Shown here piece by piece: positions 1 through 48,574 of a DNA stretch of 48,574 nt. The stretch is from Deltaproteobacteria bacterium (lineage in GTDB: Bacteria > Desulfobacterota > Deferrimicrobia > J040): contig WVXK01000002.1 in the NCBI GenBank assembly GCA_011773515.1, forward strand, positions 1 to 48,574, in the 5' to 3' direction. The notes under the pieces were generated by a model. It did no database searches and had not been told where the DNA came from. It saw nothing but the letters and a program-made list of their open reading frames with translations. The position numbers and the translations under genes were made by a program. Each line of letters starts with the position of its first letter. Position 1 is the first letter of the stretch.

Positions 1-1004
1 TAATCGAGGACCTCGTCGAAGTTGTTGCCAACAGCCTTGAGCGCTGCGCTGTTTTTTGGACCCAAATACCCTTTTATGGAAAATATCAGCCTTTCGCCCG
101 GCTTTATCTCTCTTTTGTCTCGCGCGACCGTTACGTGGAGGCCCTCCTCGCCTATCGGGTTGGCCTCGATAACCTTCGCCGGCTCATCGGGAATGCACCC
201 CATGGTAAAGTACTTGCTGTCCACGGCCACCCAGTTGGCATAGGTCTTGGGGCCCTTCCCCTTGCTTATCTTCTTTATGGTGAACCTCTTGACGTCCGTG
301 CCGATTTGCGCCACGAGCCCCTTGAAGGAATACCGGTCTCCCGCCAGCGCCCCACTGTAGACCTGTGAGATCTCCAGGCCCGGGACAACCTGCATGCTGT
401 AGGGGGTTGTGTTGTGATATTCCGTCACCATATCGACCAGGTAGGAGTCCCGGTAAAATGTGTAGGTCCGTTGGATCTTGAATCCCTCGCGGGAGCTCCA
501 GGTGAGGGTGAGCGCTCCCTTCTCCTCCTGGACGATATCCAGGGATTGCTTGTCGGCCTGAAAAACGAAGTCGGCGGGCAGGGGGGGGCTGAAGTTGCCC
601 AGCAACATATCAAAGGGCAGGGGCCTTAGGCTTCCCTCCCCGACGATATTCACCGGTACCCCCTCTTTGCCGGGGCTATCGCGGTACTTTTTGAGGTCGA
701 AGTGCTCGAACCCCCCGCCGCTGGTACGCAGCAGGGCCCGGTAGCGGGGAGTCTCCACCTTGATAGATCGGGGCGCCTTCTTTTCTGCGGGTCTCAGCGC
801 ACCCGTGTCGACCCTCGGCTTCTCCGGCACCTCTTGTATCTGTTCCCCCGGCGGTTTCACCAGGGCCCCCGTTTCGGGAGGCTTCACCTCTTCCACCTGC
901 TCTGGTTCTCCGGGGCTTCGCTTCTGCTGCTTCTGCATGTACATCTGAAAGGCAAACAGAACCGCGAGAGACAGCACCATCGCTAATAGCGTTCTCTTGA
1001 CCAT
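1..1004 (-). CDS. yidC: membrane protein insertase YidC, N-terminal part (3' end runs off the left edge)
   Basis: Hand translation of the minus strand from ATG at 1004-1002 gives [36 protein letters not shown]...[27 protein letters not shown]...[14 protein letters not shown]. It stays open to position 1 and shows a membrane anchor followed by a large periplasmic region, as in diderm YidC. The order rpmH-rnpA-yidD-yidC is canonical. It is absent from the ORF track because no stop lies inside the window. Confidence 0.8.
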
Positions 1005-1246
1005 TTCCAAACCTTTCTTCTGATGTTCTTGGGGAAATCGACTCCGCCGGGAAAGAGGGGGCTGCACCGGAGAATCCTGGCTACTCCCTGCAAAAGGCCG
1101 ATGATCGACCCGTTAAGCAAAACCGCCTCGATCATGTATTCAGAGCAGGTGGGATAATACCTGCAACACCGGGGCAGCATCGGTGAGAGAATCCTCCTGT
1201 ACGCCCGCACCGCCCCGATTATGGCTCTGCCCGTCATATCAGGCAT
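983..1246 (-). CDS. yidD: membrane protein insertion efficiency factor YidD
   Basis: The ORF 983..1297 contains the YidD signature [25 protein letters not shown] prefer the internal start [13 protein letters not shown] at 1246, which overlaps the rnpA stop by 8 nt and gives a typical size of about 87 aa. The 1297 start would overlap rnpA by 59 nt. Confidence 0.85.
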
Positions 1247-1598
1247 CGTCCTCACCGTCAAGCGATCCCAGAGCCGCCCGAAACTCTCCCGCCACATCCT
1301 CCAGGCCGCGAATGCCCTTTAAGTCCTTCACGATTGCCACCATGTCAATGCCCTCGGGAAGGCCCGCCTTTTCCAGGCGGAAGGTTTCCCTGAGTAGCCG
1401 CTTGATTCTGCTCCTTCTTGCCGCCCCTCCTACTCTGCGGCTGATGGAAATGCCGAGCCTCCTTTTTCCCTCATCCTTTCGATATACGTAAAAAATGAAG
1501 TGGTGGGTAACAATCCTCCTGCCTGACGAGAGCACCTTCTTGAATTCGGAGGGCCTTCGTAATCGCTCTTCCCTGCCAAAACCAAATAGCTTTGCCAT
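1239..1598 (-). CDS. rnpA: ribonuclease P protein component
   Basis: A 119-aa basic protein ([27 protein letters not shown]...[23 protein letters not shown]) located immediately downstream of rpmH. Confidence 0.9.
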
Positions 1599-1605
1599 CT
1601 ACTTT

Positions 1606-1758
1606 CTATTGCTTCCCGCCGGCAACCGCAGCGAGCCGTTTTCTTCCCTTGGCTCTCCTTCGTCTCAGAATTCGTCTCCCCCCCGCTGTTGACATTCTCT
1701 TTCTGAAGCCGTGTTTCCTGTGCATTCTCAGGTTGGAGGGCTGGTACGTCCGCTTCAT
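1606..1758 (-). CDS. rpmH: 50S ribosomal protein L34
   Basis: Hand translation from ATG at 1758-1756 gives [50 protein letters not shown] (50 aa, TAG at 1608-1606). This is a near-consensus L34. It falls below the ORF-track size cutoff, and the track shows only an out-of-frame 111-aa ORF here. Confidence 0.93.
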
Positions 1759-2051
1759 CTCTCACCTCGCTATCAGAACTCGACCAAGTGATATAGTCTA
1801 TTTTTCCTTTATCACAAAAGTCAACAACAAATACAGCCCCCCTTCTCTTCCCACGCCGGGCGGGAGGGAGAAATATTTTTTTACTTTCTTCTTGAAAACC
1901 CCCCTTCCCTGTGCTAATCTTCCAACTACTTCGTTGTGAGAATCAAGGGTTAACCTACCTCTTAAGGGAACATATTTGCCGCAGAGCGTTTTTTTGGCTG
2001 TTTTATTTTGGGGAGGGGTCTTTTTCGCTTAAAACACAGGGGCTTGCAGAC

Positions 2052-2071
2052 TTATCCACAGATGTGGACAA
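2052..2071. promoter_or_regulatory. inverted pair of DnaA boxes upstream of dnaA (likely autoregulatory operator or origin element)
   Basis: A perfect TTATCCACA lies at 2052-2060. Two nucleotides later TGTGGACAA at 2063-2071 is the reverse complement of TTGTCCACA (8/9 match). The pair sits about 90 nt upstream of the dnaA start. Confidence 0.7.
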
Positions 2072-2159
2072 GCCTGTTAATAACTTTTATCCCTGCGAGA
2101 ATCTAGTGTCCTTGAATTGAACCGATTATTGCCTTGTTAGGGAGTGAAAAGGTGCGTTT

Positions 2160-3494
2160 TTGAAGTTTTGGGAAGACATACTGCTGGAGCTCGAGAAAAA
2201 CCTCTCAGATCAGGTCGTGGACACATGGTTCAGGCCCCTGCGATATGTTGCCTTCGAGAATAAGAGCCTCTTGATGGAAGCGCCCCATCGGTTCTTCCGC
2301 GAGTGGATCGAGGAAAACTACCTGGAGCAGTTCCTTGCCACGGCTTCCCGTGTTGCCGGCAGCGAAATCTCCGTGCGGTTCATCGCAAACGACTGGGAGG
2401 AGAACGGCAACGCCATCTTCGATGGTCGGCCGCTGACACCGCATCCCCCCGAACCGGCAAGAGACCGGGTCTCCACCATTCTCAACCCCCAGTATACCTT
2501 TGAAAACTTCGTCGTCGGGCACAGCAATCAGTTCGCCAATGCGGCCTGCCTGGCCGTCGCGACGAACCCGGCAAGGCACTACAACCCGCTCTTTATCTAC
2601 GGTGGCGTGGGCCTGGGAAAAACGCACCTGTTAAACGCCATCGGGAACCACGCGCTCAATAACAACCCGACCGGGAAGGTATGCTTCATGAGCTCGGAGA
2701 AGTTCACCAACGAGCTCATCACATCGATTCGCTTTCAGAAGATAGATCTCTTCCGGGAGAAGTTCAGGAGCGTCGACATACTCCTCATTGACGACGTTCA
2801 GTTCATTGCCGGTAAAGAGCGGACGCAGGAGGAGTTCTTCCACACCTTCAACGACCTCTACAACTCCAACAAGCAGATCGTGGTCACATCGGACAACCTC
2901 CCAAAAGACATACAGGATCTCGAAGAGCGGCTGCGCTCCCGCTTCGAGTGGGGGCTCATCGCCGATATACAGCTTCCCGACGTAGAGACGAAAGTCGCGA
3001 TCCTCAAGAAGAAAGCCGAGATGCTCCGCATCGCGCTTCCCGACGACGTTGCTTTCTTCCTCGCATCGTCCGTGAAATCAAACATCAGGGAACTCGAAGG
3101 ATCGCTGAAGAGGCTCCACGCATACTCTTCCCTCGCAAACAGGGACATAACGCTGAATCTCTCCAAGGAGGTCCTCTCCAGCATGCTCCCGGAGGGAGAC
3201 AGGAACATATCCCCCGACCTGATCATGAAGGTCGTTGCGAGCTTCTTCCAGACGAAGATGTCGGACCTCAAGTCGAGCAGGAAACACAAGGTAATCACCC
3301 ACCCGCGTCAGATTGGCATGTACCTGATGCGCCAGTTCACCAACCTCTCGCTGCCCGAGATCGGCCAGAAGTTTGGAGGGAGGGACCACTCGACGGTTAT
3401 CCACGCCGTGAAGAAGATAGAGAGCAGGATAGCCGAGGACCCGCAGACCCAGCAGATCGTCGACAATCTAATCAACCTCCTGAAGAGTTCCTGA
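2160..3494 (+). CDS. dnaA: chromosomal replication initiator protein DnaA
   Basis: 444 aa with a TTG start and a GGGAG upstream. It has the AAA+ Walker A motif GGVGLGKTHLLNAIG, Walker B LLIDDVQF, and the C-terminal DNA-binding motif GGRDHSTVIHAVKKI. Confidence 0.97.
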   Translation: MKFWEDILLELEKNLSDQVVDTWFRPLRYVAFENKSLLMEAPHRFFREWIEENYLEQFLATASRVAGSEISVRFIANDWEENGNAIFDGRPLTPHPPEPARDRVSTILNPQYTFENFVVGHSNQFANAACLAVATNPARHYNPLFIYGGVGLGKTHLLNAIGNHALNNNPTGKVCFMSSEKFTNELITSIRFQKIDLFREKFRSVDILLIDDVQFIAGKERTQEEFFHTFNDLYNSNKQIVVTSDNLPKDIQDLEERLRSRFEWGLIADIQLPDVETKVAILKKKAEMLRIALPDDVAFFLASSVKSNIRELEGSLKRLHAYSSLANRDITLNLSKEVLSSMLPEGDRNISPDLIMKVVASFFQTKMSDLKSSRKHKVITHPRQIGMYLMRQFTNLSLPEIGQKFGGRDHSTVIHAVKKIESRIAEDPQTQQIVDNLINLLKSS

Positions 3495-3737
3495 TACTCC
3501 GGAGTGGAAATGCTGTGAACAAGCCTGTTTATAGTATCCCCTTTTCTGTGGATAAAAGATCAGGCAATGCAAATCTTGCAAGATGTGGTATAAACAGGTA
3601 CGGTATTCAACAGCGGTGATAACAAAATTCATCCAAAAGAACGACCAGTTGGACACCTGTTCACAATTTCACAGCCCTTACTACTACTATTGAATTTATA
3701 AATATACTTAATACCAAAAGAGAGAGGGGTGGATAAC
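3495..3737. other. candidate oriC (dnaA-dnaN spacer with DnaA boxes and an AT-rich unwinding element)
   Basis: A perfect TGTGGATAA lies at 3547-3555. Degenerate boxes are TGTGAACAA (3514-3522), TGTGGTATA (3584-3592), CTGTTCACA (about 3657-3665) and GGTGGATAA (3728-3736). The stretch 3688-3716 (ctattgaatttataaatatacttaatacc) is markedly AT-rich in an otherwise GC-rich genome. Confidence 0.5.
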
Positions 3738-4859
3738 ATGGAGTTGATCATCAGCAAACAGGCTATTGAAAAGCTTCTCGCCAGGCTTCAGGGTGTTTCG
3801 GAGAAGCGTCATGCCATTCCTGTCCTTTCACACTTCAACCTGGAAACGAGCAAAAACCGGGTAAATGTAACGGCAACGGATCTGGACATCATCATTCGTG
3901 ACTTTTGCGAAGCAGATGTAAAGAAAGAGGGGGGATACCTGATACCGACGCGAAAACTTCTCGATGTGGTGCGGGTGCTTCCCACCGAGACGGTTACGGT
4001 GAAACTTCTGGAAAACGGATTTGTGGAGGTAGTTTCGGGAAAGAGCAAGTTCAAGATCGCCGGCCTGCCGGTGAAGGAGTTTCCCGATCTCCCCGGAAAG
4101 GAGGAGGGAGAGTCGTTTACGATCCAGGCCGCGGTTCTGAAGTTCATGATAGACAGGGTGATAAGCTTCACGTCGACGGAAGACACGCGTATCGAGGTGT
4201 CGGGGGTGTTCTTCGAAAAGGTAGACACGGGGGAAGGAGAAAAGCTCCGCCTCGTCGCTACCGACGGGCACCGGCTCGCCTACGTCGAGGAGAGGGTCGA
4301 CGGTTTGCCGGAGAGGCTCAGAGAGGGGATCATCGTTCCGAGGAAGGGTGTTGGCGAGCTCCGGAAGATGATAGACGAGATCGCAGGGGACGTGTCTGTC
4401 AGCGTGGGAGAGAACTTTCTCAGCGGCAGCCTGGATGGATCGGAGATAACAATCCGGCTCATCGGCGCAGAGTTCCCCGTGTACCGGGAAGTGATACCCG
4501 GTGCGTTTTCGAGGAAGGCCGTGGTGGACCGTGAGAAATTCAGCGAAGTGCTCCGAAGGGTATCGGTGATAGCAACGGAAAAGCTGAAATCCGTTATCCT
4601 CAGCCTCGAGGGAACCGAGATGGAAGTGTCCTCTGTGAGCCCCGATTACGGTGAAGCGAGCGACTACATCGATGTGAAGCTGGAGGGTGATGGGCTGAGG
4701 ATTGGTTTCAACGCGCGGTATCTCCTCGACGTGACCGCAGCGTCGGGGGGGGAGAATCTCGTCATAGACATATCGAACGAGCTGTCACCGGTTCTTTTCA
4801 GACCCGAGGGGAGGGATGACTTCGTAGCCGTCGTGATGCCCATCAGGACGGCCGTGTAG
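3738..4859 (+). CDS. dnaN: DNA polymerase III beta sliding clamp
   Basis: MELIISKQAIEKLLARLQGVSEKRHAIPVLSHFNLE...LVATDGHRLA...PVLFRP, with three-domain clamp length. I prefer the ATG at 3738, which has GAGAGGGG 8-10 nt upstream, over the GTG at 3729. Confidence 0.95.
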   Translation: MELIISKQAIEKLLARLQGVSEKRHAIPVLSHFNLETSKNRVNVTATDLDIIIRDFCEADVKKEGGYLIPTRKLLDVVRVLPTETVTVKLLENGFVEVVSGKSKFKIAGLPVKEFPDLPGKEEGESFTIQAAVLKFMIDRVISFTSTEDTRIEVSGVFFEKVDTGEGEKLRLVATDGHRLAYVEERVDGLPERLREGIIVPRKGVGELRKMIDEIAGDVSVSVGENFLSGSLDGSEITIRLIGAEFPVYREVIPGAFSRKAVVDREKFSEVLRRVSVIATEKLKSVILSLEGTEMEVSSVSPDYGEASDYIDVKLEGDGLRIGFNARYLLDVTAASGGENLVIDISNELSPVLFRPEGRDDFVAVVMPIRTAV

Positions 4860-4862
4860 GGA

Positions 4863-5930
4863 ATGTTTCTGTCTTACCTCGAGCTCGAGAACTTTCGGAA
4901 CATCGGGTCCCAGGGGATAAACCTTCAGCGGGGGATAACCGTCCTCTGGGGTGAAAACGGGGGCGGGAAGACGAACATCCTCGAGTCGATCTACTTTCTC
5001 TCCTACCTGCGCCCCCTTCGGCGCGGCGGCGTTGCCCAGCTCGTCCGGCATGGCGAGAGGGAGTCCCGGATAACCGGGAAAGTGAGAAGCGGCAGGGATG
5101 GCGAGGATCTCAGCGTTTTCCTGAAGCGGGGCGAACGGGTCACCGCGCTGCGGCAGAACAAGAGGGCGGCGAGCTTCAGGGAGTACGTGGGAGGCCTCTA
5201 CAGCGTCGCCTTCGTGCCGGAGGATATCAGGGAGCTCTTCGGCCCACCCCCGGGCAGAAGACGGCTTATCGACCAGAGCGCCGCAATGGGAAAGCCCCTT
5301 CACCTCGATGTCCTCATGGCCTACCTGCAGTGCCTGCGGCAGCGCAACAGGCTCCTCTTCCTCATCCGGGAGGGGCGGGCGGAAGAGTCCACCCTCGAGC
5401 CCTTCGACAGGGAGATGAGCCGCCTTTCCATGGAGCTGTCCTCGCGCAGGAGGGAAGCGCTCCAGAAGATAGAGGGGCACTTTCAGTCCTGCTACGAAGC
5501 GATTGACGGTGAGGGCCGGGTGCGCCTGGAGGGAAAAATAGCCTTCGACGAGCAGGAGTTTGCGCGCTCGAGGGCCCGGGACATAGAGAGAGGCGCATCG
5601 ACCTACGGCCCTCACAGAGATGACTTTTCTGTGCTGGTGGACGGCGAGGACGGGAGGCTCTTTGCCTCACAGGGAAAAAAGAGGGTCATTGCCGTTGCCT
5701 TCAGGCTTTCCCAGGCGCTTCTCCTCCATGATCTTTCCGGCCGGAGCCCGGTCATGCTGCTCGACGACATAACCTCCGAGATAGACCCCGGGAGGAGAAG
5801 GAGGCTCCTTAATATGATAGAGAAGCTGGGATTTCAGACCATCGTGACAACGACCGACGCGACCCTTATCCGCGAAGGATTTTCTCGCGAAGTGAGAGCT
5901 TTAAAGGTTCAAAAGGGAAGCATTCTGTAG
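4863..5930 (+). CDS. recF: DNA replication and repair protein RecF
   Basis: LELENFRN...LWGENGGGKTNILESIYFLS (Walker A), the SMC-like signature SQGKKRVIAVAFRL, and Walker B MLLDDITSEID. The dnaA-dnaN-recF-gyrB synteny supports the call. Confidence 0.93.
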   Translation: MFLSYLELENFRNIGSQGINLQRGITVLWGENGGGKTNILESIYFLSYLRPLRRGGVAQLVRHGERESRITGKVRSGRDGEDLSVFLKRGERVTALRQNKRAASFREYVGGLYSVAFVPEDIRELFGPPPGRRRLIDQSAAMGKPLHLDVLMAYLQCLRQRNRLLFLIREGRAEESTLEPFDREMSRLSMELSSRRREALQKIEGHFQSCYEAIDGEGRVRLEGKIAFDEQEFARSRARDIERGASTYGPHRDDFSVLVDGEDGRLFASQGKKRVIAVAFRLSQALLLHDLSGRSPVMLLDDITSEIDPGRRRRLLNMIEKLGFQTIVTTTDATLIREGFSREVRALKVQKGSIL

Positions 5931-5949
5931 TAAAATAGATTGGTTTTAA

Positions 5950-8430
<2,481 letters not shown>

Positions 8431-8482
8431 TAATTACACGTTGGCCAACCGTTAACAGGAACCAAGACAGGGAGTTTGTCCC

Positions 8483-10912
8483 ATGGAGCCGGGAAAAAAC
8501 ATACATTCGGTGACTATCGAAGACGAGATGAAGCGCTCCTACCTGGATTACGCCATGAGCGTCATCGTGGGGAGAGCGCTCCCTGACGTGCGGGATGGCC
8601 TCAAGCCCGTCCACCGGCGCATACTTTTCGCCATGAACGAGCTCGGCAACGACTGGAACAAGCCGTACAAGAAGTCGGCACGGATCGTCGGGGACGTGAT
8701 CGGGAAGTTTCACCCCCACGGGGACACTGCCGTGTACGATGCCCTTGTGAGGATGGTTCAGGACTTTTCCCTCAGGTATCCCCTCGTTGACGGACAGGGG
8801 AACTTCGGCTCCGTCGACGGTGACGCTCCTGCCGCGATGCGGTACACGGAGGTCCGCCTTCAGAAGATAGCGGGCGAGCTTCTGCGCGATATAGAGAAGG
8901 AAACGGTCGATAAAGTCCCCAATTACGACGGGTCCCTGGATGAACCGACGGTCCTGCCCGCCAGGATTCCGAACCTGATCGTCAACGGTGCAACCGGCAT
9001 TGCCGTGGGGATGGCGACGAGCATCCCGCCACACAATCTGAGCGAGGTGATCGACGCGCTCGTCGCGCTCATCGCGAACCCCCACATCGCCAATGAGGAG
9101 ATGATGCAGTTCGTGCGGGGCCCCGATTTTCCCACGGGCGCCATCATCTACGGCACGGAGGGGATCAGGGAGGCGTACAGGACCGGGAGGGGGTCGGTCA
9201 CGATCCGGGCCCGCGCCTACATGGAGCAGGCCAAGAGGGGGGACCGGGTGAGCATCATCGTGTCGGAAATCCCCTATCAGGTAAACAAGGCACGGCTCAT
9301 CGAAAAGGTTGCCGATCTCGTGAAAAACAGGCAGATCGAGGAAATTTCCGATATCAGGGACGAGTCGGACAAGGAGGGGACGAGGATCGTCTTCGAGCTC
9401 AAAAAGGACTCCATCCCCGAGGTGGTCCTGAACAAGCTCTACAAGAACACCCAGATGCAGACCAGTTTCGGGATCCAGTTCCTGGCCATAGCAAACAACC
9501 AGCCGAAGACCTTCGCCCTGAAAGAGCTCCTCTCGGAATTCATCCTCTACAGAAAGGAGATCGTAACACGCAGAACGCTCTTTGACCTCGAAAAGGCGAG
9601 GGGAAGGGCGCATATCCTGGAGGGGTTGCTGATCGCCCTGGCCAACCTGGACGCAGTTATCGAACTCATCAAAAAGTCGAAAGACCCCAAAGTGGCCAGG
9701 GTCGGCCTGATGGAGAGATTTTCCCTCTCAGACAAACAGGCGGGGGCCATTCTCGAGATGAGGCTCCAGCGGTTGACGGGCCTCGAGAGGCAGAAAATAA
9801 AGGATGAGTACGCCGAGATCAAGAAAACGATCACGACCCTCGAGGCGGTACTGGCAGACGAGAAAGTAATGATGAAAGTCATCGCCGATGAGCTCATCGA
9901 GGTGCGGGAGATGTACGGCGACGAGAGAAAATCCCAGATCATCGAAGAGACGGAGGATCTGGGCATAGAGGACCTGATCGTCGATGAGGAGATGGTGGTA
10001 ACCGTTTCCCACAGTGACTACATAAAGAGAAACCCCATCAGCTTCTACCGGGCCCAGAGGCGCGGAGGGCGCGGCAAGATCGGGATGGCCACCCGTGCCG
10101 AGGACTTTGTGTCGAAACTCTTCATTGCCACCATGCACTCCTATCTTCTGTTCTTCAGTGACCGGGGAAGAGTCTACTGGCGCAAGGTCCACGAGATCCC
10201 GGAAGCGTCGCGCACGGCAAAGGGAAGGGCTATTGTCAATCTCCTCCGCCTTCAGCCGGGTGAGAACATAACGGCCGTTCTTCCCGTCCGGGAATTCGAG
10301 CCGGGGAACTACATCATCATGGCCACGGAGCGGGGCCTGATCAAAAAGACGGACATGATGGATTTCAGCCGGCCCCGGAGCACGGGTATCATCGCCATAT
10401 CGCTGAGGGACGAGGACCGGCTGATCGAGGCGGCGATATCATCGGGAGAGGACGAGGTAATTCTCTCTACCCGCAGGGGGCTTTCCATACGATTCAGCGA
10501 GAAGGACGTTCGGGGGATGGGGAGGCAGGCCACGGGCGTCAAGGCGGTGAATCTGGGCAAGGATGACATCGTGGTGAGCATGAAGATCGTCAGAGGGGGC
10601 GGGACGATCATGACCGTTACCGAGCTCGGATACGGGAAGCGCACGCCGGAGAGCGACTACCGGAAGCAGTCCAGGGGAGGAAAGGGTATAATCACCCTGA
10701 GGGTGACGGGAAAGACGGGACACGTGATCGGCTCGATATTCGTTAGCGATGACGACAACCTCATGCTGATTTCAGATAAGGGGAAAATCATCCGAATAAG
10801 GGTAAATGAGGTGCGTGTGGTCGGCAGGAATACCCAGGGAGTGAGACTGATGGAGATGGAGGAGGAGGACAGGCTGAAGGCGATAGACCGACTTGCGGAG
10901 AAAGAGGAATGA
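8483..10912 (+). CDS. gyrA: DNA gyrase subunit A
   Basis: [29 protein letters not shown], the QRDR-like [22 protein letters not shown] containing the catalytic Tyr, and a C-terminal beta-pinwheel with a GyrA-box-like QRRGGRGK. Confidence 0.97.
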
Positions 10913-11742
10913 CGCCTAGAGCGCTGAGAGGATTTGCCTGCGCCGTTCTCCTTGCCCTGTGCGCGGGCTGTGCGGAACCGGCAAAGAGGCTCTACGATGA
11001 AGCCGGTGCGAGCGCCAGCCAGGGAAAATGGGACAGGGCAAAGGAGATCTACACCACGCTCCTGGATATGTACCCCCAGTCGCGCTTTGCGCCGGGCGCA
11101 ACGGAGAAGATCGCCGATATTTTCGCCTTCGTCGAGCGGGACTTCGAAGCGGCGATCGAGATGTACGACCTGCTCCTCTACAACTATTCCCAGTCCTCAC
11201 TTGCCCCCGTGGCCCTTATGAAGAAGGCCGAGATATTGAAGGAGCGGAGGCAGGACCCCGTGGCGAGCCAGGAGCTGCTGGAGAGGCTGTACCAGAACTA
11301 CCCCGGCTTCAGCGAGAGGGATCACGTCCTGATTCTCATGGCACGCTGCCTCGAGAGCACGGAAAATTTCACCCGGCAGCGGAAGTATCTCCGGGAGCTC
11401 ATACTCACCTATCCTGATTCCCCTCACGCAGCGGAGGCGCACTACCTCTACGGCATGTCCTGCCTGGCCGACGGGCTCATCGATGAGGCGCTCCTGACGT
11501 TCAAGAACTTTCTCTGCGATTACCGGAACACCCGGTTTGCAGCGAGGGCGGAGATCGGTTACGCGGAAGCGCTTCAGGAGAAGCACGGCAAAAGCGAGGC
11601 GGCGAATTATCTCACGGCGATAATCGATCGCTACTCCACGCCGGAAAGGGGCATCCTGGCGGAGCAGATAAAGGTTCTTCAGAGCAAGGTACCCATCTCC
11701 CGGATCAAAATTCCCGGCAAACGACTCAGGGGGCGACGCTGA
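10909..11742 (+). CDS. TPR-repeat lipoprotein, BamD/YbgF-like
   Basis: The start overlaps the gyrA stop (ATGA). The lipobox is LLALCAGC. The motif Y-P-x-S-x-x-A-x-x-A recurs five times ([30 protein letters not shown] and others), as in BamD/YbgF-type TPR proteins. Confidence 0.7.
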
Positions 11743-13310
11743 TGGGCGGTAATGTTTACCGCTTCACCCAGAAGGCAAAACTGGAGGATCTGATACGCCT
11801 GGTCGTGGAAAACGACATTTCCGCGGACCGGCTCGAGGAGATCGCGGGCGACATGGTGCGCTTCGGCGACAGTGCCGTCCGGCCGCTTCTTCGGGAGCTC
11901 GACTGTGCAGAAGACGAGGAGAGCTTCAGCCGCCTCACCTACGTGATCGAGTGTCTCCAGAACTCCAGTTTCGTTGCGCCTCTTTTGAAGATGCTCCTGA
12001 CGAGGAAGCTGTCACAATCCTTCCGGGCGCAGATACTCAACGTGCTGCACAATTTCGACGTCGATATATCGGATACCCTCCTCGGAGGGGTTTCGGGTGA
12101 CCTGAGGGTTATGACGGAAAGTTTCGTCGATCTCACGATCCGGGACGAGAATCTCCTGGAGAACTTTCTCGAGGAGTTCCAATACCTGGGCTTCGACCTC
12201 CAGCAGAACATCATTCGGAGAATCGCCTCGACCAAGAGCACCCGCTCGGTGTTCATCCTTTTCATCATCGCCTCGGCGTATAACTCGTCCGTTGCCCTTC
12301 ACGCCGCACGTGAGCTCGGCAGGATCAGGGATGGCATGGCCCTCTCAGCCCTCCGGCGGCTGATAAAGCGCACCCGGAGCCCGGAGGTGAAGATGCAGGC
12401 CGTGCGCTCCGTGCGGAGGCTGGAGCTTCTGGGCGTGAAAAAGGAGAGGAGGTTCTACCGTTTTCCCCAGGGGCCTATCTACCGGGTCGTGGTGAGCCGG
12501 GCGGACGGGATGGACGAGTTCACCGTCACCGTTTCCCGCTTTTACGATGAGAGGAAAAGATCCCTCGCCATGAGCATCTTCCAGGTAAACAGGTCATACG
12601 GCATCGTGGAGTGTTACGGGAATTTCAAGACCTCCCGGAAAGCCTTCGACAGCATCGTATCGGGTTTTGTGCGAGCCCGCAGCTCCCTCGAAGTTCCCTT
12701 CGAGTACGGGCTGCGCCTCATCCGGCACGGGATGTTCCTCACGGAGAAAAACGAGGGGCTCTACCCTGCCGAGATGCACCTCCGGGAGCAGATCCTGGAC
12801 GCGGAAGATGTGTATCCGCAGGAGCACGAACACCTGATCAGGGGCCTGAGCCTGGAGGACGTCAGGGAGAACCTGGCCCTTCTCGAGAAGAGCGCCCACC
12901 TCATTTCCCTGCCCGAGTGTTCCGAGTGGATCCTCACGTCGAAGAGGACCTTCGAGTACGCCGAGGAGCTCGCGAAGGATCCGGCGCCGGAGAAACCATA
13001 CGCGGATGACCCGAAGAAAAGGAGCCTTTTGAAGCAGTACATAAGGGAGTGCCTGTATCCCCTGCGTGATATCATCAGGGAGAGGCTCCTGTTCACGGCG
13101 GAACTGATGCAGCAGGGGGGCAGGTCAGCCAAGCACGTGAGGATGGCCCTCTGTGCGGCCCTCAATATTGGCGAGGGGGGAAATGTCTCCTTTACCCATC
13201 ACCCGTTCATCGAGGCACTGGCGCGGGAGTCCCTCAGGGAGGCGGTAGAGTACCTGAGGGAGGGGGCTGACTATAAGGGTCTGTTCTATGAATACGGGGA
13301 TGAGGAGTGA
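11742..13310 (+). CDS. hypothetical protein, 522 aa (N-terminal HEAT/ARM-like repeats?)
   Basis: A long ORF whose ATG shares one nucleotide with the preceding stop (TGATG). Its composition is protein-like. Helical repeat-like segments (AVRPLLRELD..., ALSALRRLIKRTRSPEVKMQAVRSVRRLELLG) are present, but I recognise no catalytic motif. Confidence 0.6.
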   Translation: MGGNVYRFTQKAKLEDLIRLVVENDISADRLEEIAGDMVRFGDSAVRPLLRELDCAEDEESFSRLTYVIECLQNSSFVAPLLKMLLTRKLSQSFRAQILNVLHNFDVDISDTLLGGVSGDLRVMTESFVDLTIRDENLLENFLEEFQYLGFDLQQNIIRRIASTKSTRSVFILFIIASAYNSSVALHAARELGRIRDGMALSALRRLIKRTRSPEVKMQAVRSVRRLELLGVKKERRFYRFPQGPIYRVVVSRADGMDEFTVTVSRFYDERKRSLAMSIFQVNRSYGIVECYGNFKTSRKAFDSIVSGFVRARSSLEVPFEYGLRLIRHGMFLTEKNEGLYPAEMHLREQILDAEDVYPQEHEHLIRGLSLEDVRENLALLEKSAHLISLPECSEWILTSKRTFEYAEELAKDPAPEKPYADDPKKRSLLKQYIRECLYPLRDIIRERLLFTAELMQQGGRSAKHVRMALCAALNIGEGGNVSFTHHPFIEALARESLREAVEYLREGADYKGLFYEYGDEE

Positions 13311-14328
13311 AGGCGGGGAAAAGATAGCGATTCTCGGGGCCGGATCCTGGGGAACGGCCGTTGCCATCGCGCTGAGCGTGAAGTTCAAGCAGATCTCGCT
13401 CTGGGCCCACCATGATGTAAATCTCGATACCATACGGGATACGGGCGAAAACGCCCTTTTCCTGCCGGGTTTTCGCATTCCCCCGAACGTGGCCCCCTCT
13501 TATGACCTTGCAGAGGTGATCGGAGGGGCCGAAATCGTCCTTTTTTGCGTTCCCTCCCTCTTTGCCCGCCAGGTGGCGGCTCGGGCGAGCCGGTACATGG
13601 AGAAAGGGCAGATTCCCGTCTCTCTCTCGAAGGGGGTCGAGACGGAAACCCTGAAACGGGTGAGCGAGATACTCGTGGAAGAGCTTCCAGAGGAGCAGGG
13701 GAGGCGGGTCTCGGTGCTCTCGGGCCCCACCTTTGCCCGGGAGGTCGCGGGCTTTAAACCCGCTGCTGCGACCATCGCCTCGGCGAGCCTCGATACCACG
13801 CGGATTCTCCAGAAAAAGCTGAGCACGCCCCATTTCCGGCTTTATGGAAACGATGATGTCGTCGGGGTAGAGCTCGGGGGGGCCGCCAAGAACGTCATTG
13901 CCATCGCAACGGGAATTGCCGATGGGCTCGGGTTCGGCCTGAATGCGCGGGCTGCGATCATCACGAGGGGGCTCGTGGAGATGAAGCGGCTCGGCGTGGC
14001 CTTCGGGGCTTCCCGGGAGACGTTCAACGGGCTGGCGGGCCTCGGCGATCTCATTCTCACCTGTACGGGTGACCTGAGCAGGAACAGGACCTTCGGGCTC
14101 CGCCTGGGCCGGGGGGAGAGCGCCCGGGAAATCCTGAGCGGGATGCTGATGGTCGCCGAGGGGGTGAAGACGTCTGTTTCGCTCCATGAGATGAGAAAAA
14201 AAGCACGGGTGGAGATGCCGATAGCAGAACAGGTGTATCATATATTATATGAGGGGAAAAAACCCGGGGCCGCGGTGAAAGAGCTCCTGGGGAGATCCCT
14301 GAAGCTGGAGAAAGAAGAGGAAGGGTGA
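13288..14328 (+). CDS. gpsA: NAD(P)H-dependent glycerol-3-phosphate dehydrogenase
   Basis: Rossmann motif [17 protein letters not shown], then GPTFAREVA and [35 protein letters not shown]. An alternative start lies at 13300. Confidence 0.92.
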
Positions 14329-15254
14329 AGATGGAGGATCTGAAGGAGAAGGTCGGCAGGGTACGGGAGCTTCTGCACGAGAGAAACGGGCTCCTCCTTG
14401 CGCACAATTATCAGCGTGACGAGGTCCAGGAAATCGCTGACGTGACCGGCGACTCCCTCGGTCTCAGCATGGAGGCGGCCAGGTCCGACGCCGAGGTTAT
14501 CGTTTTCTGCGGCGTCCACTTCATGGCGGAGAGCGCCGCTATCCTCTCTCCGGACAAGAAGGTGATCCTCCCCAGGATCGAGGCGGGGTGCCCGATGGCC
14601 GATATGGTCACGGGAGATGATCTCAGGGAGTTTCGGGAGAGCAACAGGGAGCACGTGGTCGTCACCTACGTGAACTCGACGGCGGAAGTGAAAGCCTACA
14701 CCGATATATGCTGCACCTCGGCAAACGCCATTTCGGTAGTCAGGCACATTCCGGAAGACAGGAAGATCTTCATGGTGCCCGACAAGAATCTCGCCCTCTA
14801 TGTGGAAAAAAAGTCGGGGAGAAAACTGGAGTGGTGGGACGGCTACTGTCCGACCCACGACAGGTTGACTGCGGAAGAGGTGCGGAAAATGAAGGAGGCC
14901 CACCCCGACGCCTTCGTGGTGGTGCATCCCGAGTGCAGGCCGGACGTGGTGGAGATGGCAGACCACGTCTGTTCCACGTCGGGCATGTATACATACTGCA
15001 GGGAGTCGGCGGCGAAGAAGTTCATCATCGGCACGGAGATGGGCATTCTCTACAGGCTCAGGAAGGAAAATCCCGACAAGGAGTTCTATCTGGCGTCCGA
15101 GGTGCTCATCTGTCCGAACATGAAGCTGACAACGATAGATGACATCATCGAGTGCCTGGAGGGAATGAAGAATATCATCACCGTCCCCGAGGAAATCCGG
15201 GTGCCGGCGAAAAAAGCCCTCGATGCGATGCTCGGGGTGCCGAGAGACTCTTAA
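14325..15254 (+). CDS. nadA: quinolinate synthase A
   Basis: [62 protein letters not shown] and VHPEC. The start overlaps the gpsA stop. Confidence 0.92.
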
Positions 15255-15262
15255 GTACCGTT

Positions 15263-18200
15263 ATGGCCGATCAGCCGGGTAAAACAGCCCGAAATATGCA
15301 GAGCGCGGTGGGAAATGCGGCGGGGGTAACGTATGTGAGGATGGCCCCGCTCTCGGGCATCGTCTACGCCCTTTGCCAGCGCATAGGCAAGGGGGGCGAT
15401 CGGGCGGTTCTCGTCGTTCCCGGGAAGAGGGAGGGAGAGGAAGCCCTCGTATGCGCCGAGACGTTCCTGGGAAGCGGGCATGCCCACATGCTCTCCCACT
15501 ACGAGCTCAATCCCTACGAGGCATCATCGCCCGACCCCAACATCGTGGCCAGGCGCATCGAGACCCTCTTCGCGGTCATGGAGGGACGGTGCCGCCTGCT
15601 GGTGTCGACGGCGGAGGCATTCTCTGCATTCACGGCACCACCGACACAGCTTCGGAATATGCGGTTCGGCGTGGAGAGGGGTACGATCCTGGACAGGGAA
15701 GCGCTCCTCGGGTGGCTTGTTGGCGCCGGGTTCCAGCGGATCCCCGAAGTTTCGGACCCGGGAGACTTTGCCGTCAGGGGGGGCATAGTCGATGTGTTTT
15801 CGCCGGCCGTCAAGCTCCCCGTCCGCCTGGAGTTTGCCGGTGACGTGATCGAATCCATCCGGCTGTTCGACCCCTCGTCGCAGAGGACGGTTAAGAGTGC
15901 CGATGCGATCACCCTCTATCCCGCCTCTGAAATCGTCTGGCCCGTGAACGACCGCCCCTTGACGGAGGACCCCCTGCCCGGCGGGGTGGAAGATTTTTTG
16001 AGCGCGGGGGTCAGGTTTCCCGGCATAGAGTTTTTCATGCCCCGCATTTACGGAAAAAGGGGCGCAGCCCTCGACTATTTTAAAGGCCCGCCCCACGTCG
16101 TCATATATGATTACGCCGAGGTGAAGAAGCGGCAGCAGTTCCTGGCAGCCCTCGCGAGGGACATTTTTCGCAAGGGGGAGGAAGGCCTGCCCGCACCGGA
16201 GGAGCTTTTTTCCGAGGGGGACGGCGCCGGAGCGAAGGCGAAGGGCCAGACCCTGACCCTCATAGACAATTTTTTCAACAGGCCCGCGGAGAGAGAGCTG
16301 TTCGGCATCGACATCTCTTCCCCGGGGGGCCCATCACATCCCCGAAGGTCCCCCCTCCAGCTCAAGGGCGCCTTATCCCTTATTCAGAAGTCCCGGAAAA
16401 AGGGGATGCGTTGCTGTATCGTGGTACCCAGCCCCTACCGGCTCGACGTGATGAGAAGGATCATGGAGGAGAACGGGGTACATCCCCTGTCCACCATCGA
16501 AGACGGGCGGGGCGGATTCTCCGCGTGGCAGGGCGTGGCCCTTGCCACGTCAGGGATGAAAAGTGGATTTATCAGCAATAAAGGGGCAATTTTAGTCATC
16601 ACAGACCATGATATCTGGGGAAAACGTACCTATTATAGGGATTATAAGCCATCTGACCCGGAAAAAGAAAGAATCGGGCTTCTTTCGCTCAGAAAAGAGG
16701 ATTATGTGGTTCATGATGACTACGGAATCGGGCTTTTTGCCGGCCTTAAAACCATGAAAGTGGGGGGTAATACCGTAGAATTTGCGGTTATCGAGTATGA
16801 CGGGGGTGATCTGCTCTATCTGCCCACGTACCGGCTGGACCTGATCCAGAAGTATGTCGGCGGCGACGGAAAGGGCCTGAAGCTCGACCGTCTTGGAGCG
16901 CGGCGGTGGGAGCTGGCAAAGCGCAGGGTCCGGGAGAAGGTGGAGCAGGTGGCCGCAGAGCTTCTCTCCATCCACGCAGAGAGAGAGGCATCCGAGGGGT
17001 TCGCCTGCGATCCGCCCGACGCCGCCTTCGAGGAGTTTGCCGCCGGCTTCGAGTTCGAGGAGACGCCGGACCAGGAGAGGGCGATAGGCGAGGTCATCGA
17101 AAACATGACGAACTCCCGCCCCATGGACAGGCTGGTCTGTGGAGACGTGGGGTATGGAAAGACGGAGGTGGGGCTCCGGGCGGCGTTCCTGGCCGTGATG
17201 GCGGGCAAGCAGGTCGCGGTCCTCTGCCCCACGACGGTGCTGGCACAGCAGCACTTCAAGACGTTCCGGGAGAGGTTCGAGAACTTTCCCGTGAGAGTTG
17301 CCTCGTTGAGCAGGTTTGTGAAGAGCAAGGAACAGAGGACGATACTGCAGGAGCTTGCAGGCGGCAGGCTCGACATCCTCATAGGAACCCACCGGCTCCT
17401 GCAGGGCGACGTGATTTTCCGGGACCTTGGCCTGCTCGTCATCGATGAAGAGCAGAAGTTCGGGGTGATGCACAAGGAGAAGTTGAAGAAGATGCGGACC
17501 ACCGTGGATGTTCTGACCCTTTCTGCGACCCCCATTCCGCGCACGTTCCACATTGCCCTCTCCGGGATAAAGGACATAAGCATTATCCAGACGCCGCCGA
17601 AGGAGAGGTTGTCCGTCCGCACATTTGTGGTGGAGTTCTCCGAAGAGATTATCAGGGAGGGCATCGGAAGGGAGCTTCGGCGCGGCGGCCAGGTATATTA
17701 CATCCACAACAGGATCCAGACCATCGGGAAGACGGAGCGGTTTCTCCGGGAGCTCTTTCCCGAGGCAAGGATAGAGGTGGCCCACGGCCAGATGGGCGAG
17801 GATGCATTGAAAGGGGTGATGAGGCGGTTCTACGGAGGCGGGGTGGATGTGCTGCTCTGCACGGCGATCGTCGAGTCGGGCCTCGATATCCCGAGGGCCA
17901 ACACGATGATCGTCGACCGGTCCCACACCTTCGGCCTCGCCCAGCTCTACCAGCTCCGGGGGAGGATAGGCCGGGACCGGAGAAGGGCGTATGCCTACCT
18001 GATCGTGCCGCCGAGAAAAGCCCTTTCCCCGGAGGCCGTTGCGCGGCTCTCGGCCATCGAGGAGCTGTCCGAGCTTGGTTCGGGGTTTCAGATAGCCTCC
18101 TACGACCTCGACATAAGGGGAGGGGGTGACATTATCGGGCCAAGCCAGTCCGGGCACATCCAGCACGTGGGCTACGAGATGTACCTCCGGTTCCTCGAAG

Positions 18201-18733
18201 ATGCGGTGGCCAGGCTGAAGGGAAAATCACCGGGCAGGAAGGCGCTGCCCGATGCGGAGCTCGGCGTGCCCGTGTTCATACCCGATGAGTACATTCACGA
18301 CCCCCAGCGGAAGCTCGATTTTTACCGGAAGATCGCCCTGGTCCGCTCTGATGAAGATTACGACGAGGTCTTCCTCGAGCTTACCGACAGGTTCGGTGCG
18401 CTTCCCGAACCGGTTTTCAACCTGCTGCGGATTGCCCGGCTGCGATCCCTCCTCTCGCGGGAGGGCGTAAGGGAGCTCAAGGCCAGCGAAGGGAGAATCC
18501 ATGTCTCCTTCGATGCGGACGCAGCCATTGACCGGAACCACATTGCGGGACTCGTCGCGAGAAAGGGGGAGAAGTACGGTTTTGACCGCCGCGGGATCCT
18601 GGTGGTCCGGACGGAATTTGACGGGACGAACTGGGATCGCCTGGTTTCCGACATGAATGCGGTCCTGGGCGGGGACAAGCTGGAGGGCGGGTTTTTCGGA
18701 CGGGGAATTGCGAACCCGCGCGGAGACCGCTAA
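15263..18733 (+). CDS. mfd: transcription-repair coupling factor Mfd
   Basis: SF2 helicase motifs: DRLVCGDVGYGKTEVGLRAAF, LLVIDEEQKFG, LTLSATPIPRT and QLRGRIGR. A CarD-like segment (DYVVHDDYGIGLF) is also present. I chose the ATG at 15263, just after the nadA stop; the ORF-track start at 15152 would overlap nadA by about 100 nt. Confidence 0.93.
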   Translation: MADQPGKTARNMQSAVGNAAGVTYVRMAPLSGIVYALCQRIGKGGDRAVLVVPGKREGEEALVCAETFLGSGHAHMLSHYELNPYEASSPDPNIVARRIETLFAVMEGRCRLLVSTAEAFSAFTAPPTQLRNMRFGVERGTILDREALLGWLVGAGFQRIPEVSDPGDFAVRGGIVDVFSPAVKLPVRLEFAGDVIESIRLFDPSSQRTVKSADAITLYPASEIVWPVNDRPLTEDPLPGGVEDFLSAGVRFPGIEFFMPRIYGKRGAALDYFKGPPHVVIYDYAEVKKRQQFLAALARDIFRKGEEGLPAPEELFSEGDGAGAKAKGQTLTLIDNFFNRPAERELFGIDISSPGGPSHPRRSPLQLKGALSLIQKSRKKGMRCCIVVPSPYRLDVMRRIMEENGVHPLSTIEDGRGGFSAWQGVALATSGMKSGFISNKGAILVITDHDIWGKRTYYRDYKPSDPEKERIGLLSLRKEDYVVHDDYGIGLFAGLKTMKVGGNTVEFAVIEYDGGDLLYLPTYRLDLIQKYVGGDGKGLKLDRLGARRWELAKRRVREKVEQVAAELLSIHAEREASEGFACDPPDAAFEEFAAGFEFEETPDQERAIGEVIENMTNSRPMDRLVCGDVGYGKTEVGLRAAFLAVMAGKQVAVLCPTTVLAQQHFKTFRERFENFPVRVASLSRFVKSKEQRTILQELAGGRLDILIGTHRLLQGDVIFRDLGLLVIDEEQKFGVMHKEKLKKMRTTVDVLTLSATPIPRTFHIALSGIKDISIIQTPPKERLSVRTFVVEFSEEIIREGIGRELRRGGQVYYIHNRIQTIGKTERFLRELFPEARIEVAHGQMGEDALKGVMRRFYGGGVDVLLCTAIVESGLDIPRANTMIVDRSHTFGLAQLYQLRGRIGRDRRRAYAYLIVPPRKALSPEAVARLSAIEELSELGSGFQIASYDLDIRGGGDIIGPSQSGHIQHVGYEMYLRFLEDAVARLKGKSPGRKALPDAELGVPVFIPDEYIHDPQRKLDFYRKIALVRSDEDYDEVFLELTDRFGALPEPVFNLLRIARLRSLLSREGVRELKASEGRIHVSFDADAAIDRNHIAGLVARKGEKYGFDRRGILVVRTEFDGTNWDRLVSDMNAVLGGDKLEGGFFGRGIANPRGDR

Positions 18734-18757
18734 GATTATAACCATGACCGTTACCGG

Positions 18758-19780
18758 GTGGAAAGGGGAGATGTGGGATTGTACATGACGAAAACCATAC
18801 GCGTGAAACGCGCCCTTGCGGGTATCCTCAGCGCCCTTCTTGTCTCCGGCTGCAGCGGCCTGTCGGACAATCAGGCCGGCAAGAAGGTGAAAGAGGTCGT
18901 TGTGGCCACGGTGGATGGTGGAAACATAACCCAGCGGGATCTTGCGAACGAGATCCTGGAAGTAAGGGGGTTTTCTTCGACCCTCGACGTCGAGGGGGCG
19001 ACGAGGGAAGAGATCGTCAAGGCCCTTCAGCGCCTCATCCGCAAGGCGCTCATCATTGAGGAGGCGAAGAAGATGGGCGTCGACGTCGACGAAGGTGAGG
19101 TCGATCAGGAGATCATGCAGATAAAGGGCGACTATCCCGAGGGGACATTCGGAAAACTGCTGCTGAAAGAGGGAATCGATGAGAAGGTCTGGAAGGAAAA
19201 GCTGAAGCAGACCCTGCTCATCAAGAAGGCATCGGAGATCATCAAGGACAGGGCAACTCCCGCAACGCAGAAGGAGCTCTACCGATACCTGGCGAACAAC
19301 AAGATCACCCTGAGAAAGAAAGTCGTCGTGCCGAAGAGGTGGTACCTCATCGAGTACGTATTTATTTCCAAAGACGATGCGGAAAGGGCCCGGGAGCTCG
19401 TCCAGAACAGCGATGGCTCGAAAGATGCAGAAATTTTAAACAGCGCCTCCCTTCCCGCCACCATTTACGACCTCGGTTATCTCTCGGAGCGGAGGATCGG
19501 CAAGGACTACGTGAATGAAGTGACGTCTCTCGAGGCACAGGGGGTTTCCAGGATCGTGAAGCTCCCGAGCTCCTACGCTTTTTTCCGGGTGCGAGATGTC
19601 CAGGAAAAGCACGTGAAGAGAAAGGAGGAGGCAATAGAGGAGATAAAAGGGAAGATCTCGATGCAGAAAAGGGAGGAATTCCTCTCGAAATGGCTGCAGC
19701 AAAAGTACAACGAGTCCACGATAAAGATAAACGAGGCGGCCCTCGGAAAGCTGGAAGGGGTGGGAAAGGGGGACCGATGA
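18758..19780 (+). CDS. SurA/PpiD-like periplasmic chaperone lipoprotein with degenerate parvulin-like domain
   Basis: The lipobox LLVSGCSG is followed by a SurA-N-like helical region and a parvulin-like block (IYDLGYLSERRIGKDYVNEVTSLEAQGVSRIVKLPSSYAFFRVRDV) that lacks the usual His residues. The start is uncertain (18758, 18773 or 18785). Confidence 0.7.
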   Translation: MERGDVGLYMTKTIRVKRALAGILSALLVSGCSGLSDNQAGKKVKEVVVATVDGGNITQRDLANEILEVRGFSSTLDVEGATREEIVKALQRLIRKALIIEEAKKMGVDVDEGEVDQEIMQIKGDYPEGTFGKLLLKEGIDEKVWKEKLKQTLLIKKASEIIKDRATPATQKELYRYLANNKITLRKKVVVPKRWYLIEYVFISKDDAERARELVQNSDGSKDAEILNSASLPATIYDLGYLSERRIGKDYVNEVTSLEAQGVSRIVKLPSSYAFFRVRDVQEKHVKRKEEAIEEIKGKISMQKREEFLSKWLQQKYNESTIKINEAALGKLEGVGKGDR

Positions 19781-20748
19781 TGAAGAGGATATGCGCGATG
19801 CTCCTTACCCTCGCTGCGCTCGCTGCGGGCGCTGAGCTGGCAGCCAAGGTCATCGATGGGGTTTTCATCAATATCAACGGCAACGCGGTGACCTACTCAG
19901 AATTCAGAGAGTTCGTGGCCCACCGGTTGCGGATATCAGAGGGGGACGCCGAAGAGTTCCTGAGCAAAGAGCGCTCCAGGGAGAAGCTGAAAGGCCTCAC
20001 CAATGCATTCATCGACGCCAAGCTGATAAGCTTCGAGCTCGAAAAGCTCGGGGACAGGGTGAAGAAGCAAGATCTTGACGGCGTGATACAGCGGATCCTG
20101 GATGAAAACGGGTTCACCGAGGAGGATTTTGAGCAGGTCCTCGGGCGCGAAGGCATAACCCTTGGGGCATACAGGCAGAACCTCCGCCAGGAGATGGAAA
20201 AGAGCCGGGTTATCCGTGCCCTGAAGGGCAAGGAGGTGCTGGTTACCGATGAGGAGGCGAAGCATTTCTACCTCGAAAACCGGGATCGCTTCAAGCGGGA
20301 CTTCAAGGTTATGCTCACCATGCTCTCGTTTCCCCTCCAGTTGCCCGAGGAGCGGGATGAGCTGATCCGGTTTCGCGAGATCGTCTCCGGTGCCGATGAA
20401 ATTGTCGAGCACGGGGGCAAACTGGAGGAGGTGAGGGATTTTTTGCAGAGCAGGGGCATTCCCGTGAAATCCTCTGTCCTGGGTCCGGTGTCGGTGGACG
20501 ACCTGAGCGGGGAGCTCAAGGACGAGGTTGCAAGCCTTTCCGGAGGGGAGACCTCCCGGTCGACGATCGTAAAGGACAGGGTCGCCTTCATCCAGGTGGC
20601 GGAACGGCAGGGAGGAGAGTACATGCCGTTTGAGGACGTGAAGGGGGCAATCAATGAGGAGATGGTGAGCAAAAGGAGCATCGGGGCGATAAAGGAGATA
20701 ATACGGGATCTGCGCTCCCGTTCCTACATCGAGGTCTACCTTCAATAA
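19777..20748 (+). CDS. SurA-like periplasmic chaperone (signal peptide, degenerate parvulin-like domain)
   Basis: I prefer the start MMKRICAMLLTLAALAAGAELAAKVIDGV at 19777, which overlaps the previous stop (ATGA) and yields a signal peptide. The SurA N-terminal pattern INGNAVTYSEFREF is present. The ORF-track start at 19690 lies inside the upstream gene. Confidence 0.7.
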   Translation: MMKRICAMLLTLAALAAGAELAAKVIDGVFININGNAVTYSEFREFVAHRLRISEGDAEEFLSKERSREKLKGLTNAFIDAKLISFELEKLGDRVKKQDLDGVIQRILDENGFTEEDFEQVLGREGITLGAYRQNLRQEMEKSRVIRALKGKEVLVTDEEAKHFYLENRDRFKRDFKVMLTMLSFPLQLPEERDELIRFREIVSGADEIVEHGGKLEEVRDFLQSRGIPVKSSVLGPVSVDDLSGELKDEVASLSGGETSRSTIVKDRVAFIQVAERQGGEYMPFEDVKGAINEEMVSKRSIGAIKEIIRDLRSRSYIEVYLQ

Positions 20749-20842
20749 CGGGTCGCATGTCGCGGGAGTGTGGACTGCAGGATAATCTGCCCGTGGATGT
20801 GCATCTCTGTGTGTGCTCGCTTCATCCATCTATTGAGGAGTC

Positions 20843-21841
20843 ATGGCCAGGCCAAAGATTGCGATTACCATTGGTGACCCGGCAGGTGTGGGACCGGAAA
20901 TCATAGCCAAGCTTCTTGCCCAGGGCTCCATCTTCCGGCGATGTGAGCCGGTGGTGTACGGCGACAGCAAGATCCTGCAGAGGGCGTGCAAACTGATCGG
21001 CGTTCCGGGTGACGTTACCCGGGACGGGCTCGCCGTCGGGAAACGTGCCGTGTCCGTCGTCAGCCCCCTCGGGAAAGAGTATTCGAAAGGTCGGGCCAGG
21101 GACGGGACGGCGTGGGGATCGGTGTTGATGATGGAAGCGGTGAAAAGAGCGGTACTCGATGCGATGGAGGGCAGGGTTGCGGCTGTCGTTACCTGCCCCA
21201 TCACCAAGGAAGGGATCGGGCGCGCGGGCTATGCCCATCCCGGCCACACGGAGTTCATTCAGGAGCTCACGGGAGCGGGAAGGGTCGTCATGATGCTCGC
21301 GGGGAAGCGCCTGAAGGTGGCTCTCGTTACCACCCACGCTTCCCTCAGGGAGGCGGTGTCGATGATTGACGAGGAACGGGTATTTGAGACGATAGAGATC
21401 GTGTGGAGGGACTTTGTGAACAAGCTGGGTTACGAGGAGCCGAACATAGCGGTTGCGGGCCTGAATCCCCACGCGGGAGAGGGGGGCCTTTTCGGCCGGG
21501 AGGAGGAGGATCACATCCTCCCGGCTGTTCACAGGGCCAGAAAAAGAGGGATGAATGTTTCGGGCCCCTATCCCCCCGATACGGTCTTTCGCCGGGCGTA
21601 CAACGGCGGGTTCGACGTGGTCGTCGCCATGTACCACGACCAGGGGCTGATACCGCTGAAGCTGGTCCACTTCGACACGGGCGTGAACGTTACCCTGGGG
21701 CTTCCCGTGGTCCGCACCTCGGTGGACCACGGAACGGCCTACGATATCGCCTGGAAGGGGATCGCCCGGCCCACGAGCCTTCGCTCCGCGGTGAACTTTG
21801 CCCTGGACATGATACGGGGAGGCGCGCGTGGCCATCGATAA
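20843..21841 (+). CDS. pdxA: 4-hydroxythreonine-4-phosphate dehydrogenase
   Basis: [59 protein letters not shown] and [16 protein letters not shown]. The surA-pdxA order matches that in E. coli. Confidence 0.92.
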
Positions 21842-24680
21842 AATCGTGATAAAGGGAGCGCGTGAGCACAACCTGAAGAACGTGTCGGTGGAGGTCCCCC
21901 GGGACAGGCTCATCGTCATAACGGGGGTCTCGGGTTCGGGCAAGTCCTCTCTGGCCTTCGACACCATATACGCGGAAGGCCAGCGCAGGTACGTGGAGTC
22001 TCTGTCTGCCTATGCCAGGCAGTTTCTCGAGCTGATGGAGAAGCCAAACGTGGATTCGATAGAGGGGCTTTCCCCGGCGATTTCCATAGAGCAGAAGAGC
22101 GTGAGCAAGAACCCGAGATCGACGGTGGGGACGGTTACGGAAATTTACGACTATCTGCGGCTCCTCTTTGCGTCGGTCGGCGTGGTGATGTGTCCCCACT
22201 GCGGAAAGGAGATACGGTCACAGACGGTGCAGCAGATGACCGACGCGGTTCTGGCCATGGGCGAAGGGGCGAGGGTCGTGATCATGGCACCCGTGGTCCG
22301 GGGAAGGAAGGGTGAGTACAAAAAGGAGATCGAGCGGTTCAGAAAGGACGGTTTTGTCCGGATACGCGTCGATGGACAGATCTGCGACCTTGCAGAGGAG
22401 ATCACCCTCGACAAGAAGAGAAAGCACGATATCGAGGTGATCGTCGACAGGATAGTGGTCAGCGAGGCGGCGCGCAGCAGGATTGCCGAATCCCTCGAGC
22501 TCGCGCTGCGGATGGGCAGCGGTGTGGTTACGATTCTGGATCACTTCGGAAAGGAGGGCTACTTCAGCGAGCGTTTCGCCTGCCCCGAGTGCAACTTCAG
22601 CCTCCCCGAGGTATCCCACCGGCTCTTCTCTTTCAACAACCCCTACGGGGCCTGTCCCGCCTGCGCCGGCCTGGGGGTGACGAACCATTTCGACCCGGAT
22701 CTGGTGGTTCCGGATCCTTCCAGGTCGATACGGGAAGGGGCGATTGCCCCCTGGTCGAGGAAGGGCGTGCCGTCCCCGTACTACACGGCCATCCTCGAGT
22801 CGCTCGAGGAGCACTACGGGTTTTCCATCTACACTCCCTTCCGGGAACTTCCCCGGAACGTTCAGAACGTGCTCTTCTACGGCTCGGGAGAGGAGGAGAT
22901 AAAGTTCTACTACGACGAGGGGAGGAGGAGGCATTTCTACTGGAGGCCCTTCGAGGGATTGATAGCGAACATCGAAAGACGCTTCCGGGAGACCGATTCG
23001 GAGGCGGTGAGGGAGGATCTGGAGCGGTACATGCGCCAGGTTCCCTGCAGGGATTGCGGCGGGGCCCGCCTGAACAGGGACGCGCTCCAGGTGACCGTGG
23101 GCGGCAGGAACATTTACGAGGTTACCCGGCTGGCGGTCAAGGAGGCAATCGGCTTTTTCGATCACCTCCCCCTCGGTCAGAAGGAATTTCAGATCGTAGA
23201 GCGGGTCCTCAAAGAGGTTCGGTCCCGCCTGGGATTCCTGGCGAACGTCGGTCTCGACTACCTGGCTCTCAACCGGGCATCGTCCACCCTGTCGGGCGGG
23301 GAGGGCCAGAGGATCCGGCTGGCCACCCAGATCGGGTCTTCCCTCGTAGGCGTGATGTACATCCTCGACGAGCCCAGCATCGGCCTTCACCAGAGGGACA
23401 ACCGCCGCCTCCTCAGGACGCTGATGGAACTGCGGGACCAGGGAAATACGGTCATCGTCGTCGAGCATGACGAGGAGACGATAAGGAGCGCCGATTTCAT
23501 CATCGACATGGGTCCGGGGGCGGGCATGTCGGGCGGAGAGGTCGTCGTGTCGGGCACCCTGGATCGAGTCTGCTCGGCCAAGGAGTCGATTACGGGGAAA
23601 TACCTGTCCGGGCAGAAGACGATAGAGGCCCCCGATGAGAGAAAGGGAGGGACGGGGAAACACATCCGGGTTTTAGGATGCAGGGGGAACAACCTGAAAA
23701 ACATCTCCGTGAGGATACCCCTGGGCGTCATCACCTGCGTGACGGGGGTCTCCGGGTCAGGAAAGTCCACCCTGGTGTTCGATACCCTCAGGCCCGCCGT
23801 CGCCAACCGCCTGACGGGGTCGAAGGACCGCCCTGCCCCCTTCGAGAGGCTCGAGGGAGTGGAGGACATCGACAAGGTCGTCAATATCGACCAGTCACCC
23901 ATCGGCAGGACGCCGCGGTCGAACCCGGCCACCTACACGGGGGTGTTTACCTACATCCGGGAGCTCTTTGCCATGCTTCCCGAATCCCGGGCCAGGGGTT
24001 ACCGCCCGGGGAGGTTTTCCTTCAACGTGAAAGGGGGAAGGTGCGAGGCCTGTCAGGGCGAGGGCGTCATCAAGATAGAAATGCACTTCATGCCCGACGT
24101 GTACGTGAGCTGTGACCTGTGCAGCAGGAAACGGTTCAACCGGGAAACGCTCGAGGTCACCTACCGGGGGAAAAACATAGCCGACGTTCTCGGCATGACG
24201 GTGAACCAGAGCTCCGAGTTTTTCCAGAATATCCCGAGAATCAAAAGGAAATTGCAGACGCTGAAGGATGTGGGGCTGGGGTACATCACCCTCGGCCAGA
24301 GCGCAACCACCCTGTCCGGCGGCGAGGCGCAACGGGTGAAGCTGTCGCGGGAACTTTCCCGGAGAGATACGGGCAGGACCCTCTACATGCTCGATGAGCC
24401 CACGACGGGGCTGCACTTCGACGACATAAAGAAGTTGCTCAGGGTCCTTACCATGCTCACGGAAAAGGGAAACACGGTGATCATAATCGAGCACAACCTC
24501 GACGTGATAAAATCAGCGGATTACATAATCGACCTCGGCCCCGAGGGGGGAGACGAGGGAGGGTTCCTGGTGGCCCAGGGAACCCCGGAGGAGATTGTTC
24601 GGGTCCAGGACTCTTTCACCGGACGGTACCTGAAAAAGCTCCTCGGCAGGGGAAAGGCGAAGGTGGCGATCGGGAAATAA
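21828..24680 (+). CDS. uvrA: excinuclease ABC subunit A
   Basis: [48 protein letters not shown]. There is a second Walker A ([12 protein letters not shown]), two ABC signatures ([24 protein letters not shown]) and zinc-module Cys pairs. Confidence 0.97.
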
Positions 24681-24808
24681 AACAGCTCCACGTGCAGAGA
24701 TCAACGTTCACGGGCAAAGGGAATCGACTTTTACTCGAAAACTACGGGCGGGGAAATATCCCCTGTGAACCTCGAACAGCCCTTCAGGGAAAGTGCTCTC
24801 TTTTTCGG

Positions 24809-24837
24809 TTGACCGCCGTTTGTTTTTGTGTTAGAAA
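24809..24837 (+). promoter_or_regulatory. sigma70-like promoter for the atp membrane sub-operon
   Basis: TTGACC (24809-24814), a 17-nt spacer, then TAGAAA (24832-24837) preceded by TGT (extended -10-like). Confidence 0.45.
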
Positions 24838-24893
24838 TCCACAATTTGTTGCTCACGTCACCTGCGGGGGCGACAGAGGTTTCGAGGGTCCCT

Positions 24894-25151
24894 TTGGGGG
24901 GCAAAAAGAAAAAATCAGTTCTCTTCCGGGAAATCGGCAAGTATGCCGCCCTCGGCCTCGAAATGGCCCTGTCGGTGATCATCGGGCTCGCAATCGGCGC
25001 TTTTCTGGATAAGAGGTTGAAGACAGGTCCGTGGCTGACCCTGCTCTTTCTTGTCCTGGGCTTCGCGGCTGGCCTGCGCAGCCTCATCCGGGCGGCGCTC
25101 AAGTCGCAGAAGGAGATGAACAACGAGGAAGAATCGGACGGGAAGCCTTGA
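24894..25151 (+). CDS. AtpZ/ATPase_gene1-like small membrane protein
   Basis: The two-TM pattern YAALGLEMALSVIIGLAIGAFLDKRLKTGPWLTLLFLVLGFAAGL is typical of the small proteins encoded upstream of atpI. I propose the TTG at 24894 (GAGGG 7 nt upstream) because the track's GTG at 24828 lies inside the predicted promoter. Confidence 0.6.
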   Translation: MGGKKKKSVLFREIGKYAALGLEMALSVIIGLAIGAFLDKRLKTGPWLTLLFLVLGFAAGLRSLIRAALKSQKEMNNEEESDGKP

Positions 25152-25534
25152 ACGAGGGAAAGGTACCCAGAAGGATTGAACTCCAGATCCTCCTCTCTGC
25201 GGCGGCAATAGCGGGCCTTTTTGTGATCTTTAACATGGCGGGGAAGGTGCCCGGGGTGATCGCAGGAGGCCTCGTTGCGTATCTGAACTTTTTTTTCATC
25301 AGGGTCATCATCCTGAGGACTTTTGCGCGGAAGGACAAAATCAGATTTGCAATCGCTCTGTTATATGGTGTAAAATTCCTGGCGGTCATCCTCGTCGTAT
25401 ACCTGATCGTCAGGAGCAAACGGTTCGACATGGTGGGTTTCCTCGCCGGGTTTTCGAGCCTTCTGCTGGGGATTCTCCTGGAGGGGATTCGCAGGGCCAT
25501 ATGGGAAGACAGGCCGCCGGAGGAAAGCGGATGA
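25148..25534 (+). CDS. atpI: ATP synthase protein I
   Basis: The TTG at 25148 overlaps the previous stop (TTGA). It is a four-TM small hydrophobic protein (ILLSAAAIAGLFVIF...VIAGGLVAYLNFFFI...LLYGVKFLAVILVVYLIV...FLAGFSSLLLGILLEG) directly upstream of atpB. Confidence 0.65.
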   Translation: MNEGKVPRRIELQILLSAAAIAGLFVIFNMAGKVPGVIAGGLVAYLNFFFIRVIILRTFARKDKIRFAIALLYGVKFLAVILVVYLIVRSKRFDMVGFLAGFSSLLLGILLEGIRRAIWEDRPPEESG

Positions 25535-26292
25535 AGGTGAAAAGATCGGTGCCACTCGTTCTGGGTATGCTGGCTTTGCCGGGCGTGGCGCATGCCGCCG
25601 GAGAGCATGGATTTTCCTGGTTCAACCTCCTGAAGATACCGGGGGTCCCCCCGTACATCCTTGCTGCTGCGTGCGTCGCGATTTTCATCCTCCTCCTCTC
25701 CTTTCTCGCCGTGGGGTCGAAAAAGCCCGAGGACCTGCTGATTCCCGATGCAAAGTTCAACCTCAGGAACCTGCTCGAGCTCATCGTCATGTTCGTCTAC
25801 AGCATCGGCAAGGACATCATCGGGGAGGAGATGAAAAATTACATGCCCCTCATTGCGACGGTGTTCATCTATATTCTGTTCATGAACCTGCTCGGGCTCG
25901 TCCCCGGCTTTTTGCCGCCCACGGACAAGATGACCGTGACCGTGGGGTGTGCCCTCGTCATATTTTTTGCCACCCACTATTACGGGGTGAAAGCAAACGG
26001 GATGAAATATTTCAAGCACTTTATCGGTCCCGTGTGGCCGCTGGCCCCCCTGATGATCCCCATTGAGATCATCAGCCATCTCGCGCGGCCCATGTCTCTC
26101 TCCCTCCGGCTTTTCGGCAACATAACGGGTGACCACCTCGTGGTTGGCATATTTCTCGGCCTCGTGCCGATTCTTGTGCCGTCGATCTTTTACGGCCTGG
26201 GGGCGTTCGTATCTTTCATGCAGGCGTTCATCTTCACCGTGCTCTCCATGATTTACATCGCCGGCGCCATCGAACACGGGGAAGACCATTGA
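25531..26292 (+). CDS. atpB: F0F1 ATP synthase subunit a
   Basis: The essential-Arg region LSLRLFGNITGDH and a multi-TM profile are present. I prefer the ATG at 25531, which overlaps the atpI stop (ATGA). Confidence 0.92.
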   Translation: MKVKRSVPLVLGMLALPGVAHAAGEHGFSWFNLLKIPGVPPYILAAACVAIFILLLSFLAVGSKKPEDLLIPDAKFNLRNLLELIVMFVYSIGKDIIGEEMKNYMPLIATVFIYILFMNLLGLVPGFLPPTDKMTVTVGCALVIFFATHYYGVKANGMKYFKHFIGPVWPLAPLMIPIEIISHLARPMSLSLRLFGNITGDHLVVGIFLGLVPILVPSIFYGLGAFVSFMQAFIFTVLSMIYIAGAIEHGEDH

Positions 26293-26349
26293 TTTAGAGG
26301 GTCGGCCGGCCCTTTGAATAAAATACATTTCCCATAAGGAGGGAAGTAG

Positions 26350-26679
26350 ATGTCCAGAAAAGTTTCACTCACAACACTCCTCGCACTGCTGATCGTGGCA
26401 GTTGCATCGATTGCGTTTGGTGCGGAAGAGGCTGCAGCCGGAGCGGGGTCGGGCGTCAAGGCGTTCATCGCTATCGCGGCGGGATTCGGCATTGCGATCG
26501 CTTCTTTTGGCGGTGCGCTCGGCCAGTCCAAAGCCATCGCTTCGGGGCTTGAAGGAATAGCGAGAAATCCCTCTGCACAGAACAAGATCTTCATTCCCAT
26601 GATCGTTGGCCTGGCTTTGATCGAGTCGCTCGTAATCTATGCGCTCGTTATCTCTTTCATCCTCGTTGGGAAGCTGTAA
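26350..26679 (+). CDS. atpE: F0F1 ATP synthase subunit c, with N-terminal signal-like extension
   Basis: The hairpin core is AIAAGFGIAIASFGGALGQSKAIASGLEGIARNP...IVGLALIESLVIYALVISFIL, with the carboxylate Glu in helix 2. About 30 extra N-terminal residues (MSRKVSLTTLLALLIVAVASIAFGAEE) look like a signal peptide. AGGAGGGA lies upstream. Confidence 0.9.
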   Translation: MSRKVSLTTLLALLIVAVASIAFGAEEAAAGAGSGVKAFIAIAAGFGIAIASFGGALGQSKAIASGLEGIARNPSAQNKIFIPMIVGLALIESLVIYALVISFILVGKL

Positions 26680-26705
26680 GCAGGAAGGAAGAGGGAAGAA
26701 ATGGT

Positions 26706-26734
26706 GGGCTGCCTGCCGGCAGCCCCTTCTGTTT
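26706..26734 (+). terminator. putative intrinsic terminator after atpE
   Basis: GGGCTGCC (26706-26713) pairs with GGCAGCCC (26718-26725) around a 4-nt loop, followed by CTTCTGTTT. Confidence 0.5.
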
Positions 26735-26773
26735 GAACCCGGTGTGCTTCAATGGGGCATGTCATTTGGTATT

Positions 26774-26885
26774 GTGGATTTCGGAATGCGGATTGCTGAA
26801 TAGGGCCCGGTTACCCGTTCGGAAACGCGCTTCCCTCTTCCGGTCCTTCCCGGTTTAGTTCCGCAATCCGCAGTCCCCATTCCAC
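26774..26885. repeat. inverted arrays of tandem heptamers (GGAWTKC units) flanking a 66-nt spacer
   Basis: The left arm reads GGATTTC GGAATGC GGATTGC (26776-26796). The right arm reads GCAATCC GCAGTCC CCATTCC (26863-26883), which is the reverse complement of GGAATGG GGACTGC GGATTGC. With flanking bases, 22 of 27 positions are complementary (26774-26800 against 26859-26885). Confidence 0.6.
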
Positions 26886-26887
26886 GA

Positions 26888-26913
26888 GGCCGGAATACCC
26901 GGCCGGATTTTTT
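26888..26913 (+). terminator. hairpin plus T-tract at the atpE/hemL convergence point
   Basis: GGCCGG (26888-26893) pairs with CCGGCC (26899-26904) around a 5-nt loop, followed by GGATTTTTT. In the plus orientation it ends 1 nt before the hemL stop codon. Confidence 0.5.
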
Positions 26914-26914
26914 C

Positions 26915-28204
26915 CTACAAGATCTTCTTCAGCACGTTCTCTGCAGCCCTGATGGTTTGATCGATATCCCTGCGGGTGTGGGCTGCCGAAACAAAGGCCG
27001 CTTCGAACTGGGAGGGAGCGAGGTACACCCCCGCGTTGAGCATGGCGTGAAAATAGCGGCCATACGTTTTCGTGTCCGTGCTTCTTGCTGTGTCATAGTC
27101 GTACACGGCGGGCAGGCCGGTGAAGAAGGCCGTGAACATGGAGCCCACCCTGTTGATGGGGATGTTTGCCTTCAATCTGGAAGCTATGCCCGACAGGCCG
27201 TCTGCGAGAACGGAGGCCTTCTCCTCCAGTTCCCGGTAAATGCTTCTCTTTTCAAGCGCCCTCAGCGTGGCCAGGCCCGCGGAGACGGCGAGTGGATTTC
27301 CTGACAGGGTCCCGGCCTGGTAGACGGGGCCGGTTGGGGAGATATGATCCATGATATCGCCTTTCCCCCCGAAGGCGCCAACGGGAAGGCCCCCCCCTAT
27401 TATCTTGCCCAGCACGGTAAGGTCCGGCTCAATCCCGAAAAGCTGCTGTGCGCCGCCCGGGGCCACCCTGAACCCCGACATGACCTCGTCGAAGATGAGC
27501 ACGATCCCCTCCTTTGCCGTGGCTTCCCTGAGGCCCTCGAGGAATCCGGGTTTCGGAACGATCACCCCCATGTTTCCCGGCACGGGCTCGATGACGACGC
27601 AGGCGACCTTGCCCCGGTTCGCTTTTATGAGCCTGCTCACCGAATCCAGGTCGTTGAAGCGTGCCGTGAGGGTCTCTCTGGCAAGCCCCTTCGGAACGCC
27701 CGGGCTGTCGGGAACGCCGAGGGTCGTGGCGCCGGACCCTGCTTTGACGAGCAGGCTGTCACCGTGGCCGTGGTAACACCCGGCGAACTTGATGATGCGG
27801 TCCCGTCCCGTGTAGCCCCGCGCAAGCCGGATTGCGCTCATGGCGGCTTCGGTGCCCGAGCTGACCAGCCGTACCCGCTGCATTGAGGGGAAGAATTTTT
27901 TTATCAGCTTCGCCAGCTCGATCTCGAGCTTCGTCGGGGCGCCGAAGCTCGTCCCCCTCTTCGCCGCCTCGCCGACCTGTTTGATCACGGCGGCCGGGGC
28001 GTGTCCGAGTATCATGGGGCCCCAGGAGCCGACGTAGTCGATGTATTCGTTCCCGTCCTCGTCCCACACCCGGGATCCCTTTGCCCTGGCGATGAACAGG
28101 GGGGTCCCGCCGACGGACTTGAAAGCCCGGACGGGCGAGTTCACCCCTCCCGGAATATGATTTTTGGCCTGACGGAAGAGCTTTCTCGAAACAGCGGTCT
28201 TCAT
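26915..28204 (-). CDS. hemL: glutamate-1-semialdehyde 2,1-aminomutase
   Basis: IPGGVNSPVRAF, DYVGSWGPMILGH, LIFDEVMSGFR and the PLP-Lys region LTVLGKIIGGGLPVGAFGG. I prefer the start MKTAVSRKLF at 28204 over the track's 28240. Confidence 0.93.
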   Translation of the reverse strand: MKTAVSRKLFRQAKNHIPGGVNSPVRAFKSVGGTPLFIARAKGSRVWDEDGNEYIDYVGSWGPMILGHAPAAVIKQVGEAAKRGTSFGAPTKLEIELAKLIKKFFPSMQRVRLVSSGTEAAMSAIRLARGYTGRDRIIKFAGCYHGHGDSLLVKAGSGATTLGVPDSPGVPKGLARETLTARFNDLDSVSRLIKANRGKVACVVIEPVPGNMGVIVPKPGFLEGLREATAKEGIVLIFDEVMSGFRVAPGGAQQLFGIEPDLTVLGKIIGGGLPVGAFGGKGDIMDHISPTGPVYQAGTLSGNPLAVSAGLATLRALEKRSIYRELEEKASVLADGLSGIASRLKANIPINRVGSMFTAFFTGLPAVYDYDTARSTDTKTYGRYFHAMLNAGVYLAPSQFEAAFVSAAHTRRDIDQTIRAAENVLKKIL

Positions 28205-28478
28205 GGCATCCCTCCACGCATCCTTGATGTGTGAACCCATGAACGATAACCGGGCGGGCTTCCGGAACTCCGGCCGGGTAGCGTTTTTGCACGCCCGCTG
28301 AAGCTCGTTTCTGATGGGCTCCCGATAAGTAAACTACGGAAAATCGATCGTGTCAACCATCGGGGAGCGAGGAGGCGCTTCTTCGATGAGGGTGTGGCCG
28401 AGATGGAGAATATGGCTATAATATAAGGAAAGGGGGCGCAGAAGGCAGGCGGCACGAGAGCCTGATGGGAGGTTTCAC

Positions 28479-28853
28479 ATGGGCAAGCGGGACAAGGAGC
28501 TGATCGAGTCCAACTACGGGGCTCTGTGGTCGGGTTCGCAGGAGATAACCGTCATGGGAAAAGCCCTCGGGATCAGAGACGTGCTCCGGGCTATCGACCT
28601 GGATGCAGGGGATATCGTCCCGATAGACGTGGTGAAACTGGGGGAAGACCGCTTTGCCCTGCGCTACTTTGACGGGGACGACCGGTGCGTGGTTGCCCTC
28701 GAGATGGATCGCCGGTACAGGATCACCAGCGAGCACAGGGCCCACGTAGCGGAATGGCTCGAGGACACCTACCACGGTATAGGGAGAGAAGCCATTTCTC
28801 CTTACGAACTGGTAAGTTACCTGATGGACCTCTACGGTGTGGAGGACCGGTAG
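28479..28853 (+). CDS. hypothetical protein, 124 aa (paralogue A of a tandem pair)
   Basis: GGGAGG lies 7 nt upstream of the ATG. The protein aligns along most of its length with the 131-aa product of 29104..29499 (MGxxDKxLIExxYGxLWxG...VPIDxVxLGExRxAxRYxDGDDRCVxxLExD...EHRAHxAxxLED). I recognise no family. Confidence 0.7.
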   Translation: MGKRDKELIESNYGALWSGSQEITVMGKALGIRDVLRAIDLDAGDIVPIDVVKLGEDRFALRYFDGDDRCVVALEMDRRYRITSEHRAHVAEWLEDTYHGIGREAISPYELVSYLMDLYGVEDR

Positions 28854-28923
28854 GGCCGGACCCGCTTTCCTTGAGAATGGCGGCCACCCTCTTCTCCCCG
28901 TCGATTCTTTCCCCCGGGATGCC

Positions 28924-28952
28924 TTGACCTTGGGAGAGAAAAGGGGTATAAG
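28924..28952 (+). promoter_or_regulatory. sigma70-like promoter upstream of paralogue B
   Basis: TTGACC (28924-28929), an exact 17-nt spacer, then TATAAG (28947-28952). Confidence 0.45.
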
Positions 28953-29103
28953 ATATATTCCCCGGCACTGCATGCGGGACCGCAGGTGTTATTCGTCTGT
29001 CCTGCCAGTTAATTTGGGGGCAAAAATCCCGAAATATCTGCCCCGTTTAGGGTAGAATTGTTGAATATAACGAGGCTGTTTCGCCGGACAAGGGAGGAAA
29101 GAC

Positions 29104-29499
29104 ATGGGGGTGAAGGACAAGCAGCTGATCGAGCAGAAATACGGAAAGCTCTGGACGGGCAAGGATATAATAACCATCGGCGACAAGCTTGTCACGAAGG
29201 AGGACGCGCTCAGGGCGTTTGACATCTGGATGGATGCCGTACCCATCGATCTCGTGGAGCTGGGGGAGAACAGGTATGCCTTTCGCTACTATGACGGCGA
29301 TGACCGGTGCGTGGGGGTGCTCGAGTTCGACGAGACGTTTCGTCTGCTCAAGGAGCACCGGGCACACATCGCCGATTTTCTCGAGGATGAGTCCGAATAT
29401 TACGAGCTGGGCATAAAGGCGTTTATGCCCGAGGAGGTTGCCCGCTTCCTCAGGGAACGGTACGAGAAGGAGGGTGGGGAGAAAGAGGGCGATGAGTGA
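29104..29499 (+). CDS. hypothetical protein, 131 aa (paralogue B of the tandem pair)
   Basis: GGGAGG lies 7 nt upstream of the ATG. It is clearly paralogous to 28479..28853 and has an acidic C-terminal tail (KEGGEKEGDE). Confidence 0.75.
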   Translation: MGVKDKQLIEQKYGKLWTGKDIITIGDKLVTKEDALRAFDIWMDAVPIDLVELGENRYAFRYYDGDDRCVGVLEFDETFRLLKEHRAHIADFLEDESEYYELGIKAFMPEEVARFLRERYEKEGGEKEGDE

Positions 29500-29863
29500 G
29501 GCGCGGTGCCTGAAAGCAAGTGAGAGGAGCTCGAGAATCCAGTATATGGTGGAGGGGGTTTTCGGGGACGAAGAGGGCATGAAGGTTCCGTTCTACGTGA
29601 TGGTCCTTCCCCACCACGCTTCGTATCAGACCGTCGCGAACAGGGGAGGAGAGAAGCTAACCGAACAATTTATAAGGGTTTTTGGAACCCCGACCGATGG
29701 GCCAACGGTGGTCAAGGGCGGGTCGTGCGGGGGAGAAGTGGGAGGGCTCGCAGGGGAGCTGGACGTCCATGGCGCCATGATGTCCCTCCTCTGGGACGGT
29801 GATCGCTTTGACAGGGGGCAGTTTATCGAAACCCTCAAAAAATTTTTAAAGGGCTGCCTCTGA
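29492..29863 (+). CDS. hypothetical protein, about 123 aa
   Basis: An ORF in protein-like composition (MVEGVFGDEEGMKVPFYVMVLPHHASYQTVANRGGEKLTEQFIRVFG...). The ATG at 29492 overlaps the upstream stop (ATGAGTGA), which suggests translational coupling, but the start is uncertain because the SD spacing is poor. Confidence 0.5.
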   Translation: MSEARCLKASERSSRIQYMVEGVFGDEEGMKVPFYVMVLPHHASYQTVANRGGEKLTEQFIRVFGTPTDGPTVVKGGSCGGEVGGLAGELDVHGAMMSLLWDGDRFDRGQFIETLKKFLKGCL

Positions 29864-29877
29864 AATAATATCGTGAA

Positions 29878-30225
29878 ATGGGATGTTTACATTGGAAAGT
29901 GACACGCTGCGAAAGTCGTGGAAGAGGCACTGTTCTCATCTATGAAGGGGAAAGCGTTGAGCAGTGCGGGAAGGAGAGGGTCTCCTTTCACTTCGTTATA
30001 AGAAGTGATATTTTCGTCGCCGACATCCTGGCCGAAACCACGGGCGGCTTTCGGTTCATCGAATTTTTAAAGGGGAAGTTCGGTGATCCGGAAGAGGATC
30101 CGCTTTATATCTTTCACGGCGAGTTCGGTGACGGCATTCCGGCCCTCCCGATATCGGCCTGGTGGAGAGTGGACCGGTACCGGGCGATTTCCGTCATGGA
30201 TGAGATTTTAAAAGGAGAGGGGTAA
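29878..30225 (+). CDS. hypothetical protein, 115 aa
   Basis: The ORF begins 14 nt after the previous stop and has no obvious SD. The sequence looks like a folded protein (TVLIYEGESVEQCGKERVSFHFVIRSDIFVADILAETTGGFRFIEFLKGKFGDPEEDPLYIFHGEF). I recognise no family. Confidence 0.5.
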   Translation: MGCLHWKVTRCESRGRGTVLIYEGESVEQCGKERVSFHFVIRSDIFVADILAETTGGFRFIEFLKGKFGDPEEDPLYIFHGEFGDGIPALPISAWWRVDRYRAISVMDEILKGEG

Positions 30226-30230
30226 CGTCA

Positions 30231-31649
30231 ATGGGAAAGAAAAAGGGGAAAAAAGAGGGGAAGAAAGGGCAAAAAGAGATAGAGTTAGAAGGTTTCGGTA
30301 TGGAAGAGGAAGTTCCCGCCACCTACCGCTCTCTCGTAACCGGGAGATTGCTCGCCAGGGAAGGCGTCATCATGACGAAACTGTCGGAAATGCAGGAGAG
30401 AGAGCTTCGGTTCACGGTGAGGATCTTTGCTGACTGCATGGAAGAGGAGGATATGGAGAGGTTTCTCGACGGGTATTCGGAATATATGATCGAGGAAGAT
30501 CTCATGAAATTCGTTGGAGATTTCGTCCCGAAGTATACCGCGTACGCAATTGCAGAGCTCGAACAGAGAAAGGAGAAGTCGGAAGGGTTCGAACCGGAGC
30601 AGATCACCGGGGAGGAACTTCAGGAGATGGCGATAAAGGAAAAATGGCCGAAGCTCGGGAAAAAACCGGAAGCTTTTTCGAGCCTTCGCCTGCGGAGGGA
30701 GATTGCCAAACTCGCCCTCTGCCTGAGGCCCTACATGCTCTCCGATCCCGGATGGAACGAATCTCTCCTGGAGTTTTCTCTCTACTACGATATCCAGGAA
30801 AAGCTGAAAGAGCTCCCGGTAGAGGAGATTCACGATGTCGTGAGGAAGATGGCATCCATGGTATTACAAGCAGATAAAGTAAAGGGTATAAAGGAAAAAG
30901 AAGAGGAATTGAGCAAGGTTAGGGCATACGTCCTTTCCCTCGCAGGTATGGAAGGGGACGTTAAAGAGCTCATCGGACCTCTCATGGAGCGGTACCCGAG
31001 GGAGGCTCCAGAGGGGTGGGAGCTTGCTGAATTCAGACATAATCTCAGGCAGATGAGCAAAAAAGATCTCCAGATGTCAGCGTTTGTTTACATAGAACTG
31101 CTGACCCTCTCGGAGATGGAGGAGCTTACCAGGCCGTTCATGGATAAATACAGCTCTTTCCATGAGATGGACAAGGAGACCCTGATCGATCTCATATGCG
31201 CTCTCGTATATGGCATCGGCGACAGACAGATTCTCGATTTTTTCGAGCGGTACACGAAGGGGAAGATGATGGTCGTGAAAGCCTATTCTCCAGAAACCTG
31301 GAAGCTGATCCCCAGAGAGAAGAAACTTCAGCATTTACGGGAAGATAACGACGAGATGGACATCGCGCTGATGGCCAGACACCTTGCGAGATTGTACATG
31401 ACGGAGATGTACAGCAAGCTGTACGACTACGATTTCCAGGTAGACCTTATCAAAAACCCCGGATACATGAAGACACAGGGAGCACTGGTAAGCGGGATGG
31501 GAGAGGCCGGTGAGGGAAAGCTCCTTCGAGCGCTGAACGACGAGGTTACCGTTTCCATGATCGATGTGGTAAGCAGCAGGGAAGATATCCGGGAGAAGTA
31601 TGCAGCCCTCAGAAAGCGTATAGCTTCCGCTCTGGGGTTCGAAATTTAA
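30231..31649 (+). CDS. hypothetical protein, 472 aa, K/E-rich and predicted helical, with Lys-rich N-terminus
   Basis: The ORF begins 5 nt after the previous stop, with AGGAGAGGGG upstream. It starts MGKKKGKKEGKKGQKE. I see no Walker, nuclease, HxH or other catalytic motif. The DNA is visibly more A/T-rich than the flanks. Confidence 0.75.
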   Translation: MGKKKGKKEGKKGQKEIELEGFGMEEEVPATYRSLVTGRLLAREGVIMTKLSEMQERELRFTVRIFADCMEEEDMERFLDGYSEYMIEEDLMKFVGDFVPKYTAYAIAELEQRKEKSEGFEPEQITGEELQEMAIKEKWPKLGKKPEAFSSLRLRREIAKLALCLRPYMLSDPGWNESLLEFSLYYDIQEKLKELPVEEIHDVVRKMASMVLQADKVKGIKEKEEELSKVRAYVLSLAGMEGDVKELIGPLMERYPREAPEGWELAEFRHNLRQMSKKDLQMSAFVYIELLTLSEMEELTRPFMDKYSSFHEMDKETLIDLICALVYGIGDRQILDFFERYTKGKMMVVKAYSPETWKLIPREKKLQHLREDNDEMDIALMARHLARLYMTEMYSKLYDYDFQVDLIKNPGYMKTQGALVSGMGEAGEGKLLRALNDEVTVSMIDVVSSREDIREKYAALRKRIASALGFEI

Positions 31650-31695
31650 TAGAACGCCTTTTGAATATAACTACTTAGCGAAGGAGGAGACGCAT

Positions 31696-31914
31696 ATGAA
31701 ATGGGAATACAAGGACAGAATGGTGATGTTTCAGGAAACTCCCGAAGGGCTCACGAGCGATATTTCCTGGCTGAACGAAGAGGGAGATGATGGATGGGAA
31801 GTCGTCGGGACGGTTCCCCTTATTGCGCCGAACAGAGACGGCATCGCATACGGGACCGTGGGGACGCACATTTTGATGAAACGCCCCAAGAAAGCGAAGG
31901 CAGGGAAAAAATAA
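31696..31914 (+). CDS. DUF4177-like small protein, 72 aa
   Basis: AAGGAGGAG lies upstream. MKWEYKDRMVMF...WLNEEGDDGWEVVGTVP...ILMKRP matches, from memory, the DUF4177 pattern (MKxEYK...LNxxGxxGWELV...KRP). It has a Lys-rich tail. Confidence 0.65.
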   Translation: MKWEYKDRMVMFQETPEGLTSDISWLNEEGDDGWEVVGTVPLIAPNRDGIAYGTVGTHILMKRPKKAKAGKK

Positions 31915-31933
31915 ACTAACGTTAATTTTTTTC

Positions 31934-31963
31934 TTGACAATCTTCGGATGGTGGTAATAGAAT
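31934..31963 (+). promoter_or_regulatory. sigma70-like promoter upstream of the CoA-transferase operon
   Basis: TTGACA (31934-31939), an 18-nt spacer, then TAGAAT (31958-31963). This would leave an untranslated leader of about 200 nt before the ATG at 32172. Confidence 0.45.
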
Positions 31964-32171
31964 AAAACACGTTTCTAGAATATCCCATCCAAAATAGTCG
32001 TGAGGGGGGGGGTTAAGGGTTTTATTTTTTGACAAGTGTCTGTTTTTATAGGCAGAAGTAGGCTGTTGAAAAATTCTTTGGGAAAGGGGGGATGCAAGGG
32101 GACAACCTCTATTTAAGTATCATTTACCCGTAAGGCTGTAGCAAGCAAGTCATTAAACAAGGAGGGGTAGA

Positions 32172-33596
32172 ATGGCTTATCGTGAAAAAGGAAAAACTCT
32201 ACCGACTATCAAGGTACTGAAATGGCCAGCGACGCCGACACCGACCGTTGACGAAGTCTACGCCGGAGTGAGCGACGAGGCGAAAGCCTACAACCTCTGG
32301 CTGGAAGCGGCGGTGCGGCAGGAGTTCAACCATGGCAAACCGGAGGCGCTGCAGGGAATCAGGGTCTTGGACTGCTCCCAGAGGATGATCATCGGCCACT
32401 GGGCTTCGTCCCATTTTTCCGAGATGGGTGCCGAGGTCATCATGGTGGAGCCGCCGACGGGAGACCCACTGCGGCAGCTCACGCCATTCGGCAGGGAAAA
32501 CTACATGTTCGAGGACACGAAGGGCGAGAAGTGCGGCGCACGGTTCCTCTGCGAGGCGAGGAGCAAGCTCGCCGTCACCCTCGACCTGGAGAAGGAAGAG
32601 GGCCGTGAGATACTGAAGAAGTTCATTCCCCACACCGACGTCCTCATCGAGAACTACCCGCCGGGCCAGTTCGACGCCTGGGGCATCGGCTACCGCCAGC
32701 TCTCGGAGATCAACCCCCGCCTGGTGTACCTCTGGGTGGGACAGAGAGGGCAGTGGGGCCCGCTGAAGGATAAGCCCTGGATGCACGATCCCGTCGCCCA
32801 GAACGCCATGGGCTTCACCCACGGAACGGGCGCCCCGAAGGAGATGGGAGGCCAGCCGGTCCGCTCGGGATGGTGGATGGCCGAGCAGGTGGGCGGAACC
32901 TTCGCGTGTCTCGGCGTCATGGCGGCGCTTATCGCGAGAGATTCCTTTTACGGAAAAGGACAGTTCGTGGAAGGAACGGGTGCGGAAGGCGTCATGCGGA
33001 TCATCGACTACAACTGGGGATGGTACGGCATGGACGGATCGGTCAGGCCCCGTTATGGAAACTGGGACCTCGCCATAAACATCTACGCCGTCAATCCCTG
33101 TTCCGACGGCCAGATCATGGTGGGCGGCGGCCACGACCGGCTCTGGTTCCGGATCTGGAGGACGGTGGGTAAGGAAAAACCCGAGATCGAAGACCATATC
33201 GTTGAGGATCCAAAGCTCAAGGTGGTCACCGACAGGCTCCCCCACTACATGCAGGTCAAGACCTACACCTGTCTCGTGGAGTGGATGAAGGACCACACCC
33301 GGTACGAGTGCGAGGTGGCCCTCCAGGAGGAGGAGGTCGCATCGGGCGGCGTTTCCTTCTTCGACGAGGTCTGCGAGTTTCCGCACTATAAGTACCGCGG
33401 GCACGTGGAGGAGATTCACGACAGCAACTACGGTACGGTCCTCATCGGATCATCGGTTTTCATCGGCCAGAAGACTCCCGGCCGGGTCAAGACGATCGGC
33501 AGACCCATCGGCCACGATAACGATGACGTGTATCGGAGGCTGCTCGGGTTCAACAGGGAAGACATGAAGAACTTAAAGAAATCGGGGGTGATCTGA
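32172..33596 (+). CDS. family III (CaiB/BaiF-type) CoA-transferase, subunit 1
   Basis: The N-terminal Rossmann-like signature is IRVLDCSQRMIIGHWASSHFSEMGAEVIMVEPPTGDPLR, followed by VLIENYPPGQFDAWGIGY. AAGGAGGGG lies upstream. At 474 aa it is longer than typical members (about 400 aa). Confidence 0.9.
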   Translation: MAYREKGKTLPTIKVLKWPATPTPTVDEVYAGVSDEAKAYNLWLEAAVRQEFNHGKPEALQGIRVLDCSQRMIIGHWASSHFSEMGAEVIMVEPPTGDPLRQLTPFGRENYMFEDTKGEKCGARFLCEARSKLAVTLDLEKEEGREILKKFIPHTDVLIENYPPGQFDAWGIGYRQLSEINPRLVYLWVGQRGQWGPLKDKPWMHDPVAQNAMGFTHGTGAPKEMGGQPVRSGWWMAEQVGGTFACLGVMAALIARDSFYGKGQFVEGTGAEGVMRIIDYNWGWYGMDGSVRPRYGNWDLAINIYAVNPCSDGQIMVGGGHDRLWFRIWRTVGKEKPEIEDHIVEDPKLKVVTDRLPHYMQVKTYTCLVEWMKDHTRYECEVALQEEEVASGGVSFFDEVCEFPHYKYRGHVEEIHDSNYGTVLIGSSVFIGQKTPGRVKTIGRPIGHDNDDVYRRLLGFNREDMKNLKKSGVI

Positions 33597-34957
33597 TGAC
33601 ATTATCAAAAGAACTCAAAGAAATGACCTTCGAAGACTTCTGCAGGAGCGTCTTCGATCCCAAGAAGAGGCACAGCAAGCCCCAGGTGCTCAAGGGGAAA
33701 GTGTCCATCTCGACTACCCAGTACATTCTCGGCCCGTCAAACGCGGCGTACCTGGCGGAGCTCGGCTCTCAGACCATCAAGGTCGAGCTGCCCAAGCGGG
33801 GCGAGCCCATGAGGCACACCACCCCCTTCAACGAGCCCTTCCTCTATCCCCTCTCCCGGTGGATGCCGGACAAGGGGACGGGGCTTGGCTTCTTCGGTGC
33901 CAACCACAACGAGTACTTCCTGGCTCTCGACTTCCATAAGCCCGAGGCCGTGGAGATCATGAGGATGTTGCAGGCCAAGGCCGACACCCAGAGCGAGAAC
34001 TACCGTGCGGGTACCTTCGACCGGTGGGGCGTCGGCTACCGGCAGGCTGCGGAAGTGAATCCCCGCATCATCTACCAGTGGATGGGAGGCTTCGGCGGAT
34101 GGGGCCCCGGAAGGAACAGGGCTTCCTACGACATCCTCGGACAGGCCCAGGGCGGCTGCTTCTCCGTCACCGGCCTGCAGGGCGAGAAGGGTGGCATGCC
34201 CTCGAAGCAGACCATCTGGATCATGGACTACTGGGGCGGTGCGATGGCTGCCTTCCAGATTCTCGCGAACATGTGGTGGAGGGACAACATCTCGGGCCAG
34301 GGCAACTTCATGGAATACTCACAGGTCCACGGAGCCCAGAGGCACCTCTCCGACTGCATCGCCCTCTACGGCAGGTACGGCCTCGTGTCACAGAGGTGGG
34401 GCCAGTGGGATATCCTCCTCTGCGTCCACGGCAACATCAAGTGCGGGAAGTCCTCTTACCCCAAGTCGGACAACCCCCAGGAGCTCGAGGAGGGCTACAT
34501 TCTCGTTTCCGCACACGAAGATGACGACTACGCTACCCTCTGCAACATGATCGGAAAGCCTGATCTGGCGAAGAAGTTCCCCACCCACAAGGACCGTCTG
34601 CAGCCGGAGAACCAGTTCACGATCTACGCGGCGATCGAGGAGTGGGCTGCCGACAAGACGAAGGAAGAGGTCGCGGCAATTTGCGACAAGAACAACATCA
34701 TCAACCAGCCCGTGTGGAACTCCAAGGAAGTCTCCGAGCACGAGCACTACAAGATGAGGGGAACCTGCGAGTTTATCGACGATCCCCACTTCGGGGACCT
34801 GCAGATCCAGTCGGCCGGGTACCTCATGTCCGATACGCCTCCGCGGACCAACTGGGCGTTCAAGCCCGTGGGAGCCGATAACGAAGCGATATTGGCGAAG
34901 TTCTGCGGCTTTGGCGGCAGCGACATCGAAAAGCTGTACGAGGAAGAGGTTATATAA
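33596..34957 (+). CDS. family III CoA-transferase, subunit 2 (divergent)
   Basis: The start shares one nucleotide with the upstream stop (TGATG). Family III-like blocks are present: GPSNAAYLAELGSQTIKVELPKRGEPMR, YRAGTFDRWGVGY and NPRIIYQWMGGFGGWGP. Confidence 0.85.
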   Translation: MTLSKELKEMTFEDFCRSVFDPKKRHSKPQVLKGKVSISTTQYILGPSNAAYLAELGSQTIKVELPKRGEPMRHTTPFNEPFLYPLSRWMPDKGTGLGFFGANHNEYFLALDFHKPEAVEIMRMLQAKADTQSENYRAGTFDRWGVGYRQAAEVNPRIIYQWMGGFGGWGPGRNRASYDILGQAQGGCFSVTGLQGEKGGMPSKQTIWIMDYWGGAMAAFQILANMWWRDNISGQGNFMEYSQVHGAQRHLSDCIALYGRYGLVSQRWGQWDILLCVHGNIKCGKSSYPKSDNPQELEEGYILVSAHEDDDYATLCNMIGKPDLAKKFPTHKDRLQPENQFTIYAAIEEWAADKTKEEVAAICDKNNIINQPVWNSKEVSEHEHYKMRGTCEFIDDPHFGDLQIQSAGYLMSDTPPRTNWAFKPVGADNEAILAKFCGFGGSDIEKLYEEEVI

Positions 34958-34988
34958 TCACTACTGAAACAACAATAGGGGGTACAAT

Positions 34989-35381
34989 ATGAGCTTTTTC
35001 AAAACGACGTCACTGATCGTGGAGCACGACTGCGGGGTGAGAAATTACCTCGACCCCTTCACCTTCTGGAACTTCAAAGGGAAGATCAAGTGCGCAGGGT
35101 GTGACGCTGTCTTCTCCTATGCGCTGAGAAAAGGGGTACGGCAGAGCGGCCCGGATCCGGCCGACCCGCCCCACGACATGCTGCCCGGATATGCCGAGGA
35201 CCAGGAGTGGGGGGCGATCACCGATCCGACGAAGGTGAACAAACCACCCCAGGCGAGGGCGGACTTCCAGGGGAAGCCGATCCCCATCACCAAGAGCGTG
35301 CGGGGGAAGAAGGTGTCAGGATCGCCCCTAACCGAGGCTGATCTCGTGGGGTCGGTTCCGAAATTCCTCATCGAGGATTGA
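34989..35381 (+). CDS. hypothetical protein, 130 aa
   Basis: GGGGG lies upstream of the ATG. The protein contains C15 and a CAGC pair (KIKCAGCDAVF) and a Pro-rich middle. I recognise no family. Confidence 0.55.
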   Translation: MSFFKTTSLIVEHDCGVRNYLDPFTFWNFKGKIKCAGCDAVFSYALRKGVRQSGPDPADPPHDMLPGYAEDQEWGAITDPTKVNKPPQARADFQGKPIPITKSVRGKKVSGSPLTEADLVGSVPKFLIED

Positions 35382-35416
35382 TGAGCAGCTACTGAAAAAA
35401 ACAAGGAGGTCTTATC

Positions 35417-35587
35417 GTGGCTAAAAAAGTTCCTGATTGTCAAAATTGCCAGAACTTCAGCCCGGCCCTGGACCCCTTCATCGCCGAGGCCTACATCGGC
35501 CAGTGCATGAAGATCGAGTATCCATTAGCGATCAATATTCCCAAGGATGGAATAGAAGGAGAGTGTGGTTACTTCGAGAAGGCATAG
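35417..35587 (+). CDS. small four-Cys protein, 56 aa (not in ORF track)
   Basis: GTG at 35417 follows AAGGAGG (35403-35409). The hand translation is MAKKVPDCQNCQNFSPALDPFIAEAYIGQCMKIEYPLAINIPKDGIEGECGYFEKA*, with Cys pattern C-x2-C-x18-C-x19-C. A strong terminator follows. Confidence 0.55.
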   Translation: MAKKVPDCQNCQNFSPALDPFIAEAYIGQCMKIEYPLAINIPKDGIEGECGYFEKA

Positions 35588-35623
35588 TGCCGGTCTGAAA
35601 GATGTTCAACGGTAAATAAGGTA

Positions 35624-35665
35624 AATCCACGGCCGGGTTCACCGGCCGTGGATTTTGCTGTTTTT
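35624..35665 (+). terminator. intrinsic terminator
   Basis: A perfect 13-14-bp stem AATCCACGGCCGG / CCGGCCGTGGATT encloses a 5-nt loop (gttca) and is followed by TTGCTGTTTTT. Confidence 0.8.
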
Positions 35666-35721
35666 GGCCCAAAATCAATAAAACGCTTTTTCAAAATCAA
35701 AGTGAAGGAGGTTATCGAGCC

Positions 35722-36099
35722 ATGAAAGTTGAGTTCTACTACAGCAGTGCTGTGGACCCTGCGAAGCAGTATTTCTGCGACATCCCCAAGACCCTCGAGC
35801 TTTTGGAGCAGCTGAAGGGAAAGGAAGGGTTCATCGTGACCGTAACGGATATGAAAACCTTCGAAGGGAACATCTTCAGGACCTACAATGCCTCCTGCAC
35901 CGGTCCTCCCGCTCCCAAAAGGGGCGTGTTCGGCACCAAAGGCGCCCTCGAAGAGGACTTCGGCACAACCGTTCCCGCCCTGCTCGTTTTTGAAAAGGAT
36001 GATTCGAGATATCCCGACGAGGTCTTTCCCCGGATGGACAGGGAGCTGGGCAGGCTCATGCCCTGTGAGGAAGCGGCGCAGAACCTTGTCGACAGGTAG
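35722..36099 (+). CDS. hypothetical protein, 125 aa
   Basis: GAAGGAGG lies upstream. The sequence is MKVEFYYSSAVDPAKQYFCDIPKTLELLEQLKGKEGFIVTVTDMKTFEG.... I recognise no family, though a thioredoxin-like alpha/beta fold is possible. Confidence 0.55.
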   Translation: MKVEFYYSSAVDPAKQYFCDIPKTLELLEQLKGKEGFIVTVTDMKTFEGNIFRTYNASCTGPPAPKRGVFGTKGALEEDFGTTVPALLVFEKDDSRYPDEVFPRMDRELGRLMPCEEAAQNLVDR

Positions 36100-36134
36100 G
36101 GATTTGAAACACCATTTCACGGGAGGAGGTTCCA

Positions 36135-37766
36135 ATGGGAAAGATACCGGAAAGCTATCTGCCGCCGAAGGAAAGCTGGCCCGAGAGGCCCTATGACCTG
36201 GCAGAGTACAGGGATGTCCCCCAGAACTTCAACGCCTGCGAAGAGCTGATCGACGCGAACGTCAAGGCGGGGAGGGGGGACAAAGTAGCAATTAAATTCA
36301 TGGACCAGGAGATAACCTACGCGCAGTTTTTGTCCAACATCTGCAGGGTTGCCAATGGGCTCAAGAAACTCGGGATAGAGGAAAACGACAGGGTCTTTTT
36401 GCGTATGCCCAACATCCCGCCCCTTCTCTACTGCAACTTCGCGGCCCTGAGGATCGGTGCGGTTGCCCTGCCCACGTCGATACTGTTCGCCAGGACAGAG
36501 ATCGCCCATGTGGCCAATCTCTCCGAGTCGAAGATCATCATCGTCTCCGCCATGTTTCTGGAAGAGGTGGAAAAGGCGAAGGAGGATCTCCAGACGGTGG
36601 AGCAGATCGTCGTCGTCGGCGGTGAGGAGGACGAGATCCGGGGGAAAGGGTTCATTCCTTTTTCGGACCTGATGAAGAATCCCGACACCTGCGAGGCGGT
36701 TCCCAAAGAGCGCATGGACGTGGGCCTTCTGCTCTTCACGTCGGGGACGACGGGCCTTCCCAAGGGGACCGTTCATTTCAACGAGGAATTTCTCATCATC
36801 CCCGACGGGTTCGGAAAGTACTGCTGGGAAGTGAATGAGAACGATGTCATCGGGGGTCCCGCACCCCTCGCCATGGCTGCGGGCTACTCCACCATCGGAA
36901 CGATCCCCTTCCGCTTCGGGGCAGCCGTGTCGCTCATCCCGCGGTTCACTCCCGAGGATCTCTTCAAGAACATCGAGAACCACAAGATCACCATCCTCTC
37001 GGCCCTTCCCACCGCCTACCGGAAGATGCTGGTTGATATCAATCCCGCCGACTGGGATTACAGCTCTCTTCGCATCTGCACCGGCGGCGGCGAGGCGCTG
37101 ACGGCGAAAACCTACGAGGACTGGAAGGAAAAGTTCGGCCTCGAAATCTTCGAGGGTCTCGGGACGACGGAGATGATGTTCGTCTTCGTCTCGAGCGCCG
37201 TGACGAAGAAGGTAAAGCCCGGATGGATAGGGACGGCGGTGCCGGGGTATGTTGTCAAAGTCGTCAACGACGAGGGCCAAGATTGCAAGCCCGGCGAGAT
37301 CGGAAAGATGGTCGTCGTAGGCCCAACGGGTACCATCTACTGGAGAGACCCGGAGAGACAGGGCACCTCCGTGAAGGATGGCTGGTGCCAGGCGGGCGAC
37401 GTGGTGACCATGGATGAAGATGGGTACATACAGTTCCTCTCCCGGGAGGATGACCTGATTAAATCTTCCGGGTACAGGATCGGGCCCGAGGAGATCGAGG
37501 AGGCGCTCGTGACCCATCCCTCCGTTGCGGATGCGGGCGTTATCGGTATCCCCGACGAAGTCATGGGTCAGAAAACGAAGGCCTTCGTGGCGCTCAACGA
37601 GGGAGTCGAGCCATCTGAAGAGCTGAAGAAGGAGCTCGTCGAGCACTGCAAGGGAAAGATCGCCGTTTACAAGCTGCCCAGAGAGATCCAGTTTATCGAC
37701 GCCATGCCGAGGACGATGGTGGGCAAGCTCCTCCGGCGGAAGCTCAGGGATCTGGAAACGTCCTAG
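36135..37766 (+). CDS. AMP-forming acyl-CoA / aryl-CoA ligase (ANL superfamily)
   Basis: The AMP-binding motif is LLLFTSGTTGLPKGTVH, followed by GYRIGPEEIEEAL and the C-terminal A10 motif PRTMVGKLLRRKL. GGGAGGAGG lies upstream. Confidence 0.92.
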   Translation: MGKIPESYLPPKESWPERPYDLAEYRDVPQNFNACEELIDANVKAGRGDKVAIKFMDQEITYAQFLSNICRVANGLKKLGIEENDRVFLRMPNIPPLLYCNFAALRIGAVALPTSILFARTEIAHVANLSESKIIIVSAMFLEEVEKAKEDLQTVEQIVVVGGEEDEIRGKGFIPFSDLMKNPDTCEAVPKERMDVGLLLFTSGTTGLPKGTVHFNEEFLIIPDGFGKYCWEVNENDVIGGPAPLAMAAGYSTIGTIPFRFGAAVSLIPRFTPEDLFKNIENHKITILSALPTAYRKMLVDINPADWDYSSLRICTGGGEALTAKTYEDWKEKFGLEIFEGLGTTEMMFVFVSSAVTKKVKPGWIGTAVPGYVVKVVNDEGQDCKPGEIGKMVVVGPTGTIYWRDPERQGTSVKDGWCQAGDVVTMDEDGYIQFLSREDDLIKSSGYRIGPEEIEEALVTHPSVADAGVIGIPDEVMGQKTKAFVALNEGVEPSEELKKELVEHCKGKIAVYKLPREIQFIDAMPRTMVGKLLRRKLRDLETS

Positions 37767-37813
37767 TAGCGTAAAAGATCAGGCAGGGGGGAGACGCTCC
37801 CCCCTTTTTTCTG

Positions 37814-38902
37814 ATGTCCGAAAAGTGCGCTTTCATATACCATCCCGTGTATGAGGACAGGGGCCTCTCTCCTTTTCCCTCTGTCTGGCAGCGATATGCC
37901 CTCACGAAAGATCTGCTCGAAAAACTCGGTATCATTCCGGTGTCGGTGGCCGTTGTCGAGCCGCCGGTGGCGGATGAAGAGCAGCTCCTGCTCGCGCACG
38001 CGAAGGAGTATATTGAATTTGTCAAGAAAAAGAGCGTAGAGGGAACGGGATTTCTCGATTACGGCGACACACCTGCATACCCCGGGGTTTTCAATCGCGC
38101 TTCTGCCAGCGCCGGCGGTTCCGCCGAAGGGGCGCGGCTCATCGCCCGGGGGGAATACGACCATGTCTTCAATCCCGGAGGAGGGCTTCATCATGCCCGG
38201 TACAGCAGCGCGGGGGGTTTTTGCGTGTTCAACGATCTGGCCCTTGCCGTCAGGGTTCTCACCTCGGAGTTCGATATCGAGCGGGTTGCCGTTGTCGACA
38301 TCGACGGGCACCACGCCGACGGGACCCAGGAGTATTTTTACCGGGAGCAGATCCTCACCGTCTCCCTGCACCGTTTCGACCCTCTTTTTTACCCGGGAAG
38401 CGGCTCCACCTTGGAACTCGGGGAGGGGCAAGGGTATGGATACAGCGTAAACGTGCCCCTTCCGGCGAGAACGCCGGGCGACCTCTTCCTGGAGGCCTTC
38501 GAGTCGATTGTCCCCCCCCTTCTCCGATGGTACGCGCCCGAAGTGGTCATTCTCCAGTGCGGGGTAGACGGCCACTACCAGGACCCCCTCGTCCGCCTGT
38601 ATCTGACAACGCACACCTTTGAGGCGGTTGCCGGGTCCATGCACGACCTGGCCCACGAACTCTGCGGGGGGAAGCTCCTCCTCCTGGGAGGTGGGGGGTA
38701 CAGCCCGGAGAACGTTGCGAGGTGCTGGGCGGTCATGTTTGCGGCCATAACCGGTGCCGTGGCGGAGGACAAAAAGGAGCTCCTCGCATCTATCCGCGAC
38801 GTGGCAATAAAAAATCCTCAAGCCGATATCAGCGAGGCGGTCAGGGAGAGCGTGGAGAGCCTCAAGGGCAGACTCGAGCATATCCACGGCCCGATTTTTT
38901 AA
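37814..38902 (+). CDS. histone-deacetylase-family (AcuC/AphA-like) deacetylase
   Basis: GGGLHHARYSSAGGFCVFNDLALAV, VDIDGHHADGTQEYF and GGGGY are classical Zn-dependent arginase/deacetylase-fold motifs. Confidence 0.9.
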   Translation: MSEKCAFIYHPVYEDRGLSPFPSVWQRYALTKDLLEKLGIIPVSVAVVEPPVADEEQLLLAHAKEYIEFVKKKSVEGTGFLDYGDTPAYPGVFNRASASAGGSAEGARLIARGEYDHVFNPGGGLHHARYSSAGGFCVFNDLALAVRVLTSEFDIERVAVVDIDGHHADGTQEYFYREQILTVSLHRFDPLFYPGSGSTLELGEGQGYGYSVNVPLPARTPGDLFLEAFESIVPPLLRWYAPEVVILQCGVDGHYQDPLVRLYLTTHTFEAVAGSMHDLAHELCGGKLLLLGGGGYSPENVARCWAVMFAAITGAVAEDKKELLASIRDVAIKNPQADISEAVRESVESLKGRLEHIHGPIF

Positions 38903-38917
38903 AGAGAGGAGGACCGG

Positions 38918-39325
38918 GTGTCCAGTGCAAGGATAGAAAGGCGTGTGCGGTTCGGGGATACGGACCCCTTCGGAGTTCTCTACTTTGCCGCCCTCCTCGA
39001 CTACTACAAGGACAGCGTGGACGAGTGGTTCCGGAATGTGGGAGAGGCGCCGGAAAAGATCTACCGGAACAGGGAGGAGCGCTTCGGGTTTCCCGTTGTG
39101 CACGTCGAGGCAGATTACATGAAGCCCGTCCGGTACGACGAACTCGTCGTCCTGGAGTGCGCCGTCGACTCCGTGGGAGACAAGAGCGTTACCTTTGCCG
39201 TCGTTGCGCGGGCGGGGAATGAAATCGCATCGAAGGGAAGGCTGACCTTCGCCTCCATATCGGATGACTGGAAGCCGATACCGTTGCCGGAGCGGATTGC
39301 CAACCTCGTAAAAAAGAAGAAATAA
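38918..39325 (+). CDS. acyl-CoA thioesterase, hotdog fold (YbgC/4HBT-like)
   Basis: VRFGDTDPFGVLYFAALLDYY... is the typical N-terminal catalytic Asp region of 4HBT-class thioesterases. The protein is 135 aa. Confidence 0.85.
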   Translation: MSSARIERRVRFGDTDPFGVLYFAALLDYYKDSVDEWFRNVGEAPEKIYRNREERFGFPVVHVEADYMKPVRYDELVVLECAVDSVGDKSVTFAVVARAGNEIASKGRLTFASISDDWKPIPLPERIANLVKKKK

Positions 39326-39339
39326 ATTCAAATTCATAG

Positions 39340-39460
39340 TTCCGAGTCCAGAGTCCCGCGTCCCGAGAAAGAACCAGAACATCAGAAACTCAGAAGTTAA
39401 GAAGTTAAGCAATTCTCAACTTCTCTTATTTTCGGGACTCGAGACCCGGGACACGGGACT
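39340..39460. repeat. inverted arrays of tandem heptamers (TCCCGNG units) around an AT-rich core with an internal hairpin
   Basis: The left arm reads TTCCGAG TCCAGAG TCCCGCG TCCCGAG (39340-39367). The right arm reads CGGGACT CGAGACC CGGGACA CGGGACT (39433-39460). Positions 39352-39365 are complementary to 39447-39460 at 13 of 14 positions. The core holds a tandem GAAGTTAA GAAGTTAA and a hairpin AGAAGTT/AACTTCT (39400-39424) followed by CTTATTTT. Confidence 0.6.
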
Positions 39461-39463
39461 GCC

Positions 39464-40246
39464 TTATCGGCCTGCTCTCTCGAGGGCCTCTCTCACCTTC
39501 TTGACCATCCCCACGATCTCCTCGAGCTTTCTGTACCTGCCCTCTATCTTGAAGACATCGACGCCCGCATCTACCCAATCGCCTATATTGCCGGTGATGT
39601 CGTGGTCGGGATGTGACCCGAGAATGCCCCTGCAAACGGTGTGGCAGAGGCCGGTCTTTTTCGATGACCGAAGCGGGGCGGCGGCGGATGCATCACCCGC
39701 CAGGAGGTACCCCGCGAGCATGCACTTGCCCTGCGTGACCGGTTCGGCCCTGCAGATGGCGAAGACCTCCACCGCTATTTTCGAGACCCTTTTTATTTCT
39801 GCGATGTCGCCGGGAGAGGCAATGAGAGGCATGACCATCGAACGGGCGCCCAGCCGCTCCAGAAAGAGTGCGTCGTAGGGGTTTATCGCACAGAGGCCGA
39901 CACTGACGGAGGGAGATGCCTCGGGAAAGCTCCGCGTGATGAGCTGCAGGAGGCCGTGCTCGTTCACGACAAAATTCCTGTATCCAGCCCGCAAAAGGGC
40001 CTCCAGGGACGAGGTGATCCCCTCCCAGTCTCTGGCGGGGGCGACGACGTTTATGGCCACGTGGATCTTTTCCGCGATACCGGGATTATCCCGTTCGAAA
40101 TCAATAAGGTCGCGCTCATCGGGAGAGGTGCGAACCCCCTCGCGGGAAAATTTCCGGAGGCCGGTCAGGAGGCGGTCGGCACCTGCCTCGAAGAGGTCAT
40201 GGCTCATCCCTATGGCTGGAAGGGGGGCGAGAATATCGGCCATCAC
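39464..40246 (-). CDS. U32-family protein (peptidase U32 / UbiV-RlhA-like Fe-S hydroxylase family)
   Basis: The C-terminal hallmark is GVDVFKIEGRYRKLEEIV. Upstream Cys residues are arranged as in U32 proteins (FAICRAEPVTQGKCMLAGY...GLCHTVCRG). At 260 aa it is short for the family. Confidence 0.8.
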   Translation of the reverse strand: MMADILAPLPAIGMSHDLFEAGADRLLTGLRKFSREGVRTSPDERDLIDFERDNPGIAEKIHVAINVVAPARDWEGITSSLEALLRAGYRNFVVNEHGLLQLITRSFPEASPSVSVGLCAINPYDALFLERLGARSMVMPLIASPGDIAEIKRVSKIAVEVFAICRAEPVTQGKCMLAGYLLAGDASAAAPLRSSKKTGLCHTVCRGILGSHPDHDITGNIGDWVDAGVDVFKIEGRYRKLEEIVGMVKKVREALERAGR

Positions 40247-40409
40247 TTTTCGGGTCTGCCCTGCTGTTTCATGCTACAATTATTATAGATAATTACTGGC
40301 GACAGAGTCAAAAACGACAAACCACTCCACGATATGGTAAGGTATGTTTTAAAAATGCCCAAACTGGCGTATAATGAATTTTTGCTTGACATCCCCCCGC
40401 GGGGTGATG

Positions 40410-40431
40410 TTGTATACTGTTGATTGTATAC
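40410..40431. promoter_or_regulatory. direct repeat TTGTATAC-N6-TTGTATAC in the nuo upstream region (possible operator)
   Basis: TTGTATAC occurs at 40410-40417 and again at 40424-40431, and each copy contains the palindrome GTATAC. It lies just downstream of a TTGACA at 40386-40391 and overlaps TATACT at 40413-40418 (spacer 21 nt, so the promoter assignment is weak). Confidence 0.3.
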
Positions 40432-40531
40432 ATTAAGGGTCAATTCCTAGACCATACAACGGAAAAGCTGGTTTGGCGTTTATTAAGTGGAGATTTTTTT
40501 GCGCCTGCGCAACCGTAAGTGGGAGAGATGA

Positions 40532-40957
40532 GTGATGCTTCTGCATTACGCCACGGTGCTCGTGTTTATCATTCTGGCAGCATTTACCGTTACGGTAATG
40601 CTCCTTCTTTCCCGGCTGATCCATCCGAGAAAAGAGAACCCCGTGAAGAGGCAGACCTACGAATGCGGGGAGGTCCCTTTCGGGCAGTCCTGGATCCAGT
40701 TCAACATCCGCTTCTACGTGGTAGCCCTCATTTTCATCATATTCGACGTAGAGGTCGCCCTCCTCTATCCCTGGGCCGTGGTCTTCAAGAAGCTGGGGAT
40801 GGTGGCCTTCGTGGAGGCCTTCATATTCATCGTGATACTTCTGGTCGGTCTCGCCTATCTCTGGAGGGAGGGTGATCTTGACTGGGTCAGATTGCTCCCG
40901 GCCGATGAGGGATCCGGCCCGTCAAAAGAGAAGGAGGAAGAGAAGGTAGCGGCATGA
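40532..40957 (+). CDS. nuoA: NADH-quinone oxidoreductase subunit A (with C-terminal extension)
   Basis: [12 protein letters not shown]...[22 protein letters not shown] is the NuoA/ND3 signature. About 25 extra acidic or Lys-rich C-terminal residues are present. Confidence 0.9.
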
Positions 40958-41445
40958 GAGGGAATCCGAACCAGGCCCCTGAAGCGGGGGTGTTGCTCTC
41001 GACGGTGGACAGGTTCATAAACTGGTCGCGAAGGTCGTCGCTCTGGTACCTGCTCTTTGCCACAGCCTGCTGCGGCATAGAGCTCATGCAGACAGGTGCC
41101 TCGCGGTATGACCTCGATCGGTTTGGGGCCGTCTTCAGGGCGACACCGCGCCAGTCGGACCTCATGATCGTGGCCGGGACCATAACCCACAAGATGGCGG
41201 AGCGGGTGAAGCGGCTCTACGATCAGATGCCCGAGCCCAAGTACGTGATCGCCATGGGGTCCTGCGCCAACACGGGAGGGCCTTTCTACAAGGATTCCTA
41301 CTGTGTCGTGAAAGGGGTCGACCTCGTGATTCCCGTAGACGTCTACGTTCCGGGATGCCCTCCGAGGCCCGAGGCCCTGCTCGACGGAATCATCAAGCTT
41401 CAGAAGATGATCGACGTGAAGAAAAACTTCGGGGAGAAAGCCTGA
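40954..41445 (+). CDS. nuoB: NADH-quinone oxidoreductase subunit B
   Basis: The N2-cluster Cys motifs are [22 protein letters not shown] and [11 protein letters not shown]. Confidence 0.93.
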
Positions 41446-41446
41446 G

Positions 41447-41920
41447 TTGGAGGAAAAAGCGATCTACAGCCTTTTGGAGGAGCGGTTCGGGGAGGGCATC
41501 GTCGGCGATTTCCAGGAAGAGGGGTCCGGCCCCGCAGCCGTTTACGTCAAGTCCGATGAAATACAGGAAGTGTTGCGATTTCTGAAAGAAGACGGCCGGA
41601 CAGCGTTCGACTCCCTCATGTGCCTTTCCGGAGTCGACTTTGAGGAGGAGATCCAGGTTGTGTACCACCTGCACTCCATGACCCATCGCCACACAATAGC
41701 GCTCAAGGCGAAACTGAACAGGGAGAGGCCGCTGATTCCAACCGTGGAAGGCATCTACCCCGTTGCAAACTACCACGAGAGGGAGGCCTACGATCTCCTG
41801 GGGATAATCTTCTCCGGTCACTCTGACCTCCGCAGGATCCTCCTTCCCGAGGACTGGCCGGGACACCCTCTCAGAAAAGACTATATCTACCCTGATCAGT
41901 ATCACGGCATCAAGGTGTGA
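41447..41920 (+). CDS. nuoC: NADH-quinone oxidoreductase subunit C
   Basis: ANYHEREAYDLLGIIFSGHSDLRRILLPEDW is the 30-kDa subunit signature. The start is TTG. Confidence 0.9.
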   Translation: MEEKAIYSLLEERFGEGIVGDFQEEGSGPAAVYVKSDEIQEVLRFLKEDGRTAFDSLMCLSGVDFEEEIQVVYHLHSMTHRHTIALKAKLNRERPLIPTVEGIYPVANYHEREAYDLLGIIFSGHSDLRRILLPEDWPGHPLRKDYIYPDQYHGIKV

Positions 41921-43047
41921 TCATGGAGCGGCAGCTACCAAAGAGCGACGAAATACTCATAAACATGGGGCCCCAGCATCCTTCAACCCACGGGGTGCTG
42001 CGGGTCATATTGAAGACGGACGGCGAAGTCGTAACCGACGCATCTCCCGACATCGGCTACCTTCATCGGGCTCTCGAGAAGATAGCCGAGAGGGTTACCT
42101 ACGCCCAGTACATGCCGTTCACCGACAGGCTCGATTACCTGGCTGCAGCCAACTGCAACTGCGCCTGGGCCTGGACGGTGGAAAAGGTCGCCGGGATCGA
42201 GGTGCCCGAACGGGCAGAGTTCATCCGGGTAATCGTGTCGGAGCTGAACAGGATAGCGAGCCACCTGATCGCCTTCGGCGCCTTTACCGCCGACATGGGC
42301 GCCTTCACGCCCTTCCTGTACGGCATACGGGAGAGGGAGCGGATAAACGACCTTTTCGAAATGATCTGCGGAAACCGCCTTACCTACAACTATGCCCGGA
42401 TCGGTGGCGTGTCCCACGACCTTCCCGACGGTTTCCTGGACAAAGTGACCGAATTTCTCGACTATTTCGAGCCGAAGATCGACGAGTACAACGAGCTGAT
42501 CTCCTACAACAAGATCTTCGTCCACCGGCTTGCGAACGTGGGCATCGTATCGAAGGAAGACGCGGTAGCCTACGGCCTGGTGGGCCCGAACCTGCGGGGG
42601 TCGGGCGTCGAGTGGGATATCCGGAAAGACGAGCCCTACTCGGTGTACGACCGGTTCGATTTCGACGTCATCGTCGGCACGGGGGAGAAGGGGACCCTGG
42701 GCGATGCCTTCGACCGCTACATGGTGCGAATCAGGGAGATGAAGGAAAGCGTGAAGATACTCCGCCAGGCCCTTGAGCAGCTACCCGACGGCCCGGTTCA
42801 GGCAAAGGTCCCGCGGGTCTTTAAACCCGAGGCGGGCGAGATCTACTTCAGGTCCGAGAACCCGAGAGGGGAGCTCGGTTTTTACCTCATCAGCAATGGA
42901 ACGACGAGCCCCTACAGGGTGAAGATCAGGACCGGTTCGTTTACCGCCATGACCATATTCAACAAGGTAACGCGGGGGCTCATGATAGCAGATATCGTGG
43001 CCGTTATCGGGAGCCTGGATATCATTCTGCCGGAAATCGACCGGTAA
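41917..43047 (+). CDS. nuoD: NADH-quinone oxidoreductase subunit D
   Basis: NMGPQHPSTHGVLR, GYLHRALEKIAE and the C-terminal IGSLDIILPEIDR form the 49-kDa subunit signature. Confidence 0.95.
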   Translation: MIMERQLPKSDEILINMGPQHPSTHGVLRVILKTDGEVVTDASPDIGYLHRALEKIAERVTYAQYMPFTDRLDYLAAANCNCAWAWTVEKVAGIEVPERAEFIRVIVSELNRIASHLIAFGAFTADMGAFTPFLYGIRERERINDLFEMICGNRLTYNYARIGGVSHDLPDGFLDKVTEFLDYFEPKIDEYNELISYNKIFVHRLANVGIVSKEDAVAYGLVGPNLRGSGVEWDIRKDEPYSVYDRFDFDVIVGTGEKGTLGDAFDRYMVRIREMKESVKILRQALEQLPDGPVQAKVPRVFKPEAGEIYFRSENPRGELGFYLISNGTTSPYRVKIRTGSFTAMTIFNKVTRGLMIADIVAVIGSLDIILPEIDR

Positions 43048-43056
43048 GGGAGAAAG

Positions 43057-44175
43057 ATGGAAGGCGCAATCAATTCTCTGACCCAGGCCATACCATTCCT
43101 GGGTGCCGTTCCCCTCTGGGTGATGCAGGCGGTCTTCATGATCGTCGTGGCAGGAGTTATACTCGGTTTTGCCCTCCTGTACGAGGGGGTTGCCTCCTAT
43201 ATAGAAAGGAAGGTGGCTGCCGATATTCAGGTCAGGATAGGGCCGAACAGAGTCGGCCCCAACGGATGGTTCCAGTTTATCGCCGACGGCGTTAAGCTTC
43301 TGCTCAAAGAGGATCTCATCCCGGCGAAAGCGGATAAGTTTCTCTTCGTTCTCGCTCCCTTCTGCTGCTTCGTCGGCTCCTTCGCCGCCTTCGTCGTCGT
43401 CCCCTTCGGGATCGGCCTCATCGCGGCGGACCTGAACATCGGCGTCTATTATGTCATAGCCGTCACGTCGCTGGTCGTTATCGGTATCCTCATGGCCGGG
43501 TGGGCATCGAACAACAAGTGGGCCCTTCTCGGCGGAATGAGGGCAGCAGCGCAGATCGTGAGCTACGAAGTCCCGGTGGGCCTGGCGCTCATGCCGCCCA
43601 TCCTCCTGACGGGCAGCCTGTCTCTGCAGACGATCATAACGAATCAGGGGGGGTTCCTCGGCATCTTCGGCTGGAACATCTTCCACAACCCCTTCATGAT
43701 ATTTTCATTCGTGTGCTACTTCATCGCAGCCCTCGCAGAGTCGAACAGGACACCATTCGATTTGCCCGAAGCGGAATCTGAGCTCGTGGCGGGTTACTTC
43801 GTCGAGTACTCGGGCATCCGTTTTGCTTTTTTCTTTCTGGCAGAGTATGGGGACATGTTCGTCGTCAGCGCCCTCGCTGCGGCACTCTACCTGGGGGGTT
43901 GGCAGGTTCCCTTCGTAAACGTGGCCGGGCTCCCACCGCTTCTCGGGAAGCTGCTCTCACTGGGCGTTTTCCTCGGGAAAGTGTTCTCGCTGATCCTTCT
44001 CATGATGTGGGTGCGCTGGACGCTTCCCCGGTTGCGCGTCGACCAGTTGATGAGAATGTGCTGGAAATACCTGGTTCCCCTGACCTTCGTGAACCTGCTC
44101 GGCGTGGCGCTGTGGGCGCTCATGTTTGACGGAAAGGGAATACCCGCATTAATAGCCTCGATGATTGGGGGTTGA
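43057..44175 (+). CDS. nuoH: NADH-quinone oxidoreductase subunit H
   Basis: ERKVAADIQVRIGPNRVGPNGWFQ, ESNRTPFDLPEAESELVAGYFVEYSG and WVRWTLPRLRVDQLM. Confidence 0.95.
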   Translation: MEGAINSLTQAIPFLGAVPLWVMQAVFMIVVAGVILGFALLYEGVASYIERKVAADIQVRIGPNRVGPNGWFQFIADGVKLLLKEDLIPAKADKFLFVLAPFCCFVGSFAAFVVVPFGIGLIAADLNIGVYYVIAVTSLVVIGILMAGWASNNKWALLGGMRAAAQIVSYEVPVGLALMPPILLTGSLSLQTIITNQGGFLGIFGWNIFHNPFMIFSFVCYFIAALAESNRTPFDLPEAESELVAGYFVEYSGIRFAFFFLAEYGDMFVVSALAAALYLGGWQVPFVNVAGLPPLLGKLLSLGVFLGKVFSLILLMMWVRWTLPRLRVDQLMRMCWKYLVPLTFVNLLGVALWALMFDGKGIPALIASMIGG

Positions 44176-44178
44176 CGT

Positions 44179-44790
44179 TTGATGGGCTTCAGGAAGTACG
44201 TGAAAAATATCTGGGAGGCCGTGTACACCATAGCCCTGGGAATGAAGATTACGGCCCGTTACGGGGTGGACCCGAGAGAGGAGATAACGGAGCAGTACCC
44301 CGAGGATGTCTGGGAGCCCTTCGAACGGTTCAGAGGATTTCTGCACAACGACGTGCCGCGGTGCATATCCTGCTCCATGTGCGCCAGGGTCTGCCCCGTT
44401 GACTGTATCGAGCTCGAATCGTTCATGGGCCCCGATAAAAAAAGGGTCCTCACCCGGTTCGACATCGACATAGGCCGCTGCATGTACTGCGGTCTCTGCG
44501 TCGAGGTCTGCCCGACGAAGTGCCTGACGCACACGGCAGGCTACGAGGGAAGGTCCTCCGTTTCCCGGGGGGAGCTCATACTCAATTTCGTCACCGAGCC
44601 TCCCGAGATGCCTCCCCCGAAGGAGGAAGAGAAGAAGGAAGAGGAAGTGAAGGTTGCCGGGGAGGGACCGGCAGATGAGGATAAGGCGAAGGAGGCGGAC
44701 ACGCAAGGGGAGATGGTAGGCGCTTCCGCGGGAAGCGCGCCGATCAGTCCCAAGAGCGACCCGCCTGACAAGGATGGAGAGGGCGAGTAG
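44179..44790 (+). CDS. nuoI: NADH-quinone oxidoreductase subunit I (with low-complexity C-terminal tail)
   Basis: Two 4Fe-4S motifs are present, CISCSMCARVCP and CMYCGLCVEVCP. A tail of about 65 aa rich in Pro, Glu and Lys follows (PPEMPPPKEEEKKEEEVKVAGEGPADEDKAKE...). Confidence 0.9.
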   Translation: MMGFRKYVKNIWEAVYTIALGMKITARYGVDPREEITEQYPEDVWEPFERFRGFLHNDVPRCISCSMCARVCPVDCIELESFMGPDKKRVLTRFDIDIGRCMYCGLCVEVCPTKCLTHTAGYEGRSSVSRGELILNFVTEPPEMPPPKEEEKKEEEVKVAGEGPADEDKAKEADTQGEMVGASAGSAPISPKSDPPDKDGEGE

Positions 44791-45288
44791 ATGAAGGGTC
44801 CGGCGGATATCATATTTTACGCAATCGCTTTCGTTACGGTCGTTTCGGCCGTTCTGGTTGCCCTCCTGCCGAACATCATCCACGCTGCGATTGCCCTTCT
44901 CTTTACCTTTGCGGGGGTGGCGGGCCTCTACGTCTTCATGAGCGCGGATTTCCTGGCGGCCACGCAGCTGCTCATATACGTGGGGGGGATTTTGGTGCTC
45001 ATCCTGTTCGCCGTGTTTCTCTCGAGCAGGATTTCGAGCGTGAAGATGAGTAACCCCGCGCGGTTCATGATCCCGGCGGGGGTTGCTTTCCTGGGGATCC
45101 TGGGCGGGCTGATCTACGCCCTCCACAACACGCAGTGGGCGGGCAGCGGCGAGGTCGTCTACGATCCGACCACGGCAAAGCTCGGGGAGCTGCTCATGAC
45201 GAAATACCTTTTGCCCTTCGAAGTGGCATCGGTGCTGCTTCTGGCGGCCCTGGTGGGAGCTGCGCTGCTCTCGAGGCCGGGGGATTGA
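44791..45288 (+). CDS. nuoJ: NADH-quinone oxidoreductase subunit J
   Basis: A five-TM hydrophobic protein in the nuoJ position, with AATQLLIYVGGILVLILFAV and EVASVLLLAALVGA. Confidence 0.88.
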   Translation: MKGPADIIFYAIAFVTVVSAVLVALLPNIIHAAIALLFTFAGVAGLYVFMSADFLAATQLLIYVGGILVLILFAVFLSSRISSVKMSNPARFMIPAGVAFLGILGGLIYALHNTQWAGSGEVVYDPTTAKLGELLMTKYLLPFEVASVLLLAALVGAALLSRPGD

Positions 45289-45298
45289 GAGGGGTGGT

Positions 45299-45601
45299 TT
45301 GATGGTCGAAAAAGTTCTCATTGTTTCAGCCGTCCTCTTCTGCAGCGGGCTCTTTACCATCATTACGAGGAAAAACGCCGTGGCGATACTGATGGGCGTC
45401 GAGCTCATCCTGAATTCGGCGAACATCAACTTCATCGCATTTTCCAAATCAGCTTCAAATATACTGGGGGGCCAGATATTTGCGATCTTCGTGATCGTCC
45501 TGGCCGCCGCCGAGGCGGCCGTGGCTCTCGCCATTTTCATCAGGTTCTATTCCATTGCCGGGACGGCGGATGTGGATTTCGCCGATAGACTGAAAGGCTA
45601 A
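45299..45601 (+). CDS. nuoK: NADH-quinone oxidoreductase subunit K
   Basis: LMGVELILNSANINFIAF...IVLAAAEAAVALAI is the NuoK/ND4L signature. The protein is 100 aa. Confidence 0.9.
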   Translation: MMVEKVLIVSAVLFCSGLFTIITRKNAVAILMGVELILNSANINFIAFSKSASNILGGQIFAIFVIVLAAAEAAVALAIFIRFYSIAGTADVDFADRLKG

Positions 45602-45615
45602 AGAGGGGTGACGAA

Positions 45616-47754
45616 GTGTTCGAATATGCGTTCCTGATCCCGCTGCTTCCACTGATCGCCGCCTTCGTCCAGATTTTCGTGGGAAAGAGGCTCCCCCGGA
45701 AGGGCGACTGGGTTTCCATCTCTGCGATTCTTGCTTCATCGGTGGTATCCTTCGGGATCTTCGCGCAGGCGCTCAGGATTTTCGACCCGGAGCTCCTCTA
45801 CCGGGCGAGCTATCCCTGGCTCGATATCGGCGGGCGCTTCACCATCGAAATGGGCATCCTCATTGACAATATGACGGCGGTGATGCTCGTGGTGGTCTCC
45901 GTCGTATCGGCGCTGGTGCACATCTACTCGGTGGGGTACATGCACGGGGACCCCCGGTACAGCAGGTTTTACGCGTACCTTTCCATATTCTCCTTCTCCA
46001 TGTACGGCCTGGTCCTTTCGGACAACCTCTTTGCCATATACATATTCTGGGAGCTCGTCGGCGTCTCTTCCTACCTCCTCATCGGGTTCTGGTTCGAGAA
46101 GAAGTCGGCCGCCGATGCCTGCAAAAAGGCGTTTTTGACCACCCGGGTCGGCGACGTGGGGATGTTCATCGGGATCTTGATCTTCTTCCTCACCACGGGG
46201 GTGTTCAATTACTTCGACGTCTTCAAGGCCGTTGCCGACGGGCAGATTTCCGGAACGCTCCTCACCGTGGCGGGTATCGGGATATTTTTCGGGGCAATAG
46301 GGAAATCGGCCCAGTTCCCCCTCCACGTGTGGCTTCCCGATGCCATGGAGGGCCCGACGCCCGTTTCGGCATTGATCCACGCGGCCACCATGGTCGCGGC
46401 CGGGGTCTACCTCGTTGCCCGTGTCTACCCGATATTCACCCCCGATGCCTTTCTCTTCATAGCCTACATCGGGTGCATCACCCTCTTTATCGCCGCCACG
46501 ATAGCCATCGTTCAAAACGACATAAAACGCGTGCTCGCATACTCCACGATCAGCCAGCTCGGGTACATGATGCTCGGGCTCGGCGTGGGCGGCTTCACGG
46601 CGGGTATGGCACACCTGACCACCCACGCTGCGTTCAAGGCATGCCTCTTTCTCGGGTCGGGAAGCGTCATCCACGCTGTCCACACCCAGGACATACAGGA
46701 GATGGGCGGGCTCTGGAAGAAGATGCCCGTGACCTTTGCCACCTTCCTCATCGCCACGCTCGCCATATCGGGCGTGCCGCTCTTTTCTGGCTTTTACAGC
46801 AAGGACATGATTCTTGCCAAGGCGCTCGAGTTCGGCATGGTAAATTCCCGGCACATGGTCCTCTTTGTTTTCGCCGCCCTCACCGCCGGGATGACGGCCT
46901 TTTACATGTTCAGGATTGTGATCCTCACCTTCTTCGGCAAGACGCGGGACGAGGAAAAGTACCACCACGCCCATGAATCCCCGTTGAACATGACGGTGCC
47001 CCTGGTCATTCTCGCCGTGCTCTCCTTCAAGGTCTTCTTCACCTACAACGGCTGGTTCGACAAGCTCATGCACGGCCCCGTGTTTCCCAGGGAGCTCAAG
47101 GCACAGATGCTCACCCTGTCGGAGGTCCCCGCCCCCGCGCCGCATGGCGAGGCGGTGGTGATAGGAGAGGGGGAACACGCTGCCGTTGCGCCGGCCGCCG
47201 AGGAAGTGCACACGGCGCCAGCCCCGGGGCACGGTGAGGCGGAAGTGGCTGCCGGCCACGAAGCGGGCGCCGGCCACGATCGGGAGCACATAGCCCACAC
47301 CGCACATTCCCTTGCGGGAAAGATCTCCCTGATCGTCGTGGCCATCGGCATCTCCCTGGCACTTGTCTTCTACCTGTTCGGCATGGTCAACGTTCAGAAG
47401 GTGGCTGCGGCGGTGAAGCCCGTGTATCTGTTTCTCTTCAATAAATGGTATTTCGATGAGCTCTACCACCACCTCCTGGTGAGGGTCATACTCGCGGTCA
47501 GCAGGTTCCTCGGCTGGTTCGACCTCTACATCGTCGACGGGCTGGTAAACCTGGCCGGCCAGCTCGGTGTCTGGGTATCGGCCCTGGCGGGGAAGTTCGA
47601 CGACTTCGTCGTCGATGGGACGGTAAACGGCCTGGCGAACTCGACGATCGGCAGTGGCGGTTTCCTGCGGCGGTTCCAGACGGGAAAACTGCACCATTAC
47701 ATATTTGCCCTTGCAGGAGGGCTGCTGGTAATAATCATCGTCAAAGTATTTTAA
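45616..47754 (+). CDS. nuoL: NADH-quinone oxidoreductase subunit L (with His/Ala/Glu-rich insertion)
   Basis: The antiporter-like core includes FWELVGVSSYLLIGFWF, KSAQFPLHVWLPDAMEGPTPVSALIHAATMVAAGVYL and STISQLGYM. At 712 aa it is long because of a low-complexity insertion before the C-terminal helices. Confidence 0.93.
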   Translation: MFEYAFLIPLLPLIAAFVQIFVGKRLPRKGDWVSISAILASSVVSFGIFAQALRIFDPELLYRASYPWLDIGGRFTIEMGILIDNMTAVMLVVVSVVSALVHIYSVGYMHGDPRYSRFYAYLSIFSFSMYGLVLSDNLFAIYIFWELVGVSSYLLIGFWFEKKSAADACKKAFLTTRVGDVGMFIGILIFFLTTGVFNYFDVFKAVADGQISGTLLTVAGIGIFFGAIGKSAQFPLHVWLPDAMEGPTPVSALIHAATMVAAGVYLVARVYPIFTPDAFLFIAYIGCITLFIAATIAIVQNDIKRVLAYSTISQLGYMMLGLGVGGFTAGMAHLTTHAAFKACLFLGSGSVIHAVHTQDIQEMGGLWKKMPVTFATFLIATLAISGVPLFSGFYSKDMILAKALEFGMVNSRHMVLFVFAALTAGMTAFYMFRIVILTFFGKTRDEEKYHHAHESPLNMTVPLVILAVLSFKVFFTYNGWFDKLMHGPVFPRELKAQMLTLSEVPAPAPHGEAVVIGEGEHAAVAPAAEEVHTAPAPGHGEAEVAAGHEAGAGHDREHIAHTAHSLAGKISLIVVAIGISLALVFYLFGMVNVQKVAAAVKPVYLFLFNKWYFDELYHHLLVRVILAVSRFLGWFDLYIVDGLVNLAGQLGVWVSALAGKFDDFVVDGTVNGLANSTIGSGGFLRRFQTGKLHHYIFALAGGLLVIIIVKVF

Positions 47755-47771
47755 AGGGGGTCCCGTAGCAC

Positions 47772-48574
47772 ATGGAAAACCACATCCTATCTCTGATGAT
47801 TTTTCTGCCCCTCCTGGGCGCGTTCTTCATTCTCTTCGTCCCCAGGGGGAAGGACAACGTGGTAAAGATCATCGCTGCCCTGTTCTCCTTCATTCCGGTC
47901 CTTCTGTCGGTGAAGCTCTTTTTCGCGTTCAACAGGACACTGCCCGGCGTCACGGACTACGGGACGTTCCAGTTCATAGAGCACTACCCCTGGATCAGGG
48001 CGTTCAATATCGAGTACTTTATCGGCGTGGACGGGATCAGCGTCCCCATGGTTCTGCTCACGGCCCTGCTCTCCTTCCTCGCCGTGGTAGGGTCGTGGAA
48101 CATCGAGAAGCAGATCAAGGGATACATGGCCCTCTTTCTTCTGCTCGAGACGGGGATGATGGGTGTTTTCTGCGCCCTTGACTTTTTCCTCTTCTACGTT
48201 TTCTGGGAAGTCATGCTCCTGCCCATGTACTTTCTGATCGGCATCTGGGGGGGGCCGCGACGGGAGTACGCGGCGATCAAGTTTTTCCTCTACACCCTCC
48301 TGGGGTCGGTTCTCATGCTCCTGGTCATGCTCGCCCTCTACTTCAACACGATGAACCCGGAGACGGGCGCCCACACCTTCAACATGCTCCACTACATGAA
48401 CCAGGCTACCCACAACGCCTGGCTGAAAGGCTTCGACATACGGATCATGCTCTATATCGCGCTCTTTATCGGCTTCGCCATCAAAGTCCCCATCTTTCCG
48501 TTCCACACGTGGCTTCCCGACGCACACGTTGAGGCCCCCACGGCCATTTCTGTCATCCTGGCGGGCGTGCTCCT
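47772..48574 (+). CDS. nuoM: NADH-quinone oxidoreductase subunit M, N-terminal part (runs off the right edge)
   Basis: Translation from ATG at 47772 gives MENHILSLMIFLPLLGAFFILFVP...FYVFWEVMLLPMYFLIGIWGG...KVPIFPFHTWLPDAHVEAPTAISVILAGVL, open to the end of the window. It is not in the ORF track because no stop lies inside the window. Confidence 0.9.
   Translation, partial: MENHILSLMIFLPLLGAFFILFVPRGKDNVVKIIAALFSFIPVLLSVKLFFAFNRTLPGVTDYGTFQFIEHYPWIRAFNIEYFIGVDGISVPMVLLTALLSFLAVVGSWNIEKQIKGYMALFLLLETGMMGVFCALDFFLFYVFWEVMLLPMYFLIGIWGGPRREYAAIKFFLYTLLGSVLMLLVMLALYFNTMNPETGAHTFNMLHYMNQATHNAWLKGFDIRIMLYIALFIGFAIKVPIFPFHTWLPDAHVEAPTAISVILAGVL

Follow-up and report, generated by a model that had tools for sequence, protein, structure and literature searches.

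Gene Content and Transcription of the Cassette

The window, by which is meant the whole 48,574-nucleotide stretch of DNA that was analyzed, contains six co-directional open reading frames on the + strand at 28479-31914, separated in order by 250 nt, an 8-nt overlap, and 14, 5, and 46 nt. The ORFs have the lengths, spacing, and Shine-Dalgarno sites given in the initial annotation, and the same six genes are present in an independent public annotation of an identical contig. Comparison with the closest relative gave dN/dS values of 0.09–0.32 for the five ORFs in which the ratio could be estimated; in D, synonymous sites are saturated and pN is 0.07 versus a pS of 0.80. Conservation of the ORFs with these dN/dS values, together with the independent gene call, indicates that all six are real genes under purifying selection. 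A match of 5/6 or 6/6 to AGGAGG precedes five of the six starts, the exception being the ATG of the 115-aa ORF. Neither a transmembrane segment nor a Walker A, CxxC, HExxH, or DEAD motif was found in any of the six products, in agreement with the earlier statement that no ATPase, nuclease, protease, or transporter motif is visible; all of the products are soluble and cytoplasmic. The original description of six separate, uncharacterized products holds in that they are real and uncharacterized, but they represent four families with two duplications: A (124 and 131 aa), B (123 and 115 aa), C (472 aa), and D (72 aa). The earlier reader had missed the paralogy within the 124/131 and 123/115 pairs, which is remote in the second case.

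Family A is represented by A1 (28479..28853, +; 124 aa) and A2 (29104..29499, +; 131 aa), which are 49% identical. A1, which has its own GGGAGG Shine-Dalgarno site and a dN/dS of 0.13, is an extra paralogue present only in the window's own clade and has no family match in Pfam, NCBIfam, PADLOC, or PHROGs. A2 is found upstream of C in nearly every sufficiently long locus, an A homologue having this position in 78 of 84 Deferrimicrobia-type loci and also in the main module of NC10. The motifs RY.DG.D and E.RAH.A are invariant in the family. The first family B member, B1 (29492..29863, +; 123 aa counted from the ATG; dN/dS 0.32), is of the VKGGxCGGE subtype and overlaps A2 through ATGAGTGA, an arrangement by which it is predicted to be translationally coupled to A2. 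The second, B2 (29878..30225, +; 115 aa; dN/dS 0.26), has a possible alternative GTG start at 29899, the public call beginning 7 codons later and giving 108 aa; it belongs to a subtype that is also found in NC10 and matches the B protein of one NC10 locus (L061) with an E value of 1.6e-11. B1 and B2 are remote paralogues whose alignment shows G, P, P, G, and W as invariant residues. In 33 of the 78 Deferrimicrobia-type loci that have A upstream of C, the space is too short to hold a full-length B. The A and B proteins are small, acidic α/β proteins, each present twice in the window's clade; no relationship between the two families was detected with hhalign. The idea that the duplicate A and B copies pair with the two halves of C is unsupported; from clade to clade the A and B copy numbers do not change together, L003 having two A with one B, and L008 and L009 one A with two B.

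The largest product, C (30231..31649, +), is an all-α protein that begins with a Lys-rich disordered tail (residues 1–26), followed by two homologous halves of ∼220 residues encoded at about 30309-30980 and 30981-31646. This internal repeat was detected by hhalign with an E value of 2.3e-5 over 192 columns, as compared with E ≥ 0.02 for controls. C is rare, with 70 clusters among 1.84 billion representatives, and its identity between the two phyla in which it occurs is ∼30%. Thirty-three positions are invariant across both phyla, 20 of them Arg, Lys, Asp, Glu, His, Tyr, Trp, or Thr, and they include the stretch D.xxMDxxxxxRH. The last gene, D (31696..31914, +), encodes the most conserved member of the cassette, with 60–65% identity between the window protein and NC10 D proteins and the invariant stretch LIAPN.G.AYGTVG.

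A sigma-70-like promoter (TTGACC, 17 nt, TATAAG) at 28924..28952 (+) is predicted for the five-gene unit A2-B1-B2-C-D. It is the sole strongly conserved block in the 250-nt spacer between A1 and A2 among four loci, L006 and L100 being identical there, and in L008 and L009 its motif recurs ahead of the one A gene that these loci have; a consensus scan returned a weaker, shifted version. This conserved promoter, together with the overlap or 5–46-nt spacing of the genes and their Shine-Dalgarno sites, argues that A2-B1-B2-C-D is one transcription unit, in line with the initial annotation, where the last five genes were described as packed into one unit. The predicted 3′ boundary of the unit is marked by a second sigma-70-like promoter (TTGACA, 18 nt, TAGAAT) at 31934..31963 (+), which matches the consensus at 11 of 12 positions and belongs to the CoA-transferase operon. 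A leader of ∼200 nt separates it from CoAT1; no Rfam match was obtained in this leader or elsewhere in a scan of 27900-32400.

Conservation of the Locus in Two Phyla

About 100 Deferrimicrobia loci all have one and the same gene order, hemL(−), A, [B], C, D, CoA-transferase operon. Among the Deferrimicrobia-type loci reaching far enough, D follows C in 90 of 90, CoAT1 is downstream in 65 of 65, and hemL is upstream in 62 of 62; on the basis of these counts, the cassette appears to be a vertically inherited, chromosomal operon. The initial annotation had reported a GC dip and took it as a hint of a separate evolutionary history. The dip is real in the window, where GC3 is 0.60–0.66 in the 115-, 472-, and 72-aa genes (B2, C, and D) versus 0.73–0.85 in flanking genes, but it is confined to the window's clade and is absent from most relatives, which match their flanks. 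The separate history is contradicted by the synteny of the cassette with both flanks, and horizontal transfer as an explanation of the dip was rejected because of this fixed synteny and the GC3 of the relatives. A mobile origin is likewise opposed by searches of mobile-element collections, no C homologue having been found in IMG/VR, PLSDB, or INPHARED.

The neighboring operon (32172..37766, +), which adjoins the cassette in all 65 of these loci, encodes two family-III CoA-transferases, ORFs of 130, 56, and 125 aa, and an AMP-forming acyl-CoA ligase that is benzoate-CoA-ligase-like. The three small ORFs are uncharacterized, as is the whole acyl-CoA pathway. A further linked neighbor, at 39464..40246 (−), encodes a U32-family protein that is distantly UbiU/TrhP-like.

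The module is limited to Deferrimicrobiota (MBNT15) and Methylomirabilota (NC10), and its flanks differ between them. Its order in NC10 is A-[B]-C-[D]-TPR, and its neighbors in L066, L079, L144, L145, and L147 are U32 genes or the ligase/CoA-transferase operon. In the five of five NC10 loci with enough flanking sequence, the ligase operon is 0.1–7 kb from the main module on the opposite strand. Two or three U32 paralogues are located between module and ligase operon in NC10. The opposite orientation indicates that the adjacency outlived rearrangement and also that the module and the CoA-transferase operon are not co-transcribed in this phylum. In 304 kb of NC10 loci, the only genes of the window's 42 to have homologues are A, C, D, CoAT1/2, those for the 130- and 125-aa ORFs, the ligase, and U32. 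The question of whether homologues co-localize across genomes, which the initial annotation had raised, is answered in that the genes are found together; its treatment of the cassette as independent of the metabolic operon is not supported, the cassette alone staying near that operon in the second phylum. The grouping that is proposed here with the CoA-transferase, ligase, and U32 genes, which is not a curated family, is based on co-localization in 65/65 Deferrimicrobia and 5/5 NC10 loci. Several observations count against coupling: no ligase operon is present within the few kb of downstream sequence in L059 and L065, a second NC10 paralogue of C has an HD-domain protein as its partner instead, and the cassette and the CoA-transferase operon each have their own promoter. 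A link with tetrapyrrole synthesis through the divergent hemL was rejected, as the NC10 loci have no hemL and its adjacency is therefore lineage-specific. Two NC10 neighbors, o260 and u378, were given no identity by Pfam or PDB sequence searches; in u378 an E2-like motif can be seen by eye only.

Searches for Related Families and Folds

No match to A, B, or C was obtained in Pfam, NCBIfam, PADLOC, PHROGs, or PDB sequences, and when 11–25 family members were scanned against the first four libraries with thresholds relaxed, DUF4177 for D was the only consistent result. In PADLOC-DB v2, no significant match was obtained for any of the six proteins, the best being a 38-residue stretch with an E value of 0.011. 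When PDB sequences were searched with profiles of the four families, the only result was a weak match of the A profile to one MarR structure (E 0.035), which covers the wing region alone through the motif RY.D..DR..V. The assignment of A as a MarR winged helix was rejected because its model has no helix-turn-helix, the motif is located in a four-strand β-meander, and there is no Foldseek match. Assignment of A and B to the type II toxin-antitoxin modules, which have folds such as RHH, HTH, PIN, RelE, or HEPN, was likewise rejected, as neither has a Pfam, NCBIfam, or PHROG match and the A model has no DNA-binding fold. C was rejected as a Cyclin-box/Cyclin_C protein, as the score of 18.5 bits (cut-off 22 bits) was reached in only 1 of 11 members and there is no fold match in the PDB.

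Structures were modeled for A and C, and the C model was compared by Foldseek with the PDB and BFVD (viral) collections and the A model with the PDB. The AlphaFold2 model of A2 (pLDDT 84, pTM 0.79) has a predicted fold composed of an N-terminal helix, a β-hairpin, the four-strand β-meander, and C-terminal helices, whereas that of C (pLDDT 87.7, pTM 0.76) has 25 helices. Neither has a match below E 0.1 in the collections searched; the highest-ranking entries, whose TM-scores are about 0.1–0.3, are single propeller blades or membrane transporters. Because the models are confident and have no solved analogue, A and C may be new folds. The earlier assessments that the products fall outside characterized families and do not resemble known defense, toxin-antitoxin, or secretion modules are sustained by these searches for A, B, and C, and its identification of the last product as DUF4177-like is borne out by D. 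The window D protein aligns with positions 7–64 of the 65 of Pfam DUF4177 (PF13783) with a score of 20.6 bits (E 5e-4) against a cut-off of 25 bits, and 25 of 25 members of the D family match at E ≤ 0.1, with a best value of 1.5e-5 and with alignments that span almost the full model. D has in common with DUF4177 an N-terminal WEY start and a GWE(L/V)V motif but differs in having an extra invariant loop, PLIAPNRDGxAYGTVG. Since the match is consistent but below the gathering cut-off, D is probably a divergent DUF4177 member or a sister family; DUF4177 has itself no known function, so that the match gives no mechanism.

Possible Roles of the Module

The interpretation that we tentatively prefer is that A–D are an accessory component of the neighboring anaerobic acyl-CoA pathway, because the module keeps the same CoA-transferase/ligase/U32 gene set close to it in both phyla. 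The genes are closely packed and in part overlap, which suggests that the products of A, B, C, and D would form a single hetero-oligomeric complex, C being the platform. In the pathway, this complex may serve for assembly, tethering, or regulation, or it may be a new catalytic subunit. We infer both the complex and its functional coupling to the pathway from gene packing and neighborhood, and it should be noted that one ancient en bloc transfer or common descent, and not function, could account for the shared neighborhood.

Somewhat less likely is a reading in which the module is a lineage-specific complex in its own right, with a housekeeping or regulatory function, such as a protein-assembly or modification factor. 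The proximity of the CoA-transferase and U32 genes would in that case be left over from shared ancestry or from one en bloc transfer between the two phyla. The separate promoters and the opposite strands in NC10 are consistent with this, as are the co-directional partners of the module in that phylum, which are a TPR protein and, in several lineages, an AAA+ (ChlI/MoxR-like) and VWA pair, together with a JAMM/Rpn11-like peptidase in one lineage. A domain of ∼70 residues, which forms a fusion with the AAA+ protein in one NC10 type and with A in another, points to protein-protein machinery and not metabolism, and in L146 the C1 paralogue lies with an HD-domain protein away from the ligase operon. 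However, the ligase, CoA-transferase, and U32 genes, and no other window gene, are kept in all five informative NC10 loci despite inversion, and no AAA+, VWA, JAMM, or TPR partner occurs in the window or in any of the Deferrimicrobia loci that were examined.

An unlikely alternative to the scaffold is that the pathway has in C, possibly along with A and B, a new enzyme. A catalytic role is compatible with the charged, aromatic, Thr, or His character of 20 of the 33 invariant C positions, among them D.xxMDxxxxxRH, with the invariant acidic turn Y.DG.D in A, and with the three further uncharacterized small proteins already encoded in the adjacent operon, but C matches no catalytic family or fold, invariant charged residues are equally compatible with subunit interfaces, and B is fast-evolving and dispensable in about 40% of assessable Deferrimicrobia loci. 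A more elaborate proposal, and one that is quite improbable, is that A–D form the conserved core, common to both phyla, of an undescribed cytoplasmic protein-tagging or remodeling machine that controls the CoA-transferase/ligase/U32 pathway. The fuller NC10 form of this machine would contain the AAA+ ATPase, VWA, TPR, and JAMM/Rpn11-like proteins and the small domain, which may be β-grasp-like and would act fused to the ATPase or to A, the A and C folds having no solved relative. Very improbable, and already largely refuted, is a horizontally acquired island carrying a new defense or toxin-antitoxin-like system, which is favored by the low GC3 of B2, C, and D, by proteins that have no known function, and by HEPN, nucleotidyltransferase, SNase, or CHAT genes near some NC10 loci, but is opposed by the one fixed position in every Deferrimicrobia locus fetched, by GC3 equal to that of the flanks in most relatives, by the lack of any PADLOC or PHROG match, by the absence of C homologues from phages, plasmids, and IMG/VR, and by the absence of integrase, tRNA, and repeats according to the earlier reader and of mobile-element matches.

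A, B, and C are absent from the libraries and structure collections searched, although in two uncultured phyla they belong to the core genes and are under purifying selection. They are new only in the sense that nothing matched, and a new mechanism is not implied. With the uncharacterized CoA-transferase/ligase/U32 cluster, the cassette makes up a roughly 12-kb block of uncharacterized biochemistry that is common to both phyla, of which MBNT15 is important for iron reduction and NC10 for nitrite-dependent methane oxidation.

Among known systems, the MoxR/ChlI-type AAA+ and VWA proteins with TPR adaptors are resembled by the NC10 module, which is co-directional with a Mg_chelatase/AAA_5/AAA_lid_2 protein, a VWA protein, and a TPR protein. 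In contrast, none of the three is present in the window or in any Deferrimicrobia locus, and A–D do not resemble any client or adaptor known from these systems. Metabolic complexes can have accessory or scaffold proteins, such as non-catalytic subunits that are encoded beside their enzymes. Although A–D have no sequence or fold relationship to any such accessory or scaffold subunit, they may be analogous to them in being small, acidic, and soluble, in being encoded in a tight operon beside a pathway operon, and in having a neighborhood that is conserved across phyla.

Gene content and families of the cassette

The cassette lies between hemL and the CoA-transferase/ligase operon and consists of six co-directional ORFs on the + strand: A1 (124 aa, 28479-28853), A2 (131 aa, 29104-29499), B1 (123 aa, 29492-29863), B2 (115 aa, 29878-30225), C (472 aa, 30231-31649), and D (72 aa, 31696-31914); the lengths and gaps reported in the initial annotation (28479-31914) are reproduced exactly. 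A 250-nt spacer separates A1 from the remaining five genes, in which A2 and B1 overlap (ATGAGTGA) and the subsequent gaps are 14 (B1-B2), 5 (B2-C), and 46 nt (C-D). AGGAGG is matched at 5/6 or 6/6 positions ahead of five of the six starts, there being no such match ahead of the ATG of B2. The same six genes are annotated publicly on an identical contig (GCA_012975005.1), the fourth starting seven codons later. Relative to the closest related locus, L006, five genes have dN/dS values of 0.09-0.32, with dS near saturation, and D has a pN of 0.07 versus a pS of 0.80, with synonymous sites saturated. Therefore all six ORFs are real, constrained coding genes.

Sequence comparison shows that the six genes represent four families, A to D. 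A1 and A2 are 49% identical (E 2e-40; family A), and B1 and B2 are remote paralogues (pairwise E 8e-4; family B) whose alignment (20 sequences, both subtypes) shows G, P, P, G, and W residues that are invariant throughout. The core gene order in relatives is A-[B]-C-D; A1 is confined to the clade of the window, the only one in which the two B subtypes co-occur, and full-length B has no room in 33 of 78 Deferrimicrobia-type loci with A upstream of C.

The initial annotation had described only the last product as resembling a family, DUF4177, and had proposed profile searches and structural modeling. The window proteins A, B, and C have no significant match in Pfam, NCBIfam, PADLOC, or PHROGs, nor have 11-20 members of each of these families scanned at E ≤ 1. 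The D match to DUF4177 is just below threshold (20.6 bits; cut-off, 25 bits) but recurs, also sub-threshold, in all 25 D homologues tested (best E 1.5e-5); a literature search found no established function for DUF4177. Profiles of the four families gave no convincing match to PDB sequences; a lone weak match of A to a MarR wing (E 0.035) is contradicted by the structural model. Walker A, CxxC, HExxH, and DEAD motifs and hydrophobic segments are absent from all six products, which are acidic to near-neutral (pI 4.6-6.6).

AlphaFold produced confident models of A (pLDDT 84.3, pTM 0.79, 21 sequences) and C (pLDDT 87.7, pTM 0.76, 40-sequence alignment), with no Foldseek match below E 0.1 for either in the PDB or for C in BFVD. 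The A model has an N-terminal helix, a β-hairpin, a four-strand meander, and C-terminal helices, and the C model has 25 helices and no strand. In hhalign, residues 27-250 of C match residues 251-472 from end to end (E 2.3e-5, 192 columns), whereas reversed and column-shuffled controls reached only E ≥ 0.02; these homologous halves make C an internal tandem duplication. Residues 1-26 form a disordered Lys-rich tail in the model (KKKGKKEGKKGQKE, 30231-30308); this long tail is restricted to the closest relatives (59-100% identity) and is missing in other lineages. D ends in a Lys-rich tail (KKAKAGKK, 31890-31914), long only in the window and L006 and missing in other lineages.

Transcription and inheritance in Deferrimicrobia

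A promoter-like block upstream of A2 (TTGACC, 28924-28929; 17 nt; TATAAG, 28947-28952) is the only strongly conserved block of the A1-A2 spacer among the window, L003, L006, and L100, the last two being identical across the spacer; L008 and L009 also have the motif ahead of their single A gene. This supports the earlier proposal that the last five genes, A2-B1-B2-C-D, form one unit. Between D and the CoA-transferase operon is a separate strong σ70-like promoter (31934-31963; TTGACA, 18 nt, TAGAAT; 11/12 consensus positions), after which a ~200-nt leader with a nine-G run precedes the first CoA-transferase gene (region 31934-32171). No Rfam family was matched anywhere in 27900-32400, this leader included. 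In the hemL-A intergenic region, L006, L008, and L009 all conserve TGTCAACC (28351-28358); read on the other strand it is GGTTGACA, likely the −35 box of the divergently transcribed hemL.

The window, to which one fetched contig is 100% identical, comes from a genome of the MBNT15 lineage, Candidatus Deferrimicrobia (PMC9386147). C has >150 close homologues, all annotated as hypothetical except for one evidently mislabeled entry, and only 70 clusters contain the family when 1.84 billion representative proteins are searched exhaustively with its profile. Among 104 fetched Deferrimicrobia-type loci, not de-replicated and counted where they reach far enough, cassette homologues co-localize as the initial annotation had proposed to check: D follows C in 90/90, the first CoA-transferase gene follows D in 65/65, hemL is divergently upstream in 62/62, and A is upstream of C in 78/84. 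The GC dip noted initially is real in the window (GC3 of 0.60 for B2, 0.65 for C, and 0.66 for D versus 0.73-0.85 in the flanks), but the separate history at which it was taken to hint is not upheld: the dip is common only to the nearest relatives, and in most other genomes cassette and flank GC3 are equal (0.93-0.96 throughout in L027, for example). No C homologue is present in IMG/VR, PLSDB, or INPHARED. The cassette thus belongs to the vertically inherited core of these genomes rather than to an island.

The NC10 module and the CoA-transferase/ligase genes

Divergent full-length C proteins (28-34% identity) are found in candidate division NC10/Methylomirabilota, where the genes again run A-[B2-type B]-C-D and a TPR protein usually comes next; these loci lack hemL, the ATP synthase genes, and the other window flanks. 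Comparison of all 42 window genes with NC10 loci totaling 304 kb gave homologues only for A, C, D, both CoA-transferases, the 130- and 125-aa ORFs of their operon (55-59% conserved), the acyl-CoA ligase (61-68% identity), and the U32 protein; B is too divergent for the threshold used, and NC10 B was found by a separate comparison. In 5/5 NC10 loci with enough flank (L066, L079, L144, L145, and L147), the ligase gene is encoded on the strand opposite the module, 0.1-7 kb downstream of it, with two or three U32 genes intervening in L079, L145, and L147. Loci extending far enough have the 125-, 56-, and 130-aa ORFs and a CoA-transferase beyond the ligase, a 54-aa ORF replacing the 56-aa one in L147. 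In the window these ORFs (130 aa and Cys-containing, 34989-35381; 56 aa with CxxC, 35417-35587; 125 aa, 35722-36099) have no Pfam or NCBIfam match and are a second set of uncharacterized families. After the ligase, a histone-deacetylase-family gene and a 4HBT thioesterase (37814-39325) have no homologue in the NC10 loci examined.

Upstream of A, NC10 loci carry a co-directional array (L079 1730-12640; L145 1-10059; L063 3865-12154) that encodes a 378-aa protein of unknown type, a JAMM/Rpn11-like peptidase, an α/β hydrolase, an unknown protein of ~268 aa, AAA+ (ChlI/MoxR-like) and VWA proteins, another member (~270 aa) of that unknown family, which is of 260-290 aa and present twice per array, and A-B-C-D-TPR. 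The C-terminal end of the 378-aa protein is HPHVWNAKPCLGN, its E2-like look being judged by eye only.

Possible roles of the module

The module and the ligase operon have stayed close despite inversion and the replacement of all other neighbors, a pattern that classically marks functional coupling; a single en bloc transfer could also have left this proximity as a relic. We tentatively favor, at somewhat under an even chance, a soluble hetero-oligomeric accessory complex, in which C would be a platform and A, B, and D small subunits, and which would work with the adjacent uncharacterized anaerobic acyl-CoA pathway. The main rival, an independent lineage-specific complex whose neighborhood is historical, is possible but rather doubtful. 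A variant reading in which C is a new enzyme, suggested by ~20 charged or aromatic residues invariant across phyla, is unlikely.

A part in a protein-remodeling or tagging machine has low probability; this reading is prompted by the NC10 AAA+, VWA, and JAMM partners, by fusions of a ~70-residue conserved domain, and by a second C paralogue. In one NC10 lineage the JAMM peptidase retains HxHx7Sx2D intact and matches an archaeal Rpn11-like structure (PDB 6fjv, E 5e-5). The ~70-residue domain may be β-grasp-like, from weak ThiS and TGS matches (E about 0.1), and is fused in frame to the N terminus of A in one NC10 type; in L145 it is in frame at the N-terminal end of the AAA+ gene as annotated (sites: L071 18309-19025; L078 10132-10794; L144 8968-9600; L145 3209-4525). 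None of these partners occurs in the window or the Deferrimicrobia loci examined. The second C paralogue is always followed by a 474-aa HD-domain protein (24 loci; L066-L094 and L146, e.g. L071 10001-13153 and L146 8244-11088), sometimes with D between them and with no A or B nearby. The cassette is almost certainly not a defence or toxin-antitoxin island. The enzymes neighboring the module can be assigned only generically, as family-III CoA-transferases, a benzoate-CoA-ligase-like enzyme, and a distant UbiU/TrhP-like U32 protein.
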